Source of the DNA: an uncultured Alphaproteobacteria bacterium
Lineage (GTDB): Bacteria; Pseudomonadota; Alphaproteobacteria; Rhizobiales; Tepidamorphaceae
Length of the DNA stretch: 64,000 bases
Assembly (NCBI GenBank): GCA_963816555.1
Contig: CAWFLD010000012.1
Span: 5,058 to 69,057 of the forward strand
Direction of reading: 5' to 3'
Shown here: positions 1 to 64,000 of the stretch, one piece after another
Position numbering within the stretch: the first letter of the stretch is position 1
How the letters are laid out: each line of letters begins with the position of its first letter
Program-made: the position numbers and the translations under genes
Notes under the pieces: generated by a model
What the model saw: the letters and a program-made list of their open reading frames with translations, nothing else
Database searches by the model: none
Told to the model about the DNA's origin: nothing

Positions 1-538
1 CGAGCGTCATGGCGTGGATCTCCTCCGCCGTGTGCGTGTCGCCGTCGGGGCCGGTGCGGTCGAAGGTCCAGGCCGCGTCGCGCACCAGCCAGGCGTCGAA
101 GCCGAGATTGCCGGCCATGCGGGTGGTCGTCTCGACGCAGTGATTGGTCGTGGCGCCGCAGATCACGACGGTCGTGGCGCCGGCGTCGCGCAGCCGCGCC
201 TCGAGGTCGGTGCCGATGAAGGCGCTGTTGACCCGCTTCACGATCACCGGCTCGCCCTCGATCTCGCGCGCCTCGTCGCGGACCGGCCAGCCGGGGCTGC
301 CCGGCAGGAACAGCGAGGCGGGATCCGTGCCCTCGTGGCGAATGTGGAAGACCGGCGCCCCGGCGGCCCGGAAGGCGGCCAGCAGCTCGGCGATGCGGGC
401 GAGCGCGCCGGGATTGTTGCGGTGCCGGCCGGAGGCCTCGAGCAGGTCGAACCCGCGCTGCACGTCGATCACGACGAGGGCGATGCCGCCAAGTCGGCTG
501 ATGCCACCATCTCCGCCGACGCCGCCATCTCCGCTCAT
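1..538 (-). CDS. Cysteine hydrolase (isochorismatase family), 3' end runs off the window
   Basis: Not in the ORF track. Manual translation from ATG at 538 gives ALVVIDVQRGF...VIVKRVNSAFIGTDL...VVICGATTNHCVETTTRMAGNLGF, with the family Asp/Lys/Cys triad motifs. Confidence 0.88.
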   Translation of the reverse strand, partial: MSGDGGVGGDGGISRLGGIALVVIDVQRGFDLLEASGRHRNNPGALARIAELLAAFRAAGAPVFHIRHEGTDPASLFLPGSPGWPVRDEAREIEGEPVIVKRVNSAFIGTDLEARLRDAGATTVVICGATTNHCVETTTRMAGNLGFDAWLVRDAAWTFDRTGPDGDTHTAEEIHAMTL

Positions 539-599
539 GTCACTCTCCCGCTTCCGCCCCGCTGGCGGCAGCGGTCATAGCCGCAAGCGGCGGCCGCGC

Positions 600-1586
600 C
601 TAGAGCTTCATGAGCTTGATGGCGGCGGGGCCGAGGATGACGATGAACAGGACCGGCAGGAAGAAGACGATCATCGGCACGGTGAGCTTCGGCGGCAGGG
701 CGGCGGCGCGCTTCTCGGCCTCGGCCATGCGGATGTCGCGGTTCTCCTGCGCCATGACGCGCAGCGCGTTGCCGAGCGGCGTGCCGTAGCGCTCGGCCTG
801 GGTGAGCGCGGTGACCACCGCCTTCACGCCGTCGAGGCCCGTGCGCTTGCCGAGGTTCTCGTAGGCCGCCCGCCTGTCCTGCAGGTAGGAGAGCTCGGCG
901 GTCGTCAGGCTCAGCTCCTCGGCGAGCGCCACCGACTGCGTGCCGATCTCCTGGCTCACCTTGCGGAACGCCTGCTCGATCGACATGCCGGATTCGACGC
1001 AGATCAGCATGAGGTCGAGCGCGTCGGGGAACGCCCGCTGGATCTCCTGCTTGCGGCGCTTGATGCGGTTGGTGATGTAGATGTTGGGCGCGAAGAAGCC
1101 GAGATAGGCGGCGCCGAGCGGCACCAGCAGCTTGATGGTCGCGGGCTGGTCGTCGTAGCCGCCGAGGAAGAACATGTAGATCGCCACGGCGACGAACACG
1201 ATCGGCGGCAGCACGACGCGGAAGAACAGGAAGGCGACGAGGTGCGACTGGCTGCGCAGGCCGGCCATCCGCAGCTTGGCGCGGGTGTCCTCGCCCTCGA
1301 GCAGCTTCCTCAGGTTCAGCTGGTCGACGACGCGCTGCATGTAGGGCTTCGGCGCGCGCCGCAGCGAGTTGTGGGCCTCGGCGGCGGCGAGCTTGGCGCG
1401 CTCCTGGGCGCGCAGCTTGTCGCGCTCCTTGGAGACGTAGCGCATCCGCGAGCCGAGCTTGTCGTTCGACAGGAGCGGCATCGCCGCCGAGATGATCGCC
1501 AGGAAGGCGGCCACCGCGACGAGGACCGACAGGAGCGTCTCCGGCTGGTAGAGCGTCTCGCCGAGATTGTTCAGTCCACGCAACAT
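600..1586 (-). CDS. tadC: Tad pilus inner-membrane platform protein TadC (T2SS F family)
   Basis: FPDALDLMLICVESGMSIEQAF, QAERYGTPLG, AEKRAAALPPKLTVPMIVFFLP; last gene of the cpa operon. Confidence 0.93.
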   Translation of the reverse strand: MLRGLNNLGETLYQPETLLSVLVAVAAFLAIISAAMPLLSNDKLGSRMRYVSKERDKLRAQERAKLAAAEAHNSLRRAPKPYMQRVVDQLNLRKLLEGEDTRAKLRMAGLRSQSHLVAFLFFRVVLPPIVFVAVAIYMFFLGGYDDQPATIKLLVPLGAAYLGFFAPNIYITNRIKRRKQEIQRAFPDALDLMLICVESGMSIEQAFRKVSQEIGTQSVALAEELSLTTAELSYLQDRRAAYENLGKRTGLDGVKAVVTALTQAERYGTPLGNALRVMAQENRDIRMAEAEKRAAALPPKLTVPMIVFFLPVLFIVILGPAAIKLMKL

Positions 1587-1595
1587 CGGATGGCC

Positions 1596-2591
1596 TCAGA
1601 AGTCGAAGTTGATCATCTTGCGCATCACGAGGATGCCGCAGAGCATCCAGAAGGCCGAGCCGATCAGCATGATGTGGCCGATCTGCTCCTCCCACAGCAA
1701 CGAGATGTAGTCGGGGCTCGTGAGGAAGACGAGCAGCATCACGATGATCGGCAGCGCGCCGATGATCGCCGCGGAGGCCTTGGCCTCCTGGCTCATCGCG
1801 GTGATCTTCTGCTTCATCTTCTTGCGCTCGCGGAGCACCTTGGAGAGGTTGGTCAGCGCTTCCGACAGGTTGCCGCCGGCGCGCTGCTGGATCGCCACGA
1901 CGATGACGAAGAAGTTCACCTCGGCGAGCGGCATGCGCTCGTACATGCGCTCCACCGCGTCGGCCAGCGGCAGGCCGACGCCCTGCGACTCGATGATGCG
2001 GCGGAACTCGGAGCGCACCGGCTCCTGCGCCTCGGAGGCGAGCACGCGCAGGCAGTCGGCGAGCGGCAGGCCGGCCTTCACGCCGCGCACGATGACGTCG
2101 ATGGAGTTGGCGAACTCGTTGAGGAACTTCTTGATCCGCCGGGCGATCAGGAAGTTGACCATCCAGCGCGGCAGGCCGAGGCCGCAGATGACGACGATGC
2201 CGAGCAGGAACAGCGGCGACACGCGCATCATCATGCCGGCGAGCGCGCCGAACACCGCGCAGCCGACGCTGAAGATCACGAAGGTGCGCATGGTCCAGGT
2301 GAGGCCGGCCTGCTGGAGCTTGGCGCGCAGCGGCGGCTTCTTGCGCTGCTTGTTCTTGGTCTCGATCTCCTTGATCGTGTCGGCGAGCTGCTTGCGGCGC
2401 TTCTGCATGTCCGCGAGCTCGCGGCGCACGTTGGCGCTGCCCGTCGCCGTGGCGCGGCTCACCGCCTTCACCCGCTTGTCGGCCTGCGCCTGGCCCGAAA
2501 GCCGCGGGCCGAGGAACACCCAGGCGAGGCCGCCGACGGCGACCATCGCCATGAAGGCGATCGCGAAACTCGTAACGGAGCTGCCGAGCAC
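1596..2591 (-). CDS. tadB: Tad pilus inner-membrane platform protein TadB (T2SS F family)
   Basis: IDVIVRGVKAGLPL, IQQRAGGNLSEAL, C-terminal MRKMINFDF; GTG start; lies between cpaF and tadC. Confidence 0.93.
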   Translation of the reverse strand: MLGSSVTSFAIAFMAMVAVGGLAWVFLGPRLSGQAQADKRVKAVSRATATGSANVRRELADMQKRRKQLADTIKEIETKNKQRKKPPLRAKLQQAGLTWTMRTFVIFSVGCAVFGALAGMMMRVSPLFLLGIVVICGLGLPRWMVNFLIARRIKKFLNEFANSIDVIVRGVKAGLPLADCLRVLASEAQEPVRSEFRRIIESQGVGLPLADAVERMYERMPLAEVNFFVIVVAIQQRAGGNLSEALTNLSKVLRERKKMKQKITAMSQEAKASAAIIGALPIIVMLLVFLTSPDYISLLWEEQIGHIMLIGSAFWMLCGILVMRKMINFDF

Positions 2592-2594
2592 GGC

Positions 2595-4130
2595 CTAGAC
2601 CCCCATGCCGCCGCCCTCGCCGAGATCCGACGCCTCGGCGGCGTCGAGCGCGGCGGCGAGCTTCTTCTCCTCGCCGAAGTAGCGCGCCCGGTCCCAGAAG
2701 CCCGGATGCGCCACGCCGGTCGAGCGGTGCCGGCCGAGGACCCGGCCGTTCGCGTCCTCGCCCTGGATGTCGTAGATGAAGATGTCCTGCATCGTGATCA
2801 CGTCGCCCTCGGTGCCGAGCACCTCGGTGATGTGGGTGATGCGGCGCGAGCCGTCGCGCAGGCGCGCCGCCTGGACGATCACGTCGATCGACGAGACGAT
2901 CATCTCGCGCAGCGTGCGGGACGGCAGGTTGAAGCCGCCCATCAGGATCATGCCCTCGATACGCGACAGGGCCTCGCGCGGGCTGTTGGCGTGCAGCGTG
3001 CCCATCGAGCCGTCATGGCCCGTGTTCATCGCCTGCAGCAGGTCGAAGGCCTCGGGTCCGCGCACCTCGCCGACGATGATCCGCTCGGGACGCATGCGCA
3101 GGCAGTTCTTCACGAGGTCGCGCATCGTCACCTCGCCCTCGCCCTCGAGGTTGGGCGGGCGGGTCTCGAGCCGCACCACGTGGGGCTGCTGCAGCTGCAG
3201 CTCCGCGGCGTCCTCGCAGGTGATGATGCGCTCGTCGTGCTCGATGTAGCGCGTCAGGCAGTTCAGCAGCGTCGTCTTGCCCGAGCCGGTGCCGCCCGAG
3301 ATCAGGACGTTGCATCGCGACTTGCCGATGACCTCGAGGATCTGCGCGCCCTCGCGCGAGACCGAGCCGTAGCGGACGAGGTCCTCGAGGGTCAGCTTGT
3401 CCTTGCGGAACTTTCGGATCGTCAGGCTGGGCCCGTCGATCGACAGCGGCGGCGCGATGACGTTGACGCGCGAGCCGTCGGGCAGGCGCGCGTCGCAGAT
3501 CGGCGAGGCTTCGTCGACGCGGCGGCCGATCTGGCTGACGATGCGCTGGCAGACGTTCATCAGCTGGCCGTTGTCGCGGAAGCGCACGGAGGTGCGCTCG
3601 ATGCGGCCGTTGACCTCGATGTAGACCGTGTCGGCGCCGTTGACCATGATGTCGGCGATGTCGTCGCGCGCCAGGAGCGGCTCGAGCGGGCCGTAGCCGA
3701 GCACGTCGTTGCAGATGTCGTCGAGCAGGTCTTCCTGCTCGGCGATCGACATCACCACGTTCTTGAGCTGGATGATCTCGTTGACGATGTCGCGGATCTC
3801 GTCGCGCGCGGACTCGGTGTCCATGCGGGCGAGCTGCGACAGGTCGATGGCGTCGATCAGCGCCGAGAAGATCGCCGTCTTGGTGTCGTAGTACTCGGCC
3901 GAGCGGACGCGCGGCGTGTAGCCCGGCTGGGCCTCGCGGGCGGCGGCGCCCTGCGCGGCGGGCTTGATCGGCGTGGCCGCCGGCTTGGCCGGCTGGGGGG
4001 CCTGCGGGCGCTCGGCCTGGACCTCCCGCGGGGCCTCCGGCGCCGGCCGCGGGGCCTCGGGCGCCTTCGGCTGCGGAGTGTCCGCGGCGGGCGTCTCAGC
4101 GGGGGTTGTGGTGCCTCGTCTGCCGAACAT
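2595..4130 (-). CDS. cpaF: Pilus assembly ATPase CpaF/TadA
   Basis: Walker [50 protein letters not shown]; Pro/Ala-rich N-terminal extension. Confidence 0.96.
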
Positions 4131-4145
4131 CAGCGGCCCTCGTCA

Positions 4146-5423
4146 TCACTTCTTGAGACCAAGCCGCCCGAGCAGAGGGGCCAGCACGAGCTTCTTCGTC
4201 TTGCGGATCTCGCTGCGCCCGCTCAGCGACTTCGCGAGCGTGCGGAAGGCTTCCACGGGCTTCGCCGACGACTGCAACTCGGCGATCATCTGGCCGTTGT
4301 TGGACGCCGTGGCGAAGAGATGCGGCTCGAAATTGATGACGGCGGCGGGCTCGAGCTCGAGCGCGGCGGCGAAGTCCTTGACCGGGATCTCGGGCTTCTT
4401 CGGCACGCCGGCCTGGTTGATCACGAGGTGCGGCGGCTTGTCGTTCGGACGCGCCTGCTTCACGAGGTCGATCAGGTTCTTGGCGTTGCGCAGGTTCGCC
4501 AGGTCCGGCATCGCCGTGATGACGATCTCGTCGGCGGCGGTGATCGTGTCCTTGGCCCAGCGCGTCCACAGATGCGGGACGTCGAGCACGACGACCGGCA
4601 CGGTCTTGCGGATGAGGTCGACCACGGGATCGAGCGCATCGCCGGCGAGGTCGTACTCGCGCTCCAGCGTCGAGGGCGCGGCGATGATGCTCAGATGCTC
4701 GGTGCACTTCGACAGGAGACGGTCGAGATAGGTCTCGTCGAGGCGCTCCGGCGAGTAGATCGCCTCGGCGATGCCCTGCGGCGGGTCCTGGTTGAAGTCG
4801 AGCCCGGCGGTGCCGAACGGCAGGTCGAGATCGGCGATCACCACGTCGTTGGCCATGTCGCGGGCGATCGACCAGGCGACGTTGTGGGCGATCGTCGAGG
4901 AGCCGACGCCGCCCTTGGCGCCGACGAAGGCGACGGTGCGGCCGAGCGGCGAGGTCTCGATGTCGGAATAGAGCGAGGAGAGCGCGTGCAGCGCCTCGAC
5001 CGCGGAGAGCGGGGCGACGATGTAGTCGCTGACGCCACGCTCCTTCAGCGTCCGGTAGAGGCCGATGTCGTTGGTGTGGCCGACGACGATCACGCGGGTG
5101 CCCGGGTCGCAGCGCTCGGCGAACTGCTCGAGCGCGGACAGCATGGACTGCGGATCGGCCGCGGATTCGAGCAGCACCACGTTCGGCGTCGGGGCGTCGC
5201 TGTAGGCCTGGACGGCGGCCGGGATGCCGCCCATCTGGACCGTGACGTGGGCCCGCGAGGCGCGGCGGTCGGTCGACGCCTGCTCCAGCGCGGCCTGCAG
5301 CGACTGGCTCTCGCAGAAGCACTGGATCGTGACGCGCGGAAGCGGCGGGATGAAGTCGGCGGACGTTTCCGGCCGCTCGATCGCACCGGCCTCCTGGTCC
5401 TGTCTCAGCGCAACACCGTTCAT
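4146..5423 (-). CDS. cpaE: Pilus localisation protein CpaE/TadZ (atypical receiver + MinD-like ATPase)
   Basis: Deviant Walker A GAKGGVGSST, ADLDLPFGTAGLDF; N-terminal pseudo-receiver; operon position. Confidence 0.93.
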   Translation of the reverse strand: MNGVALRQDQEAGAIERPETSADFIPPLPRVTIQCFCESQSLQAALEQASTDRRASRAHVTVQMGGIPAAVQAYSDAPTPNVVLLESAADPQSMLSALEQFAERCDPGTRVIVVGHTNDIGLYRTLKERGVSDYIVAPLSAVEALHALSSLYSDIETSPLGRTVAFVGAKGGVGSSTIAHNVAWSIARDMANDVVIADLDLPFGTAGLDFNQDPPQGIAEAIYSPERLDETYLDRLLSKCTEHLSIIAAPSTLEREYDLAGDALDPVVDLIRKTVPVVVLDVPHLWTRWAKDTITAADEIVITAMPDLANLRNAKNLIDLVKQARPNDKPPHLVINQAGVPKKPEIPVKDFAAALELEPAAVINFEPHLFATASNNGQMIAELQSSAKPVEAFRTLAKSLSGRSEIRKTKKLVLAPLLGRLGLKK

Positions 5424-5424
5424 G

Positions 5425-6156
5425 TCAGTTTCCCACGTCGCTGATGCGTCCGGCGCCGTCGTCGCCGTAGTCGGTGGCGGTGGACTGGCCCTGCTGGTAC
5501 TTGCCGTGGACCACCTGGCGCCGCGTGGCGTCGCGCGGCGTCGTCGGCCGCATCGACTCCAGGTCGCGCGGGTCCTCGATCATCGCGGCGAGGTTCTTCT
5601 GGGTGGCGCAGCCGTAGTTGTAGTAGGGCTCGTTGCGCAGGTCGGACGCCGCGTTGGTGGGCCACTGCCCGCAGGTCGTCGCCGCGGTCAGCCGCTCGTA
5701 GAGCAGCCGCACCGGCGCCGGCCCCGGAGGGGCGTCGTAGCCGGCGTACGAGATGGCGGCGACGGGGATGCCGCTGTCGTGGGCGATGCGCCGGGCCTCG
5801 GCGTAGATCAGCTCGGCGTCGCGGCGGTTGGCGCTGCCGTTGGGGGCGAGCACGTAGAGCGGCCCCTGCCCTTCCTGGCCGTAGGCCATCACGAAGCTCT
5901 GCAGCTCCTCGGCGTCGCGGGGCGACATCGCGCCGCCGGGCGCGCCCACATCGAGGACGACCCGCTCCGGCACGACGCCGATCGGGTGGCGTTCCTCGAC
6001 CGTGAGCGGCACGGTGCCGGTGGTCATCGGCCCCTGCTGGCAGGCCGCCAGCGGCAGGGCGGCCAGCAGCGCCACCATAACGGTGCGGCCGTCGAACCCG
6101 AAGGTCCTGGAATTCGTGGCGCGCGTCATCGCGGTCATCCCGATCCTGTGCGTCAT
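5425..6156 (-). CDS. cpaD: Pilus assembly lipoprotein CpaD
   Basis: C-terminal part of the 5425..8178 ORF. Lipobox LAAC, RHPI, CGQWP, NYGCATQKNLAAMIEDPRDL. ATG at 6156 overlaps the cpaC stop (ATGA); ATGs at 6138 and 6129 are alternatives. Confidence 0.88.
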   Translation of the reverse strand: MTHRIGMTAMTRATNSRTFGFDGRTVMVALLAALPLAACQQGPMTTGTVPLTVEERHPIGVVPERVVLDVGAPGGAMSPRDAEELQSFVMAYGQEGQGPLYVLAPNGSANRRDAELIYAEARRIAHDSGIPVAAISYAGYDAPPGPAPVRLLYERLTAATTCGQWPTNAASDLRNEPYYNYGCATQKNLAAMIEDPRDLESMRPTTPRDATRRQVVHGKYQQGQSTATDYGDDGAGRISDVGN

Positions 6157-7581
6157 TCGACGATGAAGCCGATCTGGCCCTGGTAGCTGCCCTTGGGCGC
6201 CGCGCCGGCGACACCGTAGAGGCGGTTGAAGCGTCCGAGCAGGATGGCCGCGGGGTCCGACGCGGGCGCCAGGTTCTTGTCGGGGCGCGTCAGCTCCTTC
6301 CGCGCCACCGGCTTCACCAGGTAGGGGGTGGCGAGCACCACGAGCTCGGTCTCGTTGTTCACGAAGTCGCGGCTCCGGAACAGGGTCGCCCAGGATGGGC
6401 AGGTCCTTGATGCCGGGCACGCCGTTGATCGACTGGTTGGTCTCGTTCTGCAGAAGCCCGGCCAGGACGAGGGAGCCGCCGCTCGGCAGCTCGACCGTCG
6501 TCTGCGCGCGGCGCACCTTCACGCCCGGCACGGCGATGCCCGAGAGCGAGACGGCCGTCTCGTTGTCGAGCTCGCTCACCTCGGTGCTGACCCGCAGCGA
6601 GATGCGGCCGCCCGACAGGACCACCGGCGTGAAGGCGAGGCTGACGCCGAACTCCTTGAACTCGATCGTCGGCGTGCCCGTGGTGGAGTCGACGCCGGTG
6701 ATGATCGGGAACTGGCCGCCGGCCAGGAAGTCGGCCTTCTCGCCGCTGATCGCCGACAGGGTCGGCTCGGCCAGCACGCGCAGCAGGCTCTGCTGCTCGA
6801 GCGCGCGGATCTCGGCGTCGATCGAGGTCACGCCGTCGGACCACCCGATGCCCGCGTCGAGCGCCGAGGAGGCGGAGGTGCCGAGGCCGAAGGAGGGCTG
6901 CGACAGGACCGAGGTGACGAGGTTGCCGTTGTCGGCGTGGACGTCGAGGCTGACGCCCAGCTGCTTGATGACGCTGCGCTTCACCTCGGCGATCGTCACC
7001 TTCAGGTGCACCTGCTCCGAGCCGGCGGCGGTGATCATGTTGAGCACCTTCTCCGGATCGCCGACGAAGCGCGCGGCGATGTCGGCGGCCTTCTTGGCGT
7101 CGTCCGGGTTGGCGACGCTGCCGCTCAGGACGATGTTGTCGGCCGCCGCCTCGACGTTGACCGAGGAGCCGGGGATGAGGTCGGCGATGCTGGCGCTGAT
7201 CGCGTGCGTGTCGCGGCTGACATTGACCTCGAGCACGGCGATCTGGCGGCCGGCGCCGTCGAAGAAGAAGACGTTGGTCTGGCCGACCTGGTTGCCGATG
7301 AGGTAGGCGCGGCGCGCCGTGCGCATGACCGCGTCGGCGACCTTCGGGTCGGCGACGAGCACGTCCTTGGCGTCGCGCGGCAGGTCGATCACCAGCGACT
7401 TGCCGAGGCCGAGCTGGACGTCGCGCGAGGAGGAGAGCTCGGCGGGGCTGATCGAGAGGTGCCCCTGCTGGGCGGCAGCCGGCGGCGCCGCGAAGGCCGA
7501 CACCGTCAGGAGGGCGAGCGCGCCCATCACCATCGCCAGATGCGAGCGATGCGGCGCTGCCGGTTGAGCGAGGCTTTTCAT
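6153..7581 (-). pseudogene. cpaC: Tad secretin CpaC/RcpA with an apparent +1 frameshift at about 6387 (may be a sequencing error)
   Basis: Signal peptide, VLVADPKVAD, LAEPTLSAISGEKADFLAGG, TTVELPSGGSLVLAGL. GGC G ACC CTG TTC CGG breaks LPILG/TLFRSRDF; the C-terminus ETELVVLATPYLV...GFIVE is in another frame (6153..6362). Confidence 0.88.
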
Positions 7582-7604
7582 CACCGATCCACCCGTTGGA
7601 TTAA

Positions 7605-8384
7605 TCAATTCGTGTTGACCCGGCTCGGCACGCCGAACTTGACGACGTTGACGGTGCTCGTCTTGCGCGAGACGTCCTGGTTGCCGCCCTGCCCGTCGAG
7701 GATGCTGCGCAGGGTGAGGGAGATGTCGCCCTCCTGCTGCACGCGGGCGAGGGTCTCGGCCTGCTCGGGCGTCAGCTCCAGCGTCGCCACGTTGCCGACC
7801 ACGACCGACTTGCCGTCCTTGTCCTCGACCGTCTGGTCGATCGCCAGCACGCGGATGTTCTCGAGCATGGTCTCGCTGACATAGACGTCGCGGCCGCCCT
7901 CGCTGGAGCGCCGGGTCAGGATCACGTCGACATGGTCGTTGGGAAGGATGAAGCCGCCCGCGCCGGTCTGCGGCGAGGTGCGCGTCGCGACGGCGCGCTT
8001 GCCGGCGGGCAGGATGGCCGAGAGGTAGCCGCCCTTGCCGGCCTGGGCGAGCTTCGTCTCGCGGATCGGCTCGCCCGCCGTGAAGGAGGCGCGCGTCACG
8101 GAGTCGGCGATGTCCTTCATCGCGTCGCCCCGGGCGGAGCGGGTGATCATGCCGGCGCCGACGCCGTCGAGCGGCCATTTCTGCCAGCGCAGGTCCTGCT
8201 GCTTGACCAGGGTGCCGGGGGCCATGTCCTTCGCCGCGACGAGAACCTCGTCGAGGTCGAGCTGCTCCTGGACGACGACCTGCTGCGCCGGCTCCTTATG
8301 GGAACCGAGATTGCGCGCCATCATCCAGGCCATCAGGCCTGCGCCGATCGCGATGACGAGAACAATGATGCGAGCCGCCTTCAT
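7605..8384 (-). CDS. cpaB: Flp pilus assembly protein CpaB/RcpC (SAF domain)
   Basis: VLVAAKDMAPG, LSAILPAGKRAVA, GGFILPNDHVDVIL, NIRVLAIDQ. Confidence 0.94.
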   Translation of the reverse strand: MKAARIIVLVIAIGAGLMAWMMARNLGSHKEPAQQVVVQEQLDLDEVLVAAKDMAPGTLVKQQDLRWQKWPLDGVGAGMITRSARGDAMKDIADSVTRASFTAGEPIRETKLAQAGKGGYLSAILPAGKRAVATRTSPQTGAGGFILPNDHVDVILTRRSSEGGRDVYVSETMLENIRVLAIDQTVEDKDGKSVVVGNVATLELTPEQAETLARVQQEGDISLTLRSILDGQGGNQDVSRKTSTVNVVKFGVPSRVNTN

Positions 8385-8461
8385 GCGCGAACCTCAACCG
8401 GGAGCGTTTCCGCAGATGGCCGCACGGTGGCGACCTTGAGGCCCGACTTTCGGCGTTATTC

Positions 8462-8477
8462 GTCAACTTATGGTTAA
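8462..8477 (-). promoter_or_regulatory. CtrA-like box upstream of the cpaB operon
   Basis: Minus strand reads TTAA-CCATAAG-TTGAC, one mismatch to TTAA-N7-TTAAC, about 80 bp before the cpaB ATG. Confidence 0.65.
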
Positions 8478-8518
8478 TGAGATCTGGAGGCCCGAAGCGC
8501 CTGACGGCGCGCGCCTTT

Positions 8519-9022
8519 TCAGAAGGCGACGAGGCTGTTCCAGCTCGTGTGCGGGAACACGATGAGCGCGGCGAAGGCGAGCGCGATGCCGTAGGGAATG
8601 CCGCCGCGCGGATCGAGCAGCCGCGCGAGCCATTCGGCCCTGTAGACGAGCGGCGGCATGGGCAGGCGCCGGCCGATCAGCAGGAGCAGCGTCAGCACGC
8701 CGCCCAGGATGGAGAAGATCAGCGCGTATTCGAGGAGGCCGCCCCAGCCGATCCACAGCGCGGCCGCCGTCGCGATCTTGGCGTCGCCGCCGCCCATCCA
8801 GCCGAGCTGGAAGCAGACGAAGCCGGCGGCGAGCATGAACGCCGCCGCGCCGACATGCGACCCGACGCTCGCCAGCGGCATGCCGACGAGCAGCGCCGCC
8901 ACCGCGAAGCCCGCGATGAGGGCGAGGCTGATGCGGTTCGGAATGGTCATCGTCAGGGCGTCGTAGATGCCGGCCGTCGCCATGAGGACGGGGAAGGCGT
9001 AGATGGCCGCACTTTGGAACAT
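8519..9022 (-). CDS. cpaA: Prepilin peptidase CpaA/TadV (A24 family)
   Basis: YDALTMTIPN, MGGGDAK, GIPYGIAL. Confidence 0.94.
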   Translation of the reverse strand: MFQSAAIYAFPVLMATAGIYDALTMTIPNRISLALIAGFAVAALLVGMPLASVGSHVGAAAFMLAAGFVCFQLGWMGGGDAKIATAAALWIGWGGLLEYALIFSILGGVLTLLLLIGRRLPMPPLVYRAEWLARLLDPRGGIPYGIALAFAALIVFPHTSWNSLVAF

Positions 9023-9071
9023 GGCTGAACTCCTCGGCGTCTGCAGGCACGGGAAGTCTCGCAGACAGAGC

Positions 9072-9088
9072 CTAACGACCGGCTAAAC
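9072..9088. promoter_or_regulatory. Degenerate CtrA-like box upstream of cpaA
   Basis: CTAA-CGACCGG-CTAAAC, N7 spacing, about 50 bp upstream of the cpaA start. Confidence 0.4.
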
Positions 9089-9118
9089 GGATTCTTGGCG
9101 AAATGCCGCTTTAAAGAG

Positions 9119-9154
9119 CGACAGCCGCCCCGGTGTCTGCCGGGACGGCTGTCG
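9119..9154 (-). terminator. Probable intrinsic terminator after the pilin gene
   Basis: Hairpin CGACAGCCG(T)CCCGG...CCGGGGCGGCTGTCG followed by CTCTTTAA on the minus strand. Confidence 0.6.
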
Positions 9155-9180
9155 TTCGACGTCCGTGGGGAATGCGGCGC

Positions 9181-9384
9181 CTAGCCGCCCGTGCCCGTGC
9201 CGCTGCCGGTCGTGGCGGCGTTCAGGTTGTCGGAGACGAACTGGAACGTGTCGTTCAGCTGGCCGCCGAGGCTGTTGACCACGACGATGATCGCGACGGC
9301 GATGCCGGCGGCGATGAGGCCGTATTCGATGGCGGTGGCGCCCGACTCGTCCCGGGCAAAGCGCTGGATGAGGGTCTTCATCAT
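9181..9384 (-). CDS. pilA: Flp family type IVb pilin with a Ser/Thr/Gly-rich C-terminal tail
   Basis: MMKTLIQRFARDESG/ATAIEYGLIAAGIAVAII matches the Flp cleavage motif G-x4-EY; GGGAG RBS upstream. Confidence 0.95.
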   Translation of the reverse strand: MMKTLIQRFARDESGATAIEYGLIAAGIAVAIIVVVNSLGGQLNDTFQFVSDNLNAATTGSGTGTGG

Positions 9385-9480
9385 CAATCTCCCTGAAATC
9401 CCGATTTCCTGCACATCGTCCCGAGGCGGGGTCGCCGTCCGGAACTGCAACGACCTTACGGGTGCCGCGTTACGAACAGC

Positions 9481-9604
9481 TTAATCGGATCGACCACACC
9501 CGCAATAATCGCCATGCAATGGGCTATGGTAAACAACCCATAACCCAGCATGAAGGTGCCGCACGTCACCTTTAGACGTGTGAAATTTGGTTAACTGCGA
9601 TTAA
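9481..9604. promoter_or_regulatory. AT-rich pilin/divergent promoter region with several CtrA-like sites
   Basis: GTAA-N7-ATAAC at 9529-9544, TTAAC-N5-TTAA at 9591-9604 and TTAA at 9481, in a background of roughly 70% GC. Confidence 0.5.
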
Positions 9605-9879
9605 TGACTTTGTCAGATCGAGCGGCATACTCGGAGTTTAACGAATACATACATGCTAGAACGGGCAGTCCGGCCTGATCTATACCTCGCCATGACGGTG
9701 CGAAGAGCCGGAACAAGTGGGCGACGCCCCGCCTCCCCCTGCCGCACGACGTGGCGACACCTCTCCTGTGCTTCCGCCCGGTTCGCCGTTTCCCTTCTGT
9801 TTACCAATCTGCGCTATCGCTCGAATGGACATTCACGCGACGCCGGAGCGGCGCGGAACAGGAAGAGGCTCGTACGCAC

Positions 9880-10332
9880 ATGCTAGCTCGCTTCGGGGCC
9901 ACGGCTTGCCTTCTGCTTCCCCTGGCGGTCTCCCACCCGGCGGCCGCCGACACGCTGACGGTCGGCCTCGACGAGGCCGAGCTCGTCCGCCTCGACCAGC
10001 CGGCCTCGACGATCATCGTCGGCAACCCCTCGATCGCCGACGCGCTGGTGCAGAACCCCACGCTCCTGGTCGTCACCGGCAAGAGCTACGGCTCGACCAA
10101 CCTGATCGTCCTCGACCCGCAGGGCGAGAAGGTCGAGGAATTCGACCTCCAGGTCGGCTCGGGCGAGAACCAGCTCGTCACGGTGCAGCGCGGCAGCGCG
10201 CGCTACTCCTATAGCTGCACCCCCACGTGCAACAGCGCGCTCGCGCTCGGCGACCAGACCGACAGCTACCAGGCGACCCAGGCGCAGGTCGAAAGCCGGA
10301 TCGGCCTGTCGAGCGGCCAGAACGCGAACTGA
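9880..10332 (+). CDS. Exported pilus assembly protein with a secretin N-terminal-like domain (CpaI-like)
   Basis: Signal peptide, ASTIIVGNPSIADA, GKSYGSTNLIVLD, YSCTPTC; divergent from the pilin. Confidence 0.85.
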   Translation: MLARFGATACLLLPLAVSHPAAADTLTVGLDEAELVRLDQPASTIIVGNPSIADALVQNPTLLVVTGKSYGSTNLIVLDPQGEKVEEFDLQVGSGENQLVTVQRGSARYSYSCTPTCNSALALGDQTDSYQATQAQVESRIGLSSGQNAN

Positions 10333-10467
10333 GGCGGGGCCGGCACGGCCGGCGCCGCTGCACCGCCGAAACGGTTCCGAAAGCTTTTTCGTCTTAGATC
10401 CCCGGTCATGACCTTGGCGAGGTCACGCGACAAGGCGCACCCCCGCGCTTCTCTGGGATCCGCGTCC

Positions 10468-11037
10468 ATGGAACGAGTTCGGCCCTTCCGGCCCCTGAAG
10501 AGACTGCTGCGCCGCTTCCGAAAGAACGAGTCCGGCGTGGCCGCGGTCGAGTTCGCGCTCGTCGCGACGCCCTTCTTCGCGCTGCTCTTCGCCATCCTCG
10601 AGGTCGCCCTCATCTTCTTCGCCCAGCAGGTGATGGACACCGGCGTCTCGCAGGCCGCGCGGCTGATCCGCACCGGCCAGGCCAAGAGCTTCGACAAGGG
10701 CCAGTTCCGCGACGCCGTGTGCGAGCGCATCATGGCGATGTTCGACTGCGAGGGCGGCCTGAAGCTCGACGTCCAGGCCTTCTCGAGCTTCAGCAACATC
10801 CAGAGCGGGCTCGACTCGCCGACCCAGCAGGACGCGGACGGCAACACGGTCCTCAAGGACGACGACGAATTCTCCTACGATTCCGCCGCGCTCAATGTCG
10901 GCGGCACGATCGTGGTGGTGCGCGCCTTCTACGAGTGGCCGACGATCGTGCCCGGGCTCGGCGCGGACATGGGGACGCTGTCCGACGGCAACCGGCTGCT
11001 CGTCTCCACGATCGCCTTCCGCAACGAGCCCTTCTAG
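10468..11037 (+). CDS. TadE/TadG-family pseudopilin (CpaJ-like)
   Basis: RFRKNESGVAAVEFALVA, ARLIRTGQ, C-terminal FRNEPF. Confidence 0.9.
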   Translation: MERVRPFRPLKRLLRRFRKNESGVAAVEFALVATPFFALLFAILEVALIFFAQQVMDTGVSQAARLIRTGQAKSFDKGQFRDAVCERIMAMFDCEGGLKLDVQAFSSFSNIQSGLDSPTQQDADGNTVLKDDDEFSYDSAALNVGGTIVVVRAFYEWPTIVPGLGADMGTLSDGNRLLVSTIAFRNEPF

Positions 11038-11052
11038 CCGGAGATCGCCACG

Positions 11053-11595
11053 ATGCCCGCATTGAGGAAGATTGGGCTCGCCGCGAGGGCCCTGCGCGAC
11101 GACAGGGGCGTCTCCGCCGTCGAGTTCGCGCTGATCCTGCCGGTGCTCGTCATGCTCTATCTCGGCTGCGTCGAGGTGAGCCAGGCGCTGACGGTCGACC
11201 GCAAGGTGACGACGGCGGCGAGCGTGGTGGGCGACCTCGTGGCCCAGGGCGGCACGCTCTCCGATTCCGACTTCCAGAACATCTTCGACGCGACGGGCGC
11301 GATCCTGATGCCCTACGACGCGTCGCCGCTGAAGATCGTCGTCTCCTACGTCCACGTCACATCTGATGGCAACGAGGTGGTGTGGAGCGAGGCCTCGAAC
11401 GACACGCCGCGCGCCTGCAACAGCAAGATGGACATCCCCGCCGACGTGGCGGTCGAGGGCAACTACCTCGTGGTCGCGGAGGTGCACTACCTCTACACGC
11501 CGACCTTCGGCGAGACGATCAAGAAGAACCTCAACTTCTCGAACACGTTCTACCTGCGCCCGCGCAACCCGCACGGCATCACCCACGACTGCTGA
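11053..11595 (+). CDS. TadE/TadG-family pseudopilin (CpaK-like)
   Basis: DDRGVSAVEFALILP, DRKVTTAASVVGDLVAQ, FYLRPR. Confidence 0.9.
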   Translation: MPALRKIGLAARALRDDRGVSAVEFALILPVLVMLYLGCVEVSQALTVDRKVTTAASVVGDLVAQGGTLSDSDFQNIFDATGAILMPYDASPLKIVVSYVHVTSDGNEVVWSEASNDTPRACNSKMDIPADVAVEGNYLVVAEVHYLYTPTFGETIKKNLNFSNTFYLRPRNPHGITHDC

Positions 11596-11602
11596 CCGGC
11601 CG

Positions 11603-12577
11603 TCAGGCGATCCAGCGCAGGATCGCCTCCTCCGGCGCACGCGCGTCGGCCTCGATCCGCGCCCGGTCCTTCAGCATCTCGCCCTCGAGCCGGCCCGCAT
11701 CCATGCGCCCCCCGGCCCAGGCCCGCAGCGCCGCGGGCGAGCGGGCGAGCAGATAGAGCGGCAGCAGCGCCTCGAAGGCATGCCAGCGCAGGCCGCAGCG
11801 CCGGCGCAGGCCGGGCGTCGCGTTCTTCAGCCACAGGAGCCGCCGGTTGCGGAACAGCCGCCGCTGGTACGCGAACGGCTTGTCGAGGAAGCCGCTGGCG
11901 CCGCCGGCCGCGTGCGAGCCGACATGCCAGGCGCGGGCGTCCGGCACGAAGAGCGCCTTCCAGCCGCGGTGCTGCATGCGGAACCACAGGTCGAGGTCCT
12001 CGTAGCCGGTCCCGAAGCGCTCGTCGTAGAGCGTGCCGTCGAGCCGGATGATGTCGTCGACCATGTCGCGCCGCATCAGCGGCATAGATCCCGACACGCC
12101 GAAGGCGTAGCGCGGCGCCTCGCTCGGCTCCCAGCGGCCGCGCCACTCCGGCGTCAGGCCGAGCGCGCCGGCGCTGCGTCTCCGGATGTCGGTACGCCGG
12201 CCGTCCTCCCACTGGTACTCGGCGCCCGCCACCACGCCGATCTCGGGATCCTTCCCGGCCTCGCGCAGGCAGGTCGCGGCATAGTCCTCCGCGAGGCAGA
12301 CGTCGTAGCCGAGCGGCATGATCCAGTCGCCGGAGGCCCGCGCGATGCCCCGGTTCATGCCCGCCGCGAAGCCGAGATTTTCCTCCAGCGGAAGCAGGAC
12401 GTCCGGCGTCATGGTCTCGAGGCAGGCCTCGAGCGAGCCGTCCGTCGAGCCGTTGTCGACGAGCACGAGCTCGACCCGGCATCCCGCCTGGGCCCGCGCC
12501 GCCGCGAAGGCCTCGCGAAGCAGCGCGCCACCGTTCCAGTTCAGCAGCACGATCGAGATCAGTGGCGGGGGCGGCAC
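11603..12577 (-). CDS. Family 2 glycosyltransferase
   Basis: ISIVLLNWNG, VLVDNGSTDGS, ENLGFAAGMNRG, GYEDLDL; GTG start at 12577 with GAGG RBS. Confidence 0.85.
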   Translation of the reverse strand: MPPPPLISIVLLNWNGGALLREAFAAARAQAGCRVELVLVDNGSTDGSLEACLETMTPDVLLPLEENLGFAAGMNRGIARASGDWIMPLGYDVCLAEDYAATCLREAGKDPEIGVVAGAEYQWEDGRRTDIRRRSAGALGLTPEWRGRWEPSEAPRYAFGVSGSMPLMRRDMVDDIIRLDGTLYDERFGTGYEDLDLWFRMQHRGWKALFVPDARAWHVGSHAAGGASGFLDKPFAYQRRLFRNRRLLWLKNATPGLRRRCGLRWHAFEALLPLYLLARSPAALRAWAGGRMDAGRLEGEMLKDRARIEADARAPEEAILRWIA

Positions 12578-12807
12578 GCAGGTTCCTCGCGGGGCGGCGG
12601 CGGGGTCGGACGGGCTGTAGCTAGCGGGCGGCGGCGCCGCTGTCGAGCCGCGGGCGCGGAGCAGGCCGCGAAGGCCGGCCGCGGAGCCTGCCCGGGAGGG
12701 GCGCCCGCAAGGCCCCGACATTCTTGCGGAATTTCGCCAAATGCCCTAGGGCAACCGCCTGTGAAGGCCCGGAATGCGGGCAGGACGACGACGCCGGGCG
12801 CCACCGC

Positions 12808-13851
12808 ATGAAAGCGCGCAGCATGCACCTCTTGTCGTTAGCCCGGCTCTACGCCAGCGGCTCGCACGGAAACCTGCGCGACATCGTCTTCGTCCACATC
12901 CCCAAGACGGCGGGCACGTCGCTGCACCGTGTGCTCATCCGCTCGCGCTACAACACCGCCATCCTGCGCGACTACGCCGAGGACAGCCGCTACACCTCGC
13001 CGGCGATCCGCCGGACGGTCTACGGCGACCCGCCCGCCGGCGCCCGCGCGCTGCGCGCCGAGATCGGGCCCGACCGGCCGATCACGCTGATGGGCCACTT
13101 CCCGGCCGGGCGCTACGCGGAGATCGCGGCGCCCGGCTCCTTCGTCACCTTCCTGCGCTCGCCGGTCGAGCGGGCGATCTCGGAATACGTCCACTTCCGC
13201 AACAAGAACGGCTACACCGACACCGTCCGCGCCTTCGTCGAGCAGCGGCGCAACGTCCAGGCGCAGCACATGCGCGGCGTGCCGCTGGAGCAGTGGGGCT
13301 TCGTCGGCACCGCGGAGAACTACGACGAGGACATCGACCGGCTCGCGCGCTTCACCGGCCTGCCCTTCTGGCCGCTGCGGCTGAACATCGGCGACTATGG
13401 CCGCGAGCATGCCGAGCTCCTGCGCGATGCCGGGCTGCGCCGCTTCATCGAGGAGCGCAACGAGGAGGATCTCGCGCTCTATCGCCAGGTCGTCGCGGAG
13501 CGCGAGTTCTTCACCAGGATGCGCGAGCGCACGCCGCCGGCCGCCGGCCGCATCCACCTCGCGGCCCGTCTCGCGCCGGACGGTGCGGTCGTGGGCGAGG
13601 CGGTCGACGGCGCGACGGGCGCTGCCCTCCGCGTCCGCCTCCTCGCCGGCGAGCGCGAGATCGGCCACACCACCGCGGACCGCTACCGCGACGAGCTCGT
13701 CGGCCGCTTCGCGCCGCACGGCGTCGGCGCCTTCCGGTTCGCCCCCGGGATCTTCGGCCGCCGGCGGGGACCGCTGGCGGTCGAGGCGGCTGGTTTGCGC
13801 GTGCCCGTCGCAGCGTCCGCACCCGCGACATCCGTCCCCGTCGAGGAGTAG
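12808..13851 (+). CDS. Sulfotransferase-family protein with an extra C-terminal domain
   Basis: PAPS-binding motifs FVHIPKTAGTSL and TFLRSPVERAISEY, plus DLALY; about 100 aa C-terminal extension. Confidence 0.8.
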   Translation: MKARSMHLLSLARLYASGSHGNLRDIVFVHIPKTAGTSLHRVLIRSRYNTAILRDYAEDSRYTSPAIRRTVYGDPPAGARALRAEIGPDRPITLMGHFPAGRYAEIAAPGSFVTFLRSPVERAISEYVHFRNKNGYTDTVRAFVEQRRNVQAQHMRGVPLEQWGFVGTAENYDEDIDRLARFTGLPFWPLRLNIGDYGREHAELLRDAGLRRFIEERNEEDLALYRQVVAEREFFTRMRERTPPAAGRIHLAARLAPDGAVVGEAVDGATGAALRVRLLAGEREIGHTTADRYRDELVGRFAPHGVGAFRFAPGIFGRRRGPLAVEAAGLRVPVAASAPATSVPVEE

Positions 13852-13854
13852 GGA

Positions 13855-16035
13855 ATGCCCGACGCACCCCCGTTCGCACTGATCGTCGGCGGGAGCCGGA
13901 TCGCGCCCCGCGAGGTCGTCGATCTCGCTCCGCTCGACGCCGGCGACGCCTTCCAGATCTCGGGACCGGACCCGCAGGTCGTCTTCCCCCTCCCCGCGGG
14001 CCTCGCGATGCCGCACGGCGCCTATCTGCAGTGCCGGCTGGCGCCGGGGCAGACCATCCTCGGAAGCGCCGAGATCGAGATGTCCGACGGGAAGGGGGCG
14101 CCGCTGCGGCGCAAGGTCCGGCCGGAAGTGTTCCTCGGCCGCTCGCAGATCATCGAGATGCCGGTCGAGGCGAGCGAGCTCCGCCTGCATCTGGGCGCAC
14201 ACGAAGGGCTCGTCGTGCTCCCGACCCTCTCGCTCGAGGCGGTTCCCCCGTTCGCCGTGGCGCGCAACGCCTTCCGCCTGGTGCGCCGGCGCACCGGGGC
14301 GAGCCTGTTCCGCCGGGCCCGCACGGCGATCGAGATCCTGAGGGCGGAGGGGCTGCGGGGCTTCGTGGCGCGGGTCGACGCGCTCGGCCACGGCCTCGGC
14401 CGGGCGGGCGGGGTCAAGGGCGACCCGCACCTCGAGTACGGCGCGTGGCGTTCGCTCTACGCGCCCTCCGGGCCGGCCTCAGGCGATGGCGACGTCGGCG
14501 CGCGCGAGGCGGCAGCGCCTCCCCTCGCGGTCCTCGTGCTGGCGGGAGCGGCGGCCGACGGCGAGGCGCCGAAGGCCCTGCAGGCATCGCTCGAACGGCA
14601 GGGCCTCCCCGCCGACCGCATCGTGCGGCTCGACCGCGACGACGGCGACCCCGTCGCCACCCTCGCCGCTCTCGGCCAGGACTGGGTCTGCGTCACCGAC
14701 CCGGAGGGCGTCTTCGACCCGGCCTTCGTCGGGGAGGCGCGACGGCTGATCGCCGCGGAGGAGGCCGACCTCGCCTATTTCGACGACGACACCGTCGACG
14801 AGCGCGGCCGGCACCGCGACCCCGACTTCAAGCCCGCCTGGGACGAGCACCTGGCGTGCCAGCAGGACTATCTCGGCCCCCTTCTCGTGCGGCGCGACAG
14901 GCTCGACCCGGAGGCGCTGCGCGGCATCGACGACCCGCGCAATGTCCGCCTGGCGATCGCCCTCGCGGCCAGCCGGCAGGGCGCCCGCATCGCCCATCTG
15001 GAGGAGGTGCTGTTCCATCGGCGTCCCGGCAGCCGCGCCCTCGACGCCGGGGCCCTGAAGGAGCGCGAGAGGGTCGTCGCCCGGCACATGGAGGCGCTCG
15101 GCGTCGCCGCCGACGTCGCCGACAGGCCCGGGACGGGCACGCTCCAGGTCACCTGCCGGGTCGCGGAGTGGCCGTCGATCTCCGTCGTCATCCCGACGCG
15201 CGACAACCTCTCGACGCTGCCGACGGCGCTCGAGACGCTGCTCGGCATCACCGACTACCCGGCCTTCGACGTGGTGGTCGTCGACAACGGCTCGCAGAAG
15301 CCGGAGACGCTGCGCTTCCTGGCCGGGGCCGCGGAGGGCGACGCCCGCCTGCGGGTGCACCGGCACGACCACCCGTTCAACTTCTCCGAGCTCATCAATG
15401 TCGGCGCGCGGGAGACCTCGGGCGACCTGCTGCTGCTCCTCAACGACGACATCGAGGTGCTGGAGCCCGGCTGGCTGAAGACCATGGCGAGCCATTTCGC
15501 GCGGCCCGAGACCGGCGCGGTGGGCCCGAAGCTGCTCTTCCCCGAGGGCACGATCCAGCACGCCGGCGTGGCGCTCGGCGTCGGCGGCAGCGTGGCCGGG
15601 CACATCTATCTCGACCTGCCGGCCGACACGCGGCTCAACCACGACCGGGCCCAGCTCACGCGCCGGGTCTCGGCGGTCACGGGGGCGTGCCTGCTGACGC
15701 GGCGCGACATCTTCGAGGACATCGGCGGGCTCGACGAGGTCGACCTCAAGGTCGCCTACAACGACGTCGACTACTGCCTCGAGGTCGCCCGCCGCGGCCA
15801 TCACGTGATCTACGAGCCGCGCGCGGTGCTGACGCACCACGAATCCCACTCCCGCGGCCGCGACAACAACCCGGTGAAGCGCGAGCGTCTCCTGTCGGAG
15901 ATCGCGTTCTTCAGCACGAAATGGGGCGAGCTCGTCTTCCACGACCCCTATTACAGCGGCAACCACTCGCTGTTCTCGCCCCACTTCCGCTACTCGCACC
16001 CGCCGCGGCGGCGCACGGGCCCGCGGCTGCGTTGA
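13855..16035 (+). CDS. Large family 2 glycosyltransferase (degenerate + intact GT2 domains, O-antigen/surface glycan type)
   Basis: AYFDDD...PDFKPAW; second domain ISVVIPTRD, VVVDNGS, PFNFSELIN, LLLLNDDIE, SAVTGACLL, AYNDVDYCL. Confidence 0.88.
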   Translation: MPDAPPFALIVGGSRIAPREVVDLAPLDAGDAFQISGPDPQVVFPLPAGLAMPHGAYLQCRLAPGQTILGSAEIEMSDGKGAPLRRKVRPEVFLGRSQIIEMPVEASELRLHLGAHEGLVVLPTLSLEAVPPFAVARNAFRLVRRRTGASLFRRARTAIEILRAEGLRGFVARVDALGHGLGRAGGVKGDPHLEYGAWRSLYAPSGPASGDGDVGAREAAAPPLAVLVLAGAAADGEAPKALQASLERQGLPADRIVRLDRDDGDPVATLAALGQDWVCVTDPEGVFDPAFVGEARRLIAAEEADLAYFDDDTVDERGRHRDPDFKPAWDEHLACQQDYLGPLLVRRDRLDPEALRGIDDPRNVRLAIALAASRQGARIAHLEEVLFHRRPGSRALDAGALKERERVVARHMEALGVAADVADRPGTGTLQVTCRVAEWPSISVVIPTRDNLSTLPTALETLLGITDYPAFDVVVVDNGSQKPETLRFLAGAAEGDARLRVHRHDHPFNFSELINVGARETSGDLLLLLNDDIEVLEPGWLKTMASHFARPETGAVGPKLLFPEGTIQHAGVALGVGGSVAGHIYLDLPADTRLNHDRAQLTRRVSAVTGACLLTRRDIFEDIGGLDEVDLKVAYNDVDYCLEVARRGHHVIYEPRAVLTHHESHSRGRDNNPVKRERLLSEIAFFSTKWGELVFHDPYYSGNHSLFSPHFRYSHPPRRRTGPRLR

Positions 16036-16045
16036 CCTTCGTCAA
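16032..16045 (+). promoter_or_regulatory. FNR/FixK-type box upstream of the YdcH-family gene
   Basis: TTGA-CCTTCG-TCAA, matching TTGA-N6-TCAA, about 70 bp upstream of ATG 16109. Confidence 0.6.
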
Positions 16046-16108
16046 GGCGCCGCCCGTCCGCCGGGTGGACAAGCTGCACGACAGGACACCCATCGGGAGG
16101 AGAAAGAC

Positions 16109-16345
16109 ATGTCGCACGTCCCACACGAGCTGCACGAGGAATTTCCGGAGCAGGCCGCGCGGATCCACGAGCTGAAGGGGTCGAACGCCCACTTCGCCAG
16201 GCTCGCCGACCGCTATCACGAGCTCAACCGCGAGATTCACCGCATCGAGAGCGACGTCGAACCGACCTCGGACGAGTTCGCCGAGCAGCTCAAGCGCGAG
16301 CGCCTCGCGCTGAAGGACGAGATCTTCGCCCTGCTCCAGGGGTGA
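16109..16345 (+). CDS. YdcH/DUF465 family small protein
   Basis: MSHVPHELHEEFPE...NAHFARLADRYHELNREIHRIE...RLALKDEI; GGAGG RBS. Confidence 0.9.
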   Translation: MSHVPHELHEEFPEQAARIHELKGSNAHFARLADRYHELNREIHRIESDVEPTSDEFAEQLKRERLALKDEIFALLQG

Positions 16346-16368
16346 GCGTCACGCGCCGCGGCGGGCAC

Positions 16369-16397
16369 ACCGGAAGCGCCTCGAGGGGCGCTTTCCG
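16369..16397 (+). terminator. Hairpin after the YdcH-family gene, possible terminator
   Basis: CCGGAAGCGCC-TCGAGG-GGCGCTTTCCGG inverted repeat; weak U tail. Confidence 0.4.
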
Positions 16398-16647
16398 GGC
16401 GTCGCCTGCAAGTCATTGAGCGTGCGCGGCTTCCGGGAACTTTCCCACAGCATTGCCCACAGCTTCTGCCCCGCCTATACGTGAAAACCTCATGAATTTG
16501 CCGCAAATTTTCCCCAATTGATTTGACGGCGAATCCCGCAACGCGCAGGATTGTCACGAATCAAGGTGCGGGACGGAGAGGTCTCGGCGTCGACCAGATG
16601 CGGCACATTTCGGTCGAACATGCACGGGTAAAATCGAGGGGGCCTGA

Positions 16648-17160
16648 ATGACCGGCGACGCTTCAGCCGGCACGATATCGCTTGTTCCTTTTCGGCACGA
16701 TGCGACGTGCGGGCGACGGGACGGCGTAGGTGCCGATCATGCGGGTGCCGACCGTGACGACGAGGCGGCGAAGGACGGCTTTGCGGTCCTGCTGATCGAC
16801 GGTCGCGACCGCGAGACGGCCGAGCTCCTGGCCGCCCTGTCCGAATGCGACCGGCCGCGCGTCGTGGTCGAGCACATCTCCGACCCCAAGGAAGCCGAGC
16901 ACGTCTGGCTGCAGGGCCGGCACGACCTCGTCATCGTCGACGTCTGGCTCGAGCGCGGCATCAGCGTCGAGCTCGTCACGCTGCTGACGAGCTCGCCCTG
17001 CACCTGCCCGATCGTCATGCTGAGCAGCCTGTCCTCCGACGAGCTGAAGACCTACTTCACCGACAGCGACCTGTTCATCCACTCCAAGCGCAACATCACG
17101 CCCGGCGCGCTGTCGCAGACGCTCGGCGCCGCCCTGGCGCTCGACGACGAGGGCCTCTAG
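16648..17160 (+). CDS. Orphan single-domain response regulator (atypical receiver); start uncertain
   Basis: VLLIDG, HDLVIVDVWL (phospho-acceptor Asp), PIVMLSS, FIHSK; no output domain. Confidence 0.7.
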   Translation: MTGDASAGTISLVPFRHDATCGRRDGVGADHAGADRDDEAAKDGFAVLLIDGRDRETAELLAALSECDRPRVVVEHISDPKEAEHVWLQGRHDLVIVDVWLERGISVELVTLLTSSPCTCPIVMLSSLSSDELKTYFTDSDLFIHSKRNITPGALSQTLGAALALDDEGL

Positions 17161-17512
17161 GGCCTCGCCGCCACCGGCCCCCGGCTCACCCCGGCGGCCC
17201 CGTCGCGCCCCCGCGCGACCATCATCCCCGCCATCGCCTCCCGCCTCCCGCGGCGCCCTCCGGCACCCTGCGGGCGCGGCGTCGTGCCGCACCGCACACG
17301 AACGGCGGCGCGAGACGTCCCGGCCACGGTCCTGAGCGCAACCGTGCGGCGGCAGCTTTCCCTTTAAGTCGAACTACCTATGCGACGTTTTGCGCCCTCT
17401 GCCGGGGTGCCGCCCGGCTTTATACGCAGTGCAGCATTATCGCCGTTCCAAGGGGGCACTTCCGATGCGCGTTCCGGCTCGTCTGTTTGGTATCCACCGC
17501 TTCTCCGACCGC

Positions 17513-17572
17513 ATGAAGACGCTCGGCCTGTTCGCCGTCCTCGTCTCGCCGTTCCTTCTCGCGCGCATCTGA
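17513..17572 (+). other. Putative 19-aa leader peptide upstream of the hisD-like gene
   Basis: MKTLGLFAVLVSPFLLARI* (in-frame ATG also at 17465), followed by CGCGCCT/AGGCGCG complementary segments; about 97 nt before the next start. Confidence 0.4.
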
Positions 17573-17668
17573 CGCGCCTGCGGCGGGCGGGCCGCACCGG
17601 CCGAAGAACCAGCGCTTGAGGCGCGGGCGGAACTCGACTACTCCGACCGCGTCAACGAGGGTTCCGCC

Positions 17669-19018
17669 ATGTCCAGCGACGCTTCCGCCCGCACCCGCCT
17701 GTCCCGCCACGACCTCGCGCGCATCTCTCCCGAAGGCCGCGCGAGGCTCCTGCAGCGCAGCGGCGTCGACCTGTCGGACTTCGTCGCGCGCGTCCATCCG
17801 ATCATCGACGACGTCAGGGCCCGAGGCGACGAGGCGCTGGCCGAATACGGCCGACGCTTCGACGGCGCCGCGACGCTGTCGCCCGACGCGCTCGCCGCGA
17901 CGCCCGAGGAATTCGACGCCGCCGAGGCGCGGCTCGAGCCCGAGCTGAAGGAGGCGATGCGCCTCGCCGCCGCGAACATCCGGCGCTTCCACGAAAAGCA
18001 GATGCCCCACGGCATGTGGCTCGAGGAGATGGCGCCGGGCGCGCTGGCCGGCGAGCGCACGCTGCCGATCCCGTCCGTCGCCTGCTACGTGCCGCGCGGC
18101 AAGGGCGCGTTCCCGTCGGCCGCGCTGATGACGACCATTCCCGCCGCCGTGGCCGGCGTGCCCGAGATCGCGGTCGTGTCGCCGCCGACGCCGGAGGGCG
18201 GCACCGACGACGCGACGCTCTATGCCTGCCGCCTCGCCGGCGTCTCCCGCGTCTATCGCTGCGGCGGCGCCCAGGCGGTCGCGGCGGTCGCCTACGGCAC
18301 GAGGACGGTGCCGCGCTGCGCCAAGATCGTCGGGCCGGGCTCGTCCTGGCTGGTGGCGGCGATGCAGGTCCTGTCGAACGTCATCGACGTCGGCCCGCCC
18401 GCCGGCCCGTCGGAATCGATCGTGCTCGCCGACGAGACGGCCGATCCGCGCCGCACCGCGCTCGACCTCCTGAACGAGGCCGAGCACGGGCCGGATTCCT
18501 CCGCCTACCTGGTGACGACGGACGCGCGGCTGGCCGACGAGGTCGAGCTCGCGGTGGAGGCGATGTGGGCGCACATGAGCGCGCAGCGCGTCGAGTTCTC
18601 GCGCACCGTGCTGAGCGGCGAGCGCGGCGGCATCGTCGTCGCGCCGGACCGGATGGAGGCGTGCCGCTTCGTCAACGACTACGCGCCGGAGCACCTCCTG
18701 GTCGAGAGCAGGGACCCCTGGCCCTATCTGGCCCACCTGACGCACGCCGGCGAGATCCTGCTCGGCGAGAACACGGCGATCTCGGTGGCGAACTTCGTGC
18801 TCGGCCCGAACCACGTGCTGCCGACCGGCGGCTGGGCGAAGACGCGCTCGCCGCTGTCGGTCTTCGACTATCTCAAGCGCCAGTCGATCGCCGCGCTGAG
18901 CCGCGAAGGGCTCGAACCGCTGCGCGCGCCGACGAAGATCTTCGCGAGATACGAGGGCTTCGACGCCCACGCCAACGCCGTCTCGAAGCTGCGCGACGGC
19001 GGCAACTCCGCCGACTGA
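17669..19018 (+). CDS. Histidinol dehydrogenase (HisD) family paralogue with substituted Zn ligands
   Basis: YVPRGKG, GGAQAVAAVAYGT, KIVGPG, AGPSE, APEHL, GPNHVLPT, EGFDAHA; has NEAEH for QAEH and ANF for GDY; no his genes nearby. Confidence 0.85.
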   Translation: MSSDASARTRLSRHDLARISPEGRARLLQRSGVDLSDFVARVHPIIDDVRARGDEALAEYGRRFDGAATLSPDALAATPEEFDAAEARLEPELKEAMRLAAANIRRFHEKQMPHGMWLEEMAPGALAGERTLPIPSVACYVPRGKGAFPSAALMTTIPAAVAGVPEIAVVSPPTPEGGTDDATLYACRLAGVSRVYRCGGAQAVAAVAYGTRTVPRCAKIVGPGSSWLVAAMQVLSNVIDVGPPAGPSESIVLADETADPRRTALDLLNEAEHGPDSSAYLVTTDARLADEVELAVEAMWAHMSAQRVEFSRTVLSGERGGIVVAPDRMEACRFVNDYAPEHLLVESRDPWPYLAHLTHAGEILLGENTAISVANFVLGPNHVLPTGGWAKTRSPLSVFDYLKRQSIAALSREGLEPLRAPTKIFARYEGFDAHANAVSKLRDGGNSAD

Positions 19019-21193
19019 TCAGCTGGCGGCGAAGCCCTGCGGCGGCTTGCGGCGGGGCAGCATGGCGAGGCGGTCGAGCCCGTCGGGGTCGGCGAGAACG
19101 GCCAGCCGCTCCTTCTTCGACAGATAGTGGCTCGCGTCCTCCAGCGTGTGCGCCGCCTCGAGGCGCGCGAGGCCGGTGACGAGGAGCGTGTCGATCTCGC
19201 CCGGCGGCAGCGGCTGGGGCGGCGGCAGGCTCGCCCGGTGGAAGGCGAGGAGCGCGGGATCCGACGCCAGCCGCAGCCCGGCGTCGACGTCTCCGTTCAG
19301 CTCGCGCTGGAGATCCTCGGTGATCCCCTGCGCCGCCGTCAGGATCGCCGGCCGCTCCAGCTCCTCCGGCGTCATCATCAGCCCCTTGCGCCGCATCCAC
19401 AGCCCGACGTCGCGACGCGACACGAAGAGCGAGGCGGGGATCGCGAGCACGAGGCCGATCACCGCCGGGCTCATCCAGGCGAGGAGCTGCGGCGAGACGA
19501 GCCAGGCGCTGACGCCGAGCACGACGCCGAACGCGGTGTGCATCGCGTGGCGGCGGGCGACGTCCTTCACCGGCATCGAGCCGTCGTCGCGCCGCTGCGG
19601 GTTCCAGCCGGAATCGCGGCCGATCAGGATCTCGAACACCGCCGCCGACTGGATGGCCATCAGGATCGGCGCGATGAAGGCGGAGATGAAGCTCTCCACC
19701 AGGACCGACAGCGTCCCCTTCCACGCGCCGCCGATCGCCGCCCGCCGCTTCGCGTCGGTGAGGGCGTAGGCGAGGCCGAGGAACTTCGGCGTGAACAGCA
19801 GCAGCATCGTCGCGATGAACAGGCCGATGGCGCGCTGCGAGTCGATCACCGGCCAGGTCGGGAAGAGCTGGAACTCCTTGGTGAAGTATTCCGGCCGGAT
19901 GAAGTGCGCCTGCAGCGCGAGGACGAGGCCGGCGAGCAGGAACATCAGCCAGATCGGCGAGGCGAGATAGGACATGATGCCCATGCCGAGATGCACCCGG
20001 CTGATCCAGTGCAGCCCCCTCGCGCCGATCACCTTGGAATGCTGCAGATTGCCCTGGCACCAGCGGCGGTCGCGCTGGGCGAGGTCGATCAGCGTCGGCG
20101 GGCTCTCCTCGTAGGAGCCGTCGAGCGTCGGCGCCATCTGGATCTGCCAGCCGGCGCGCCGCATCAGCGCCGCCTCGACGAAGTCGTGGCTGAGGATGTG
20201 GCCGCCGAACGGCGGCCGGCCGCGCAGATGCGGCAGGCCGGCGGCGTCGGCGAAGGCGCGGGTGCGGATGATCGCGTTGTGGCCCCAGTAGTTGCCTTCC
20301 GAGCGCGTCCACGAGGCGAGGCCGGCGGCGATCACCCGGCCGTAGACGCGGCCGGCGAACTGCTGCAGCCGCGCGAAGACCGTGTTGCGGTTGGCGAGCA
20401 TCGGCACGGTCTGCAGCAGGCCGAGATCGGGGTTCGCCTCGATCGTCGCGGCGAGCCGCAGCAGCGTGTCGACCTCCATCAGGCTGTCGGCGTCGAGGCA
20501 GATGAAGAACGGGTAGGCGGCGCCCGAGCGGCGCACCCAGTCGGCGACGTTGCCGGCCTTGCGCTCGGTGTTCTTGCGGCGGCGGCGATAGAAGATGCGG
20601 CAGCGCGGCGCCTTGCGCCTGAGAACTCCGCGATAGGCCACCTCCTCGGCGACCCAGACGTCGGGATCGGTCGTGTCGGCGAGCACGTAGACGTCGAACA
20701 GGTCGAGCGCCCCGGCCGCCGCCAGGCCCTCGGCGGTCGCCGCGGCGGCCGCGAAGACGCGCGAGGGGTCCTCGTTGTAGGCGGGGATGAGGATCGCGGT
20801 GCGGCTCTTCGGCATCGGCGTCGGGCCGCCGTCGGCCGGCCAGGAGGACGGGCGCCGCCCGAGGGCGGCGAAGCCGGCGATCGTGCTCACCGCGGACAGC
20901 GCGATCCACGCCACGTTGACGATGAAGAGGACGAGCATGACCCACTCGACGCTCGTCATGCCGGCGACCGAGAGCACGGCGTACATCTCGTGCGTGAACA
21001 GGCCGGTGAGCGCCAGCGTGCTGACCAGCACGGCGAGGCGGATGAACGTCGCGGCGAGATCGCCCGGCGGCACGTGGTGCGGCGCCGGGCGACGGCGCAG
21101 GTCCTGCGCCGGCATCGAGAGCGGTGCTTCCGGCGGCAGCACGACGTCGGAGATCCGGCGCCGCACCACCTTGGACTCGCCTAGGCTGACCAT
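19019..21193 (-). CDS. opgH: Osmoregulated periplasmic glucan glucosyltransferase OpgH (MdoH)
   Basis: PAYNEDP, RKAGNVADW, LDADSLM, NYWGHNAIIR, LSHDFVEAALMRRAGW, RDRRWCQGNLQH; start placed at ATG 21193 overlapping the opgG end. Confidence 0.93.
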   Translation of the reverse strand: MVSLGESKVVRRRISDVVLPPEAPLSMPAQDLRRRPAPHHVPPGDLAATFIRLAVLVSTLALTGLFTHEMYAVLSVAGMTSVEWVMLVLFIVNVAWIALSAVSTIAGFAALGRRPSSWPADGGPTPMPKSRTAILIPAYNEDPSRVFAAAAATAEGLAAAGALDLFDVYVLADTTDPDVWVAEEVAYRGVLRRKAPRCRIFYRRRRKNTERKAGNVADWVRRSGAAYPFFICLDADSLMEVDTLLRLAATIEANPDLGLLQTVPMLANRNTVFARLQQFAGRVYGRVIAAGLASWTRSEGNYWGHNAIIRTRAFADAAGLPHLRGRPPFGGHILSHDFVEAALMRRAGWQIQMAPTLDGSYEESPPTLIDLAQRDRRWCQGNLQHSKVIGARGLHWISRVHLGMGIMSYLASPIWLMFLLAGLVLALQAHFIRPEYFTKEFQLFPTWPVIDSQRAIGLFIATMLLLFTPKFLGLAYALTDAKRRAAIGGAWKGTLSVLVESFISAFIAPILMAIQSAAVFEILIGRDSGWNPQRRDDGSMPVKDVARRHAMHTAFGVVLGVSAWLVSPQLLAWMSPAVIGLVLAIPASLFVSRRDVGLWMRRKGLMMTPEELERPAILTAAQGITEDLQRELNGDVDAGLRLASDPALLAFHRASLPPPQPLPPGEIDTLLVTGLARLEAAHTLEDASHYLSKKERLAVLADPDGLDRLAMLPRRKPPQGFAAS

Positions 21194-22749
21194 CGGTAGA
21201 TCCAGACCTCGGAAATCGTCCTCTGCCCCAGCGACAGGGAACAACGCAGATCGAGCATGTCCGCTCCATCAGGATCGAAGTCTATGCTCACCCGCACGCC
21301 GGCCGTGTTCGGATTGCGCGTCAGGACCGCCGGCGCCATCTTGCCGCCGGTGCTGTCGACGACCGCCCGGAGCGCGGTGAAGTCCTGCAGCCTGTCGAGC
21401 GGGCCGCCGGTGAACTCGATGACGAGAAGGCGGCGCGAGGTGTTCTCGTCGAGGGCGGGATTGCCGCCGGCTCCGCCATAGGTTCCCGCCACCTTGGCGA
21501 GGTCGCGGTCGACCGGCACCGAGGGGCCCCAGTGCAGGCGATAGGTGAACTGGTAGTCCTCGCCCGCCGCCAGCTTCTGGGCGGGGCGCCAGAAGGCGAC
21601 GACGTTGTCGTGCACCTCGCGCTGCGTCGGGATCTCGACGAGCATCACGGTGCCGTCGCCCCAGTCGCCGACCGGCTCGACCCACAGGCTCGGCCGCCGC
21701 TCGTAGTCGGCCTCGAGGTCGCGGAAGTCGCTGAAGTCGCGGCTGCGCTGCATCAGCCCGAAGCCCTGCGGCTGCTGGTCGACGAAGGAGGAGACCTGCA
21801 GCGTCTGCGGGTTGATCAGCGGCCTCCACAGCCACTCGTTCCGGCCGTTCCACATCAGCAGCCCGTCGGAATCGTGCACCGCCTCCCGGTAGTCGTCGAT
21901 GCCGGCGCGGTCGTGCGGGGCGAACAGGAACATCGTCGTCATCGGCGCGATGCCGACCCGCTCGATTTCCGAGCGGGTGTAGAGCACCGACTCCACGTCC
22001 ATGACCGTGGTGTCGCCGTAGCGGACGGTGAAGCGGTAGGCGCCGGTCGTGCTCGGGCTGTCGAGCAGGGCGTGGATGACGATCGACGTGGCGTCGGGCT
22101 TGGGCCGCTCGATCCAGAACTCGCGGAAGGCGGGAAACTCCTCGCCCTGCGGGTCGGCGGTGCCGATCGCCAGGCCGCGCGCCGACAGCCCGTAGGTCTC
22201 GCCCTTGCCGACGGCCCGGAAATAGCTCGCGCCCTGGAACACGAGCATCTCGTCGAGATAGTCGTCGCGGTTGATCGGCGCATGCACCCGGAAACCGGAG
22301 AAGCCGAGATTGTCCTTCGGCAGGTCCTTCGGCACGAGCGGGCCGTAGTCGAAGAGGTCGGGCGAGAACAGCACGGGCCGCGACTGGCCGTTGGTGACGA
22401 CGTTGACCTGCACCGTCTCGGTGAAGACGTTGCCGGGATGGAAGAACTGGATCTCGTAGCGCGGCGGCTCGCCGCGCCACAGCGCGGCCGACGGCTTGAA
22501 GCGGATGTCGCGCAGCTGGTCGTAGGTCAGGTCCTCGACCGCCTGCGGCAGCGTCTGCTCGGGCTTCTTGTAGTCCTGCTGCGCGAGCGCACGCGCGCGC
22601 TGGCGCACCATCGCCGCGGTGAAGTCGCTGGGCGTTCCGAGCCTGATCGGCGATTGCTCCTCCTGGGCCAGCGCGTCTTCCGGAGGGAGCCATCGGGCAA
22701 AGGTGGCGGCAGCTCCCAACATCAGAAGCGAACGACGGTCCAACAGCAT
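21181..22749 (-). CDS. opgG: Periplasmic glucan biosynthesis protein OpgG (MdoG/MdoD family), Tat-exported
   Basis: Tat motif DRRSLL, FQGASYFRA, YGLSARGLA, EEFPAFREFW, VHDSDGL, DNVVAFW. Confidence 0.93.
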   Translation of the reverse strand: MLLDRRSLLMLGAAATFARWLPPEDALAQEEQSPIRLGTPSDFTAAMVRQRARALAQQDYKKPEQTLPQAVEDLTYDQLRDIRFKPSAALWRGEPPRYEIQFFHPGNVFTETVQVNVVTNGQSRPVLFSPDLFDYGPLVPKDLPKDNLGFSGFRVHAPINRDDYLDEMLVFQGASYFRAVGKGETYGLSARGLAIGTADPQGEEFPAFREFWIERPKPDATSIVIHALLDSPSTTGAYRFTVRYGDTTVMDVESVLYTRSEIERVGIAPMTTMFLFAPHDRAGIDDYREAVHDSDGLLMWNGRNEWLWRPLINPQTLQVSSFVDQQPQGFGLMQRSRDFSDFRDLEADYERRPSLWVEPVGDWGDGTVMLVEIPTQREVHDNVVAFWRPAQKLAAGEDYQFTYRLHWGPSVPVDRDLAKVAGTYGGAGGNPALDENTSRRLLVIEFTGGPLDRLQDFTALRAVVDSTGGKMAPAVLTRNPNTAGVRVSIDFDPDGADMLDLRCSLSLGQRTISEVWIYRWSA

Positions 22750-22954
22750 GAAACTCCCCTCTGAGGGCCCCCGCGGGGGCCAACGCGACTATGCCGGCTT
22801 GCGCATCTGCAAGTCACGCCTGTTCTAGCGGCAGCCTTGACGCATGAGAATGCGGTACGGGCAATATGGCGGAGCGCCACTCAGGATTTGTGGCGTGGGG
22901 ATAAACGAACCTTGAACGGTGGCCTCTTTGAGGCACCGCCTCGTCGCCGCGGGC

Positions 22955-23830
22955 TCAGGCGGCGTCGGAATCGCCGGGCGGCGCCTCGTCCGGCATGAAG
23001 GGCGCGGACCTGCCGCGCAGCGCGCCGACGAAGCCGGCGATGCGGCCGCGCTGCCGCTGCAGGCGCTGCCAGCGGCCGGAGACGAGATAGACCGGCAGCT
23101 TCGCCGCCATCCGGACGAGCGCCAGCCAGCGGCTGCCGCCGCCGTGCCGCTTCATGACGTAGGCGAGCGACCAGCCGAACGACATGTCCTTGAGCCGGCT
23201 GGTGCCGCCGTCGCTCGACGAGGAGCTGTCGCGCAGATGGGTGACGGTGGCGGAGGGCACGTAGACGATCGGCCGGCGCGCGGCGCGGTAGCGGAAGCAC
23301 AGCTCGTCTTCCTCGAAATAGAGGAAGATCGCGGGATCGAAGCCGCCGAACGCGACGAAGGGCGCGACGCGCACGAACATCGCGGCGCCGGAGATGACGG
23401 GGATGCAGGCCTCCCCGGTCGGCGGCTCGCGGTCGCGCTGCCGCGGCTCGAAGCTCGTCTCGACGCGGTAGGTCTCGCGCCCGTCGCCGTCGACGATGCG
23501 CGGCACGAAGAGATCGCAGCCGGGATAGCGCCGCGCCGCCTCGAGCAGGGCCGCCACGCCCGCCGCGTCGACGCAGGCGTCGGGATTGAGGATCAGCGCG
23601 AACTCGCTGTCGACCTGCGCGAGGCCCGCCATGATCGCCCGGCCGTAGCCGAAATTGGCCGGCATGCGCAGCACGCGCAGGCCGAGCCGCTCGGCGACCT
23701 CGGCGGTGCCGTCGCGGCTCGCATTGTCGACCACGACGGTCGGCAGCGGCGGGCAGTTCTCGGCCTGCCAGGGCAGCACCTCGGCCGAGTTGTACGAGAC
23801 GACGAGGCGGGTGAGCGGCTGGGCGGTCAT
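22955..23830 (-). CDS. Family 2 glycosyltransferase
   Basis: VVSYNS, VVVDNASRDG, NFGYGRA, LILNPDA, FLYFEEDEL; ATG 23830 overlaps the upstream stop. Confidence 0.85.
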   Translation of the reverse strand: MTAQPLTRLVVSYNSAEVLPWQAENCPPLPTVVVDNASRDGTAEVAERLGLRVLRMPANFGYGRAIMAGLAQVDSEFALILNPDACVDAAGVAALLEAARRYPGCDLFVPRIVDGDGRETYRVETSFEPRQRDREPPTGEACIPVISGAAMFVRVAPFVAFGGFDPAIFLYFEEDELCFRYRAARRPIVYVPSATVTHLRDSSSSSDGGTSRLKDMSFGWSLAYVMKRHGGGSRWLALVRMAAKLPVYLVSGRWQRLQRQRGRIAGFVGALRGRSAPFMPDEAPPGDSDAA

Positions 23831-24480
23831 GGCCGTCCGGCGACCACGATGAACTGCTTGGCGAGCAGGGTCTCGGCGGCGCCGCCGGTCGCCAGCGACA
23901 GCCAGCGGCGCAGCTCGAAGCGGCCGTAGCGCGAGGCGTTCTCGCAGCGAAGCGGCTCGAGGCCACCGGCGGAGGCGAGCTCGATCGCCGTCTCGCGCAC
24001 GAAGAAGCGCAGGTGGGTGCGGTCGAGCAGCCCGGAATCGCGGTAGCGGAAGTCGCCCTTCGTCAGCAGCCGCCAGATGAACTTCCAGTTGCGGATGTTC
24101 GGCACCGACACGATGAGCCGTCCGCCCGGGGCGAGGAGCGGGCTCAGCCGCCGCACGGCGCCCCACGGATCGACCATGTGCTCGAGCACGTCGAGGCAGA
24201 GGACGAGGTCGAGGCTGCCGGCGGGCACCGCCTCCTCGAGCGGCGCGTCGTCGAGGGGGCCTTCGAAGATGTAGTCGAAGCGCCGCCGGGCCGCCTCGGC
24301 CGCGGCGGGGTCGAGCTCGACGCCGCCGGTCCACTCGACGCTGCGCTCGGCGCGGATCGCCTCGACGGTCGCGCCGGCGCCGCAGCCGATGTCGAGCACG
24401 CGGGCGCAGCGCTCCGGCAGGTAGGGCAGGATCTCGCGCCGCGCGTGCGTGTAGTAGGTGTCGAGGTGTTCGCCGTTCAT
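23827..24480 (-). CDS. Class I SAM-dependent methyltransferase
   Basis: VLDIGCGAG, DLVLCLDVLEHMVDP, VSVPN, GLLDRTHLRFF (glycan-cluster type). Confidence 0.88.
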   Translation of the reverse strand: MNGEHLDTYYTHARREILPYLPERCARVLDIGCGAGATVEAIRAERSVEWTGGVELDPAAAEAARRRFDYIFEGPLDDAPLEEAVPAGSLDLVLCLDVLEHMVDPWGAVRRLSPLLAPGGRLIVSVPNIRNWKFIWRLLTKGDFRYRDSGLLDRTHLRFFVRETAIELASAGGLEPLRCENASRYGRFELRRWLSLATGGAAETLLAKQFIVVAGRP

Positions 24481-24635
24481 CCGTTCATCGCCGCCGGGCC
24501 CGCTCCGGCCGGAGCGGGCGGCGGCAGAATACAAGCCGCGCCGCAGCCCGCAACCGGGCGTTTGGCCACGGCGGCGAGGCCAGGACGGCAGGTCGGTCGG
24601 GGAGCGGGCAGTCCCGCCTGGTCAGTCCGGGCTGG

Positions 24636-25814
24636 TCAGTCCGGCTGGTCGCGGCCGAGCAGCCCCTTGTAGATCTCGGGATCGCCGACGCGGCCGATGA
24701 TCCTGCCCTCCTCCGCGACGAAGACGGGAAAGCCGCTGACCGTGCGCGCCGCCATGAGGTCGCGCACCGGCGTGTCGCGCGTGGCGATCGCGACCCGCCC
24801 CTCGACCGCCTCGGTGTCGGCGAGGGCGACCGTGCCGAGATCGCCCTGATGCTGGCGGAAGCGTCCGTCGCGGGTCAGCACGACCTCGCGCACGCGGTCG
24901 ACCATGATGCCGTCCGGCGTCGGGTCGAAGGCGTGGATCGGCTGCATGATGTCCTCGGCGCGCAGCACCGAGAGCGGGTTCATGTGCGCCACGAAGTCGG
25001 CCACGTACTCGTTCGCGGGATTGAGCACGATGTCGTGCGGCGTGCCGAACTGGACGATCCGGCCGCCCTCCATGATGGCGATCTTGTTGCCGATCTTGAG
25101 CGCCTCGTCGAGGTCGTGGCTGACGAAGATGATCGTGCGCTTCAGGCGCTCCTGCACCTCGAGGAGCTCGTTCTGCAGGCGCGAGCGGATCAGCGGGTCG
25201 AGCGCCGAGAACGGCTCGTCCATCAGGAGGATCGGCGCCTTCGTGGCGAAGGCGCGGGCCAGGCCGACGCGCTGCTGCATGCCGCCGGACAGCTCGTGGA
25301 CGTATTTCTCGCCCCAGCCCTTGAGGCCGACGAGCTCGAGCTGCTCCTCCACGGTCTTGCGCCGCTCGGACTGCCTGACGCCCGAGAGCTGCAGGCCGAA
25401 GCCGACATTGTCGTTCACGGTGCGCCACGGCAGCAGCGCGAACTGCTGGAACACCATGGTCACGAGGTGCCGCCGCAGGTCGCGGCGGTCGGACGCGGAG
25501 CAGGTGTGCGGGTTGATCACCTTCTCGGGCCCGCGCACCAGCACCTCGCCGCGCACCACGTCGTTCAGGCCGTTGACGGCGCGGATCAGGGTCGACTTGC
25601 CGGAGCCCGACAGCCCCATGAGGACGACGATCTCGCCCTCCTCGACGTCGAGCGTGGCGTCGGCGACGCCGAGGATCTGGCCCGTCTCCTCCTGGATCTC
25701 GCCGCGCGTCTTGCCCGCGTCGATGAGCGGCAGCGCGCTCTTGGGCTTGTCGCCGAAGACGATCGAGACGTTCTTGAACTGGACGATCGGGTTGCCGGGG
25801 GTCGTCTCGCTCAT
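24636..25814 (-). CDS. choV: Choline ABC transporter ATP-binding protein
   Basis: MSETTPGN...GLSGSGKST, LSGGMQQRVGLARA, LLMDEPFSALDPLIR; ATG 25814 overlaps the choW stop. Confidence 0.9.
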   Translation of the reverse strand: MSETTPGNPIVQFKNVSIVFGDKPKSALPLIDAGKTRGEIQEETGQILGVADATLDVEEGEIVVLMGLSGSGKSTLIRAVNGLNDVVRGEVLVRGPEKVINPHTCSASDRRDLRRHLVTMVFQQFALLPWRTVNDNVGFGLQLSGVRQSERRKTVEEQLELVGLKGWGEKYVHELSGGMQQRVGLARAFATKAPILLMDEPFSALDPLIRSRLQNELLEVQERLKRTIIFVSHDLDEALKIGNKIAIMEGGRIVQFGTPHDIVLNPANEYVADFVAHMNPLSVLRAEDIMQPIHAFDPTPDGIMVDRVREVVLTRDGRFRQHQGDLGTVALADTEAVEGRVAIATRDTPVRDLMAARTVSGFPVFVAEEGRIIGRVGDPEIYKGLLGRDQPD

Positions 25815-26656
25815 TTGCCGCCTCCCGGCTCGCTGACGCGGAAGAAGCGGTCGAGCACGATCGCCACCAGCACGATCGCCATGCCGACCTCGAAGCCGCG
25901 GGCGATGTTGACGGTGTTGAGCGCGCGCAGCGTCGGCACGCCGAGCCCGTCGGCGCCGACCAGCGCGGCGATCACGACCATCGACAGCGACAGCATGATC
26001 GTCTGGGTGAGGCCCGCCATGATGCTCGGCAGGGCGTAGGGCAGCTCGACCTGCCAGAGGAGCTGGCGCTTCGTGGCCCCGAAGGCCTGGCCCGCCTCGA
26101 GGAGCTGCGTCGGCGTCGAGGAGATGCCGAGCTGCGTCAGGCGGATCGGCGCGGGGATGGCGAAGATCACGGTGGCGATCAGGCCCGGCACCATGCCGAG
26201 GCCGAACAGGATGAGCGCCGGGATCAGGTAGACGAAGGTCGGGATCGTCTGCATCAGGTCGAGCACCGGCCGCAGCGCCTCGTAGAGCCACTTGCGGTGC
26301 GCCGCCGCGACGCCCACGGGCACGCCGATCACCATGCACACAAGGCTCGCGGAGAGGACCAGCGACAGCGTCTGCGTCGTCTCCTCCCAGTAGCCCTGGT
26401 TGATGATGAAGAGCAGGCTCAGCAGCACGAAGGCGGCGAAGACGAAGGAGCGCCGGACGACGTAGGCGAGGATCGTCGCCGCCCCCACGACGACCAGGGG
26501 ATGCGGCGCCTCGAGCACCCACAGGACCCAGTTGATCATCGTCTCGAGCACGTTCGAGATGAAGTCGAAGACGAACTGGCCGTTGAGCGTGATCCAGTCG
26601 ACGCCATCGGCCACCCACGGCCCGATCGGGATCTTATGTGCGGTCAGCCATTCCAC
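25811..26656 (-). CDS. choW: Choline ABC transporter permease
   Basis: WLTAHKIPIG, LDLMQTIPTFVYLIP, EAGQAFGA, QTIMLSLSMVVIAAL. Confidence 0.9.
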   Translation of the reverse strand: MEWLTAHKIPIGPWVADGVDWITLNGQFVFDFISNVLETMINWVLWVLEAPHPLVVVGAATILAYVVRRSFVFAAFVLLSLLFIINQGYWEETTQTLSLVLSASLVCMVIGVPVGVAAAHRKWLYEALRPVLDLMQTIPTFVYLIPALILFGLGMVPGLIATVIFAIPAPIRLTQLGISSTPTQLLEAGQAFGATKRQLLWQVELPYALPSIMAGLTQTIMLSLSMVVIAALVGADGLGVPTLRALNTVNIARGFEVGMAIVLVAIVLDRFFRVSEPGGGK

Positions 26657-26823
26657 GGAGCGATCCTCCCAAAATCCCGCCGCCCCCGACTACGAGCGTC
26701 TCGGGGAGAGCGGCGGCGCGGCTGGTGCAGGAAGACCGGCGCGGGCGACAGGCGGAAACGATGCCGCTCCCGCGCCGGAAGACGGGACGCGGCCGCCGGC
26801 GGGCGGCCGCGGCACTCAGCCTC

Positions 26824-27777
26824 TCAGAGGCCGAGCGACTTCTTGACGGCCGGAAGGCCCGGCTTGCCGTCGACGGTGGTGACGCCGTCGAGCCACTTGT
26901 CGAGCACGCCGGGATTGGCCTTCAGCCACGCCTTGGCGGCGTCATGGGCATCCTGGTTGTCGTCGATGATCTTGCCCATGATCTCGTTCTCCATCTGGAG
27001 CGTGAACTCGAGATTCTTCAGGAACTTGCCGACGTTCGGGCACTGCTCGACATAGCCCTTGCGGGTGTTGGTGTAGACCGTCGCGCCGCCGTAGTTCGGG
27101 CCGAAGATGTCGTCACCGCCCTTGAGGTAGGCGATGTCGAAGTTCGAGTTCATCGGGTGCGGCTCCCAGGCGAGGAAGACGACCGGCTTCTTGCGCTGCA
27201 CGGCCCGCTTGACCTGGGCGAGCATGCCCTGCTCCGACGACGCCACGAGCTCGAAGTCGCCGAGGCCGTAGGTGTCGTTCTCGATCATGTTGAGGATGAG
27301 CTTGTTGCCGTCGTTGCCCGGCTCGATCCCGTAGATCTTGCCGTCCAGCTCGTCCTTGAACTTCGAGATGTCCTGGAAGCTCTGCAGGCCCTCGTCGTAG
27401 GTGTATTTCGGCACGGCGAGCGTGTACTTGGCGCCCTCGAGGTTGGGCTTGTCGAGGACGTCGATCGTGCCCTTGTCGGTGTACGGCTTGATCTGCTCGC
27501 CCTGCGTCGGCATCCAGTTGCCGAGGAAGACGTCGATGTCGTTGCTCGCCATCGAGGTGAAGGTGACGGGGACCGAGAGAACCTTCGTGTTCGTGTCGTA
27601 GCCGAGCCCTTCCAGAACCGTCGTGGCGGTCGCGGTGGTGGCGGTGATGTCGGTCCAGCCGACGTCAGAGAACGTCACGGTCTTGCATTCGTCGGAGACC
27701 TGCGCCGCGGCCGGGGCCGCGCAAAAGGCCACGACGGCGGCTGCGATGGCTCCCTTGAGAGCGTGCTTCATATTCAT
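26824..27777 (-). CDS. choX: Choline ABC transporter substrate-binding protein
   Basis: Signal peptide, [43 protein letters not shown]; divergent from betI. Confidence 0.92.
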
Positions 27778-27887
27778 TCTCCTCCGTCAATTCTTGCGTT
27801 GGAACCCAGCACACGACGCCCTGCGCGACGCCGCAAGGGCGAAGTTCCCTCATAGGAGCACTTTACGCGCGTGCTTGGCAAGGTTTA

Positions 27888-27907
27888 TTGATTGATCAGT
27901 CAATCAA
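27888..27907. promoter_or_regulatory. BetI-type operator between choX and betI
   Basis: Perfect inverted repeat TTGATTGA-TCAG-TCAATCAA between the divergent choline genes. Confidence 0.8.
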
Positions 27908-27930
27908 GTTCCGGGCGACCAGGGGACACC

Positions 27931-28518
27931 ATGCCGAAGCTGGGAATTCAGCCGGTCAGGAAGCAGGCGCTGATCGGCGCCGCCATCGAGGCGATCCACG
28001 ACGCCGGCTACTGCGACGTGACGGTCAGCCAGATCGCGCGGCGCGCCGGGGTCTCGCCGGCGCTCGCGCACCATTATTTCGGGTCGAAGGAGCACCTCCT
28101 GTCGGAGACGATGCGCCATCTGCTGGGCGAGCTCGGCCGCGGCGTCGCGGAGCGGCTCAAGGAAGCGCGGGGGCCGCGCCAGCGGCTGTCGGCGGTGATC
28201 GCCGGCAACTTCGCCACCGACCAGTTCAGCCCGAGCGTGATCTCCGCCTGGCTCGCCTTCTACCTGCAGGCCCAGACGAGCGAGGCGGCGAACCGCCTCC
28301 TGCGCATCTATTCCAAGCGGCTGCGCTCGAACCTCGTCTCGAGCCTCAAGCACCTGACCAGCCGGAAGCGGGCCGAGCACATCGCCGACGGCACCGCGGC
28401 GCTGATCGACGGGCTGTGGATCCGCCACGCGCTGCGCGCCGGGCCGCCGGACCCGGCGGCCGCCACGGCGCTGGTCGAGGACTACGTGGACACACAGCTG
28501 GCCGGAGGTGCGGCATGA
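27931..28518 (+). CDS. betI: Choline-responsive TetR-family repressor BetI
   Basis: [54 protein letters not shown]. Confidence 0.93.
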
Positions 28519-30179
28519 GCGACGCGCTCGAAGCGGATTTCGTCATCGTCGGCGCGGGCTCGGCCGGCTGCGCCCTCGCCTACCGCCTGTCGGAGGACGG
28601 CAAGCACTCGGTGCTCGTGATCGAGGGCGGCGGCAGCGACTTCGGCCCGTTCATCCAGATGCCGGCGGCGCTGTCCTACCCCATGAACATGTCGCGCTAC
28701 GACTGGGGCTACCGGACGCAGCCCGAGCCGCATCTCGGCGGGCGCCAGCTCGCCGTGCCGCGCGGCCGCGTGCTCGGCGGCTCCTCGTCGATCAACGGCA
28801 TGGTCTACGTGCGCGGCCACGCCCTCGACTTCCAGGGCTGGGAGGCCGACGGCGCCAGGGGCTGGGGCTTCGCCGACGTGCTGCCCTACTACCGGCGGAT
28901 GGAGCACAGCCACGGCGGCGAGGACGGCTGGCGCGGCCATGACGGGCCGCTGCACGTGACGCGCGGGCCCCGCCGCAACCCGCTCTACCATGCCTTCGTC
29001 GACGCCGGGAAAGAGGCCGGCTACGGCGAGACCCCCGACTATAACGGCCATCGCCAGGAAGGCTTCGGGCCGATGGAGATGACGGTGTGGCACGGCCGGC
29101 GCTGGTCGGCGGCGAACGCCTATCTGAAGCCCGCCCGCAGGCGCAGGAACCTGCGCATCCTGCCCAACACCTATGTCCGCCGCATCGTCATCGAGAACGG
29201 CCGCGCCACCGGCGTCGAGGTCAGCCGGCGCGGCGGCGTCGAGAGGGTGAAGGCGCGGCGCGAGGTCATCCTCTCGGCCTCGGCGATCAACTCGCCGAAG
29301 ATCCTCATGCTGTCCGGCGTCGGCGACGGCCGGAAGCTCGGCAAGCTCGGCATCGAGGTGAAGAGCGACCGGCCGGGCGTGGGGCAGAACCTGCAGGACC
29401 ACCTGGAGATCTACCTGCAGGCGGAATCCCTGAAGCCGGTCACGCTCTACCGCTACAACAACCTGATCGGCAAGGCGCTGGTCGGCGCCCAGTGGCTGTT
29501 CACGAAGACCGGCATCGGCGCCTCGAACCAGTTCGAGTCGGCGGCCTTCATCCGCTCGAAGGCCGGCGTGCGCTACCCCGACATCCAGTACCACTTCCTG
29601 CCGCTGGCGGTCCGCTACGACGGCACCTCCGCCGTCAAGGCGCACGGCTTCCAGGTCCATGTCGGCCCCATGCGCTCGCCGTCGCGCGGCCATGTCGATC
29701 TGATCTCGCCGGAACCGGAGGCGCCGCCGTCGATTCTCTTCAACTACATGTCGCACGAGAGCGACTGGGAAGACTTCCGCGCCTGCATCCGGCTGACCCG
29801 CGAGATCCTGAGGCAGCCGGCCTTCAAGGAGTACATGGGGCGCGAGATCACGCCCGGCCCGGACGCGACCGACGACGCGGCGCTCGACGAGTTCGTCCGC
29901 GACGAGGTCGAGAGCGCCTACCACCCGTGCGGCACCTGCCGCATGGGCGCCGCCGACGATCCGCTCGCGGTCGTCGACCCGGAGTGCCGGGTGATCGGCG
30001 TCGACGGCCTGCGCGTCGTCGACAGCTCGATCTTCCCGCGCATCACCAACGGCAACCTGAACGCGCCGTCCATCATGGTGGGCGAGAAGGCGTCCGACCT
30101 CATCCTCGGCAAGTCGCCCTTGCCGCGCGACGAGCGGGAGCCGTGGATCCACCCGCACTGGGAAACGCAGCAGCGCTAG
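28515..30179 (+). CDS. betA: Choline dehydrogenase (GMC oxidoreductase)
   Basis: [52 protein letters not shown]; ATGA overlap with betI. Confidence 0.95.
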
Positions 30180-30287
30180 CCCCAAGCCTCCGGCGGGCGT
30201 CTCCGGCCGGTGCCACCCCTAGCGGAAGACCCGGCGCAAGTCGGCACGCCACCGCAACCGGAACGAGACGCCCGGCGCAGCACCCGG

Positions 30288-30310
30288 CCCTCCCCTTTCC
30301 CGGGGGAGGG
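30288..30310. repeat. REP-like GC palindrome between convergent genes
   Basis: CCCTCCCC-TTTCCCG-GGGGAGGG hairpin; single copy seen in this window. Confidence 0.4.
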
Positions 30311-30324
30311 CCGGAAGCGCCGGC

Positions 30325-31272
30325 TCACGCGGCCCCGCCCTCGGCGAGGGCCGCCTTGTGGATCGCCTGCGCCGTCATCAGGTCGAGATGGGCGCCGCCG
30401 CCGTTCTTGAACACGGTGATCTCGTCGTCGCTCCTGCGCCCCTCGGCGCCGGCCACGAGGTCGAAGAAGTCGGCGACCACGGTGTCCTCGGTGATCACCC
30501 CGGCCTCGAGCGGGATCATCAGCTCGCCGATCTCGTGCACCGTCGTCTCGCGCGCGTCGACGAACAGCCGGCCCCTGGTCAGCGCCTCGTCGTCGGCCTC
30601 GCGCATGTCGGGCCGGTAGGCGCCGACGAGGTCGAGATGGCTGCCGGGCTTGAGCCAGGCGCCGCGGACCAGCGGCTCGGTCGCCATGGTCGCGACGCAG
30701 ACGATGTCGGCTTCGCCCACCGCCTCGTCGATCTCGCGGGCGACCGAGACGTCGAGGCCGGTGTCCTCGAGCCGGTCGGCGAGCGCCGCGGCCCGCGGCT
30801 CCGTGCGGTTCCAGATCATCACCCGCCCGATCGACGGCCGCACCGCGAGATGGGCGCGGATCAGCGGCTCGGCCTGGGCGCCGGCGCCGACCATGGTCAG
30901 CACCTTCGCGTCGCGGCGCGACAGGAGGTCGGAGCCGAGCGCGGAGTCCGACGCCGTCTTCCAGCGGGTGATCGCGGCCCCGTCGATGATCGCCACGACC
31001 TCGCCGGTCTCGCCGTCGAACAGCAGGAACTGCCCCTGCACCGCCGGCCGCGGCGGCGAGGCCTCCGTGTTCCCGGGAAACACGCTGACGGCCTTCAGGC
31101 CGATGCCCTCGCCGCTCTTCCACGCCGCCCGGACCAGCAGCGCCTCGCTGCGGTCGCGCATCAGGAGATCGTCGATCTGCGGCCTCGCTCCCGCGTGGCC
31201 CGCGCGCAGGGCTTCCACCACCATGCGCCAGTCGAGCAGGTCGTCGACCCTGTTCCGGTCAATGAGGATCAT
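30325..31272 (-). CDS. Ornithine cyclodeaminase / mu-crystallin family protein
   Basis: GLKAVSVFPGN, TRWKTASDSALG, VGAGAQA, HLDLVGAY, ITVFKNGGGAHLDL; GGAG RBS before ATG 31272. Confidence 0.88.
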   Translation of the reverse strand: MILIDRNRVDDLLDWRMVVEALRAGHAGARPQIDDLLMRDRSEALLVRAAWKSGEGIGLKAVSVFPGNTEASPPRPAVQGQFLLFDGETGEVVAIIDGAAITRWKTASDSALGSDLLSRRDAKVLTMVGAGAQAEPLIRAHLAVRPSIGRVMIWNRTEPRAAALADRLEDTGLDVSVAREIDEAVGEADIVCVATMATEPLVRGAWLKPGSHLDLVGAYRPDMREADDEALTRGRLFVDARETTVHEIGELMIPLEAGVITEDTVVADFFDLVAGAEGRRSDDEITVFKNGGGAHLDLMTAQAIHKAALAEGGAA

Positions 31273-31380
31273 CTCTTTCTCCAAGGTGGACATGAGCGAC
31301 ATTTACCCGTCGTGCATTTGGCAGCACAATCGCCCCCGCGGCGCGGCGGTCATGCGCACGGGCGCCCGAGGGGGACATTC

Positions 31381-34300
31381 ATGTCGACGATCCGGATCGC
31401 TGCGGCAGCCATCGCTCTCACGCTGGTGGGCCTCGCGCCCTCCTTCGCGCAGGACGCGGCCGCCGGCGGGCGCCACATCGTCACCGTGCCGGACGGCGAC
31501 TATTTCGGCTTCGACATCGGCACGCTGAAGAACGTCGAGCAGGCCGACTGCGAGCAGGCCTGCCTCGCCGACCAGGAGTGCCGCGCCTTCACCTACAACA
31601 CCCGCGCCAAGTGGTGCTTCCTGAAGAGCGCGGCGGGCGAGCTGCGCGGGTTCCCGGGCGCCGTCGCGGGGCGGGTGGTCGAGGGCGCGGCCCAGCCGGT
31701 GGCCGCCCTTCCCAAGCCGGAGCTCGGCTTCGTGCCCGACTGGATCCTCGACGACGCCAACACCGCCGCCGCCGAGGTGCGCGCGACGCCGCGCCAGGGC
31801 GGCACCGTCGCCAGCCTGCGCGCCGACGGCGACCGGCTGATGGGCCAGGGCGACCCGGAGGCCGCCGCCCGGTCCTATGCCGCCGCGGTCGCCCTCGCCC
31901 CGTCAGACGCCGCGGCCTGGATCGACTACGCGGTCGCCGCGCTGTCGGTGCAGTCGGACGACTACGGCACCCGCACGAGCTTCCAGAACCGGGCGCTCGG
32001 CGCGGCGATCGAGGCGATCCGCCAGGCCCGCGACGAGGCCCAGCGCGCCCGCGGCTACGCCGTGCTCGCGCGCGCCCTGGAGACGCGCCAGAACTATCGC
32101 CCGGCGCTCGAGGCCTACAAGCAGAGCCTCGCGCTGAACGACGACCCCGACGTCCGCAGCGCGTTCCAGACGCTGCGCGAGGCGGAGGGCTTCCGCATCG
32201 TCGACTACACCGTCAATTCCGACGCGCCGGACCCGCGGATCTGCGTGCAGTTCTCCGAGGAGCTGAAGAAGGGCCGCGTCAGCTTCGCGCCCTACGTGAC
32301 GCTGAACGGCCAGCCGGCGCCGGGCCTCGAGGCGAGCGGCCAGGAGCTCTGCGTCTCCGGCGTCGAGCACGGCCAGCGCTACCGGCTGACGATCCGCCAG
32401 GGGCTTCCCTCCGAGGTCGGCGAGGACATCCTCTCGACCGCCGACCTCGACGTCTACGTCCGCGACCGCTCGCCCGCCGTGCGCTTCTCCGGCAGCGACT
32501 TCGTGCTGCCGCGGGTCGGCACGAAGGGCATCCCCGTCACCTCGGTGAACACCGACAAGGTGAAGCTGTCGCTCTACCGGGTGCCGGCGCGCGCGCTGTC
32601 GCAGCTCTTCGACGACAACACCTTCCTCACGCCGCTGGCCGGCTACAGCGCCGACGAGATCGCCGACCAGACCGGCGAGAAGCTGTGGGACGGCACGCTC
32701 GACGTGCGCCGCGAGCTCAACGAGGAGGTCGTGACCTCGATCCCGCTCGACGAGGCGCTGCCGAAGCGCGAGCCGGGCGTCTACGTCCTCACCGGCCAGG
32801 CGGTGGGCGCCAACGAGGACCAGTGGTCGGACCGGGCGACGCAGTGGTTCGTCGTCACCGACACCGGCCTCGCCACCATGAGCGGCGCCGACGGCCTGAC
32901 CGTCTTCGCCCGCTCGCTCGACACGGCCGGGCCGCTCGCCGGCGTCGACCTGACCCTCGTCGCGCGCAACAACGAGGTGCTCGGCCACGCCAGGACCGAC
33001 GAGCGGGGCGAGGCGCGCTTCGACCGCGGCCTCGTCGCCGGCAAGGGCGGCATGGCGCCGGGCCACCTGACGGCCGAAGGCACGGCGGGCGACTTCGTCT
33101 TCCTCGACCTGACGCGCTCGGGCTTCGACCTGTCGGACCGCGGCGTCGACGGCCGCGAGGCGCCGGGCGCGCTCGACGCCTTCCTCTACACCGACCGCGG
33201 CGTCTACCGGCCGGGCGAGACGGTGCATCTCGGCGCGCTGCTGCGCGACGACCGCGCGATGGCGGTCGCCGACCTGCCGCTGACGCTGATCCTGCACCGG
33301 CCGGACGGCGTCGAGGACCGCCGCGTGACGAGCGGCGACGCGAAGGCCGGCGGCCGCGTCGTCGATCTGCAGCTCAATGGAAGCGCCATGCGCGGCAGCT
33401 GGCGGGTGACGGCACATGCCGATCCGGACGGGCCGGCGATCGCCGAGGACACCTTCCTCGTCGAGGACTTCGTGCCCGACCGGCTCGAGTTCGACCTGAC
33501 GAGCCAGGACGCGCGTGCGGCGCAGGGGCAGCCGGTGCAGCTGTCGGTCTCCGGCCACTTCCTCTACGGCGCGCCGGCGAGCGACCTCGCCCTCGAGGGC
33601 GACGCGGTCGTCACGCCGGTGCGGACGGTGGACGGGCAGGCGGGCTACGTCTTCGGCCTCGAGGACGAGGAGGCGCAGCCGGTGCGCGAGACGCTGACCG
33701 ACCTGCCGCGCACCGACGCCGAGGGCAAGGCGAGCTTCGCCGTCGACCTGCCGGACCTGCCCTCCTCCACGCGTCCCTTCGAGGCGAAGTTCCTCGTGCG
33801 GATGCGCGAGGGCGGCGGCCGGGCGGTCGAGGAATCGCTGACCCTGCCGGTCGCGCCGCCGACGCCGCTGATCGGCGTGCGCCCGCTCTTCTCCGGCGAC
33901 GCGCTTGGCCCCGGCGCCACCGCCCGCTTCGACGTGGTCGGCGTCGGCGCGGATGGCGGGCGCACGGCCCTGACGGGCCTGCAGTGGCAGCTCGTGAAGG
34001 TCGAGCACAGCTTCCAGCACTACCGCTCGAACGGCCAGTGGCGCGTCGAGCCGGTGACCTATACGAGCCGGGTGGCCGGCGGCACGATCGACGTCGGCGG
34101 CGACGGCGGCACGGCCATCGAGGCGCCCGTCGACAGCGGCCGCTACAGGCTCGAGGTGAAGAGCCCCGACCCGTCGGGCCCGATCACCAGCTACGCCTTC
34201 ACCGCCGGCTGGTACCAGGCCTCGCCGGACGACGAGAGCCCGGATTCGCTCGACGTGTCGCTCGACCGGCAGGACTACGCGATCGGCGGCGAGGCCAGGG

Positions 34301-36906
34301 TGACGATCGAGGCGCCGTTCGACGGCCGGGCCGTCGTCTCCGTGGTCGCCGACCGGCTGATCGAGACGCACGACGTCACCGTGAGCGGCGGCACGGCGGA
34401 GCTGACCCTGCCGGTGACCGAGGCGTGGGCGCCGGGCGCCTACGTGACGGCGATGCTGTTCCGGCCGATGAGCACGCCCGACGAGCAGGCGCGGCGCATG
34501 CCGGCCCGCGCGATCGGCCTGAGCTGGGTCTCCGTCGACATGTCGGCGCGCACGCTCGACGTATCGCTCGACGCGCCCGAGCTGATGCGGCCGCGCGGGC
34601 CCCTCGACGTCGGCGTCAAGATCGGCGGCCTCGATGCGGGCGAGAGCGCCTGGCTCACGCTCGCCGCCGTCGACGTCGGCATCCTCAACCTGACCGACTT
34701 CGAGCCGCCGGCGCCCGGCGACTACTATTACGGCCAGCGGGCCCTCGGCACCGAGATCCGCGACCTCTACGGCGCGCTGATCAACGGCCTCGTCGGCGAG
34801 AGCGGCCGCCTGCATGTCGGCGGCGGCGAAGGCGGCGGCGGCCTCCTGGCGAGCCCGCCGACACAGGAGCCGGTGGCGCTGTTCTCCGGCCTCGTCGAGG
34901 TGGGCCCCGACGGCACCGCGCAGGTGCCGCTCGACGTGCCGCAGTTCAACGGCACGCTGCGGCTGATGGCGGTCGCCTGGAGCGCCGACAGCGTGGGGCA
35001 GGCGACGAAGGACGTGACGGTGCGCGATCCCGTGGTCGTCACGGCGACGGTGCCGCGCGTGCTGGCGCCCGGCGACCATTCCCGCCTCTATCTCGACATC
35101 GACAACCGCGACGGGCCGGCCGGCCAGTACCTCCTCGAGATCGACACCTCGCCGGAGCTCTCTGCCGCGCCGCTCGGCTCCGCCGGCCAGATCGAGCTGG
35201 GCCAGGGCCAGCGGATCGCGACGAGCGTCGACATCCAGGCGCAGGCGATCGGCACGGGCAAGGTCACGGTGCGGCTCTCCCATCCGGGCGGGCCGGAGAC
35301 GAGCCAGGACCTCAACCTGCCGGTGCGGCCGGCGGCGCCGCGCGTCTCGGAGCGGCACACGGTCGAGCTCGCGCCGGGCGAGACGTTCAACCTCGACGCG
35401 GCGCTCCTGCAGGGCCTGCGGCCGGAGACGGCGTCGCTGACGGTGTCCGCGACGGGCGCCGGTCCGCTCGACGTCGTCGGCCTGATGCGCGACCTGCAGG
35501 CCTACCCCTATGGATGCTCCGAGCAGATCACGAGCCAGATGTTCCCGGCGCTGTTCTTCGGCAGCCTGAGCGAGAAGCTCGGCCTGTCGTTCAAGGACGA
35601 CGCGAACGGCAAGGAGATGACCCGCGACGAGGCGATCCGCACGGCGATCGACGGGCTCCTGTCCAACCAGTCCTCGTCGGGCAGCTTCGGCCTCTGGGGC
35701 CCCGGCAGCGGCGATCTCTGGCTCGACGCCTATGTGAGCGAATTCCTGACGCGGGCCCGCGAGCAGGGCTACGCCGTGCCCGATCTCGCCTTCCGCCAGG
35801 CGCTCGACAGCATCTCGAACGACCTCGCCTTCGTGAACGACATCACGGATGGCGGCGAGGCGGTCGCCTACGGGCTCTACGTGCTGGCGCTCAACCAGCG
35901 CGCAGCGATCTCCGACCTGCGCTACTTCGCCGACGAGCAGCTCGACAAGTTCGCGACGCCGCTCGCCCGGGCCCAGCTCGGCGCGGCGCTGGCCCTCTAC
36001 GGCGAGAGCGACAAGGCCAGGACCGCCTTCCGCTCGGCCCGCGACCTGCTGGCGACGCAGATCGCCGACCAGTCGGCCGACGACGGCCGGACCGACTACG
36101 GCTCCGCCCTGCGCGACGCCGCCGGCCTGCTGACGCTCGCGGCGGCGAGCCCCGGCGACGCGCCGGTCGGCATCGACGCGCTGACGCAGCTCGTCGAGGA
36201 GGCGCGCGCGAACCGCGACCGCCTGTCGACGCAGGAGGAAGGCTGGCTCCTGCGCGCCGCCCACGCGCTGATCGAGGCGGCGGACGAGGACCTGAAATTC
36301 GCGGTCGGCGGCGAGACGGTGCAGGGCATCCTCAGCCGCAGCTACGACGCCGCCGAGCTTTCGGCGGGGCCCGTGGCGATCCGCAACCTCTCCACGCGCC
36401 CGGTCAGCGTGGCCTTCACCGCGGCCGGCATCCCCGGCGACCAGCCCGAGCCGCGCAGCGAGGGCTTCCGCATCTCGCGCGACTATTACGGGCTCGACGG
36501 CGAGAAGGCCGACGTCTCCACGGTCGCCCAGAACGACCGCTACGTCGTCGTGCTCACGGTCGTGAAGGACGTCGACTGGCCGGCCCACATGCTGATCGAG
36601 GACCGGCTGCCGGGCGGCTTCGAGATCGACAACCCCGACCTCCTCTCGAGCGCCGACCTCTCGGCCTTCTCCTGGCTGCCCCAGGACGTCCAGGCGACGC
36701 ACACGGAGTTCCGCGACGACCGGTTCGTCGCGACCTTCGACACCGGCAGCGAGGCGGGCGAGACGTTCACCGTCGCCTACATGGTGCGCGCCGTGGCGCC
36801 CGGCAGCTACGTCCGGCCGGGGGCGCAGGTCGAGGACATGTACCGGCCCTACCTGTTCGGCCGCACCGAGGCCGGCACCGTCGAGGTGCTGGCGCCGCGG
36901 CCTTGA
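31381..36906 (+). CDS. Bacterial alpha-2-macroglobulin with an N-terminal PAN/apple domain
   Basis: Signal peptide; PAN motif CEQACLADQECRAFTY...WCFLK; YTDRGVYRPGETV; thioester motif YPYGCSEQ; VEDMYRP; followed by pbpC. Confidence 0.93.
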   Translation: MSTIRIAAAAIALTLVGLAPSFAQDAAAGGRHIVTVPDGDYFGFDIGTLKNVEQADCEQACLADQECRAFTYNTRAKWCFLKSAAGELRGFPGAVAGRVVEGAAQPVAALPKPELGFVPDWILDDANTAAAEVRATPRQGGTVASLRADGDRLMGQGDPEAAARSYAAAVALAPSDAAAWIDYAVAALSVQSDDYGTRTSFQNRALGAAIEAIRQARDEAQRARGYAVLARALETRQNYRPALEAYKQSLALNDDPDVRSAFQTLREAEGFRIVDYTVNSDAPDPRICVQFSEELKKGRVSFAPYVTLNGQPAPGLEASGQELCVSGVEHGQRYRLTIRQGLPSEVGEDILSTADLDVYVRDRSPAVRFSGSDFVLPRVGTKGIPVTSVNTDKVKLSLYRVPARALSQLFDDNTFLTPLAGYSADEIADQTGEKLWDGTLDVRRELNEEVVTSIPLDEALPKREPGVYVLTGQAVGANEDQWSDRATQWFVVTDTGLATMSGADGLTVFARSLDTAGPLAGVDLTLVARNNEVLGHARTDERGEARFDRGLVAGKGGMAPGHLTAEGTAGDFVFLDLTRSGFDLSDRGVDGREAPGALDAFLYTDRGVYRPGETVHLGALLRDDRAMAVADLPLTLILHRPDGVEDRRVTSGDAKAGGRVVDLQLNGSAMRGSWRVTAHADPDGPAIAEDTFLVEDFVPDRLEFDLTSQDARAAQGQPVQLSVSGHFLYGAPASDLALEGDAVVTPVRTVDGQAGYVFGLEDEEAQPVRETLTDLPRTDAEGKASFAVDLPDLPSSTRPFEAKFLVRMREGGGRAVEESLTLPVAPPTPLIGVRPLFSGDALGPGATARFDVVGVGADGGRTALTGLQWQLVKVEHSFQHYRSNGQWRVEPVTYTSRVAGGTIDVGGDGGTAIEAPVDSGRYRLEVKSPDPSGPITSYAFTAGWYQASPDDESPDSLDVSLDRQDYAIGGEARVTIEAPFDGRAVVSVVADRLIETHDVTVSGGTAELTLPVTEAWAPGAYVTAMLFRPMSTPDEQARRMPARAIGLSWVSVDMSARTLDVSLDAPELMRPRGPLDVGVKIGGLDAGESAWLTLAAVDVGILNLTDFEPPAPGDYYYGQRALGTEIRDLYGALINGLVGESGRLHVGGGEGGGGLLASPPTQEPVALFSGLVEVGPDGTAQVPLDVPQFNGTLRLMAVAWSADSVGQATKDVTVRDPVVVTATVPRVLAPGDHSRLYLDIDNRDGPAGQYLLEIDTSPELSAAPLGSAGQIELGQGQRIATSVDIQAQAIGTGKVTVRLSHPGGPETSQDLNLPVRPAAPRVSERHTVELAPGETFNLDAALLQGLRPETASLTVSATGAGPLDVVGLMRDLQAYPYGCSEQITSQMFPALFFGSLSEKLGLSFKDDANGKEMTRDEAIRTAIDGLLSNQSSSGSFGLWGPGSGDLWLDAYVSEFLTRAREQGYAVPDLAFRQALDSISNDLAFVNDITDGGEAVAYGLYVLALNQRAAISDLRYFADEQLDKFATPLARAQLGAALALYGESDKARTAFRSARDLLATQIADQSADDGRTDYGSALRDAAGLLTLAAASPGDAPVGIDALTQLVEEARANRDRLSTQEEGWLLRAAHALIEAADEDLKFAVGGETVQGILSRSYDAAELSAGPVAIRNLSTRPVSVAFTAAGIPGDQPEPRSEGFRISRDYYGLDGEKADVSTVAQNDRYVVVLTVVKDVDWPAHMLIEDRLPGGFEIDNPDLLSSADLSAFSWLPQDVQATHTEFRDDRFVATFDTGSEAGETFTVAYMVRAVAPGSYVRPGAQVEDMYRPYLFGRTEAGTVEVLAPRP

Positions 36907-38988
36907 GACGCGGCGTCGGCCGGTCGCTCGTCGGCGCCGGGGCGGCGATCCTCCTCGTCGCCGGCTTCGCGGCCGTGCTCCACGTGCTCGCGCCGCGCGA
37001 CACGCAGGACTTCGCCGCGCGCGTCGCGGCGGTCGAGACGTCGCGCGTCGTCGTCGACCGCGACGGCGGGCTGCTCAAGCCGTTCCCGATCTCGGAGGGG
37101 CGCTGGCGGCTGCCGGTGTCGCTCGACGAGGTCGACCCGCGCTTCGTCACGATGCTGACCGCCTACGAGGACCGGCGCTTCTTCGAGCATCCGGGCGTCG
37201 ACCCGGTGGCGCTCGTCCGCGCCGCCGTCCAGCTCGTCACCCATGGCGGCATCGTCTCCGGCGGCTCGACCCTGTCGATGCAGCTCGCCCGCCTGATGAC
37301 GCCCGGCCGGCCGCGGACGCTGCCGACCAAGATCGTGCAGATCGAGGAGGCGCTGGAGATCGAGCGCGAGATGACGAAGCGGCAGATCCTGACCGCCTAT
37401 CTCACGCTCGCCCCCTATGGCGGCAACGTCGAGGGGATCGCCGCCGCCTCGCTGACCTATTTCGGCCACTCGCCGCGCCGGCTGAGCGTGGCGGAGGCGG
37501 CCCTGCTCATCGCCCTGCCGCAGTCGCCCGAGGCGCGCCGGCCCGACCGCGACCCGCAGGCCGCGCGCGCCGCCCGCGACCGCGTGCTCGCCAGGCTTCG
37601 CGATGCCGGCGTCATCGACGGCGCGGAATATGCGAGGGCGGCGCGCGAGGACGTGCCGGACGGCCGACGCGACCTGCCGAACCACAGCCCGCACCTCGCG
37701 CTCGAGGTCGCCGCGGCCGCGCCGCAGGAGCCCCGCATCGCGCTGACGATCGACGGCGACCTGCAGGCGCGGCTCGAGGACCTCGTCGCGCAGAAGCGGC
37801 AGTTGCTGCCCGCCCACCAGTCCATGGCGATCCTCGTCGCCGACCACACGACCGGCGAGGTGCTGGCCGAGATCGGCTCCGCCGGCTTCCATTCCGACGG
37901 CCGCTTCGGCCAGGTCGACATGGTGCGCGCCGTGCGCTCGCCGGGCTCGGCGCTCAAGCCGTTCATCTACGGCCTCGCCTTCGAGGCGGGCGTCGCCCAC
38001 CCCGAGACGCTGATCGAGGACCGGCCGGTCGATTTCGACGGCTACCGGCCGACCAATTTCGCGCTCGACTTCCAGGGCACGGTGACGGTGCGCGAGGCGC
38101 TGCAGCAATCCCTGAACGTGCCGGCGGTGCGGCTGCTCGACGCGATCGGCCCGGCGCGGCTCGTCGCGCGGCTCCAGCGCGCGGGCGTCCATCCGCAGCT
38201 TCCCGACGGCGCCACGCCCGGCCTGCCGATCGCGCTGGGCGGCCTCGGCCTGACGCTCGACGAGCTGGTGACCGCCTTCGCGGGCCTCGCCGAGGGCGGC
38301 GAGCCGGTGGCGCTGCGCCGCCTCGCCGGCACGGCGCCGCCGGCCGGGCAGGCCAGCGAGTTCCTCGACCGCCGCGCCGCGTGGCTCGTCGCCGACGTGC
38401 TGGAGGGCACGCCGCCACCCGCCGGCCACCTGCGCCAGGAGATCGCCTTCAAGACGGGCACCTCCTACGGCTACCGCGACGCGTGGTCGGTGGGGTTCGA
38501 CGGGAAATACGTGGTCGGCGTCTGGGTCGGCCGGCCCGGACGGGGCGCCGGTGCCGGGCCAGAGCGGCCGGCGCGCCGCGGCGCCGATCCTGTTCGACGT
38601 CTTCGCCCGGCTGCCCGGCAAGCGCGTGCCGCTGCCGCCGGCGCCGGCCGGGACGCTGATCGCCCGCAACGGCGCCCTGCCCGCCGCGCTCCAGCGCTTC
38701 GCCGGCGACCGCACTCCCGGCACGGCGCAGGAGCCGGCGCCGGTGATCGTCTTCCCGCCCGACGCCTCGCGCGTGGCGGCGAGCCGCGGCCCCGGCGGCG
38801 ACATCCGCCCGCTGGTCGCCAAGCTCGACGGCGGCCGCCCGCCCTTCCGCTGGTTCGCGAACGGCCATCCGATCGCCACGGAGCGGCGGCGCGAGCAGAG
38901 CTGGCGGCCGGACGGCCTCGGCTTCTCGACCCTCACCGCCGTCGATGCCGAAGGCCGCTCCGCGAGCATCACGATCTTCGTCGAATAG
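36903..38988 (+). pseudogene. pbpC: Penicillin-binding protein 1C with an apparent +1 frameshift at about 38535 (may be a sequencing error)
   Basis: YEDRRFFEHPGVD, GGSTLSMQLARL, RSPGSALKPF, SLNVPA, KTGTSYGYRDAW. CGG CCC GGA C breaks GRPDG; the C-terminal domain continues in ORF 38551..38988. TTG start overlaps the A2M stop. Confidence 0.88.
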
Positions 38989-39039
38989 CCCCCGGCCGCC
39001 CGCCGCGCCGGGGGCGACATCGTGCCCTCGTCTTGCGCG

Positions 39040-39064
39040 GGAACGGATGCATGCCCGCCGCGTT
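39040..39064 (+). promoter_or_regulatory. EcfG-type promoter motif
   Basis: GGAAC-N16-CGTT, pointing toward a short ORF and the single-domain response regulator. Confidence 0.65.
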
Positions 39065-39366
39065 GAGGGTACCGACGGAGTGTTCGTGATCACAGTCTTC
39101 GGCATGACCGCACCCGATCGGGCCCACGGCCCCGACCGGGGCGAAAGCCATTGCTGCTTCGGGGGCAATCACAAGGTCGATTTCTTCGAGACATTAACGA
39201 TTTGACAAGTTTACGGGTGAAATCTTCGTCAATCCGGCGCAAATTCCCCGTCGTGAAATGGATGGTGTACGACGTGAGATATCCGCGTCTCATGGCAGCT
39301 AGGGGACCCCTAGGCCTAGGCGGCTTCGCTGCAGGTCCCTCACCATGGACAGGAGAGGCGGCGAAT

Positions 39367-39735
39367 ATGAGCCTGGGCGGGAAACGCGTTCTGATCGTCG
39401 AGGACGAGATGCTTCTCGCGCTCGACCTCGAGGAAGGCCTGCGAGACGCCGGCTGCGAGGTCGTGGGCCCGGCAGGCAGCCTCCGATCGGCCCTGCGGCT
39501 GGTGGAGAGCAGCGAGATCGACGCCGCGATCCTCGACGTGAACCTTGCCGGCGAGCGGGTCTTCCCGGTCGCCCACATTCTCTGCGAGCGCGGCATCCCC
39601 TTCGTCTTCGCCACCGCCTATTCCGGCTCGGACGAACTCTACCCGAGCGAGGTGCGCGACGTGCCGCGGCTGTCCAAGCCCTACACGGTCGGCCAGGCCG
39701 TGGCGACGCTCGACCGGATGGTCACCGACTGCTGA
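39367..39735 (+). CDS. Single-domain response regulator of the FAT GUY type (MrrA/SdrG-like)
   Basis: RVLIVEDEMLLA, DAAILDVNL, IPFVFATAY, LSKPY; next to HWE kinases. Confidence 0.88.
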   Translation: MSLGGKRVLIVEDEMLLALDLEEGLRDAGCEVVGPAGSLRSALRLVESSEIDAAILDVNLAGERVFPVAHILCERGIPFVFATAYSGSDELYPSEVRDVPRLSKPYTVGQAVATLDRMVTDC

Positions 39736-39748
39736 CGCGGTCTGCCGC

Positions 39749-41785
39749 TCACGCGGCGGCCTCGGCTTCGTCCTGCGCCACCGGGTGCAGCGGGATGACG
39801 AAGCGATAGCAGACGCCGCGGCTCTTCCAGTCGACATGCGCGGCGCCATCGTGCTGATGCGCCACCGCCCGCGTCAGGAAGGTCATCCCGAAGCCGCGCT
39901 TCGACGGCTTCTCGACCTTCCGGCCCGCATCCTCGTCCCACTCGAAGACGAGCTGCTCGGCCCCCTGCGGCGCCTCCCCCTCCATCGCCTCGACATGCGC
40001 ACGCAGCACGATGTGGCCGCGATCGTTGGAGAGCGCCCCGTATTTCGACGCGTTCGTCGCCAGCTCGTTGACGAGCAGCGCCACGGTCTGCGTCTCGGCC
40101 GAGCTCAGCCTCTGCGGCGGCACGTCGATCTCGATGCGGTCGCCGGCCTCGGCGGAATAGGGCCCGAGCGTCGCGGTCACGAGGTCCTTCAGGTCGGCGC
40201 CGGCCCAGCTCGTCTTGAAGAGATGGTCGTGCGCCAGCGCCAGCGCGTGCAGCCGGCTCTGGTAGAGGACCATGAAGCTCGGCAGGTCGCCGACATAGCG
40301 CGCCGTCTGGTCGGCGAGGCTGCGCGCGAGCTGCAGCGTGTTCTTCACCCGGTGCGCCAGCTCGCGGACGAGAAGCTGGCGCGCCTCCTCGGCCTGCTTG
40401 CGCGGCGTCACGTCCTGCACCACGGCGACGATCCACACGGGGCGCCCGACCGGATCGCGCAGCACCGTCGCACTCACCTCCCCCCACAGCTCCTCGCCGG
40501 AGCTCGTGAGGAAGCGCCGTTCGGCGAAATAGGAATCGCGCTCCCCGCGCAGCAGCTCCTCGAAGCCGGGATCGGGCGAGCCTCCCGGCTCGTCGCGGAG
40601 CACGGTCCGGAAGGTCCGCTGCTCGAGCTCGGAGCGCTCGTAGCCGAGCATCGCGCAGAGCCGCAGATTGACGCGCCGGAAATGGCCGGTGCCCGGCACG
40701 AGCTCGCACTTGCCCGCGCCGCCCTCCTCGAACAGCGCCCGGAACTCGGCGGTGCTGCGCTGCAGGGCGGCGGTCTGCCGGTCGACCGCCCGCTGCAGGT
40801 CGTCGGAGATCAGCAGATGGTGGCCGCGGTCGGCGAACAGGCCGATGAGGCCGGTCAGGATGAGGCCGCCGAGCAGGGTGAGGCCGGCGAGCTCGTAGAC
40901 GCCGGCATAGGAGACCGGCACGGCGACCTCCCACTCGCGGCCCGCCACGACGAGGCGCGCCATGACGAGATCGTCGCCCTGGTAGGCCGGCTCTCCCGGC
41001 AGGGGAAACAGCCGGCGCGGGTGGTCCCGGTCGGTCACGTCGGCGATCAGGGCGATGTCCGGCGCGGCGCGGCGCACGCGGCCCCGCGTCAGGAGGTTGT
41101 CGAGCGCGAGGACCGCGCCGACGAGCGGCTGCTCGCCGACCCCGCTCTGCCGCCCCGGCTCGACGGGCAGGACGAGCGCGACGAACGGCGAGCCCGCGAC
41201 CTCGACGACGGGGGTCATGCTCACCGTGCCGGTGGCGCTGGCGCGCGCGGCCGCCACGCGCAGGTCGGCCTCGCCGAGAAAGTCGACGCCCTCGAGAAAG
41301 CGCAGCCGCGCGTCGCCGGAATAGTAGGCGACGGGCTGGTAGGTCGGCCGGTTGCCGGCAGAGACGCGCTCGCCGCCGTCGCGCAGATCGGACACCGTGA
41401 CGCCGGTCGGGAGGAAGGTGCGCTCGAATGCCGCACGGTCCGCCCCCGCGACGACCGGCATCCAGATCAGCGAATCGACGATCGGCTGCGGCCCGAGCGA
41501 GGCGGTGAAGCTTTCGAACTGCTCGCGCGTCGGCGTCTCCGATCCGCGCAGCCGGCCGGCGGTCGCCCGCAGGTAGGCGTGGGCGAGCCCGACACGCTGG
41601 CGCAGCGCGTCGGCGAGGTCGGAGGCCTGGAGCTCGGCGACCGCATGGGCGCTGTGCCGCCCCTGCGCGAAGACGATGCACGAGACGAGGACGGCGATCA
41701 GGACACCGACGAGGAGGGCAACCCTGGCCGTCGACGACACGCCGGACGCGCCGCGGCGGAACGCGTGCAGCCTCATGTGGCGCAT
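39749..41785 (-). CDS. Membrane sensor histidine kinase, CHASE-PAS-HWE
   Basis: TM-CHASE-like region (WMPVV...RAAFE, GVDF, VAGREW)-TM, PAS/PAC (DVTPRK), H box ELAHRVKN, ELATNASKYGAL, WDE. Confidence 0.87.
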   Translation of the reverse strand: MRHMRLHAFRRGASGVSSTARVALLVGVLIAVLVSCIVFAQGRHSAHAVAELQASDLADALRQRVGLAHAYLRATAGRLRGSETPTREQFESFTASLGPQPIVDSLIWMPVVAGADRAAFERTFLPTGVTVSDLRDGGERVSAGNRPTYQPVAYYSGDARLRFLEGVDFLGEADLRVAAARASATGTVSMTPVVEVAGSPFVALVLPVEPGRQSGVGEQPLVGAVLALDNLLTRGRVRRAAPDIALIADVTDRDHPRRLFPLPGEPAYQGDDLVMARLVVAGREWEVAVPVSYAGVYELAGLTLLGGLILTGLIGLFADRGHHLLISDDLQRAVDRQTAALQRSTAEFRALFEEGGAGKCELVPGTGHFRRVNLRLCAMLGYERSELEQRTFRTVLRDEPGGSPDPGFEELLRGERDSYFAERRFLTSSGEELWGEVSATVLRDPVGRPVWIVAVVQDVTPRKQAEEARQLLVRELAHRVKNTLQLARSLADQTARYVGDLPSFMVLYQSRLHALALAHDHLFKTSWAGADLKDLVTATLGPYSAEAGDRIEIDVPPQRLSSAETQTVALLVNELATNASKYGALSNDRGHIVLRAHVEAMEGEAPQGAEQLVFEWDEDAGRKVEKPSKRGFGMTFLTRAVAHQHDGAAHVDWKSRGVCYRFVIPLHPVAQDEAEAAA

Positions 41786-41968
41786 CGGCGGTTCCCGGTT
41801 CCCGCGCCCGCCGCCGGACGAACCTCGCTGTCAGGGTGAAACGGCACGTGATGCGGGCTCCGTGTCGGCGGGAAGGCAGCCCCCTCCGGCACGGCCTTGC
41901 GGCACCTGGAGGCTATGGGAAGTTAGTGAGGCCACATCGGTCGGGCAAGTTTTGGGCAGAGGCGTGTC

Positions 41969-43003
41969 CTAGAGCAGGGTCCGCTCCGGCGCGCAGAGGC
42001 AGTAGGAGACGCCGTCGGGGTCGAATCTCAGCTCGGCGGTTCCGCTCACCGAGGCGGGAACGATCTGCTCCAGCATCAGGCGGCCGAAGCTCGTCGCGCC
42101 GGGCGTGGAGACCGGCGGTCCGCCGCGCTCCTTCCAGCAGAAGACGATCTCGCGCTCGCGGCCCCGCTCCCGGCGGTCCCAGCTTATCTCGACGCGGCCG
42201 CCGCGGCCCGACAGGGCGCCGTAGCGGATCGCGTTCGTCGCGAGCTCGTGCAGGGCGAGGCCGAGATGCTGGGCGGCGTTCGGCGACAGGAAGATGTGCG
42301 GCCCCGAGACGCTGACGCGCGAGCTCGGCCAGTCGGCGTAGAGATTGACCTGGGCGCGCGCCAGCTCGTGCAGCGTGGCGCCGCGCCACTCTTCCTCGGT
42401 GATGATGTCGTGGGCCCGCGCGAGCGACTGCAGCCGGCCGGAGAAGCGCGTCACGAACTGATCGACCGACGGCACGCCGCGCGCCGTCTGCGAGGCGATC
42501 GACTGGATCACCGCCATCAGGTTCTTCGAGCGGTGGGCCAGCTCCCGCAGCAGCACGCGCAGATGCTCCGTCGTCTGGCGGCGGTCGGTGATGTCGACGC
42601 TGACGCAGTTGACGCCGATGACGCCGCCGTCGTCGTTCCGCCACGGATCGATCTTCACGTCGTACCAGCGGGGGCCGTCGCTCTCGGTGCCCATCGACAC
42701 CTCGGTCCACAGCCCCTCGCCGCGGTCGAGCACCTGTCGCTTGATGCCGGCCATGCGCGACCCGAACGGCGTCGGGAACACCTCCTCGTCGGTTCGGCCG
42801 AGGAAGTGCGACGCCGGCAGGTTCTGCGGCGGGTTCACGATCCAGGCGTAGCGAAGGTCTGTGTCCTGGCTGGAGACGGAGATGTTCGAGACCTCGATCG
42901 CCGCCTGCAGTCGACGGATCATCTCGGCCGGCATGGTCTCCGCCCCTTCCCGGTCCTCATTCGCCGCCAGATGCTCCTCTTCGGGACGGGGATCCTCGAC
43001 CAT
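41969..43003 (-). CDS. Cytoplasmic PAS-HWE histidine kinase
   Basis: QDTDLRYAW PAS, DITDRR, ELAHRSKN, LHELATNAIRYGALS, WKERGGP; AGGAG RBS before ATG 43003. Confidence 0.9.
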   Translation of the reverse strand: MVEDPRPEEEHLAANEDREGAETMPAEMIRRLQAAIEVSNISVSSQDTDLRYAWIVNPPQNLPASHFLGRTDEEVFPTPFGSRMAGIKRQVLDRGEGLWTEVSMGTESDGPRWYDVKIDPWRNDDGGVIGVNCVSVDITDRRQTTEHLRVLLRELAHRSKNLMAVIQSIASQTARGVPSVDQFVTRFSGRLQSLARAHDIITEEEWRGATLHELARAQVNLYADWPSSRVSVSGPHIFLSPNAAQHLGLALHELATNAIRYGALSGRGGRVEISWDRRERGREREIVFCWKERGGPPVSTPGATSFGRLMLEQIVPASVSGTAELRFDPDGVSYCLCAPERTLL

Positions 43004-43045
43004 CTCTCCTGACCGTCGTCTGCTGGTGTTGCGCACCCGGCAGAC

Positions 43046-43071
43046 AACGCCTCTCGGAGAGCGGAAGTTTC
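43046..43071 (-). promoter_or_regulatory. EcfG-type promoter motif for the PAS-HWE kinase
   Basis: Minus strand reads GAAAC-N17-CGTT, about 45 bp upstream of the ATG. Confidence 0.55.
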
Positions 43072-43082
43072 CCGCACACGCG

Positions 43083-43898
43083 CTACGCGGTCTGTCCCTC
43101 GCTGCGCGTGCTCGCCTTGGCCTCGAAGAACAGGGCCTGGCTGATGACCGCGGTGACCATGTCGGGCTGGAACGGCTTGGTGATGAGGAAGGCGGGCTCC
43201 GGCTTCTCGCCGGTCAGCAGGCGCTCGGGATAGGCGGTGATGAAGATCACCGGCACCTGGTAGTCGGTCAGCATCTCGTTGACCGCGTCGAGGCCCGAGC
43301 TGCCGTCGGCCAGCTGGATGTCGGCGAGCACCAGCCCCGGCGGCTGCTTGCGGACCGCCTCGATCGCCTCGGTGTGCGTGCGGGCGATGCCGGAGACGCG
43401 GTGGCCGAGATTGGTCACGAGCGCCTCGATGTCCATCGCGATGATCGGCTCGTCCTCGATGATGAGCACGTCGGTCGCCATCTGCTCGGCGATCTCGGTG
43501 CCGACCTCGTCGATCAGCCGCGACGTCTCCTCGACGGACAGGCTCAGGATCTCGGCCGTCTCCTTGACGGTGAACTCCTCGACCGTGACGAGCAGGAACG
43601 CCTGGCGATGCAGCGGCGCGATCGAGCCGAGCCGGCGGTTGGCGTGCTGCTCGGAGCCCTCGCTGCCGAGATCGCCCTCGAGGTTGAGGTCGATCGACTG
43701 CCACAGGCTGCAGAAGGTCTTGTAGAGGGCGACCCGCATGTCGGTGTCGCGGGGCACGATGGAAGGGTCGGCGACGATCGTCTCGAGGACCGCGGCGACA
43801 TAGGCGTCGCCGCTCGACTGGCTGCCGGTCAACGCCCTGGCGTAGCGCCGGAGATAGGGAATGAGGGCACCGACCTGCTGTGCCATGGACTGCGACAT
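43083..43898 (-). CDS. phyR: Anti-anti-sigma response regulator PhyR
   Basis: Sigma-like N-terminus PYLRRYARALTGSQ, RQAFLL; receiver VLIIEDEPIIA, LADIQLADGSSG, FITAYPERLLTG. Confidence 0.96.
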   Translation of the reverse strand: MSQSMAQQVGALIPYLRRYARALTGSQSSGDAYVAAVLETIVADPSIVPRDTDMRVALYKTFCSLWQSIDLNLEGDLGSEGSEQHANRRLGSIAPLHRQAFLLVTVEEFTVKETAEILSLSVEETSRLIDEVGTEIAEQMATDVLIIEDEPIIAMDIEALVTNLGHRVSGIARTHTEAIEAVRKQPPGLVLADIQLADGSSGLDAVNEMLTDYQVPVIFITAYPERLLTGEKPEPAFLITKPFQPDMVTAVISQALFFEAKASTRSEGQTA

Positions 43899-43988
43899 TA
43901 TTGACCCCTTACAAAGCGGACGGATTTGGCCACGCCACGACGGCCGCTTCGCGCCTCGCGCCGCGGCTCTTCATTGACGAGTTAACGC

Positions 43989-44015
43989 GGAACGTCCTGG
44001 CTGACAAATCGTTCC
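43989..44015. promoter_or_regulatory. Self-complementary EcfG promoter motif readable on both strands
   Basis: GGAACGTCCTGGCTGACAAATCGTTCC gives GGAAC-N16-CGTT on the plus strand and on the minus strand. Confidence 0.75.
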
Positions 44016-44060
44016 ATATGGACGGCCCGCACAAACCCGGGCCACAACATACGAAGCGGC

Positions 44061-44086
44061 GGAACCAACAGCTCGCTGGCGACGTT
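44061..44086 (+). promoter_or_regulatory. EcfG-type promoter of nepR-ecfG
   Basis: GGAAC-N17-CGTT about 55 bp upstream of nepR. Confidence 0.8.
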
Positions 44087-44140
44087 TGCTCGCTAACGAA
44101 CACAGTCCAGTCGCGACCGGCATCGTAGCGTTTTGGGGGA

Positions 44141-44410
44141 ATGACGATGACGCGATCACGCGAAACAGACCAACCAGCGAGTGAGGACATGTCGACGTCC
44201 TACGATGCCAGTTCGCCCCGGGAAGTCCGCTCCCCGGCGCAAGGCGGCGGAAGCCGCGCACAGCTCGAGCCGCGCGTGCAGTCCGCGCTCGGACGCGAGC
44301 TGCGCGCGATCTATGACGACGTTGTGAGCCAGCCAGTGCCGGATCGCTTCGTCGAACTGTTGAACCAGCTCGACGAGCGGGAATCCAGCGACAAGGGCGA
44401 CAAGCGGTAA
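44141..44410 (+). CDS. nepR: Anti-sigma factor NepR
   Basis: LGRELRAIYDDVVSQPVPDRFVELLNQL; directly upstream of ecfG and divergent from phyR; exact start uncertain. Confidence 0.93.
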   Translation: MTMTRSRETDQPASEDMSTSYDASSPREVRSPAQGGGSRAQLEPRVQSALGRELRAIYDDVVSQPVPDRFVELLNQLDERESSDKGDKR

Positions 44411-44456
44411 GTTCCGCCTCGCCCCGCCCTATCCGACCAACGCTCGGGATACGCAC

Positions 44457-45014
44457 ATGGCCATATCGGCGGAACTTCGCCAACAACTGCTGGATCTGAT
44501 ACCGAGCCTGCGCGGCTTTGCCGTGTCGCTTGCCGGCGACACCGAGCGCGGCGACGATCTCGTCCAGGAGACCCTCGTGAAGGCATGGGCCAATTTCGGC
44601 TCGTTCACCGAAGGGACGAACCTGCGCGCCTGGCTCTTCACCATCCTGCGCAACGAATTCTACTCGCAGATGCGCAAGCGCGGCCGCGAGGTCGAGGATG
44701 TCGACGGCATCCATGCGGCGCGGCTGGCGGTGGCGCCGTCGCAGCAGTCGCAGGTCGATCTGTCGCACCTGCGCAAGGCGCTCAACGAGATCCCCGCCGA
44801 CCAGCGCGAGGCGCTCGTCCTCGTCGCCGCCTCCGGGTTCTCCTACGAGGAGGCGGCCGAGATCTGCGGCTGCGCGGTCGGCACGATCAAGAGCCGCGTC
44901 AACCGCGCCCGCACGCGGCTGAGCCAGATCATGCAGGTCGAGGAAGAGGGCCAGTCCTTCGGGCCCGACGAGGTCAGCGAGGCCGTCGTCGGCGCGAACG
45001 CGGCGACCCGCTGA
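44457..45014 (+). CDS. ecfG: General stress response ECF sigma factor EcfG (SigT/RpoE2 type)
   Basis: IPSLRGFAVSL, DDLVQETLVKAW, GTNLRAWLFTILRN, SYEEAAEICGCAVGTIKSRVNRAR. Confidence 0.95.
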   Translation: MAISAELRQQLLDLIPSLRGFAVSLAGDTERGDDLVQETLVKAWANFGSFTEGTNLRAWLFTILRNEFYSQMRKRGREVEDVDGIHAARLAVAPSQQSQVDLSHLRKALNEIPADQREALVLVAASGFSYEEAAEICGCAVGTIKSRVNRARTRLSQIMQVEEEGQSFGPDEVSEAVVGANAATR

Positions 45015-45077
45015 GGCGGGGAGCCGGACCGGCTCCTCGAGCTCCTCGAGCGCTCACGACGTTCCGCACGAGAGTTG

Positions 45078-45107
45078 AAAGGCACGGCCGCCCGCCGTGC
45101 CTTTTTT
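45078..45107 (+). terminator. Intrinsic terminator after ecfG (possibly bidirectional)
   Basis: AAAGGCACGG-CCGCCCG-CCGTGCCTTTTTT. Confidence 0.8.
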
Positions 45108-45229
45108 GTTGCGCGTCCGCGCTCCCCCGCGCGGACGCGCCACGTGCCGTGGCGTGACGCAGGTTGAGCGGACGCGAAGGAAAGTGTGGAGGATCGGGGT
45201 GCGGGCACCGGGCCCTGCGAGCGTCTCCA

Positions 45230-45312
45230 CAAATGAAGCGGCCCGCAGCCGGGGGGAAGCTGCGGGCCGTAGAAACGGACGGTGGGGGCCGTCCGCAGTG
45301 TGGAGGGGCACC
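45230..45312 (-). ncRNA. Candidate EcfG-dependent small RNA with two C-rich-loop hairpins (GsrN-like)
   Basis: Downstream of a minus-strand GGAAC-N16-GGTT. Hairpins GCGGACGG-CCCCCA-CCGTCCGT and CGGCCCGCAGC-TTCCCCCCG-GCTGCGGGCCG, then CTTCATTT; no credible ORF. Ends are estimates. Confidence 0.6.
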
Positions 45313-45317
45313 TAAAT

Positions 45318-45342
45318 AACCGCGGAAGGCGCGCCCGGTTCC
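45318..45342 (-). promoter_or_regulatory. EcfG-type promoter for the candidate sRNA
   Basis: Minus strand reads GGAAC-CGGGCGCGCCTTCCGC-GGTT (N16). Confidence 0.65.
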
Positions 45343-45379
45343 GGGGGGCTGCAATTTTTTTTCGCACCTCCGAAACGCA

Positions 45380-45405
45380 GGAACTTCTTCCTCTTCAGCC
45401 TCGTT
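45380..45405 (+). promoter_or_regulatory. EcfG-type promoter for the DUF3309 gene
   Basis: GGAAC-N17-CGTT, 50 bp upstream of ATG 45455. Confidence 0.75.
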
Positions 45406-45454
45406 CCGTCGGCGCCTTCGGCCGATCCAGAACAACAAGGCATGGAGCCCCAGA

Positions 45455-45607
45455 ATGCTCGAGACCATCCTGATCATCGTTCTCATCCTGATCCTGCTCG
45501 GCGCCCTTCCGACGTGGCCCTACAGCCGCGGCTGGGGCTACGTGCCGAGCGGCATCACGACGATCCTGCTGATCATCCTGATCATCTACCTGCTGCAGGC
45601 CGCCTGA
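45455..45607 (+). CDS. DUF3309 family small membrane protein (50 aa)
   Basis: Not in the ORF track. MLETILIIVLILILLGALPTWPYSRGWGYVPSGITTILLIILIIYLLQAA; GGAG RBS. Confidence 0.88.
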   Translation: MLETILIIVLILILLGALPTWPYSRGWGYVPSGITTILLIILIIYLLQAA

Positions 45608-45662
45608 CGGCCGCGCACGCGATGCGGGCGGCCGCGGCGCGGCCGCCCATGAGGTCCACGTC

Positions 45663-47345
45663 CTAGCCGCGCCGCCTCGCCTCGGCGGCGGCGCGGATCT
45701 CCCCGAGGGTCGCCTTCGGGGTGATCGCCTCGGGATCGAGGCGCACGTGGACGATCGACGGCCGGCCGCTCTCCCGCGCCGCCGCGAAGGCGCCGGCGAA
45801 CTCCTCCGTCCGCTCCACGGTGAACCCCTCCCCGCCATAGGCCCGGGCCAGGGCCGCGAAGTCCGGGTTCTCGAGGTCGGTGCCGCTGACGCGGCCGGGA
45901 TACTCCCGCTCCTGATGCATGCGGATGGTGCCGTAGATGCCGTTGTCGACGACCACGACGACGACCGGCAGCCGGTATTTCACCGCCGTCGCGAACTCCT
46001 GGCCGTTCATCAGGAAGCAGCCGTCGCCGGCGAAGGCGACCACGGGCCGCGAGGGATCGAGGCGCGCCGCCGCGACCGCCGCCGGCGTGCCGTAGCCCAT
46101 CGAGCCGGAGGTCGGCGCGAGCTGCGTGCCGAAGCCGCGGAAGCGGTGGAAGCGGTGGATCCAGGTCGCGTAGTTGCCGGCGCCGTTGCAGATCACGGCG
46201 TCGGGCGGCAGCGCCTCGCGCAGATGGCGCATGATCTCGACCATCTGCACCTCGCCGGGCCCGGGCGGGACCGTCTCGCTCCATTCGAGATATTCGGCAT
46301 GCGCCTCGGCGACGCGCCGCGCCCGGCCGTCGGAGGGCTCGAAGTCGAACGCCACCGCCTCGTCCGCGAACGAGGCCGGATCGGCCTGGATCGGCAGCGT
46401 CGCCGCGTAGACCCGGTTCAGCTCCTCGGCGCTCGGATGGACGTGGACCAGCGTCTGCCGCGGCGTCGGCACGTCGATCAGCGTGTAGGCGGACGACGGC
46501 ATCTCGCTCATCCGGCCGCCGACGAGGAGCAGGAGGTCGGCCTCCCGCACCCGCTCGGCGAGCTTCGGGTTCGGCCCGATGCCGACGTCGCCCGCGTAGT
46601 TGTCGTGCAGGTGGTCGAACAGCATCTGGCGCCGGAACGAGGCGCCGACCGGCAGGCCGGCGCTTTCGGCGAAGCGCTGGATGTCGGCGACGGCTTCCGG
46701 CGTCCAGCGGCTGCCGCCGAGGATCATGAAGGGGCGCTCCGCCCCCTCGATCATCTCGGCCAGGCGCCACATCTCCTCCGACCCCGGCCGGATCGCCGGC
46801 ACGGCGGCGCGCGGCGCGGCGGCGGCCTCGGCGACCTCCGTCAGGATGTCCTCCGGCAGCGCCAGCACGACCGGCCCGGGCCGCCCGGACATCGCGGTCG
46901 AGAAGGCGCGGTGGACGAACTCCGGGATGCGCGCGGGGTCGTCGATCTCCGCCACCCATTTCGCCATGTCGCCGTAGAAGCGCTTGTAGTCGACCTCCTG
47001 GAAGGCCTCGCGCTCCTTCATGCCGCGCTCGACCTGGCCGATGAACAGGACGAGGGGCGTGGAATCCTGCGCGGCGATGTGGATGCCGGCCGACGCGTTC
47101 GTCGCGCCGGGGCCGCGCGTGACGAAGCAGACGCCCGGCCGCCCGGTGAGCTTGCCGTAGGCGTCCGCCATCATCGCCGCGCCGCCCTCCTGGCGGCACA
47201 CCGTGACCTCGATGGGCGAATCGACGAGCGCGTCGAGGACCGCGAGATAGCTCTCGCCCGGGACGCAGAAGAGGTGATCGACGCCCTGCGTCTCGAGCGC
47301 CTGGACGAGGATGCGGCCGCCGGGAAGCGCGCTGTTCGATATCAT
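45663..47345 (-). CDS. Thiamine-diphosphate-binding enzyme (acetolactate synthase-like)
   Basis: FCVPGESYL, CRQEGGA, VTRGPGATN, SGSMGYG, ThDP motif GDGCFLM...VDNGIYGTI. Confidence 0.9.
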   Translation of the reverse strand: MISNSALPGGRILVQALETQGVDHLFCVPGESYLAVLDALVDSPIEVTVCRQEGGAAMMADAYGKLTGRPGVCFVTRGPGATNASAGIHIAAQDSTPLVLFIGQVERGMKEREAFQEVDYKRFYGDMAKWVAEIDDPARIPEFVHRAFSTAMSGRPGPVVLALPEDILTEVAEAAAAPRAAVPAIRPGSEEMWRLAEMIEGAERPFMILGGSRWTPEAVADIQRFAESAGLPVGASFRRQMLFDHLHDNYAGDVGIGPNPKLAERVREADLLLLVGGRMSEMPSSAYTLIDVPTPRQTLVHVHPSAEELNRVYAATLPIQADPASFADEAVAFDFEPSDGRARRVAEAHAEYLEWSETVPPGPGEVQMVEIMRHLREALPPDAVICNGAGNYATWIHRFHRFRGFGTQLAPTSGSMGYGTPAAVAAARLDPSRPVVAFAGDGCFLMNGQEFATAVKYRLPVVVVVVDNGIYGTIRMHQEREYPGRVSGTDLENPDFAALARAYGGEGFTVERTEEFAGAFAAARESGRPSIVHVRLDPEAITPKATLGEIRAAAEARRRG

Positions 47346-47481
47346 GTCGTGTGCCGTGGGATCGTGTGCTCGGGGAGGGTCGCACGAACCATATCGTCGC
47401 CGCTCCCGGAGAGGAAGCGGCGGACGTGGCCAGGCTTCGGTCAGCGGCGCCCGCGGCCCGGCCGTCGGGCCCGCTTCGCGA

Positions 47482-47901
47482 TCAGACGGTCGGGCCCGGC
47501 AGGAGGTCGAACGTCCCGGCGTTCGGGCAGTACGACCGGTGATCCTCGGCGGCCACCCCGTCCTCGAGCGAGCGGCGGCAGTGCCGGCGGCTGCCGCACG
47601 ACATGCAGACGCGCTCGATCTCGCGCATCATGGCCGGCTCCGCCGCCTGGAGGGCCTCCGGCTCGAGCCCGACGGCGGTCATCATCCGCGCCGCGAGGTC
47701 GTCGGCCGCATAGGGCGCCTCGAGCCAGCCCTCGAGATCGGCCTGCGACAGGCAGCTGTCCCTGAGCATGCGGGCCGTCTCGTCGGGGCCCATCCGCGAC
47801 AGCTGCCCCCGCAGCGCCATGCGCTCGGTCCAGCCGCGCAAGGCCGCGGTGGCCGTCTCCACGAGCCTGCCCGGGCCCGTTCGGTCGCCGTGCATCGTCA
47901 T
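47482..47901 (-). CDS. Small Cys-rich protein, DUF6455-like
   Basis: C-terminal part of the 47482..52227 ORF: MREIERVCMSCGSRRHC...YCPNAGTF; GGAGG RBS before ATG 47901. Confidence 0.75.
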   Translation of the reverse strand: MTMHGDRTGPGRLVETATAALRGWTERMALRGQLSRMGPDETARMLRDSCLSQADLEGWLEAPYAADDLAARMMTAVGLEPEALQAAEPAMMREIERVCMSCGSRRHCRRSLEDGVAAEDHRSYCPNAGTFDLLPGPTV

Positions 47902-47957
47902 CGTCACCTCCACGCCGGTTGACGACGCCAGTGTGCGCCCGCCCGCCGCGCCGGACA

Positions 47958-47971
47958 TTGAGCCAGCGCAA
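47958..47971. promoter_or_regulatory. FixK/FNR-type box upstream of the DUF6455-like gene
   Basis: TTGA-GCCAGC-GCAA, matching TTG(A/C)-N6-(T/G)CAA, about 60 bp upstream of the start. Confidence 0.5.
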
Positions 47972-48008
47972 ACATGCCGATGGACGGGCCGATGCCGCGC
48001 GGGAGGCC

Positions 48009-49202
48009 TCAGACGACGTTCTTCTCGACGAGCGGCCGGTTTCCGGCGATGCGCTCGAAGGCGAGCGGGCTCAGGTCGAGGCTCGTGAAGCGCCCCTCGA
48101 CGATCAGCTCGGCGAGGCCCCGCCCCACCGCCGGCGACTGCTGCAGCCCATGGCCGGAGAAGCCCGCCGCGACATAGCCGTTGGCGAGCTCCGGCAGCCG
48201 GCCGACGATCGCGTTGTGGTCGAAGAGGTTCATGTCGTAGTGGCCGGCCCAGGCGCGGCCCGGCCGGATCGCCTCGAAGGCCGGCACCCTGGCGGCGAGC
48301 GTCGGCCACAGGAACTCGTCGAAGAAGGAATGATCGACGTCGAAGTCGCCGCCGGCCTCCGGGTCGTCCTCCTCGGCGGGCGCCGAGCCGCAGATGAACC
48401 CCCGGCCCTCGGGCCGCACATAGGCGCCGGATGGATCGATCATGAGCGGGCAGTTCTCGACCGGGTCGCGACAGTCGAAATAGAAGACCATGCGCTTTCG
48501 CGCCTCGATGGGCAGCTCGGCGCCCATCTCCCGGCCGAGCGCGCGGGCGCCCGACGCACCGGCGGCGTTGACGAAGGCGCCGCAGGAGACGGACGTGCCG
48601 TCGGAGAGGCGGCAGGCGGTGATCCGCCCGCCCTGCCGCTCGAGGCCCGTGACGGCCGCGGCGCGGTACTCGACGCCGAGGGCGCGCGCCTTGCGGCGGA
48701 AGGCCTGCATCAGCCCGTAGCCGTCGAACCAGCCCTCGCCCGTGCGCCCCCACGTGCCGGCCGCGACGTCGTCGACGTTCAGCCAGGGGAAGCGCGCCTT
48801 CAGCTCCCCGGGCGTCTCGAGCAGGATGTCGGCGCCGCGCGCGGTCTGCAGGCGGTGGTTCTCCCGCAGCTGCGCCTCGCCCGGCGGCGTCGCGAGGAAC
48901 AGGTAGCCGCCTTCCTTCAGCCCGATCTCCGGCCGCTCGCCGTCGACCGCCAGCACCTCGCCGATGTCGCGCAGGAAGGCGATGCCGAAGAGCGAGATGT
49001 CGATGTTGATGGCGGTGGAATATTGCTGGCGGATCGAGCTCGCCGACAGGGCGGAGGCGGCGAAGCGGTAGGACGGATCCGGCTCGCAGACGAGGATCCG
49101 GCCGGAGAAGCCTGGATGGCGGGCCAGGAAATAGGCCGCCGCGCTGCCGATCGCGGCACCCCCGGCGATCACCACGTCGAAACTCCCCTCGCCACCGCTC
49201 AT
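48009..49202 (-). CDS. FAD-dependent oxidoreductase (DAO / sarcosine oxidase beta-like)
   Basis: DVVIAGGAAIG, SASSIRQQYS, VNAAGA, WAGHYD, GFSGHGLQQSPAVG. Confidence 0.88.
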   Translation of the reverse strand: MSGGEGSFDVVIAGGAAIGSAAAYFLARHPGFSGRILVCEPDPSYRFAASALSASSIRQQYSTAINIDISLFGIAFLRDIGEVLAVDGERPEIGLKEGGYLFLATPPGEAQLRENHRLQTARGADILLETPGELKARFPWLNVDDVAAGTWGRTGEGWFDGYGLMQAFRRKARALGVEYRAAAVTGLERQGGRITACRLSDGTSVSCGAFVNAAGASGARALGREMGAELPIEARKRMVFYFDCRDPVENCPLMIDPSGAYVRPEGRGFICGSAPAEEDDPEAGGDFDVDHSFFDEFLWPTLAARVPAFEAIRPGRAWAGHYDMNLFDHNAIVGRLPELANGYVAAGFSGHGLQQSPAVGRGLAELIVEGRFTSLDLSPLAFERIAGNRPLVEKNVV

Positions 49203-49380
49203 TCGCGCCCTCCGCCTGCGGGATGAAGCCCGACCGATAGCGAAAACGCGCGGCCGACGCGAGGGGGCCCTTGCGCGCATTCCCGCGCAAGCGGCTGTGG
49301 ACCGCCTCGGGGTCTCCGCCGTTTCTCCGCCGGGAGCGATCGTCTAGGATCCCGCGCGAACACCAAGGAGGCTGCCCCGC

Positions 49381-51099
49381 ATGTCGCACAAAGAGTTCCT
49401 CGACCGCGCGATCGCCGCCGGGCGCGGCGAGACGAAGGCCGACCTCGTCGTCAAGAACGTCGACCTGCTCGACGTGATCACCGGCAGCCTGACCCGCACC
49501 GACGTCGCCGTCGTCGGCGACCGCATCGTCGGCACGCACCACGAATATGACGGCGAGCGCGAGATCGACGGCTCGGGCCTCGCCTGCGCGCCGGGCTTCA
49601 TCGACACGCATCTCCACATCGAATCCTCCTGCGTCACCCCGCTCGAGTTCGACCGCTGCGTGCTGCCGCGCGGCATCACCACGGCGATCTGCGATCCCCA
49701 CGAGATCGCCAACGTGCTGGGCCTCGAGGGCATCCGCTATTTCCTCGACTGCGCCGGCGCGATGGCGATGGACCTGCACGTCAACCTGTCCTCCTGCGTG
49801 CCGGCGACCGATTTCGAGACGTCGGGCGCAGCGCTCGAGGCCGCCGACCTCGCGCCCTTCATGGACCATCCCAAGGTCCTGGGGCTCGCCGAGTTCATGA
49901 ACTTCCCCGGCGTCCTCCACCGCAGCCCCGGCGTGATGGACAAGCTCGACGCCTTCTTCGGCCGCCACATCGACGGGCACTGCCCGCTGCTGTCGGGCCG
50001 CGACCTGTGCGGCTACGTCGCCGCCGGCATCCGGACCGAGCACGAGGCGACGACGGCCGCGGAGGCACGCGAGAAGCTCGCGAAGGGCCTGCGCGTGCTG
50101 ATCCGCGAGGGCTCGGTCTCGAAGGACCTGCATGCGCTCGCCGAGATCCTCGACGAGAACACGTCGAGCTTCCTCGCGCTGTGCACCGACGACAGGAACC
50201 CGCTCGACATCGACGAGGAGGGCCATCTCGACCACATGATCCGGACGCTGATCGCGCTCGGCCGGCCGCGCCACCACGTCTACCGCGCGGCGAGCTGGTC
50301 GGGCGCGCAGGCCTTCGGGCTGAGGGACCGCGGCCTCGTCGCGCCGGGCCAGCGGGCGGACATCGTGCTGCTCGACGATCTCGACACCTGCAGCGTCCGC
50401 CAGGTGATCGCCGGCGGCCGCGTGGTCGACGACGCGCTGTTCGAAGGCCGGCGGACGGTCGAGCCGGTCGGCCTCGACTCGATGAAGGCGAGGCCCGTCA
50501 CCGCCGGGAGCTTCAGGGTCGAGGCGTTCCCCGGCGAGACGCCGGTCATCGGCGTGGTGCCCGGCCGGATCATCACCGAGCACCTCCACATGGCGCTGCC
50601 GGAGGAGGACGGCGCGGCGAAGATCGATCTCGGGCAGGACGCGGTGAAGGTGGCGGTCGTCGAGCGGCACGGCCGCTCCGGCTCGATCGGCGTCGGCTTC
50701 GTCCACAATTTCGGCCTGAAGCGCGGCGCGATCGCCTCCTCGGTCGGGCACGACAGCCACAACGTCACGGTGGTGGGCGCCGACGACGCCGACATGGCGC
50801 TCGCCGTGAACCGGCTCGGCGAGATCGGCGGCGGCTTCGTCGTCGTCGACGGCGGAAAGGTCGTCGGCGAGATCGCCCTGCCCGTCGCCGGCCTGATGAG
50901 CCTCGAGCCGTTCGAGACGGTGCGCGACACGCTGATCCCGCTGCGCAAGGCCGCCAAGGACCTCGGCTGCACCCTGCCCGAGCCGTTCCTGCAGGTCGCG
51001 TTCCTGCCCCTGCCGGTGATCCCGCACCTCAAGATCACGGACCAGGGCCTGTTCGACGTCGACGCCTTCGGGTTCGTCGAGCGGGAGGCGGCGGAGTAG
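49381..51099 (+). CDS. ade: Adenine deaminase
   Basis: [51 protein letters not shown]; AGGAGG RBS. Confidence 0.94.
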
Positions 51100-51228
51100 G
51101 CGGCACCGCCGCGGGCCCGGCTTGCGGGTTGCCCAGGCCGGCGCTCCCGGCGTAAGCACGCGCTCCGGCCTCCGCTCCGGCACGTCCCGTGCCGGGTGGC
51201 GCCTCCCCGTTCCTCCGGCACGGCCCCG

Positions 51229-52122
51229 ATGCAGACAGATCCGACCCGCCGGCTCGACACGCAGCGGACGGCGCGCTCCCGCGATGCCGCCCTCGCGGTG
51301 CTGGGCGTGCTCCTGCTCAGCTCGGATTCGCTGTTCCTGCGCCTGATCTCCGCGGACACGCTGACCGTCTCGTTCTGGCGCGGCCTCCTCTCGGCCGTCG
51401 CCTATCTCGTCCTCTGCCTGGTCCTGCCGGGCCGGCGAAACGCGCGGCGACTGCTGAGGCCGAGCGGCCCGACGCTGCTGGCCGGGCTGATCTTCGCGGG
51501 GAGCTCGATCTTCTTCGTCGGCGCGATCCAGCACGCGCCCGTCGCCAACGTCCTCCTGATCCTCGCCACCGCGCCCCTGACCACCGCGCTCATCTCGGGC
51601 CTGGCGCTGGGCGAGCGCGTCGGCCGGCCGACCTGGCTCGCCCTCGCCGGCGCGTTGCTCGGGGTCGGCGTGGTCGCGACGGGCGGGCTCGCCGGCGGCA
51701 GCATCGCCGGCCACGGCTTCGCGGTGGCGGTGACGGTCTGTCTCGGCACCTATTTCACGATCCTGCGGTCCGGCCGGGTCGACAGCGCCCTGCACGCGCT
51801 GGTCTTCTCCGGGCTCTTCTGCGCGGCCGCCTCCTTCGTTCTGTCCTCCAGCCTCGCCGTGCCGTCCGCCAGCGTGCCCTACCTCGTCGCCCTCTGCCTG
51901 GTGGTGGTGCCCGTCGCCTTCGCCCTGATCTCGATGGGGCCGCGGACGCTTCCCGCCTCCGAAGTCGCGCTCGTCATGCTGCTCGAGACGATATTCGGCC
52001 CCCTGTGGGTCTGGATCGGCGTGGGCGAGGTGCCCTCGACGAGCGCGTTCGCGGGCGGCGCGATCATCATCGCCTCGCTCGGCGGCCGGGCGCTGTGGAC
52101 GAGGCGTCGCGCCGGCGCGTGA
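51229..52122 (+). CDS. DMT/EamA family transporter
   Basis: About 10 hydrophobic segments in two repeats; LGERV, LPASEVALVMLLETIFGPLWVW. Confidence 0.87.
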   Translation: MQTDPTRRLDTQRTARSRDAALAVLGVLLLSSDSLFLRLISADTLTVSFWRGLLSAVAYLVLCLVLPGRRNARRLLRPSGPTLLAGLIFAGSSIFFVGAIQHAPVANVLLILATAPLTTALISGLALGERVGRPTWLALAGALLGVGVVATGGLAGGSIAGHGFAVAVTVCLGTYFTILRSGRVDSALHALVFSGLFCAAASFVLSSSLAVPSASVPYLVALCLVVVPVAFALISMGPRTLPASEVALVMLLETIFGPLWVWIGVGEVPSTSAFAGGAIIIASLGGRALWTRRRAGA

Positions 52123-52226
52123 CGGGCGGCGGGACCCCGGCCTTGCGGAGCCGGGGCGGATGCGGAACATCTTGATCCCGGGCCGTCGGCGAAGACGGCG
52201 GCGGGGAGACGACGAGGGGGCGGGCA

Positions 52227-53042
52227 TTGCCGGAAGAAGTGGATCTCGACCGGGACGAGGAGCGGCAGGTCGGCAGGTACGAGAACGTCCCGTCGCACGT
52301 CATCTACGAGGCGATCCGGCGGGAGGGAGAGCACGAGCTGTCGCGTCCCTTCAACGCGCTCTGGTGGTCGGGCGTCGCGGCGGGCCTCGCGATCAGCATG
52401 TCGGTCCTGTGCAAGGGCTTCCTGGCCTCGGTCCTGCCCGACGCGGAGTGGGCCGCCGGCGTCACGAATCTCGGCTACACCGTCGGCTTCCTGGTCGTGA
52501 TCCTCGGCCGGATGCAGCTCTTCACCGAGAACACGATCACGCCGATCCTGCCGCTCTTCCTCGACCCGTCGCGCACCAACTTCCTGCAGACCGCCAGGCT
52601 CTGGGGCATCGTCTTCGCGGCCAATCTCGTCGGCTGCGGGGCGGCGGCGGTCGTGCTCGCGCACGGGCACATCCTGCCGGAGGCCCGCTTCGAGGGCATC
52701 CTCGCCGTCTCCCGCCACTACGCGGACGGCACGGCGCTCGAGCATTTCGCCTGGGCGATCCCGGCCGGCTTCATCATCGCGGCGCTGGTCTGGATCCTGC
52801 CGCGCATGGAAGGCGCCGGCGAGGTGCTGATGATCGTGATCCTGACCTACGCCATCGGGCTCGGCGGCATGTCGCACGTCGTGGCGGGCTCGACCGAGCT
52901 GTTCATCCTGGTCGCCCGCGGCGAGCTGGGCCTGGGCATGGCCCTCGTCGCCGGGGTGCTGCCGGCCCTCGCCGGCAACGTGCTCGGCGGGACGGGCATC
53001 TTCGCCGCCCTCACCTATGCGCAGGTGCGCGACGAGATCTGA
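52227..53042 (+). CDS. Formate/nitrite transporter (FNT) family protein, YfdC-like
   Basis: GEHELSRP, QLFTENT, HVVAGSTE, GNVLGG; TTG start. Confidence 0.85.
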   Translation: MPEEVDLDRDEERQVGRYENVPSHVIYEAIRREGEHELSRPFNALWWSGVAAGLAISMSVLCKGFLASVLPDAEWAAGVTNLGYTVGFLVVILGRMQLFTENTITPILPLFLDPSRTNFLQTARLWGIVFAANLVGCGAAAVVLAHGHILPEARFEGILAVSRHYADGTALEHFAWAIPAGFIIAALVWILPRMEGAGEVLMIVILTYAIGLGGMSHVVAGSTELFILVARGELGLGMALVAGVLPALAGNVLGGTGIFAALTYAQVRDEI

Positions 53043-53057
53043 CCGCGGCGGCGCCCG

Positions 53058-54350
53058 TCACCCCATGGTGCGCGGGATGAAGAGCACGAGCCACGGCAGC
53101 AGCAGGATGATCGCCAGCCGCACGATGTCGGCGGCGATGAACGGCACGACGCCGCGGAAGATCGCCTGGACCGGCACGTCGCGCAGGACCGTGTTGAGCA
53201 CGAAGACGTTGAGGCCGATCGGCGGGGTGATGAGGCTGATCTCGGTGACGACCACGACGAGGATGCCGAACCAGACGAGGTCGAAGCCGAGGCCCGCCAC
53301 GATCGGATAGAAGATCGGCACGGTGAGGAGCACCATCGACAGGCTCTCGAGCACCGTGCCGAGCGCGACGTAGATGGCGAGGATCGCGGCGAGCACCACG
53401 ACGGGCGGCACGTCGAGGCTGCCGATGAAGGCGGTCAGGTCGCGCGGCAGCCCGGCGATGTTGACGAAGTTCGTGAACAGCGTCGCGCCGATCAGCAGGA
53501 AGAACATCATCGCCGTCGTCGCCGCCGTGTCGATGAGCACGGCGTAGAGGCTCCTGAAGCTCAGGGCGCGGCGCAGGAGCGCGATCACGAAGGCGCCGAA
53601 CGCGCCGATGCCGGCGGCCTCGGTCGCGGTGAAGATGCCGAGATAGATGCCGCCCATCACCACGACGAACAGGGCGAGCACGCCGCCGACGCCGCGGATC
53701 GCCGCGATCCGCTCGCGCATCGGCAGCGGGTCGGCGGGCCGGCCGGCCTCGGGGTCGAAATGCAGCGTCACCCGCACCGCCGCGAGATAGAGCACGATGC
53801 CGAGAAGCCCCGGCACGATGCCCGCGAGGAACAGCTCGCCGATATTCTGCTGCGTCGTCACGCCGTAGAGGACGAGGATCACCGAGGGCGGGATCAGGAT
53901 GCCGAGCGTGCCGCCGGCCGCGATGGTGCCGGCGGCCAGCGACTGCGAGTAGCCGTAGCGCCGCATCGGCGGCATCGCGACCTTGGCCATCGTCGCCGCC
54001 GTCGCCAGCGACGAGCCGCAGACGGCGGAGAAGCCGCCGCAGGCGACGATCGTCGCCATGGCGAGCCCGCCCCTGCGGTGGCCGAGCCAGGCATGGCTCG
54101 CCGCGTAGAGCTCGTCGGCGAGCCCCGCCTGCACGATGAGGTTGCCCATCAGGATGAACAGCGGGACGACCGACAATTCGTAGTTGAGGCCCGTCTGGTA
54201 GGAGATCTGCCCGAGCATGGCGAGCGCCGCCGTCGGGTTCAGCAGCAGCGCCACCCCGATCCCGCCGACGAGCAGCATGCCGACGGCGATCGGCAGCCCC
54301 GCGAGAAGCAGGACGAGCAGGACGACGATGCCGGGCAGCCAGGCTTCCAT
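53058..54350 (-). CDS. dctM: TRAP transporter large permease
   Basis: VPLFILMG, GSSLATAAT, GGTLGILIPPS, FTATEAA, LITPPIGLNVF. Confidence 0.93.
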   Translation of the reverse strand: MEAWLPGIVVLLVLLLAGLPIAVGMLLVGGIGVALLLNPTAALAMLGQISYQTGLNYELSVVPLFILMGNLIVQAGLADELYAASHAWLGHRRGGLAMATIVACGGFSAVCGSSLATAATMAKVAMPPMRRYGYSQSLAAGTIAAGGTLGILIPPSVILVLYGVTTQQNIGELFLAGIVPGLLGIVLYLAAVRVTLHFDPEAGRPADPLPMRERIAAIRGVGGVLALFVVVMGGIYLGIFTATEAAGIGAFGAFVIALLRRALSFRSLYAVLIDTAATTAMMFFLLIGATLFTNFVNIAGLPRDLTAFIGSLDVPPVVVLAAILAIYVALGTVLESLSMVLLTVPIFYPIVAGLGFDLVWFGILVVVVTEISLITPPIGLNVFVLNTVLRDVPVQAIFRGVVPFIAADIVRLAIILLLPWLVLFIPRTMG

Positions 54351-54452
54351 GGCGCGCGCCTCAGATGCCGCGCGACCGGGAACGGGCGGCGGTGTCGTGC
54401 GCCCGCCTCCCGCCGCTCCGGGAAAGGCGGGGACGCCTCTCGCGGTGGACGC

Positions 54453-54983
54453 TCACCCGGTCATCCCGCTCTTCATCGCCTGCGCCCCGCCGCGGCCGAT
54501 CGCGTGCGCGACGGCGAGGAACACGAGGATCAGGGCCGACAGGCCCGCGAGGCCGGTCATGCACCAGGCGAGCGGGGCCATCGGGATCCTGAGGAGCGAG
54601 GTCGTGTCGCCGTAGGAGGCGAGCCGGCCGGCCTGTACGGAGAGCTGCCAGGCGATGAAGCCGAACACGACGGCGCTCAGCGCGCTGGTGAGGGCGGCGT
54701 GCAGCTCGGCGGCGCGCCCCTTCAGGCGGCCCGACAGGAGCGTCACCGAGACGTGCTGCTCGCGCAGCGTGACGAGCGGCAGGCCGGCGAAGACCGTGGC
54801 GGCCAGGAGCAGCTGCGTCAGCTCGAACGCGCCCGGCAGCGGCGCCGTGAACAGGTAGCGGCCGGCGACGTCGACCGTCGTGATCAGCATCATGGCGAGC
54901 AGGAAGACCGCGGCGGCGAGCCCGAGGAGCAGCGCCACCGCGCGGGCCAGCCGGCCGCCGGGGCCGGACGGGGCCGATGCCAC
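54453..54983 (-). CDS. dctQ: TRAP transporter small permease
   Basis: Four TM segments, DVAGRYLF...PLPGAFEL, QHVSV. Confidence 0.88.
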   Translation of the reverse strand: MASAPSGPGGRLARAVALLLGLAAAVFLLAMMLITTVDVAGRYLFTAPLPGAFELTQLLLAATVFAGLPLVTLREQHVSVTLLSGRLKGRAAELHAALTSALSAVVFGFIAWQLSVQAGRLASYGDTTSLLRIPMAPLAWCMTGLAGLSALILVFLAVAHAIGRGGAQAMKSGMTG

Positions 54984-54986
54984 GGA

Positions 54987-56006
54987 TCAGCCGCCGTAGG
55001 AGTCGACTTCGCTGCGCAGCATCTTCAGGGCCGCCTCGCCGTCGACGCCCTTGTCCGACATCTGCTTCAGGATGCGGTCGACGAGCGGCTGCAGCTTCTC
55101 CTTCACCTTGGCGAGCTGCGCGTCGTCGAGGGTCACGAACGCGATGCCTTCCGACTTCATCTTCTCGAGGCCGGCGGCGTCCGCCTTGTCCCAGGCGGCG
55201 CCGGCGCGCTTGGCGAAGGTCTCGCCCGACACGCTCATGATCGCCTTCTGGTCCTCCTCCGACAGGCTGTCGAAGGTGGCCTGGTTCATGATGAAGAAGA
55301 AGCTGGTGTTGTAGAGCCCCTTCGGCACGACGGTGCCGTGCTCGACGATGCCGTCGAGGCGGAAGAACGGCACGCTCTCATAGGGAAACAGGATGCCGTC
55401 CGCGATGCCCGAGGACAGGATCTCGTAGGTCTTGCTCGACGGCTCGAGCAGCGGCACCGCGCCCAGCGTCTTGGCGATGTCGTTGACGACGCCGCCGCCG
55501 GTGCGCAGCTTCAGGCCCTGCAGGTCGTCGACCGAGGTGACCGGCGTCTTCGTCGTGAAGATCTGCCCCGGCCCGTGCGTGAAGACCGACAGCACCTTCA
55601 CGCCGCGGTGCTCGCCCGCCCCGGCGAGCATCTTCTCGTAGGTGCGCCAGTAGGCGACCGACACCGCCTCGGCCGAATCGCCGAGGAAGGGCAGCTCCGC
55701 CACCTGCGTGAGCGTGAAGCGGCCGGGCGTATAGCCGTGCACGCCGAAGGCGACGTCGGCCTGGCCGGTCGCCACGATGTCGAACTGCGCCGGCGGCGGG
55801 CCGATCGGCGCGTCCATGATCTCGACATGGACCCGGCCGTCCGTCGCCTTCTCCACGTCCGCCGCCCACGGCTTCACCATGTCGGCGACGATCGGATGGG
55901 AGGGCGGCAGCCAGTTCGACACGCGCAGCGTCGTCTGCGCCTGCGCGGGCGCGAAAAGCCCGAAGAAACCGATCCCGGCGGCCACCACGGCGGCGAAACG
56001 CTTCAT
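54987..56006 (-). CDS. dctP: TRAP transporter substrate-binding protein
   Basis: Signal peptide, VSNWLPPSH, GYTPGRF, DLQGLKLR; substrate not determinable from the sequence. Confidence 0.9.
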   Translation of the reverse strand: MKRFAAVVAAGIGFFGLFAPAQAQTTLRVSNWLPPSHPIVADMVKPWAADVEKATDGRVHVEIMDAPIGPPPAQFDIVATGQADVAFGVHGYTPGRFTLTQVAELPFLGDSAEAVSVAYWRTYEKMLAGAGEHRGVKVLSVFTHGPGQIFTTKTPVTSVDDLQGLKLRTGGGVVNDIAKTLGAVPLLEPSSKTYEILSSGIADGILFPYESVPFFRLDGIVEHGTVVPKGLYNTSFFFIMNQATFDSLSEEDQKAIMSVSGETFAKRAGAAWDKADAAGLEKMKSEGIAFVTLDDAQLAKVKEKLQPLVDRILKQMSDKGVDGEAALKMLRSEVDSYGG

Positions 56007-56109
56007 ACCTCATCCCCTGCAGCGGAAAGGGCCGCCCGCTTCGGGCGGCGACGCTTCGTTCCTTGGTAGCCGTCGCGGCCCGGTTCGCGCAAGCCGGATC
56101 GGCGGCGCC

Positions 56110-57847
56110 TCAGCGGAGATAGGCCTCGGCACCGTAGCGGCGCATCATGCGCTGCGTGTTGAAGGTCGAGCCGATGCGGGCGATCGCCTGCTTCATCATC
56201 CAGATCCACTTCTCGCGGTCCTGGTGGTAGAGCGGCAGCACGACGTTCTCGAGCTTGTCGTAGAGGTTGTCGCCGTCGGCGTCGGACGGCTCGCCGTTGC
56301 CGATCGACCAGCCGGTGACGCCCTCGACCCAGCCCTCGACCCACCAGCCGTCGAGCGTGGAGAAGTTCAGCGCGCCGTTCAGCGCCGCCTTCATGCCCGA
56401 CGTGCCCGACGCCTCGAGCGGCGGCTGCGGCGTGTTGAGCCAGACGTCGACGCCCGAGATGATGTGGTGCGCGGTGGCCAGGCCGTAGTTCGGCATGTAG
56501 GCGATCTTCAGCCTGTCCTTCAGGTCGCCGCTCGCCATCAGGATGTCGTGGATCGCGCCCTTGCCGGTGCCGTCGCGGGGATGCGCCTTGCCGGAGACGA
56601 CGATCTGGAACGGCGTCTTCTCGGCGATCTGCTGCAGGCGGGCGTGGTCGCGGAACAGGAGGCCCGGCCGCTTGTAGCCCGTCATGCGCCTGGCATAGCC
56701 GATGATCGGCAGCTCCGGGTCGAGCTCGGCGCCGACCTCCTCCTTCAGGAGGTCGCAGAGCTCGGCCTTGGCCGCCATGTGGGCCTGCCAGATCTCCTCG
56801 TCGCTCAGCGTGTCGACGTGATTGAGCGACCTCCGGCTCCGTGTGCCAGACGGGAAAGCGCTCGTCGAACAGGCTCGCGAAGGCCGGGTGGGCCCACCGG
56901 CCGGGATGGATCCCGTTGGTGATCGAGCGCACCTCGTAGCCCGGGAACATGTGCCGCGTCGTGTTGGCGTGGCTGCGCGCGACGCCGTTGACGTAGCTCG
57001 ACAGGTTGAGGGCGAGCCGCGTCATGTTCAGGCAGTCCTCGCCGCCGAGATGCTGCAGGTCGCCGTTGTGCAGGAGCTCGCCGGCGACCCGGCCCACGAG
57101 GTCGTACGGGAACTTGTCGTGGCCCGCCTCGACCGGCGTGTGGGTGGTGAACACGCACATGTCGCGCACGCGGCCGTAGTCGTACTCGGAGTACATCGGC
57201 AGCGAGCGGCCGCGCTCGCGCCGGAAGCGCGACAGGAGCTCGACCGTGAGCAGCGCCGCGTGGCCCTCGTTCATGTGGTAGGTCGTGATGTCGAAGCCGA
57301 GCGCCCGCAGGATGCGGCAGCCGCCGATGCCGAGCACGATCTCCTGCTTCAGCCGGTAGACCTCGTCACCGCCATACAGGTGGTCGGTGATGTTGCGGTC
57401 CCGCTCGTCGTTCTGTTCGAGGTCGGTATCGAGCAGCAGCACCGGCACCTGGCCGCCGGTCGGCGACTTCAGCGTGTAGAGCCACGGCCGGATCCAGACC
57501 TGTCGGCCCTCGATCGTCACGGCGACGATGGCGCCGAGCGCCACGGCATGCTCGGACGGCTCCCACGGATCGGGCTCCTCCTGCTGCCGGCCGAGCTGGT
57601 CGATCGTCTGGCGGAAATAGCCCTTCCGCGTGACGGGCGTGACGAACACCATCGGCAGGTTGAGGTCGGCCGCCGCGAGCGCGGTGTCGCCCGCGAGCAC
57701 GCCGAGCCCTCCGGAATAGGTATGGATCGCCGGCTCGAGCGCGATCTCCATGGAGAGGTAGGCGACGCGGCCGCGAGCCGCGAACGGCTCGATCAGCGAC
57801 ATCGGAGCCGTCGCGACGGCAACCGCGTCCTTCCGGGTCTGCAGCAT
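56110..57847 (-). pseudogene. glgP: Short-form alpha-glucan phosphorylase with an apparent +1 frameshift at about 56827 (may be a sequencing error)
   Basis: YSGGLGVLAGD, HMNEGH, FTTHTP, ITNGIH, then in another frame ARRMTGYKR, GKAHP and PLP motif EASGTSGMK. GTC G CTC AAT breaks EPEV/LNH. Confidence 0.88.
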
Positions 57848-57926
57848 ATTCCACTCCCTTTGCCGCTCCTACGCATCCGTGTCCGGAGCGGACCACGCAT
57901 GCTGGCGCGCCTGTGGTAGGCAATGC

Positions 57927-58865
57927 TCAAGGCAGCGACTCGATGACGACCGCCTGTCGCAGGCGCTCGATATCCACCCGTTCGGCAAGCTCGCTGCCCG
58001 GTGTGACGACCGCTGCGGTGCCCGCCGCGACGGCCCAGGCGAAGCATTCTTCCCAGCGCTCGCCCCGGTCGAGCGCCCAGATGAAGCCGGCCAGGAAGCT
58101 GTCGCCGGACCCCACCGCGCTCACGACCTCGACGTCGATCGGCGGCGCCCGCCAGCTTCCCTCGGCCGTCACCAAGAGAGCCCCATGGCGTCCCAAGGTC
58201 AATGCCACGGCCTGCGCCCGTCCCGTCTCGACGAGCGCCCGGGCCGCGCCGACCTGCGCGCCGCGGTCCGGCAGGTGCCGGCCGGCGACCGCCTCGAGCT
58301 CGCGCAGGCTCGGCTTGCACAGGTACGCGCCTTGCTGAAGCGCGGCGGCGAGCGCGTCGCCCGACGTGTCGACGACGAGCCGCGCGCCCATCTGCCTGGC
58401 GATCTGCGCCACCTCGCCGTGGAACGACGGGGGGCAGCCGGGGGGCAGGCTGCCGCTCGCCACGAGATAGTGCGGCGGTGCGCAGCAGCGCAGGCGCGAC
58501 AGGCAGGCGGCGAGCTCGGCCTCGGACAGGACGGGGCCCGGCAGGACGAAGCGGAACTGCTCGCCGGTGTGCGCGTCGTTCGCCGTGAAGTTCTCCCGCG
58601 TCTCGCCGGCGATCTCGACGGGGATCTCGTCGATCCCCTCCTTGCGGACGAGGTCGACGAGCAGCCGGCCGAGCGCGCCGCCGGCCGGGAAGATCGCGCG
58701 GCAGTCGGCGCCGAGGCGGGTCAGCACGCGGGCGACGTTGACGCCGCCGCCGCCCGCCTCGCGACGCACGGCCTCGCAGCGGATCTTGTGCGTCGGCAGG
58801 ATGCCCTCGGCGTCGACCGAGAGGTCGACGGCCGGGTTCATCGTCAGGGTCAGGATGTCGGGCAT
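57927..58865 (-). CDS. pfkB: PfkB / 1-phosphofructokinase family hexose kinase
   Basis: TMNPAVD, GGGGVNVAR, ETRENF, VVDTSG, SAVGSGDSFLAG. Confidence 0.88.
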   Translation of the reverse strand: MPDILTLTMNPAVDLSVDAEGILPTHKIRCEAVRREAGGGGVNVARVLTRLGADCRAIFPAGGALGRLLVDLVRKEGIDEIPVEIAGETRENFTANDAHTGEQFRFVLPGPVLSEAELAACLSRLRCCAPPHYLVASGSLPPGCPPSFHGEVAQIARQMGARLVVDTSGDALAAALQQGAYLCKPSLRELEAVAGRHLPDRGAQVGAARALVETGRAQAVALTLGRHGALLVTAEGSWRAPPIDVEVVSAVGSGDSFLAGFIWALDRGERWEECFAWAVAAGTAAVVTPGSELAERVDIERLRQAVVIESLP

Positions 58866-58905
58866 TCGGCCTCCGCCCGGACGGGTGCGGCGCGAGCCGG
58901 CCGGC

Positions 58906-59163
58906 TCAGCGGACTTCCTTCTCCGCCGCCGGAAGCTCGGCCTGCACGCGCTGCAGGAAGTCGTCCCAGCTCAGCTTGGAGAACTCGAGGAGCATCACGA
59001 GGCCGCCGCCGCTCAGCGGCTCGGAGCCCAGCTCGATGCGCGTCAGCTCCAGCTCCGGCACGTCGAGCGCCTGGGCCAGCACGTCGCGGGGGATGTGCCC
59101 CTCGTCGTGCAGGCGGCGCAGGGCGTGGGCGATGGCGACGTCGTAGACGGCTTTCTTGCGCAT
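58906..59163 (-). CDS. Small XRE-like helix-turn-helix protein (85 aa)
   Basis: C-terminal part of ORF 58906..59979: ALRRLHDEGHIPRDVLAQALDVPELELTRIELG; GAGG RBS before ATG 59163. Confidence 0.65.
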   Translation of the reverse strand: MRKKAVYDVAIAHALRRLHDEGHIPRDVLAQALDVPELELTRIELGSEPLSGGGLVMLLEFSKLSWDDFLQRVQAELPAAEKEVR

Positions 59164-59335
59164 GGGCGGCCTCTCATGACACCGGTCGCGCCGGTGCTTA
59201 AGCGTTGACTGGCCACTTCTTAGCGGGCAAGTCGCAGCAGTGGCAACGGCGGCCGACAGCTTATCCGCGCCGCGAGCGACGATTTTCCGACGCCGGCGGC
59301 GCCGGCTGCATGCCAACCAACGAGGGAGAGAGCCG

Positions 59336-60112
59336 ATGGATCTGGGAATCTCGGGGCGCAAGGCGCTGGTGTGCGCGGCGAGCAAGGGGCTCGGCAAGGG
59401 CTGCGCGGTGGCGCTGGCCAGGGAGGGCGTGCACGTGACGATCCTCGCGCGCGGCGAGGAGGCGCTCGAGGCGACGGCGCAGGAGATCCGCGACGCGGGC
59501 GGCGAGGTCACGGCGGTGGTCGCCGACATCAAGACGCCCGAAGGCCGCGCCAGGGCGCTCGAGGCCTGCCCCTCCCCCGACATCCTGGTCAACAACGCCG
59601 GCGGCCCGCCCCCCGGCAAGTTCCGCGACTGGACGCGCGAGGACTGGCTCGAGGCGGTCGACGGCAACATGATCACCCCGATCGAGATGATCCGGGCCAC
59701 CGTCGACGGCATGATCGAGCGGCGGTTCGGCCGCATCGTCAACATCACGTCGAGCGCCGTGAAGGCGCCGATCCCCGTGCTCGGCCTGTCGAACGGCGCG
59801 CGCTCCGGCCTGACCGGCTTCGTCTCCGGCCTCGCCCGCGAGGTCGCGCCGCACGGCGTGACGATCAACAACCTGCTGCCCGGCGTCTTCGACACCGACC
59901 GCATCCGCACCGTCTCGCAGGCCGAGGCGGAGCGCTCGGGCCGGTCGCTCGACGAGGTGCTGGCCGGCCGCGCCGGCAACGTGCCGGTCGGGCGCCTCGG
60001 CGACCCGAAGGAGTTCGGCGAGGTCTGCGCCTTCCTGTGCTCGGTGCAGGCGAGCTACTTCACCGCGCAGAACGTGCTGCTCGACGGCGGCGCCTATCCC
60101 GGCACCTTCTGA
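59336..60112 (+). CDS. Short-chain dehydrogenase/reductase
   Basis: MDLGISGRKALVCAASKGLG, DILVNNAGGPPPG, NLLPGVFDT. Confidence 0.92.
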   Translation: MDLGISGRKALVCAASKGLGKGCAVALAREGVHVTILARGEEALEATAQEIRDAGGEVTAVVADIKTPEGRARALEACPSPDILVNNAGGPPPGKFRDWTREDWLEAVDGNMITPIEMIRATVDGMIERRFGRIVNITSSAVKAPIPVLGLSNGARSGLTGFVSGLAREVAPHGVTINNLLPGVFDTDRIRTVSQAEAERSGRSLDEVLAGRAGNVPVGRLGDPKEFGEVCAFLCSVQASYFTAQNVLLDGGAYPGTF

Positions 60113-60179
60113 CGCAAGCGCGGTGCCGGCGCCCGGCACCGCGTCACCCCTCCTCCAATCGACAGGGACATCGCAGGCC

Positions 60180-61289
60180 ATGAAACGGACGGGCTTCTGG
60201 TGGGACGAGCGCTGCTTCTGGCACGTCGGCGGCAACTACGCGTTTCTCGTACCGGTGGGCGGCCTCGTGCAGCCGCTGGCGGCGGGGGGACTGCCGGAGA
60301 GCCCCGAGACCAAGCGGCGCCTGAAGAACCTGATGGACGTGACGGGCCTGACGAAGGAGCTCGCGGCGGCCTCGGCGGCGCCGGCGAGCGAGGAGGAGCT
60401 GCGCCGCGTCCATCCCGAGGCCTATCTCGCCCGCTTCCGCGAGCTCAGCGATTCGGGCGGCGGCGAGCTGGGGCGGCGCACCCCGTTCGGCCCCGGCGGC
60501 TTCGAGATCGCGGCCCTGTCGGCCGGCCTCGCCACGGCCGCCCTGCGCGCGGTGCTCTCCGGCGAGCAGGACAACGCCTACGCCCTGTCGCGGCCGCCGG
60601 GCCACCACTGCCTGCCCGACTTCCCGAACGGCTTCTGCCTGCTCGGCAACATCGCGATCGCGGTCGAGGCGGCGCTGGCCGAGCGCCGGGCGGCCCGCGT
60701 GGCCGTGGTCGACTGGGACGTCCATCACGGCAACGGCACGGAGGCGATCTTCTACGACCGCAGCGACGTGCTGACGATCTCGCTGCACCAGGAGCGCAAC
60801 TACCCGCACGACACGGGCGGGGTCGAGGATCGTGGCGCCGACGAGGGCGAGGGCTTCAACGTCAACGTGCCGCTGATGCCGGGCGGCGGCCACCGCACCT
60901 ATCTCGAGGCGATCGAGCGCATCGTCGTGCCGGCGCTGCGGGACTTCCAGCCGGACGCGATCGTCGTCGCCTGCGGCTACGACGCCTCGGCCGTCGACCC
61001 GCTGTCGCGCATGATGGCGGGCTCGGACACCTTCCGGGAGATGACGGGCGCGATGATGGAGGCCGCGCAGGACCTCTGCGACGGCAGGCTCGTCGTCGTG
61101 CACGAGGGCGGCTATTCGGAGGCGCACGTGCCGTTCTGCGGCCACGCCGTCATCCAGACGCTGGCGGACACCTCCATCGAGGCGCCCGACCCCCTGAAGC
61201 CGCGCATCGACGCCCAGCAGCCCGGCGAGCGGTTCGACCGCCTGCAGAGCGAGATGCTGGGCGAGATGGCCGAGTTCTTCGGGCTCTAG
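60180..61289 (+). CDS. Class II histone deacetylase family amidohydrolase
   Basis: RPPGHH, GFC, DWDVHHGNGT, ACGYD, HEGGY. Confidence 0.92.
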   Translation: MKRTGFWWDERCFWHVGGNYAFLVPVGGLVQPLAAGGLPESPETKRRLKNLMDVTGLTKELAAASAAPASEEELRRVHPEAYLARFRELSDSGGGELGRRTPFGPGGFEIAALSAGLATAALRAVLSGEQDNAYALSRPPGHHCLPDFPNGFCLLGNIAIAVEAALAERRAARVAVVDWDVHHGNGTEAIFYDRSDVLTISLHQERNYPHDTGGVEDRGADEGEGFNVNVPLMPGGGHRTYLEAIERIVVPALRDFQPDAIVVACGYDASAVDPLSRMMAGSDTFREMTGAMMEAAQDLCDGRLVVVHEGGYSEAHVPFCGHAVIQTLADTSIEAPDPLKPRIDAQQPGERFDRLQSEMLGEMAEFFGL

Positions 61290-61405
61290 TCCCCGACGGT
61301 CCGCCGGGCGTCCGCGTCACGACGCGGACGTCGTCGGGCACGAGCCGTATCTGGCGGCCACCACCCGAAGTCGAACCGGCGGCGATTGCGCCGCCGGCTA
61401 CGAAA

Positions 61406-61609
61406 TCAGGAGACGGACCGGCTGTCGCGCCGCATCGGCATCGGGTCGGAGAAAGCGGAGATCACGGCGCCGCCTTCCTCGTCGCTCTTGTAGAGCGAGA
61501 TCAGCTTCTGGATCTGCTGGATCTTGCGGTAGAGCGGCAGTGCGGCAAGTTCGTCGCTCAGCCGGCGCTCTTCGCGCTCGAGAAAGTGGACAATATCGTC
61601 AGTCGCCAT
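61406..61609 (-). CDS. Hypothetical small protein (67 aa)
   Basis: Fills an intergenic gap; GGGAG/GAGG RBS; non-GC-biased helical sequence LEREERRLSDELAALPLYRKIQQIQKLISLY. Confidence 0.6.
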   Translation of the reverse strand: MATDDIVHFLEREERRLSDELAALPLYRKIQQIQKLISLYKSDEEGGAVISAFSDPMPMRRDSRSVS

Positions 61610-61833
61610 GGCCTCGTGGCTCCCTGATTCGGTTAATTCCTCGTCTAGAGAATCGAAGAGTTAACAGAGCGTCAAGCATCGAGACGCGAAAGCTTGTGCG
61701 CCGGCGCAGGTTTCCCGGCAAGTGCGGCATCGCGGACTCAGGTCCGGGAGAGCCGCAACCGCCGGCGCGCCCTGCCGCGGCGGCCAGGCGCGATCCCGCC
61801 GCAGGAGAGCTCCCGCGGCGGGACGGAGGCGTG

Positions 61834-63123
61834 TCACTCGGCGGGAGCCACTCCGACGCCGGCTTCGTGCCTCGTCTGCTGGCCGTGGCGCAGCGGCCTG
61901 AGCACGAACAGGGCGAGGAAGACGACGAGGAAGTTGGCGAGCGCCGACACGACGAAGACCGCGTGCCAGCTGCCGGTGGCGTCCTTCAGCACGTTGGCGA
62001 GCGGCACGATGAAGGCCGCCGCGCCCTTGGCCGTGTAGAGCAGGCCGGCGTTCACGGTGGCGTATTTCGGGCCGAACGTATCCGTGCAGGTCGTCGGGAA
62101 GAGGCTGAAGATCTCGCCCCAGGTGAAGAAGATCAGGCCGGCGAAGAGCACGAAGGCCCACGGCGTCGTGCCGAGGGAGCCGAGCAGCCAGTAGGCCAGG
62201 CCGCCGAGGCCGAAGGCGATCGCCATCGTGTACTCGCGGCCGATCACGTCGGAGACCCAGCCGAAGGCCGGGCGCGCGACGCCGTTCATGACGTTGTCGA
62301 AGATCAGCGCCACGGTGAGCACGGTCGCCCCGAGGAACAGCGCCTGGTCGGAGAGGCCGAAGCTCTTGGCGATGAGCGCGAGCTGCGCCGTCGCCATCAG
62401 GCCGCTGGCGGCGACGAGCACGAACATCACGTAGAGCAGCCAGAAGGTGGGCGTCGCGAGCATCTGCTTCGGCGACAGGCTGCGCGAGGTCTGGCGCACG
62501 CGCGCCGTGCTCGCGCCGACCGGCGCCTCGCCCTGCTCGGGCCCGCGCAGCATCAGGCCGGCGAAGAAGATCAGCAGGCCCTGGGCCAGGCCGAACCAGA
62601 AGAAGGTCGAGGCGTAGCCGGCCGAGCCGATCATCGCGCGGATCGGGATGACCGTGAGGGCCGCGCCCGCGCCGAAGCCGGCGGCGGTCAGGCCGACGGC
62701 GAGGCCGCGGCGGTCGGCGAACCAGCGCACGGCGTTGCCGACGCAGGTCGCGTAGACGGCGCCGGCGCCGAGGCCCGAGCAGACCGCGCCGAGATAGAGC
62801 ATCGGCAGCGAGCCGGCGAAGGAGTTGATGATCCAGCCGAGGCCGACGAGCGCGCCGCCGAGCATGACGATCGTGCGCGGGCCGCGACGGGGGCCGAGCG
62901 CGTCGACGGCCCAGCCGCCGAGCGGCGTGGTCCAGGTCTCGAGGGCGATGAAGATCGAGAAGGCGACCTGGATGCCGGCGACGGTCCAGCCGTGCGCGTC
63001 GGCCATCGGGTGGACGAAGAGGGTCCAGCCATATTGCAGGTTCGAGATGAGAACCATGCAGAGGACGCCGGCGGCAAGCTGAAACCAGCGGTTCGAAGAC
63101 GTTACACCTTGGGACATTTCCAT
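61834..63123 (-). CDS. oxlT: Oxalate/formate antiporter (OFA family MFS)
   Basis: NRWFQL, NLQYGWTLF, IQVAFSIF, WGEIFSLFP, LLYTAKG. Confidence 0.88.
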   Translation of the reverse strand: MEMSQGVTSSNRWFQLAAGVLCMVLISNLQYGWTLFVHPMADAHGWTVAGIQVAFSIFIALETWTTPLGGWAVDALGPRRGPRTIVMLGGALVGLGWIINSFAGSLPMLYLGAVCSGLGAGAVYATCVGNAVRWFADRRGLAVGLTAAGFGAGAALTVIPIRAMIGSAGYASTFFWFGLAQGLLIFFAGLMLRGPEQGEAPVGASTARVRQTSRSLSPKQMLATPTFWLLYVMFVLVAASGLMATAQLALIAKSFGLSDQALFLGATVLTVALIFDNVMNGVARPAFGWVSDVIGREYTMAIAFGLGGLAYWLLGSLGTTPWAFVLFAGLIFFTWGEIFSLFPTTCTDTFGPKYATVNAGLLYTAKGAAAFIVPLANVLKDATGSWHAVFVVSALANFLVVFLALFVLRPLRHGQQTRHEAGVGVAPAE

Positions 63124-63471
63124 TTTCTCATGTGCCGGGATTTTTCCCTTTCATGAGACGAATATCGGCGCCCACGGACACTCGCAGCATTAATTTTTGG
63201 TCATCGGAAGCTCCGCGCCAGCCCACCGCGACATCTTTCGCGGCTGTTCGCTAGGAAACGCTTGGGATTTGTCCTTTAGGCGTATGCGCCCTTATGTCGC
63301 ATCGCAAAATTCGCGCGCGACCAGGATCCGGCGCGACGCCACCGTTTTGCCAGGATAATGCCCGTTTTCGGGTATTTTTGAGAGATTCAGGCAGCCAGGA
63401 CCGCTCATATCGGCCTGTATATGAGTATATCTCCCGCCATACGGCCACATGCTGCGGCGCCGAACAGGATC

Positions 63472-63483
63472 CTGGTATACCAG
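63472..63483. promoter_or_regulatory. Palindromic GntR/FadR-type operator candidate upstream of oxlT
   Basis: Perfect 12-bp palindrome CTGGTATACCAG; related GTATATGAGTATAT at 63417-63430. Confidence 0.5.
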
Positions 63484-63710
63484 AAATGTATCTCGCGCAC
63501 CCCGTACTGCTTCGGGAGCGCATCATGTGCGCGAGCGGGCCGATCCGCAGGCATCGGCGCGCGCGACAAACGCGCCGGGATGCCGGGCCGGAAAGATCAA
63601 GACTGCTCCGGGAACGGACAATACTGAAGGTCCCGAAGCTGCGGGAGCCGTCGCCCCTGCGGCGTCCCGCGGAGCGCGAGCGCCGTGTCCGCGCATCATT
63701 TGCCCGCGCT

Positions 63711-64000
63711 TCAGCCCTCGGCCAGGCGCTTCAACCGCAGGAGCGCCTCGTCCCACTGCTCCGACACCATGTCGAGGTAGCGGCGCGCCTCGTCGAGCCC
63801 TTCCGGCCGAAGGAGGTAGAGGCTCTCCCGGCCGGCACGCCGGCGGGCGACGATTCCCGCGTTCTCCAGAACGTGCAGATGCTTCGTCACGGCCTGCCGG
63901 GTGAGGTCCGTCGCGGCGGTGAGGGCGCCGATCGACTGGCTGTCGCCGTCGTTCAGCCGGCGGACGATCGCCAGCCGCGTCGGGTCGCCCAGCGCGGCGA
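63711..64000 (-). CDS. ArsR/SmtB family transcriptional regulator, 5' end outside the window
   Basis: Not in the ORF track. Manual translation AALGDPTRLAIVRRL...TRQAVTKHLHVLENAGIV...GRESLY...QWDEALLRLK; stop at 63711. Confidence 0.88.
   Translation of the reverse strand, partial: AALGDPTRLAIVRRLNDGDSQSIGALTAATDLTRQAVTKHLHVLENAGIVARRRAGRESLYLLRPEGLDEARRYLDMVSEQWDEALLRLKRLAEG

Follow-up and report, generated by a model that had tools for sequence, protein, structure and literature searches.

We identified, in the 446-nt gap between the ECF sigma factor gene ecfG and a DUF3309 gene, a minus-strand element of ~82 nt (45311-45230) that is very likely transcribed and that probably acts as a stand-alone, EcfG-driven small RNA (sRNA), which would pair in trans through C-rich segments with G-rich mRNA leaders. 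Positions are those of the window, that is, the whole 64,000-nt stretch of alphaproteobacterial DNA analysed here, which belongs to a genome of 4.79 Mb (G000); G001 denotes a genome of the same genus and G007 one from another genus of the family. Judged from sequence comparison, the element is likely a real and narrowly distributed new sequence family of an RNA kind that has already been described. The class itself is described and predicted for Rhizobiales in the available text of PMC5869019 and PMC3892343, and the novelty thus lies in the sequence family rather than in the kind; word searches of the literature, with supplements and most subscription journals (possible places of sRNA catalogues) outside their reach, returned no description of this sequence. 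If real, the element adds another sequence-unrelated family to the post-transcriptional arm of the alphaproteobacterial general stress response, among whose sRNAs GsrN alone has known targets in the literature examined. It would also support the idea that a module of EcfG promoter, C-rich seed and terminator recurs across Rhizobiales with little sequence kinship.

The gap is preceded by phyR, encoding the anti-anti-sigma response regulator (43083-43898, minus strand; PF22029, PF22233 and PF00072), nepR, encoding the anti-sigma factor (44141-44410, plus strand; PF18557), and ecfG, which sits after nepR (44457-45014, plus strand; Pfam Sigma70_r2 and Sigma70_r4_2). On its other side lies the DUF3309 small membrane-protein gene (45455-45607, plus strand; PF11752), the neighbour common to G000, G001 and G007, whose consensus EcfG-type promoter, GGAAC-N17-CGTT (45380-45405, plus strand), occurs in each of these genomes and is arranged back to back with the promoter of the candidate RNA. 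An intrinsic-terminator-like hairpin follows the nepR-ecfG unit (45078-45110, plus strand). Its U-tract is on the plus strand, behind ecfG, with just UUU after the hairpin (45107-45078) on the minus strand, and its orientation in G001 is identical; it is best read from its sequence as the terminator of ecfG itself, and minus-strand read-through might also end there. Upstream of phyR, the stress locus continues with a lone receiver-domain gene, a CHASE-PAS-HWE kinase gene and a PAS-HWE kinase gene (39151-43036), in an order identical to that of G001.

The motifs and hairpins that a first-pass annotation of this DNA had reported were all in place when read from the sequence. On the minus strand, GGAAC (45342-45338) is followed by a 16-nt spacer and GGTT (45321-45318). 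The -35 box GGAACC (45337-45342) is invariant in the three genomes, and the -10 box (45318-45321), which is non-consensus in the window, reads TGTT in G001 and the consensus CGTT in G007; the respective promoters are GGAAC-N16-GGTT, GGAAC-N17-TGTT and GGAAC-N16-CGTT. From the -10 box to a conserved GTGCCCC the distance is 6 nt in every case, and the promoter would place the start at 45312-45309; the predicted core of the RNA is 45230-45311. The promoter motif alone is not beyond chance, since GGAAC-N16/17-GGTT occurs 40 times in the genome and its wrong-spacer versions 41 and 34 times, so that support for the promoter comes from its conservation. An A/T tract, AAAAAAAATT, lies 5' of the -35 box (45353-45362, minus strand), with an A-tract at the same place in the three homologues, and is possibly an UP-like element.

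The 5' segment of the RNA, GGUGCCCCUCCACAC (45298-45312, minus strand), is invariant in 15 of 15 columns among the three sequences and includes the anti-Shine-Dalgarno core CCUCC; CCCCUCCACACU lies at 45308-45297. We predict this segment to be the main seed, and its 15 invariant nucleotides offer a clean handle for seed mutagenesis. Hairpin 1 (45275-45296, minus strand), as read from the sequence, has 8 bp with an outer G-U pair and the loop CCCCCA. Hairpin 2 (45239-45269, minus strand), detected as a terminator-like site, has 11 bp and the C-rich loop UUCCCCCCG; a folding program adds a U-G pair, which gives 12 bp and the loop UCCCCCC. Directly after it comes CUUCAUUU (45238-45231), within a weak U-tail, CUUCAUUUG (45230-45238, minus strand), that is replaced by a strong one, UUUCUUUUUC, in G001 and by AACCAUCU in G007, where a U-tail after hairpin 2 is absent. 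The earlier claim of two C-rich loops stood for loop 2, which is present in all three genomes (UUCCUCCCCCAC in G007), but not for loop 1, which is CCCCCA in G000 and G001 and shortened to GCCA in G007 with its stem retained. Moreover, the most conserved C-rich part is the 5' segment before the hairpins, not the loops on which the annotation had laid weight.

Conservation of the promoter and hairpins in related genomes, on which that annotation had staked its proposal, was borne out within a narrow range. BLASTN of the 446-nt gap against 41 related genomes gave two meaningful matches, of which the best, in G001, is restricted to window 45360-45231 (85%, E 6.9e-34) and the other, in G007, is a part match (E 2.5e-7). 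A promoter-plus-5'-end pattern was found in three of the 23 family genomes (G000, G001 and G007), and its reversed control gave no matches. In the aligned homologues the A-tract, GGAACC, xGTT, the first 15 nt and both stems are kept, whereas the spacer, flanks and reading frames diverge. A covariance model built from the three homologues scores 105, 109 and 79 bits on its own members, by construction, and at most 33 bits in the other family genomes; 20 of the 23 family genomes are without a close homologue, and none of ten weak matches carries the EcfG motif. Across 150 genomes of the order, model R1 exceeded 35.9 bits in G000 alone, and the EcfG motif lay upstream at three of the 30 model-R1 loci examined (G000, G031 and G110). 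A genome-contig collection yielded 21 matches, one with the RNA body (L032, the same DNA as the G007 locus) and 20 chance-like; a metagenome-contig collection yielded two, both within unrelated coding frames, and a plasmid collection scanned for the element none. The DUF3309 gene occurs in 13 of the 23 family genomes, and the divergent element stands at three of these 13. The annotation had placed the RNA convergent to ecfG, which holds in G000 and G001 but not in G007, where the element (contig C247) and the ecfG orthologue (contig C361) lie on separate contigs and the element is still back to back with the DUF3309 gene and its EcfG promoter.

Our sequence comparison further shows that the conserved unit is the ~82-nt element with its promoter (45311-45230), and not the longer form to 45078 that had also been suggested. 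The longer form is not conserved and its closing hairpin is best read as the ecfG terminator, although read-through of the weak tail CUUCAUUUG is possible. Most of the stretch 45230-45110 is missing in G001, where the ecfG terminator follows within ~40 nt. The recurrence of CCUCCACACU that had been noted at 45192-45183 is present, but it lies within a ~90-100-nt insertion missing from G001 and is private to the window genome, as is UGUGGAG (45225-45231, minus strand), which is complementary to the CUCCACA of the seed and of the second seed copy. The window has two copies of CCTCCACACT where 0.05 would be expected, and the 4.79-Mb genome has no others. The core and the extension are single-copy in that genome, and we therefore rejected a reading of them as repeat elements. 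On the plus strand, the same genome-specific insertion contains a single-copy hairpin with the loop UCCCCC (45116-45139), after which another hairpin comes. Read on that strand, the second copy of the seed gives GGAGG, and 6 nt further on a GTG at 45199 begins a frame of ~38 codons that lies antisense to the RNA (region 45188-45315); this region is missing from G001, and the frame is without a Pfam match.

The 82-nt core folds far better than expected from its composition (z -6.57, with 0 of 200 shuffles as good), and the cores of G000, G001 and G007 fold alike, with z-scores of -6.57, -7.51 and -6.19, respectively. Folding does not fix the strand, because both strands fold about equally (z -5.80 for minus and -5.13 for plus). 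In the three cores, CCCCUCCACAC has a predicted mean unpaired probability of 0.73-0.74 and UCCCCC of loop 2 one of 1.0. Hairpin 2 has 97% of its cells paired across the homologues and shows one compensatory double change, CG to UA; the covariation that had been proposed as a check thus has one pair to its credit, but the score is not significant (159 of 500 shuffles reach it) because only three homologues are at hand. Alignment A2 puts hairpin 1 of G007 one column off, and the pair counts of helix 1 therefore understate its pairing. The three indels that run X2 shows at a single contig depth (3.62) spare the stems: one is in loop 2 (45258) and two are in the linker (45270 and 45273). The cores themselves form a 5' hairpin of at most 3 bp, and the helices that close with downstream bases vary between genomes. 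Scored on extended sequence, predicted seed accessibility in the window genome goes from 0.74 in the core to 0.24 with 40 downstream bases and back to 0.61 in the long form; with downstream bases it goes down to 0.45 in G007, but no further than 0.60 in G001, whose U-tail is strong.

In the established pathway, as given in the available part of PMC3892343, stress activates PhyR, which removes NepR from EcfG. We propose that under general stress EcfG would transcribe the DUF3309 gene and the candidate RNA from their back-to-back promoters, and that the RNA would start near 45311 and terminate after hairpin 2. The exposed CCCCUCCACAC, together with the C-rich terminator loop UCCCCC, would then pair with G-rich mRNA leaders, probably with the assistance of Hfq; phyR-nepR-ecfG and hfq are both encoded in the window genome, and hfq is present in all three genomes. 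The main outcome may be translational repression at GGAGGGG-type ribosome-binding sites, which we favor because the seed carries the anti-Shine-Dalgarno core CCUCC, and an alternative outcome would be activation by leader opening, as performed by GsrN on katG and osrP.

Target prediction, another check that had been proposed, stayed at chance level for the 5' seed: over 4571 predicted leaders, the 12-nt and 15-nt 5' seeds did no better than in coding windows or than shuffled seeds did. At or below -24 kcal/mol, 17 of the 4571 leaders and 19 of 3951 coding windows were hit, and the real seed had 75 matches against 50-171 for shuffled seeds. Such chance-level scans are usual for short GC-rich seeds. 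Four top candidates were followed, and in one of them, a YkuD L,D-transpeptidase gene, the site (CUGGAGGGGCA at the ribosome-binding site) is retained in G001 (-21.7); the G007 gene was not found with that query. In G005, a genome without this RNA, the YkuD gene gives -22.9 at another position, and ordinary ribosome-binding-site conservation could explain the retention in G001. Among the other three, the site is lost for groES (-25.0 in G000, -14.1 in G001 and -14.8 in G007) and for a lumazine-binding-domain gene (from -30.0 to -10.1 in G001), and a livH-like gene has only a bulged site (-21.2). Of 49 listed genes that are preceded by a consensus EcfG motif, a single small one was conspicuous (-24.6 kcal/mol). 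Separately, the groES leader (contig C4 of G000, 1168314-1168513; L178) carries an inverted repeat, TTGGCACTC-N9-GAGTGCTAA, that is present in most relatives' groES leaders and that we take to be CIRCE-like and ordinary.

Several other explanations have to be weighed against a free sRNA. The element might by origin be a structured 5' leader (attenuator) of an EcfG-driven mRNA, orphaned in G000 and G001, where it may still release a short RNA. This is unlikely, since neither G000 nor G001 has a gene before the convergent ecfG terminator and yet the sequence is almost unchanged, and since the U-tail is strong in G001; what speaks for it comes from G007, in which a same-strand 128-aa gene, with PF07332 and receiver-domain genes behind it, follows ~160 nt 3' of the element start, the U-tail after hairpin 2 is missing, and the 5' GUGCCCCU is pairable with a downstream AGGGGCA. 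However, the 128-aa and holin-like proteins of G007 have no tblastn match at E 1e-3 in G000. These G007 genes (L086) are the 128-aa gene (2195-2581), a holin-X-like PF07332 membrane gene (1767-2174) and the receiver-domain gene (1048-1536), all on the minus strand; the 128-aa protein, whose Pfam result is a sub-threshold apolipoprotein match only, is presumably ElaB/YqjD (DUF883)-like. A bolder model is a separately evolved stress sRNA gated by its own termination, in which a stop after hairpin 2 frees the 5' anti-Shine-Dalgarno seed and, upon read-through, the seed is sequestered by an anti-seed, which would be UGUGGAG for the window genome and AGGGGCA for G007; the duplicated seed copy would free the seed again in the window genome, and the G007 element would double as a stress-operon leader. 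We consider this model unlikely, based as it is on the predicted seed accessibilities of three sequences and noticed after the fact. Were it true, the sRNA would have been caught in transition between a 5' leader and a free regulator, and it would be one of many convergent C-rich RNAs behind A-tract-boosted EcfG promoters in Rhizobiales.

If the RNA instead bound proteins (Hfq, a cold-shock or a DUF1127-type protein) or acted as a sponge for G-rich sRNAs, its repeated C-rich single-stranded motifs and the lack of a convincing mRNA target in our scans would both be accounted for; we think it quite unlikely, given that the characterised RNAs with such loops (GsrN and, in the available text of PMC6486639, 6C) pair with mRNAs. 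Still less likely is a role in cis, with minus-strand transcription running into the 3' end of nepR-ecfG as antisense or transcriptional interference and exerting negative feedback. The element is indeed convergent with ecfG in G000 and G001, the U-tail of G000 is weak, and the shared hairpin is trailed on the minus strand by no more than UUU, but the G007 element and ecfG orthologue are on different contigs, the strong U-tail of G001 precedes the ecfG terminator, and the 5' 15 nt are invariant although antisense action does not demand that the sequence be conserved. It is highly improbable that the transcript is a leaderless mRNA for a small protein from the GTG at 45311 (MPLHT...), even though all three genomes have a GTG where the start is predicted and share VPLHT(A/D) over the first six codons. 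The 85-codon frame, which exists despite the earlier statement that the promoter points at no credible ORF, is without a Pfam match and is not a conserved protein gene, because its G001 counterpart goes out of frame beyond codon 13 and its G007 counterpart differs beyond codon 6, giving three different peptides (85, at least 60 and 42 aa); hairpin 2 is read in three different frames, and third codon positions are among the invariant 5' bases, so that the statement holds in substance. The plus-strand frame 45097-45315 and the minus-strand frames had no Pfam match. Finally, that there is no functional RNA at all, and only a pair of palindromes (terminator-like or DNA-level) next to a promoter motif due to chance, has hardly any probability left. 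The motif in its GGTT form is not enriched in the genome, both strands fold alike, and two RNA runs have no cover over 45072-45449 and merely distant ecfG-like pieces, the organism not being evident in them, which makes them uninformative; among the public runs found, none contains half of the locus words (maximum 0.21, with six RNA runs at 5-7%). Conservation, however, is limited to the promoter boxes and the body, in two genera, the element is single-copy, and ecfG has its own terminator already.

The reading as a free EcfG-driven sRNA gains from comparison with known systems. GsrN (CCNA_R0081) of Caulobacter crescentus, defined by Tien et al. 2018 (PMC5869019), works via a C-rich loop according to the available text, with BLAST homologues reported there only in Caulobacteraceae, and it activates osrP via its C-rich loop in the available part of bioRxiv 10.1101/344820. 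As far as these sources go, our candidate shares with it an EcfG/SigT-type promoter with an A-tract in front, a start (here predicted) 6-8 nt after the -10 box, a length of ~80-105 nt, an exposed C-rich stretch, a 3' terminator-like hairpin and, usually, a place near phyR-nepR-ecfG. The gsrN promoter in the gene blocks of PMC5869019, available in part, has the layout found here (A-tract, GGAACC, CGTT, 6 nt, GTGC) and is preceded by AAAAAAAT at a distance like that of the A/T tract in the window. The features by which Tien et al. 2018 mark the kind are a near-consensus EcfG site, present in the three homologues, proximity to the locus, found directly after ecfG in G000 and G001 and off the ecfG contig in G007, and an exposed 5' C-rich segment, here by prediction (0.73-0.74 unpaired, and 1.0 for loop 2). 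GsrN differs in being processed and in having its C6 tract in a loop that a long 5' stem closes, whereas the candidate has a C-rich, nearly free 5' end without a long 5' closing stem and a terminator loop that is itself C-rich.

No kinship in sequence accompanies this likeness. At gathering scores, Rfam gave no match in the window, and at E<=10 sub-threshold matches were to 6C, ar14, sX13, Scr3202 and CC1840. The GsrN model RF01529 (cut-off 50 bits) had no match at the locus in G000, G001 or G007 and is absent from the E<=10 list of the gap; its best score anywhere in G000 is 24.2 bits, on another contig, and a Caulobacter vibrioides control is above the cut-off. Alignment to an RF01529 member was no better than to shuffles (354 of 500). 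We equate RF01529 ('CC3552') with GsrN on two grounds: the GACGCCCCCC(C)GAC loop of the gene blocks in PMC5869019 recurs in its member L243, and the model has 106 positions. The first-pass annotation had left the choice between a GsrN-like and an independently evolved RNA, and the second fits, since a GsrN-like design comes without a detectable sequence relation.

A similar conclusion applies, alongside the putative GsrN homologues of Rhizobiaceae in Tien et al. 2018, to ReC64 of Rhizobium etli, an EcfG-dependent RNA of 88 nt by Northern at the stress locus (Jans et al. 2013, PMC3892343, available in part), with which the candidate shares a stress-response locus of the same order and an EcfG-type promoter. 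The ReC64 orthologue-like elements L101 and L236, which match that paper's primers, contain several C-rich modules, and the loop of their terminator is C-rich as well. Yet the alignment score is 15 against a shuffle mean of 16.5 (374 of 500 shuffles), model R1 does not list the ReC64-like positions of either locus, and the ReC64 type has a long 5' closing stem and lies behind a kinase gene, unlike the candidate, which is back to back with DUF3309. Cuckoo/ar14 RNAs (RF02344), defined in the available text of Reinkensmeier and Giegerich 2015 (PMC4615179) by a CCUCCUCCC motif in each hairpin loop, likewise have adjacent hairpins with C-rich, anti-Shine-Dalgarno-like loops, and hairpin 2 resembles the last ar14 hairpin; however, the score is 25.9 bits against a gathering score of 58.8, CCUCCUCCC is in no loop of the candidate, and the EcfG-type promoter and the neighborhood are different. 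The 6C RNA of Actinobacteria (RF01066) also shows a pair of hairpins side by side whose loops are C-rich, but the scores of 28.8 bits for the window and 33.9 for G001 lie below its gathering score of 47, the phylum is another one, and the first C-loop is not conserved in G007. Specialists would be unsurprised by the candidate, as such RNAs were predicted in 2018, with one confirmed in Rhizobium etli: the available text of PMC5869019 predicts GsrN-like RNAs at stress loci in Rhizobium, Sinorhizobium, Brucella, Agrobacterium, Rhodopseudomonas and Bradyrhizobium.

To place the candidate among such RNAs, we surveyed 99 loci, comprising 98 around NepR matches (picked among 150 listed and spread over families) and the G007 contig, with the 2-kb stub L201 excluded. 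An EcfG motif followed by a C-rich stretch and a terminator was found at 17 of the 99 loci, spread over 10 of 28 families, and each of eight control motifs gave 0-2 such loci out of 99. Four loci (L086, L087, L198 and L199) had been included on account of this RNA or its model; when they are set aside, 14 of 95 loci remain, and the number of families is unchanged at 10. L101 and L236, which carry the ReC64 primer sequences, serve as a positive control; the other candidates stand by the screen alone, and L202 at least is doubtful. Ten of these loci had no sRNA family at the Rfam gathering score. The families of L141 and L134 have a terminator hairpin similar to that of the candidate RNA (1 and 3 of 500 shuffles), but common descent is not shown, because C-loop terminators also occur without an EcfG motif and shuffles lose hairpin symmetry.

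Other unannotated EcfG-promoter, C-rich, terminator-bounded candidates at stress loci lie on the minus strand at L083 (~9523, G005), L110 (9564 and 9443, G029), L200 (1430), L114 (8384), L092 (8603), L113 (9915) and L141 (9574), and on the plus strand at L230 (4281), L098 (9426), L138 (11754), L091 (5644) and L134 (4164). They come from many families, and a closing stem of the GsrN/ReC64 kind is seen in most; the two of G029 are in tandem, and G005, which is of the window's own family, has one of another type than the window's. An A/T tract 6-26 nt before GGAAC precedes 17 of 20 candidate sRNA promoters, compared with 126 of the 377 remaining strict EcfG motifs at these loci, a comparison set that includes chance motifs in coding DNA. 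The promoters compared are those of L083, L086, L087, L092, L101, L110, L113, L114, L121, L131, L134, L138, L141, L199, L200, L230 and L236 and of the window (45353-45362); the 20 were hand-picked (four doubtful rows were removed, L086 was put in, and the pattern did not catch L215), and some are kin. We regard an UP-like element at stress sRNA promoters as a lead rather than a result.

Further structured elements were noticed as well. A two-hairpin element beginning with ACACUGGAAGCCGCACCC occurs near nepR at L107 (5418-5506, minus strand), L108 (8579-8669, plus), L116 (8508-8601, plus) and L234 (8438-8533, plus); the genomes that conserve it are four, all of family f28 and no fewer than three of genus g37, and it failed the EcfG/C-rich/terminator screen. 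Terminator elements with a C-rich loop and without an EcfG motif were seen at L004 (1490-1563, minus strand), L143, L145 and L151, some of which presumably resemble AbcR/cuckoo-type RNAs.
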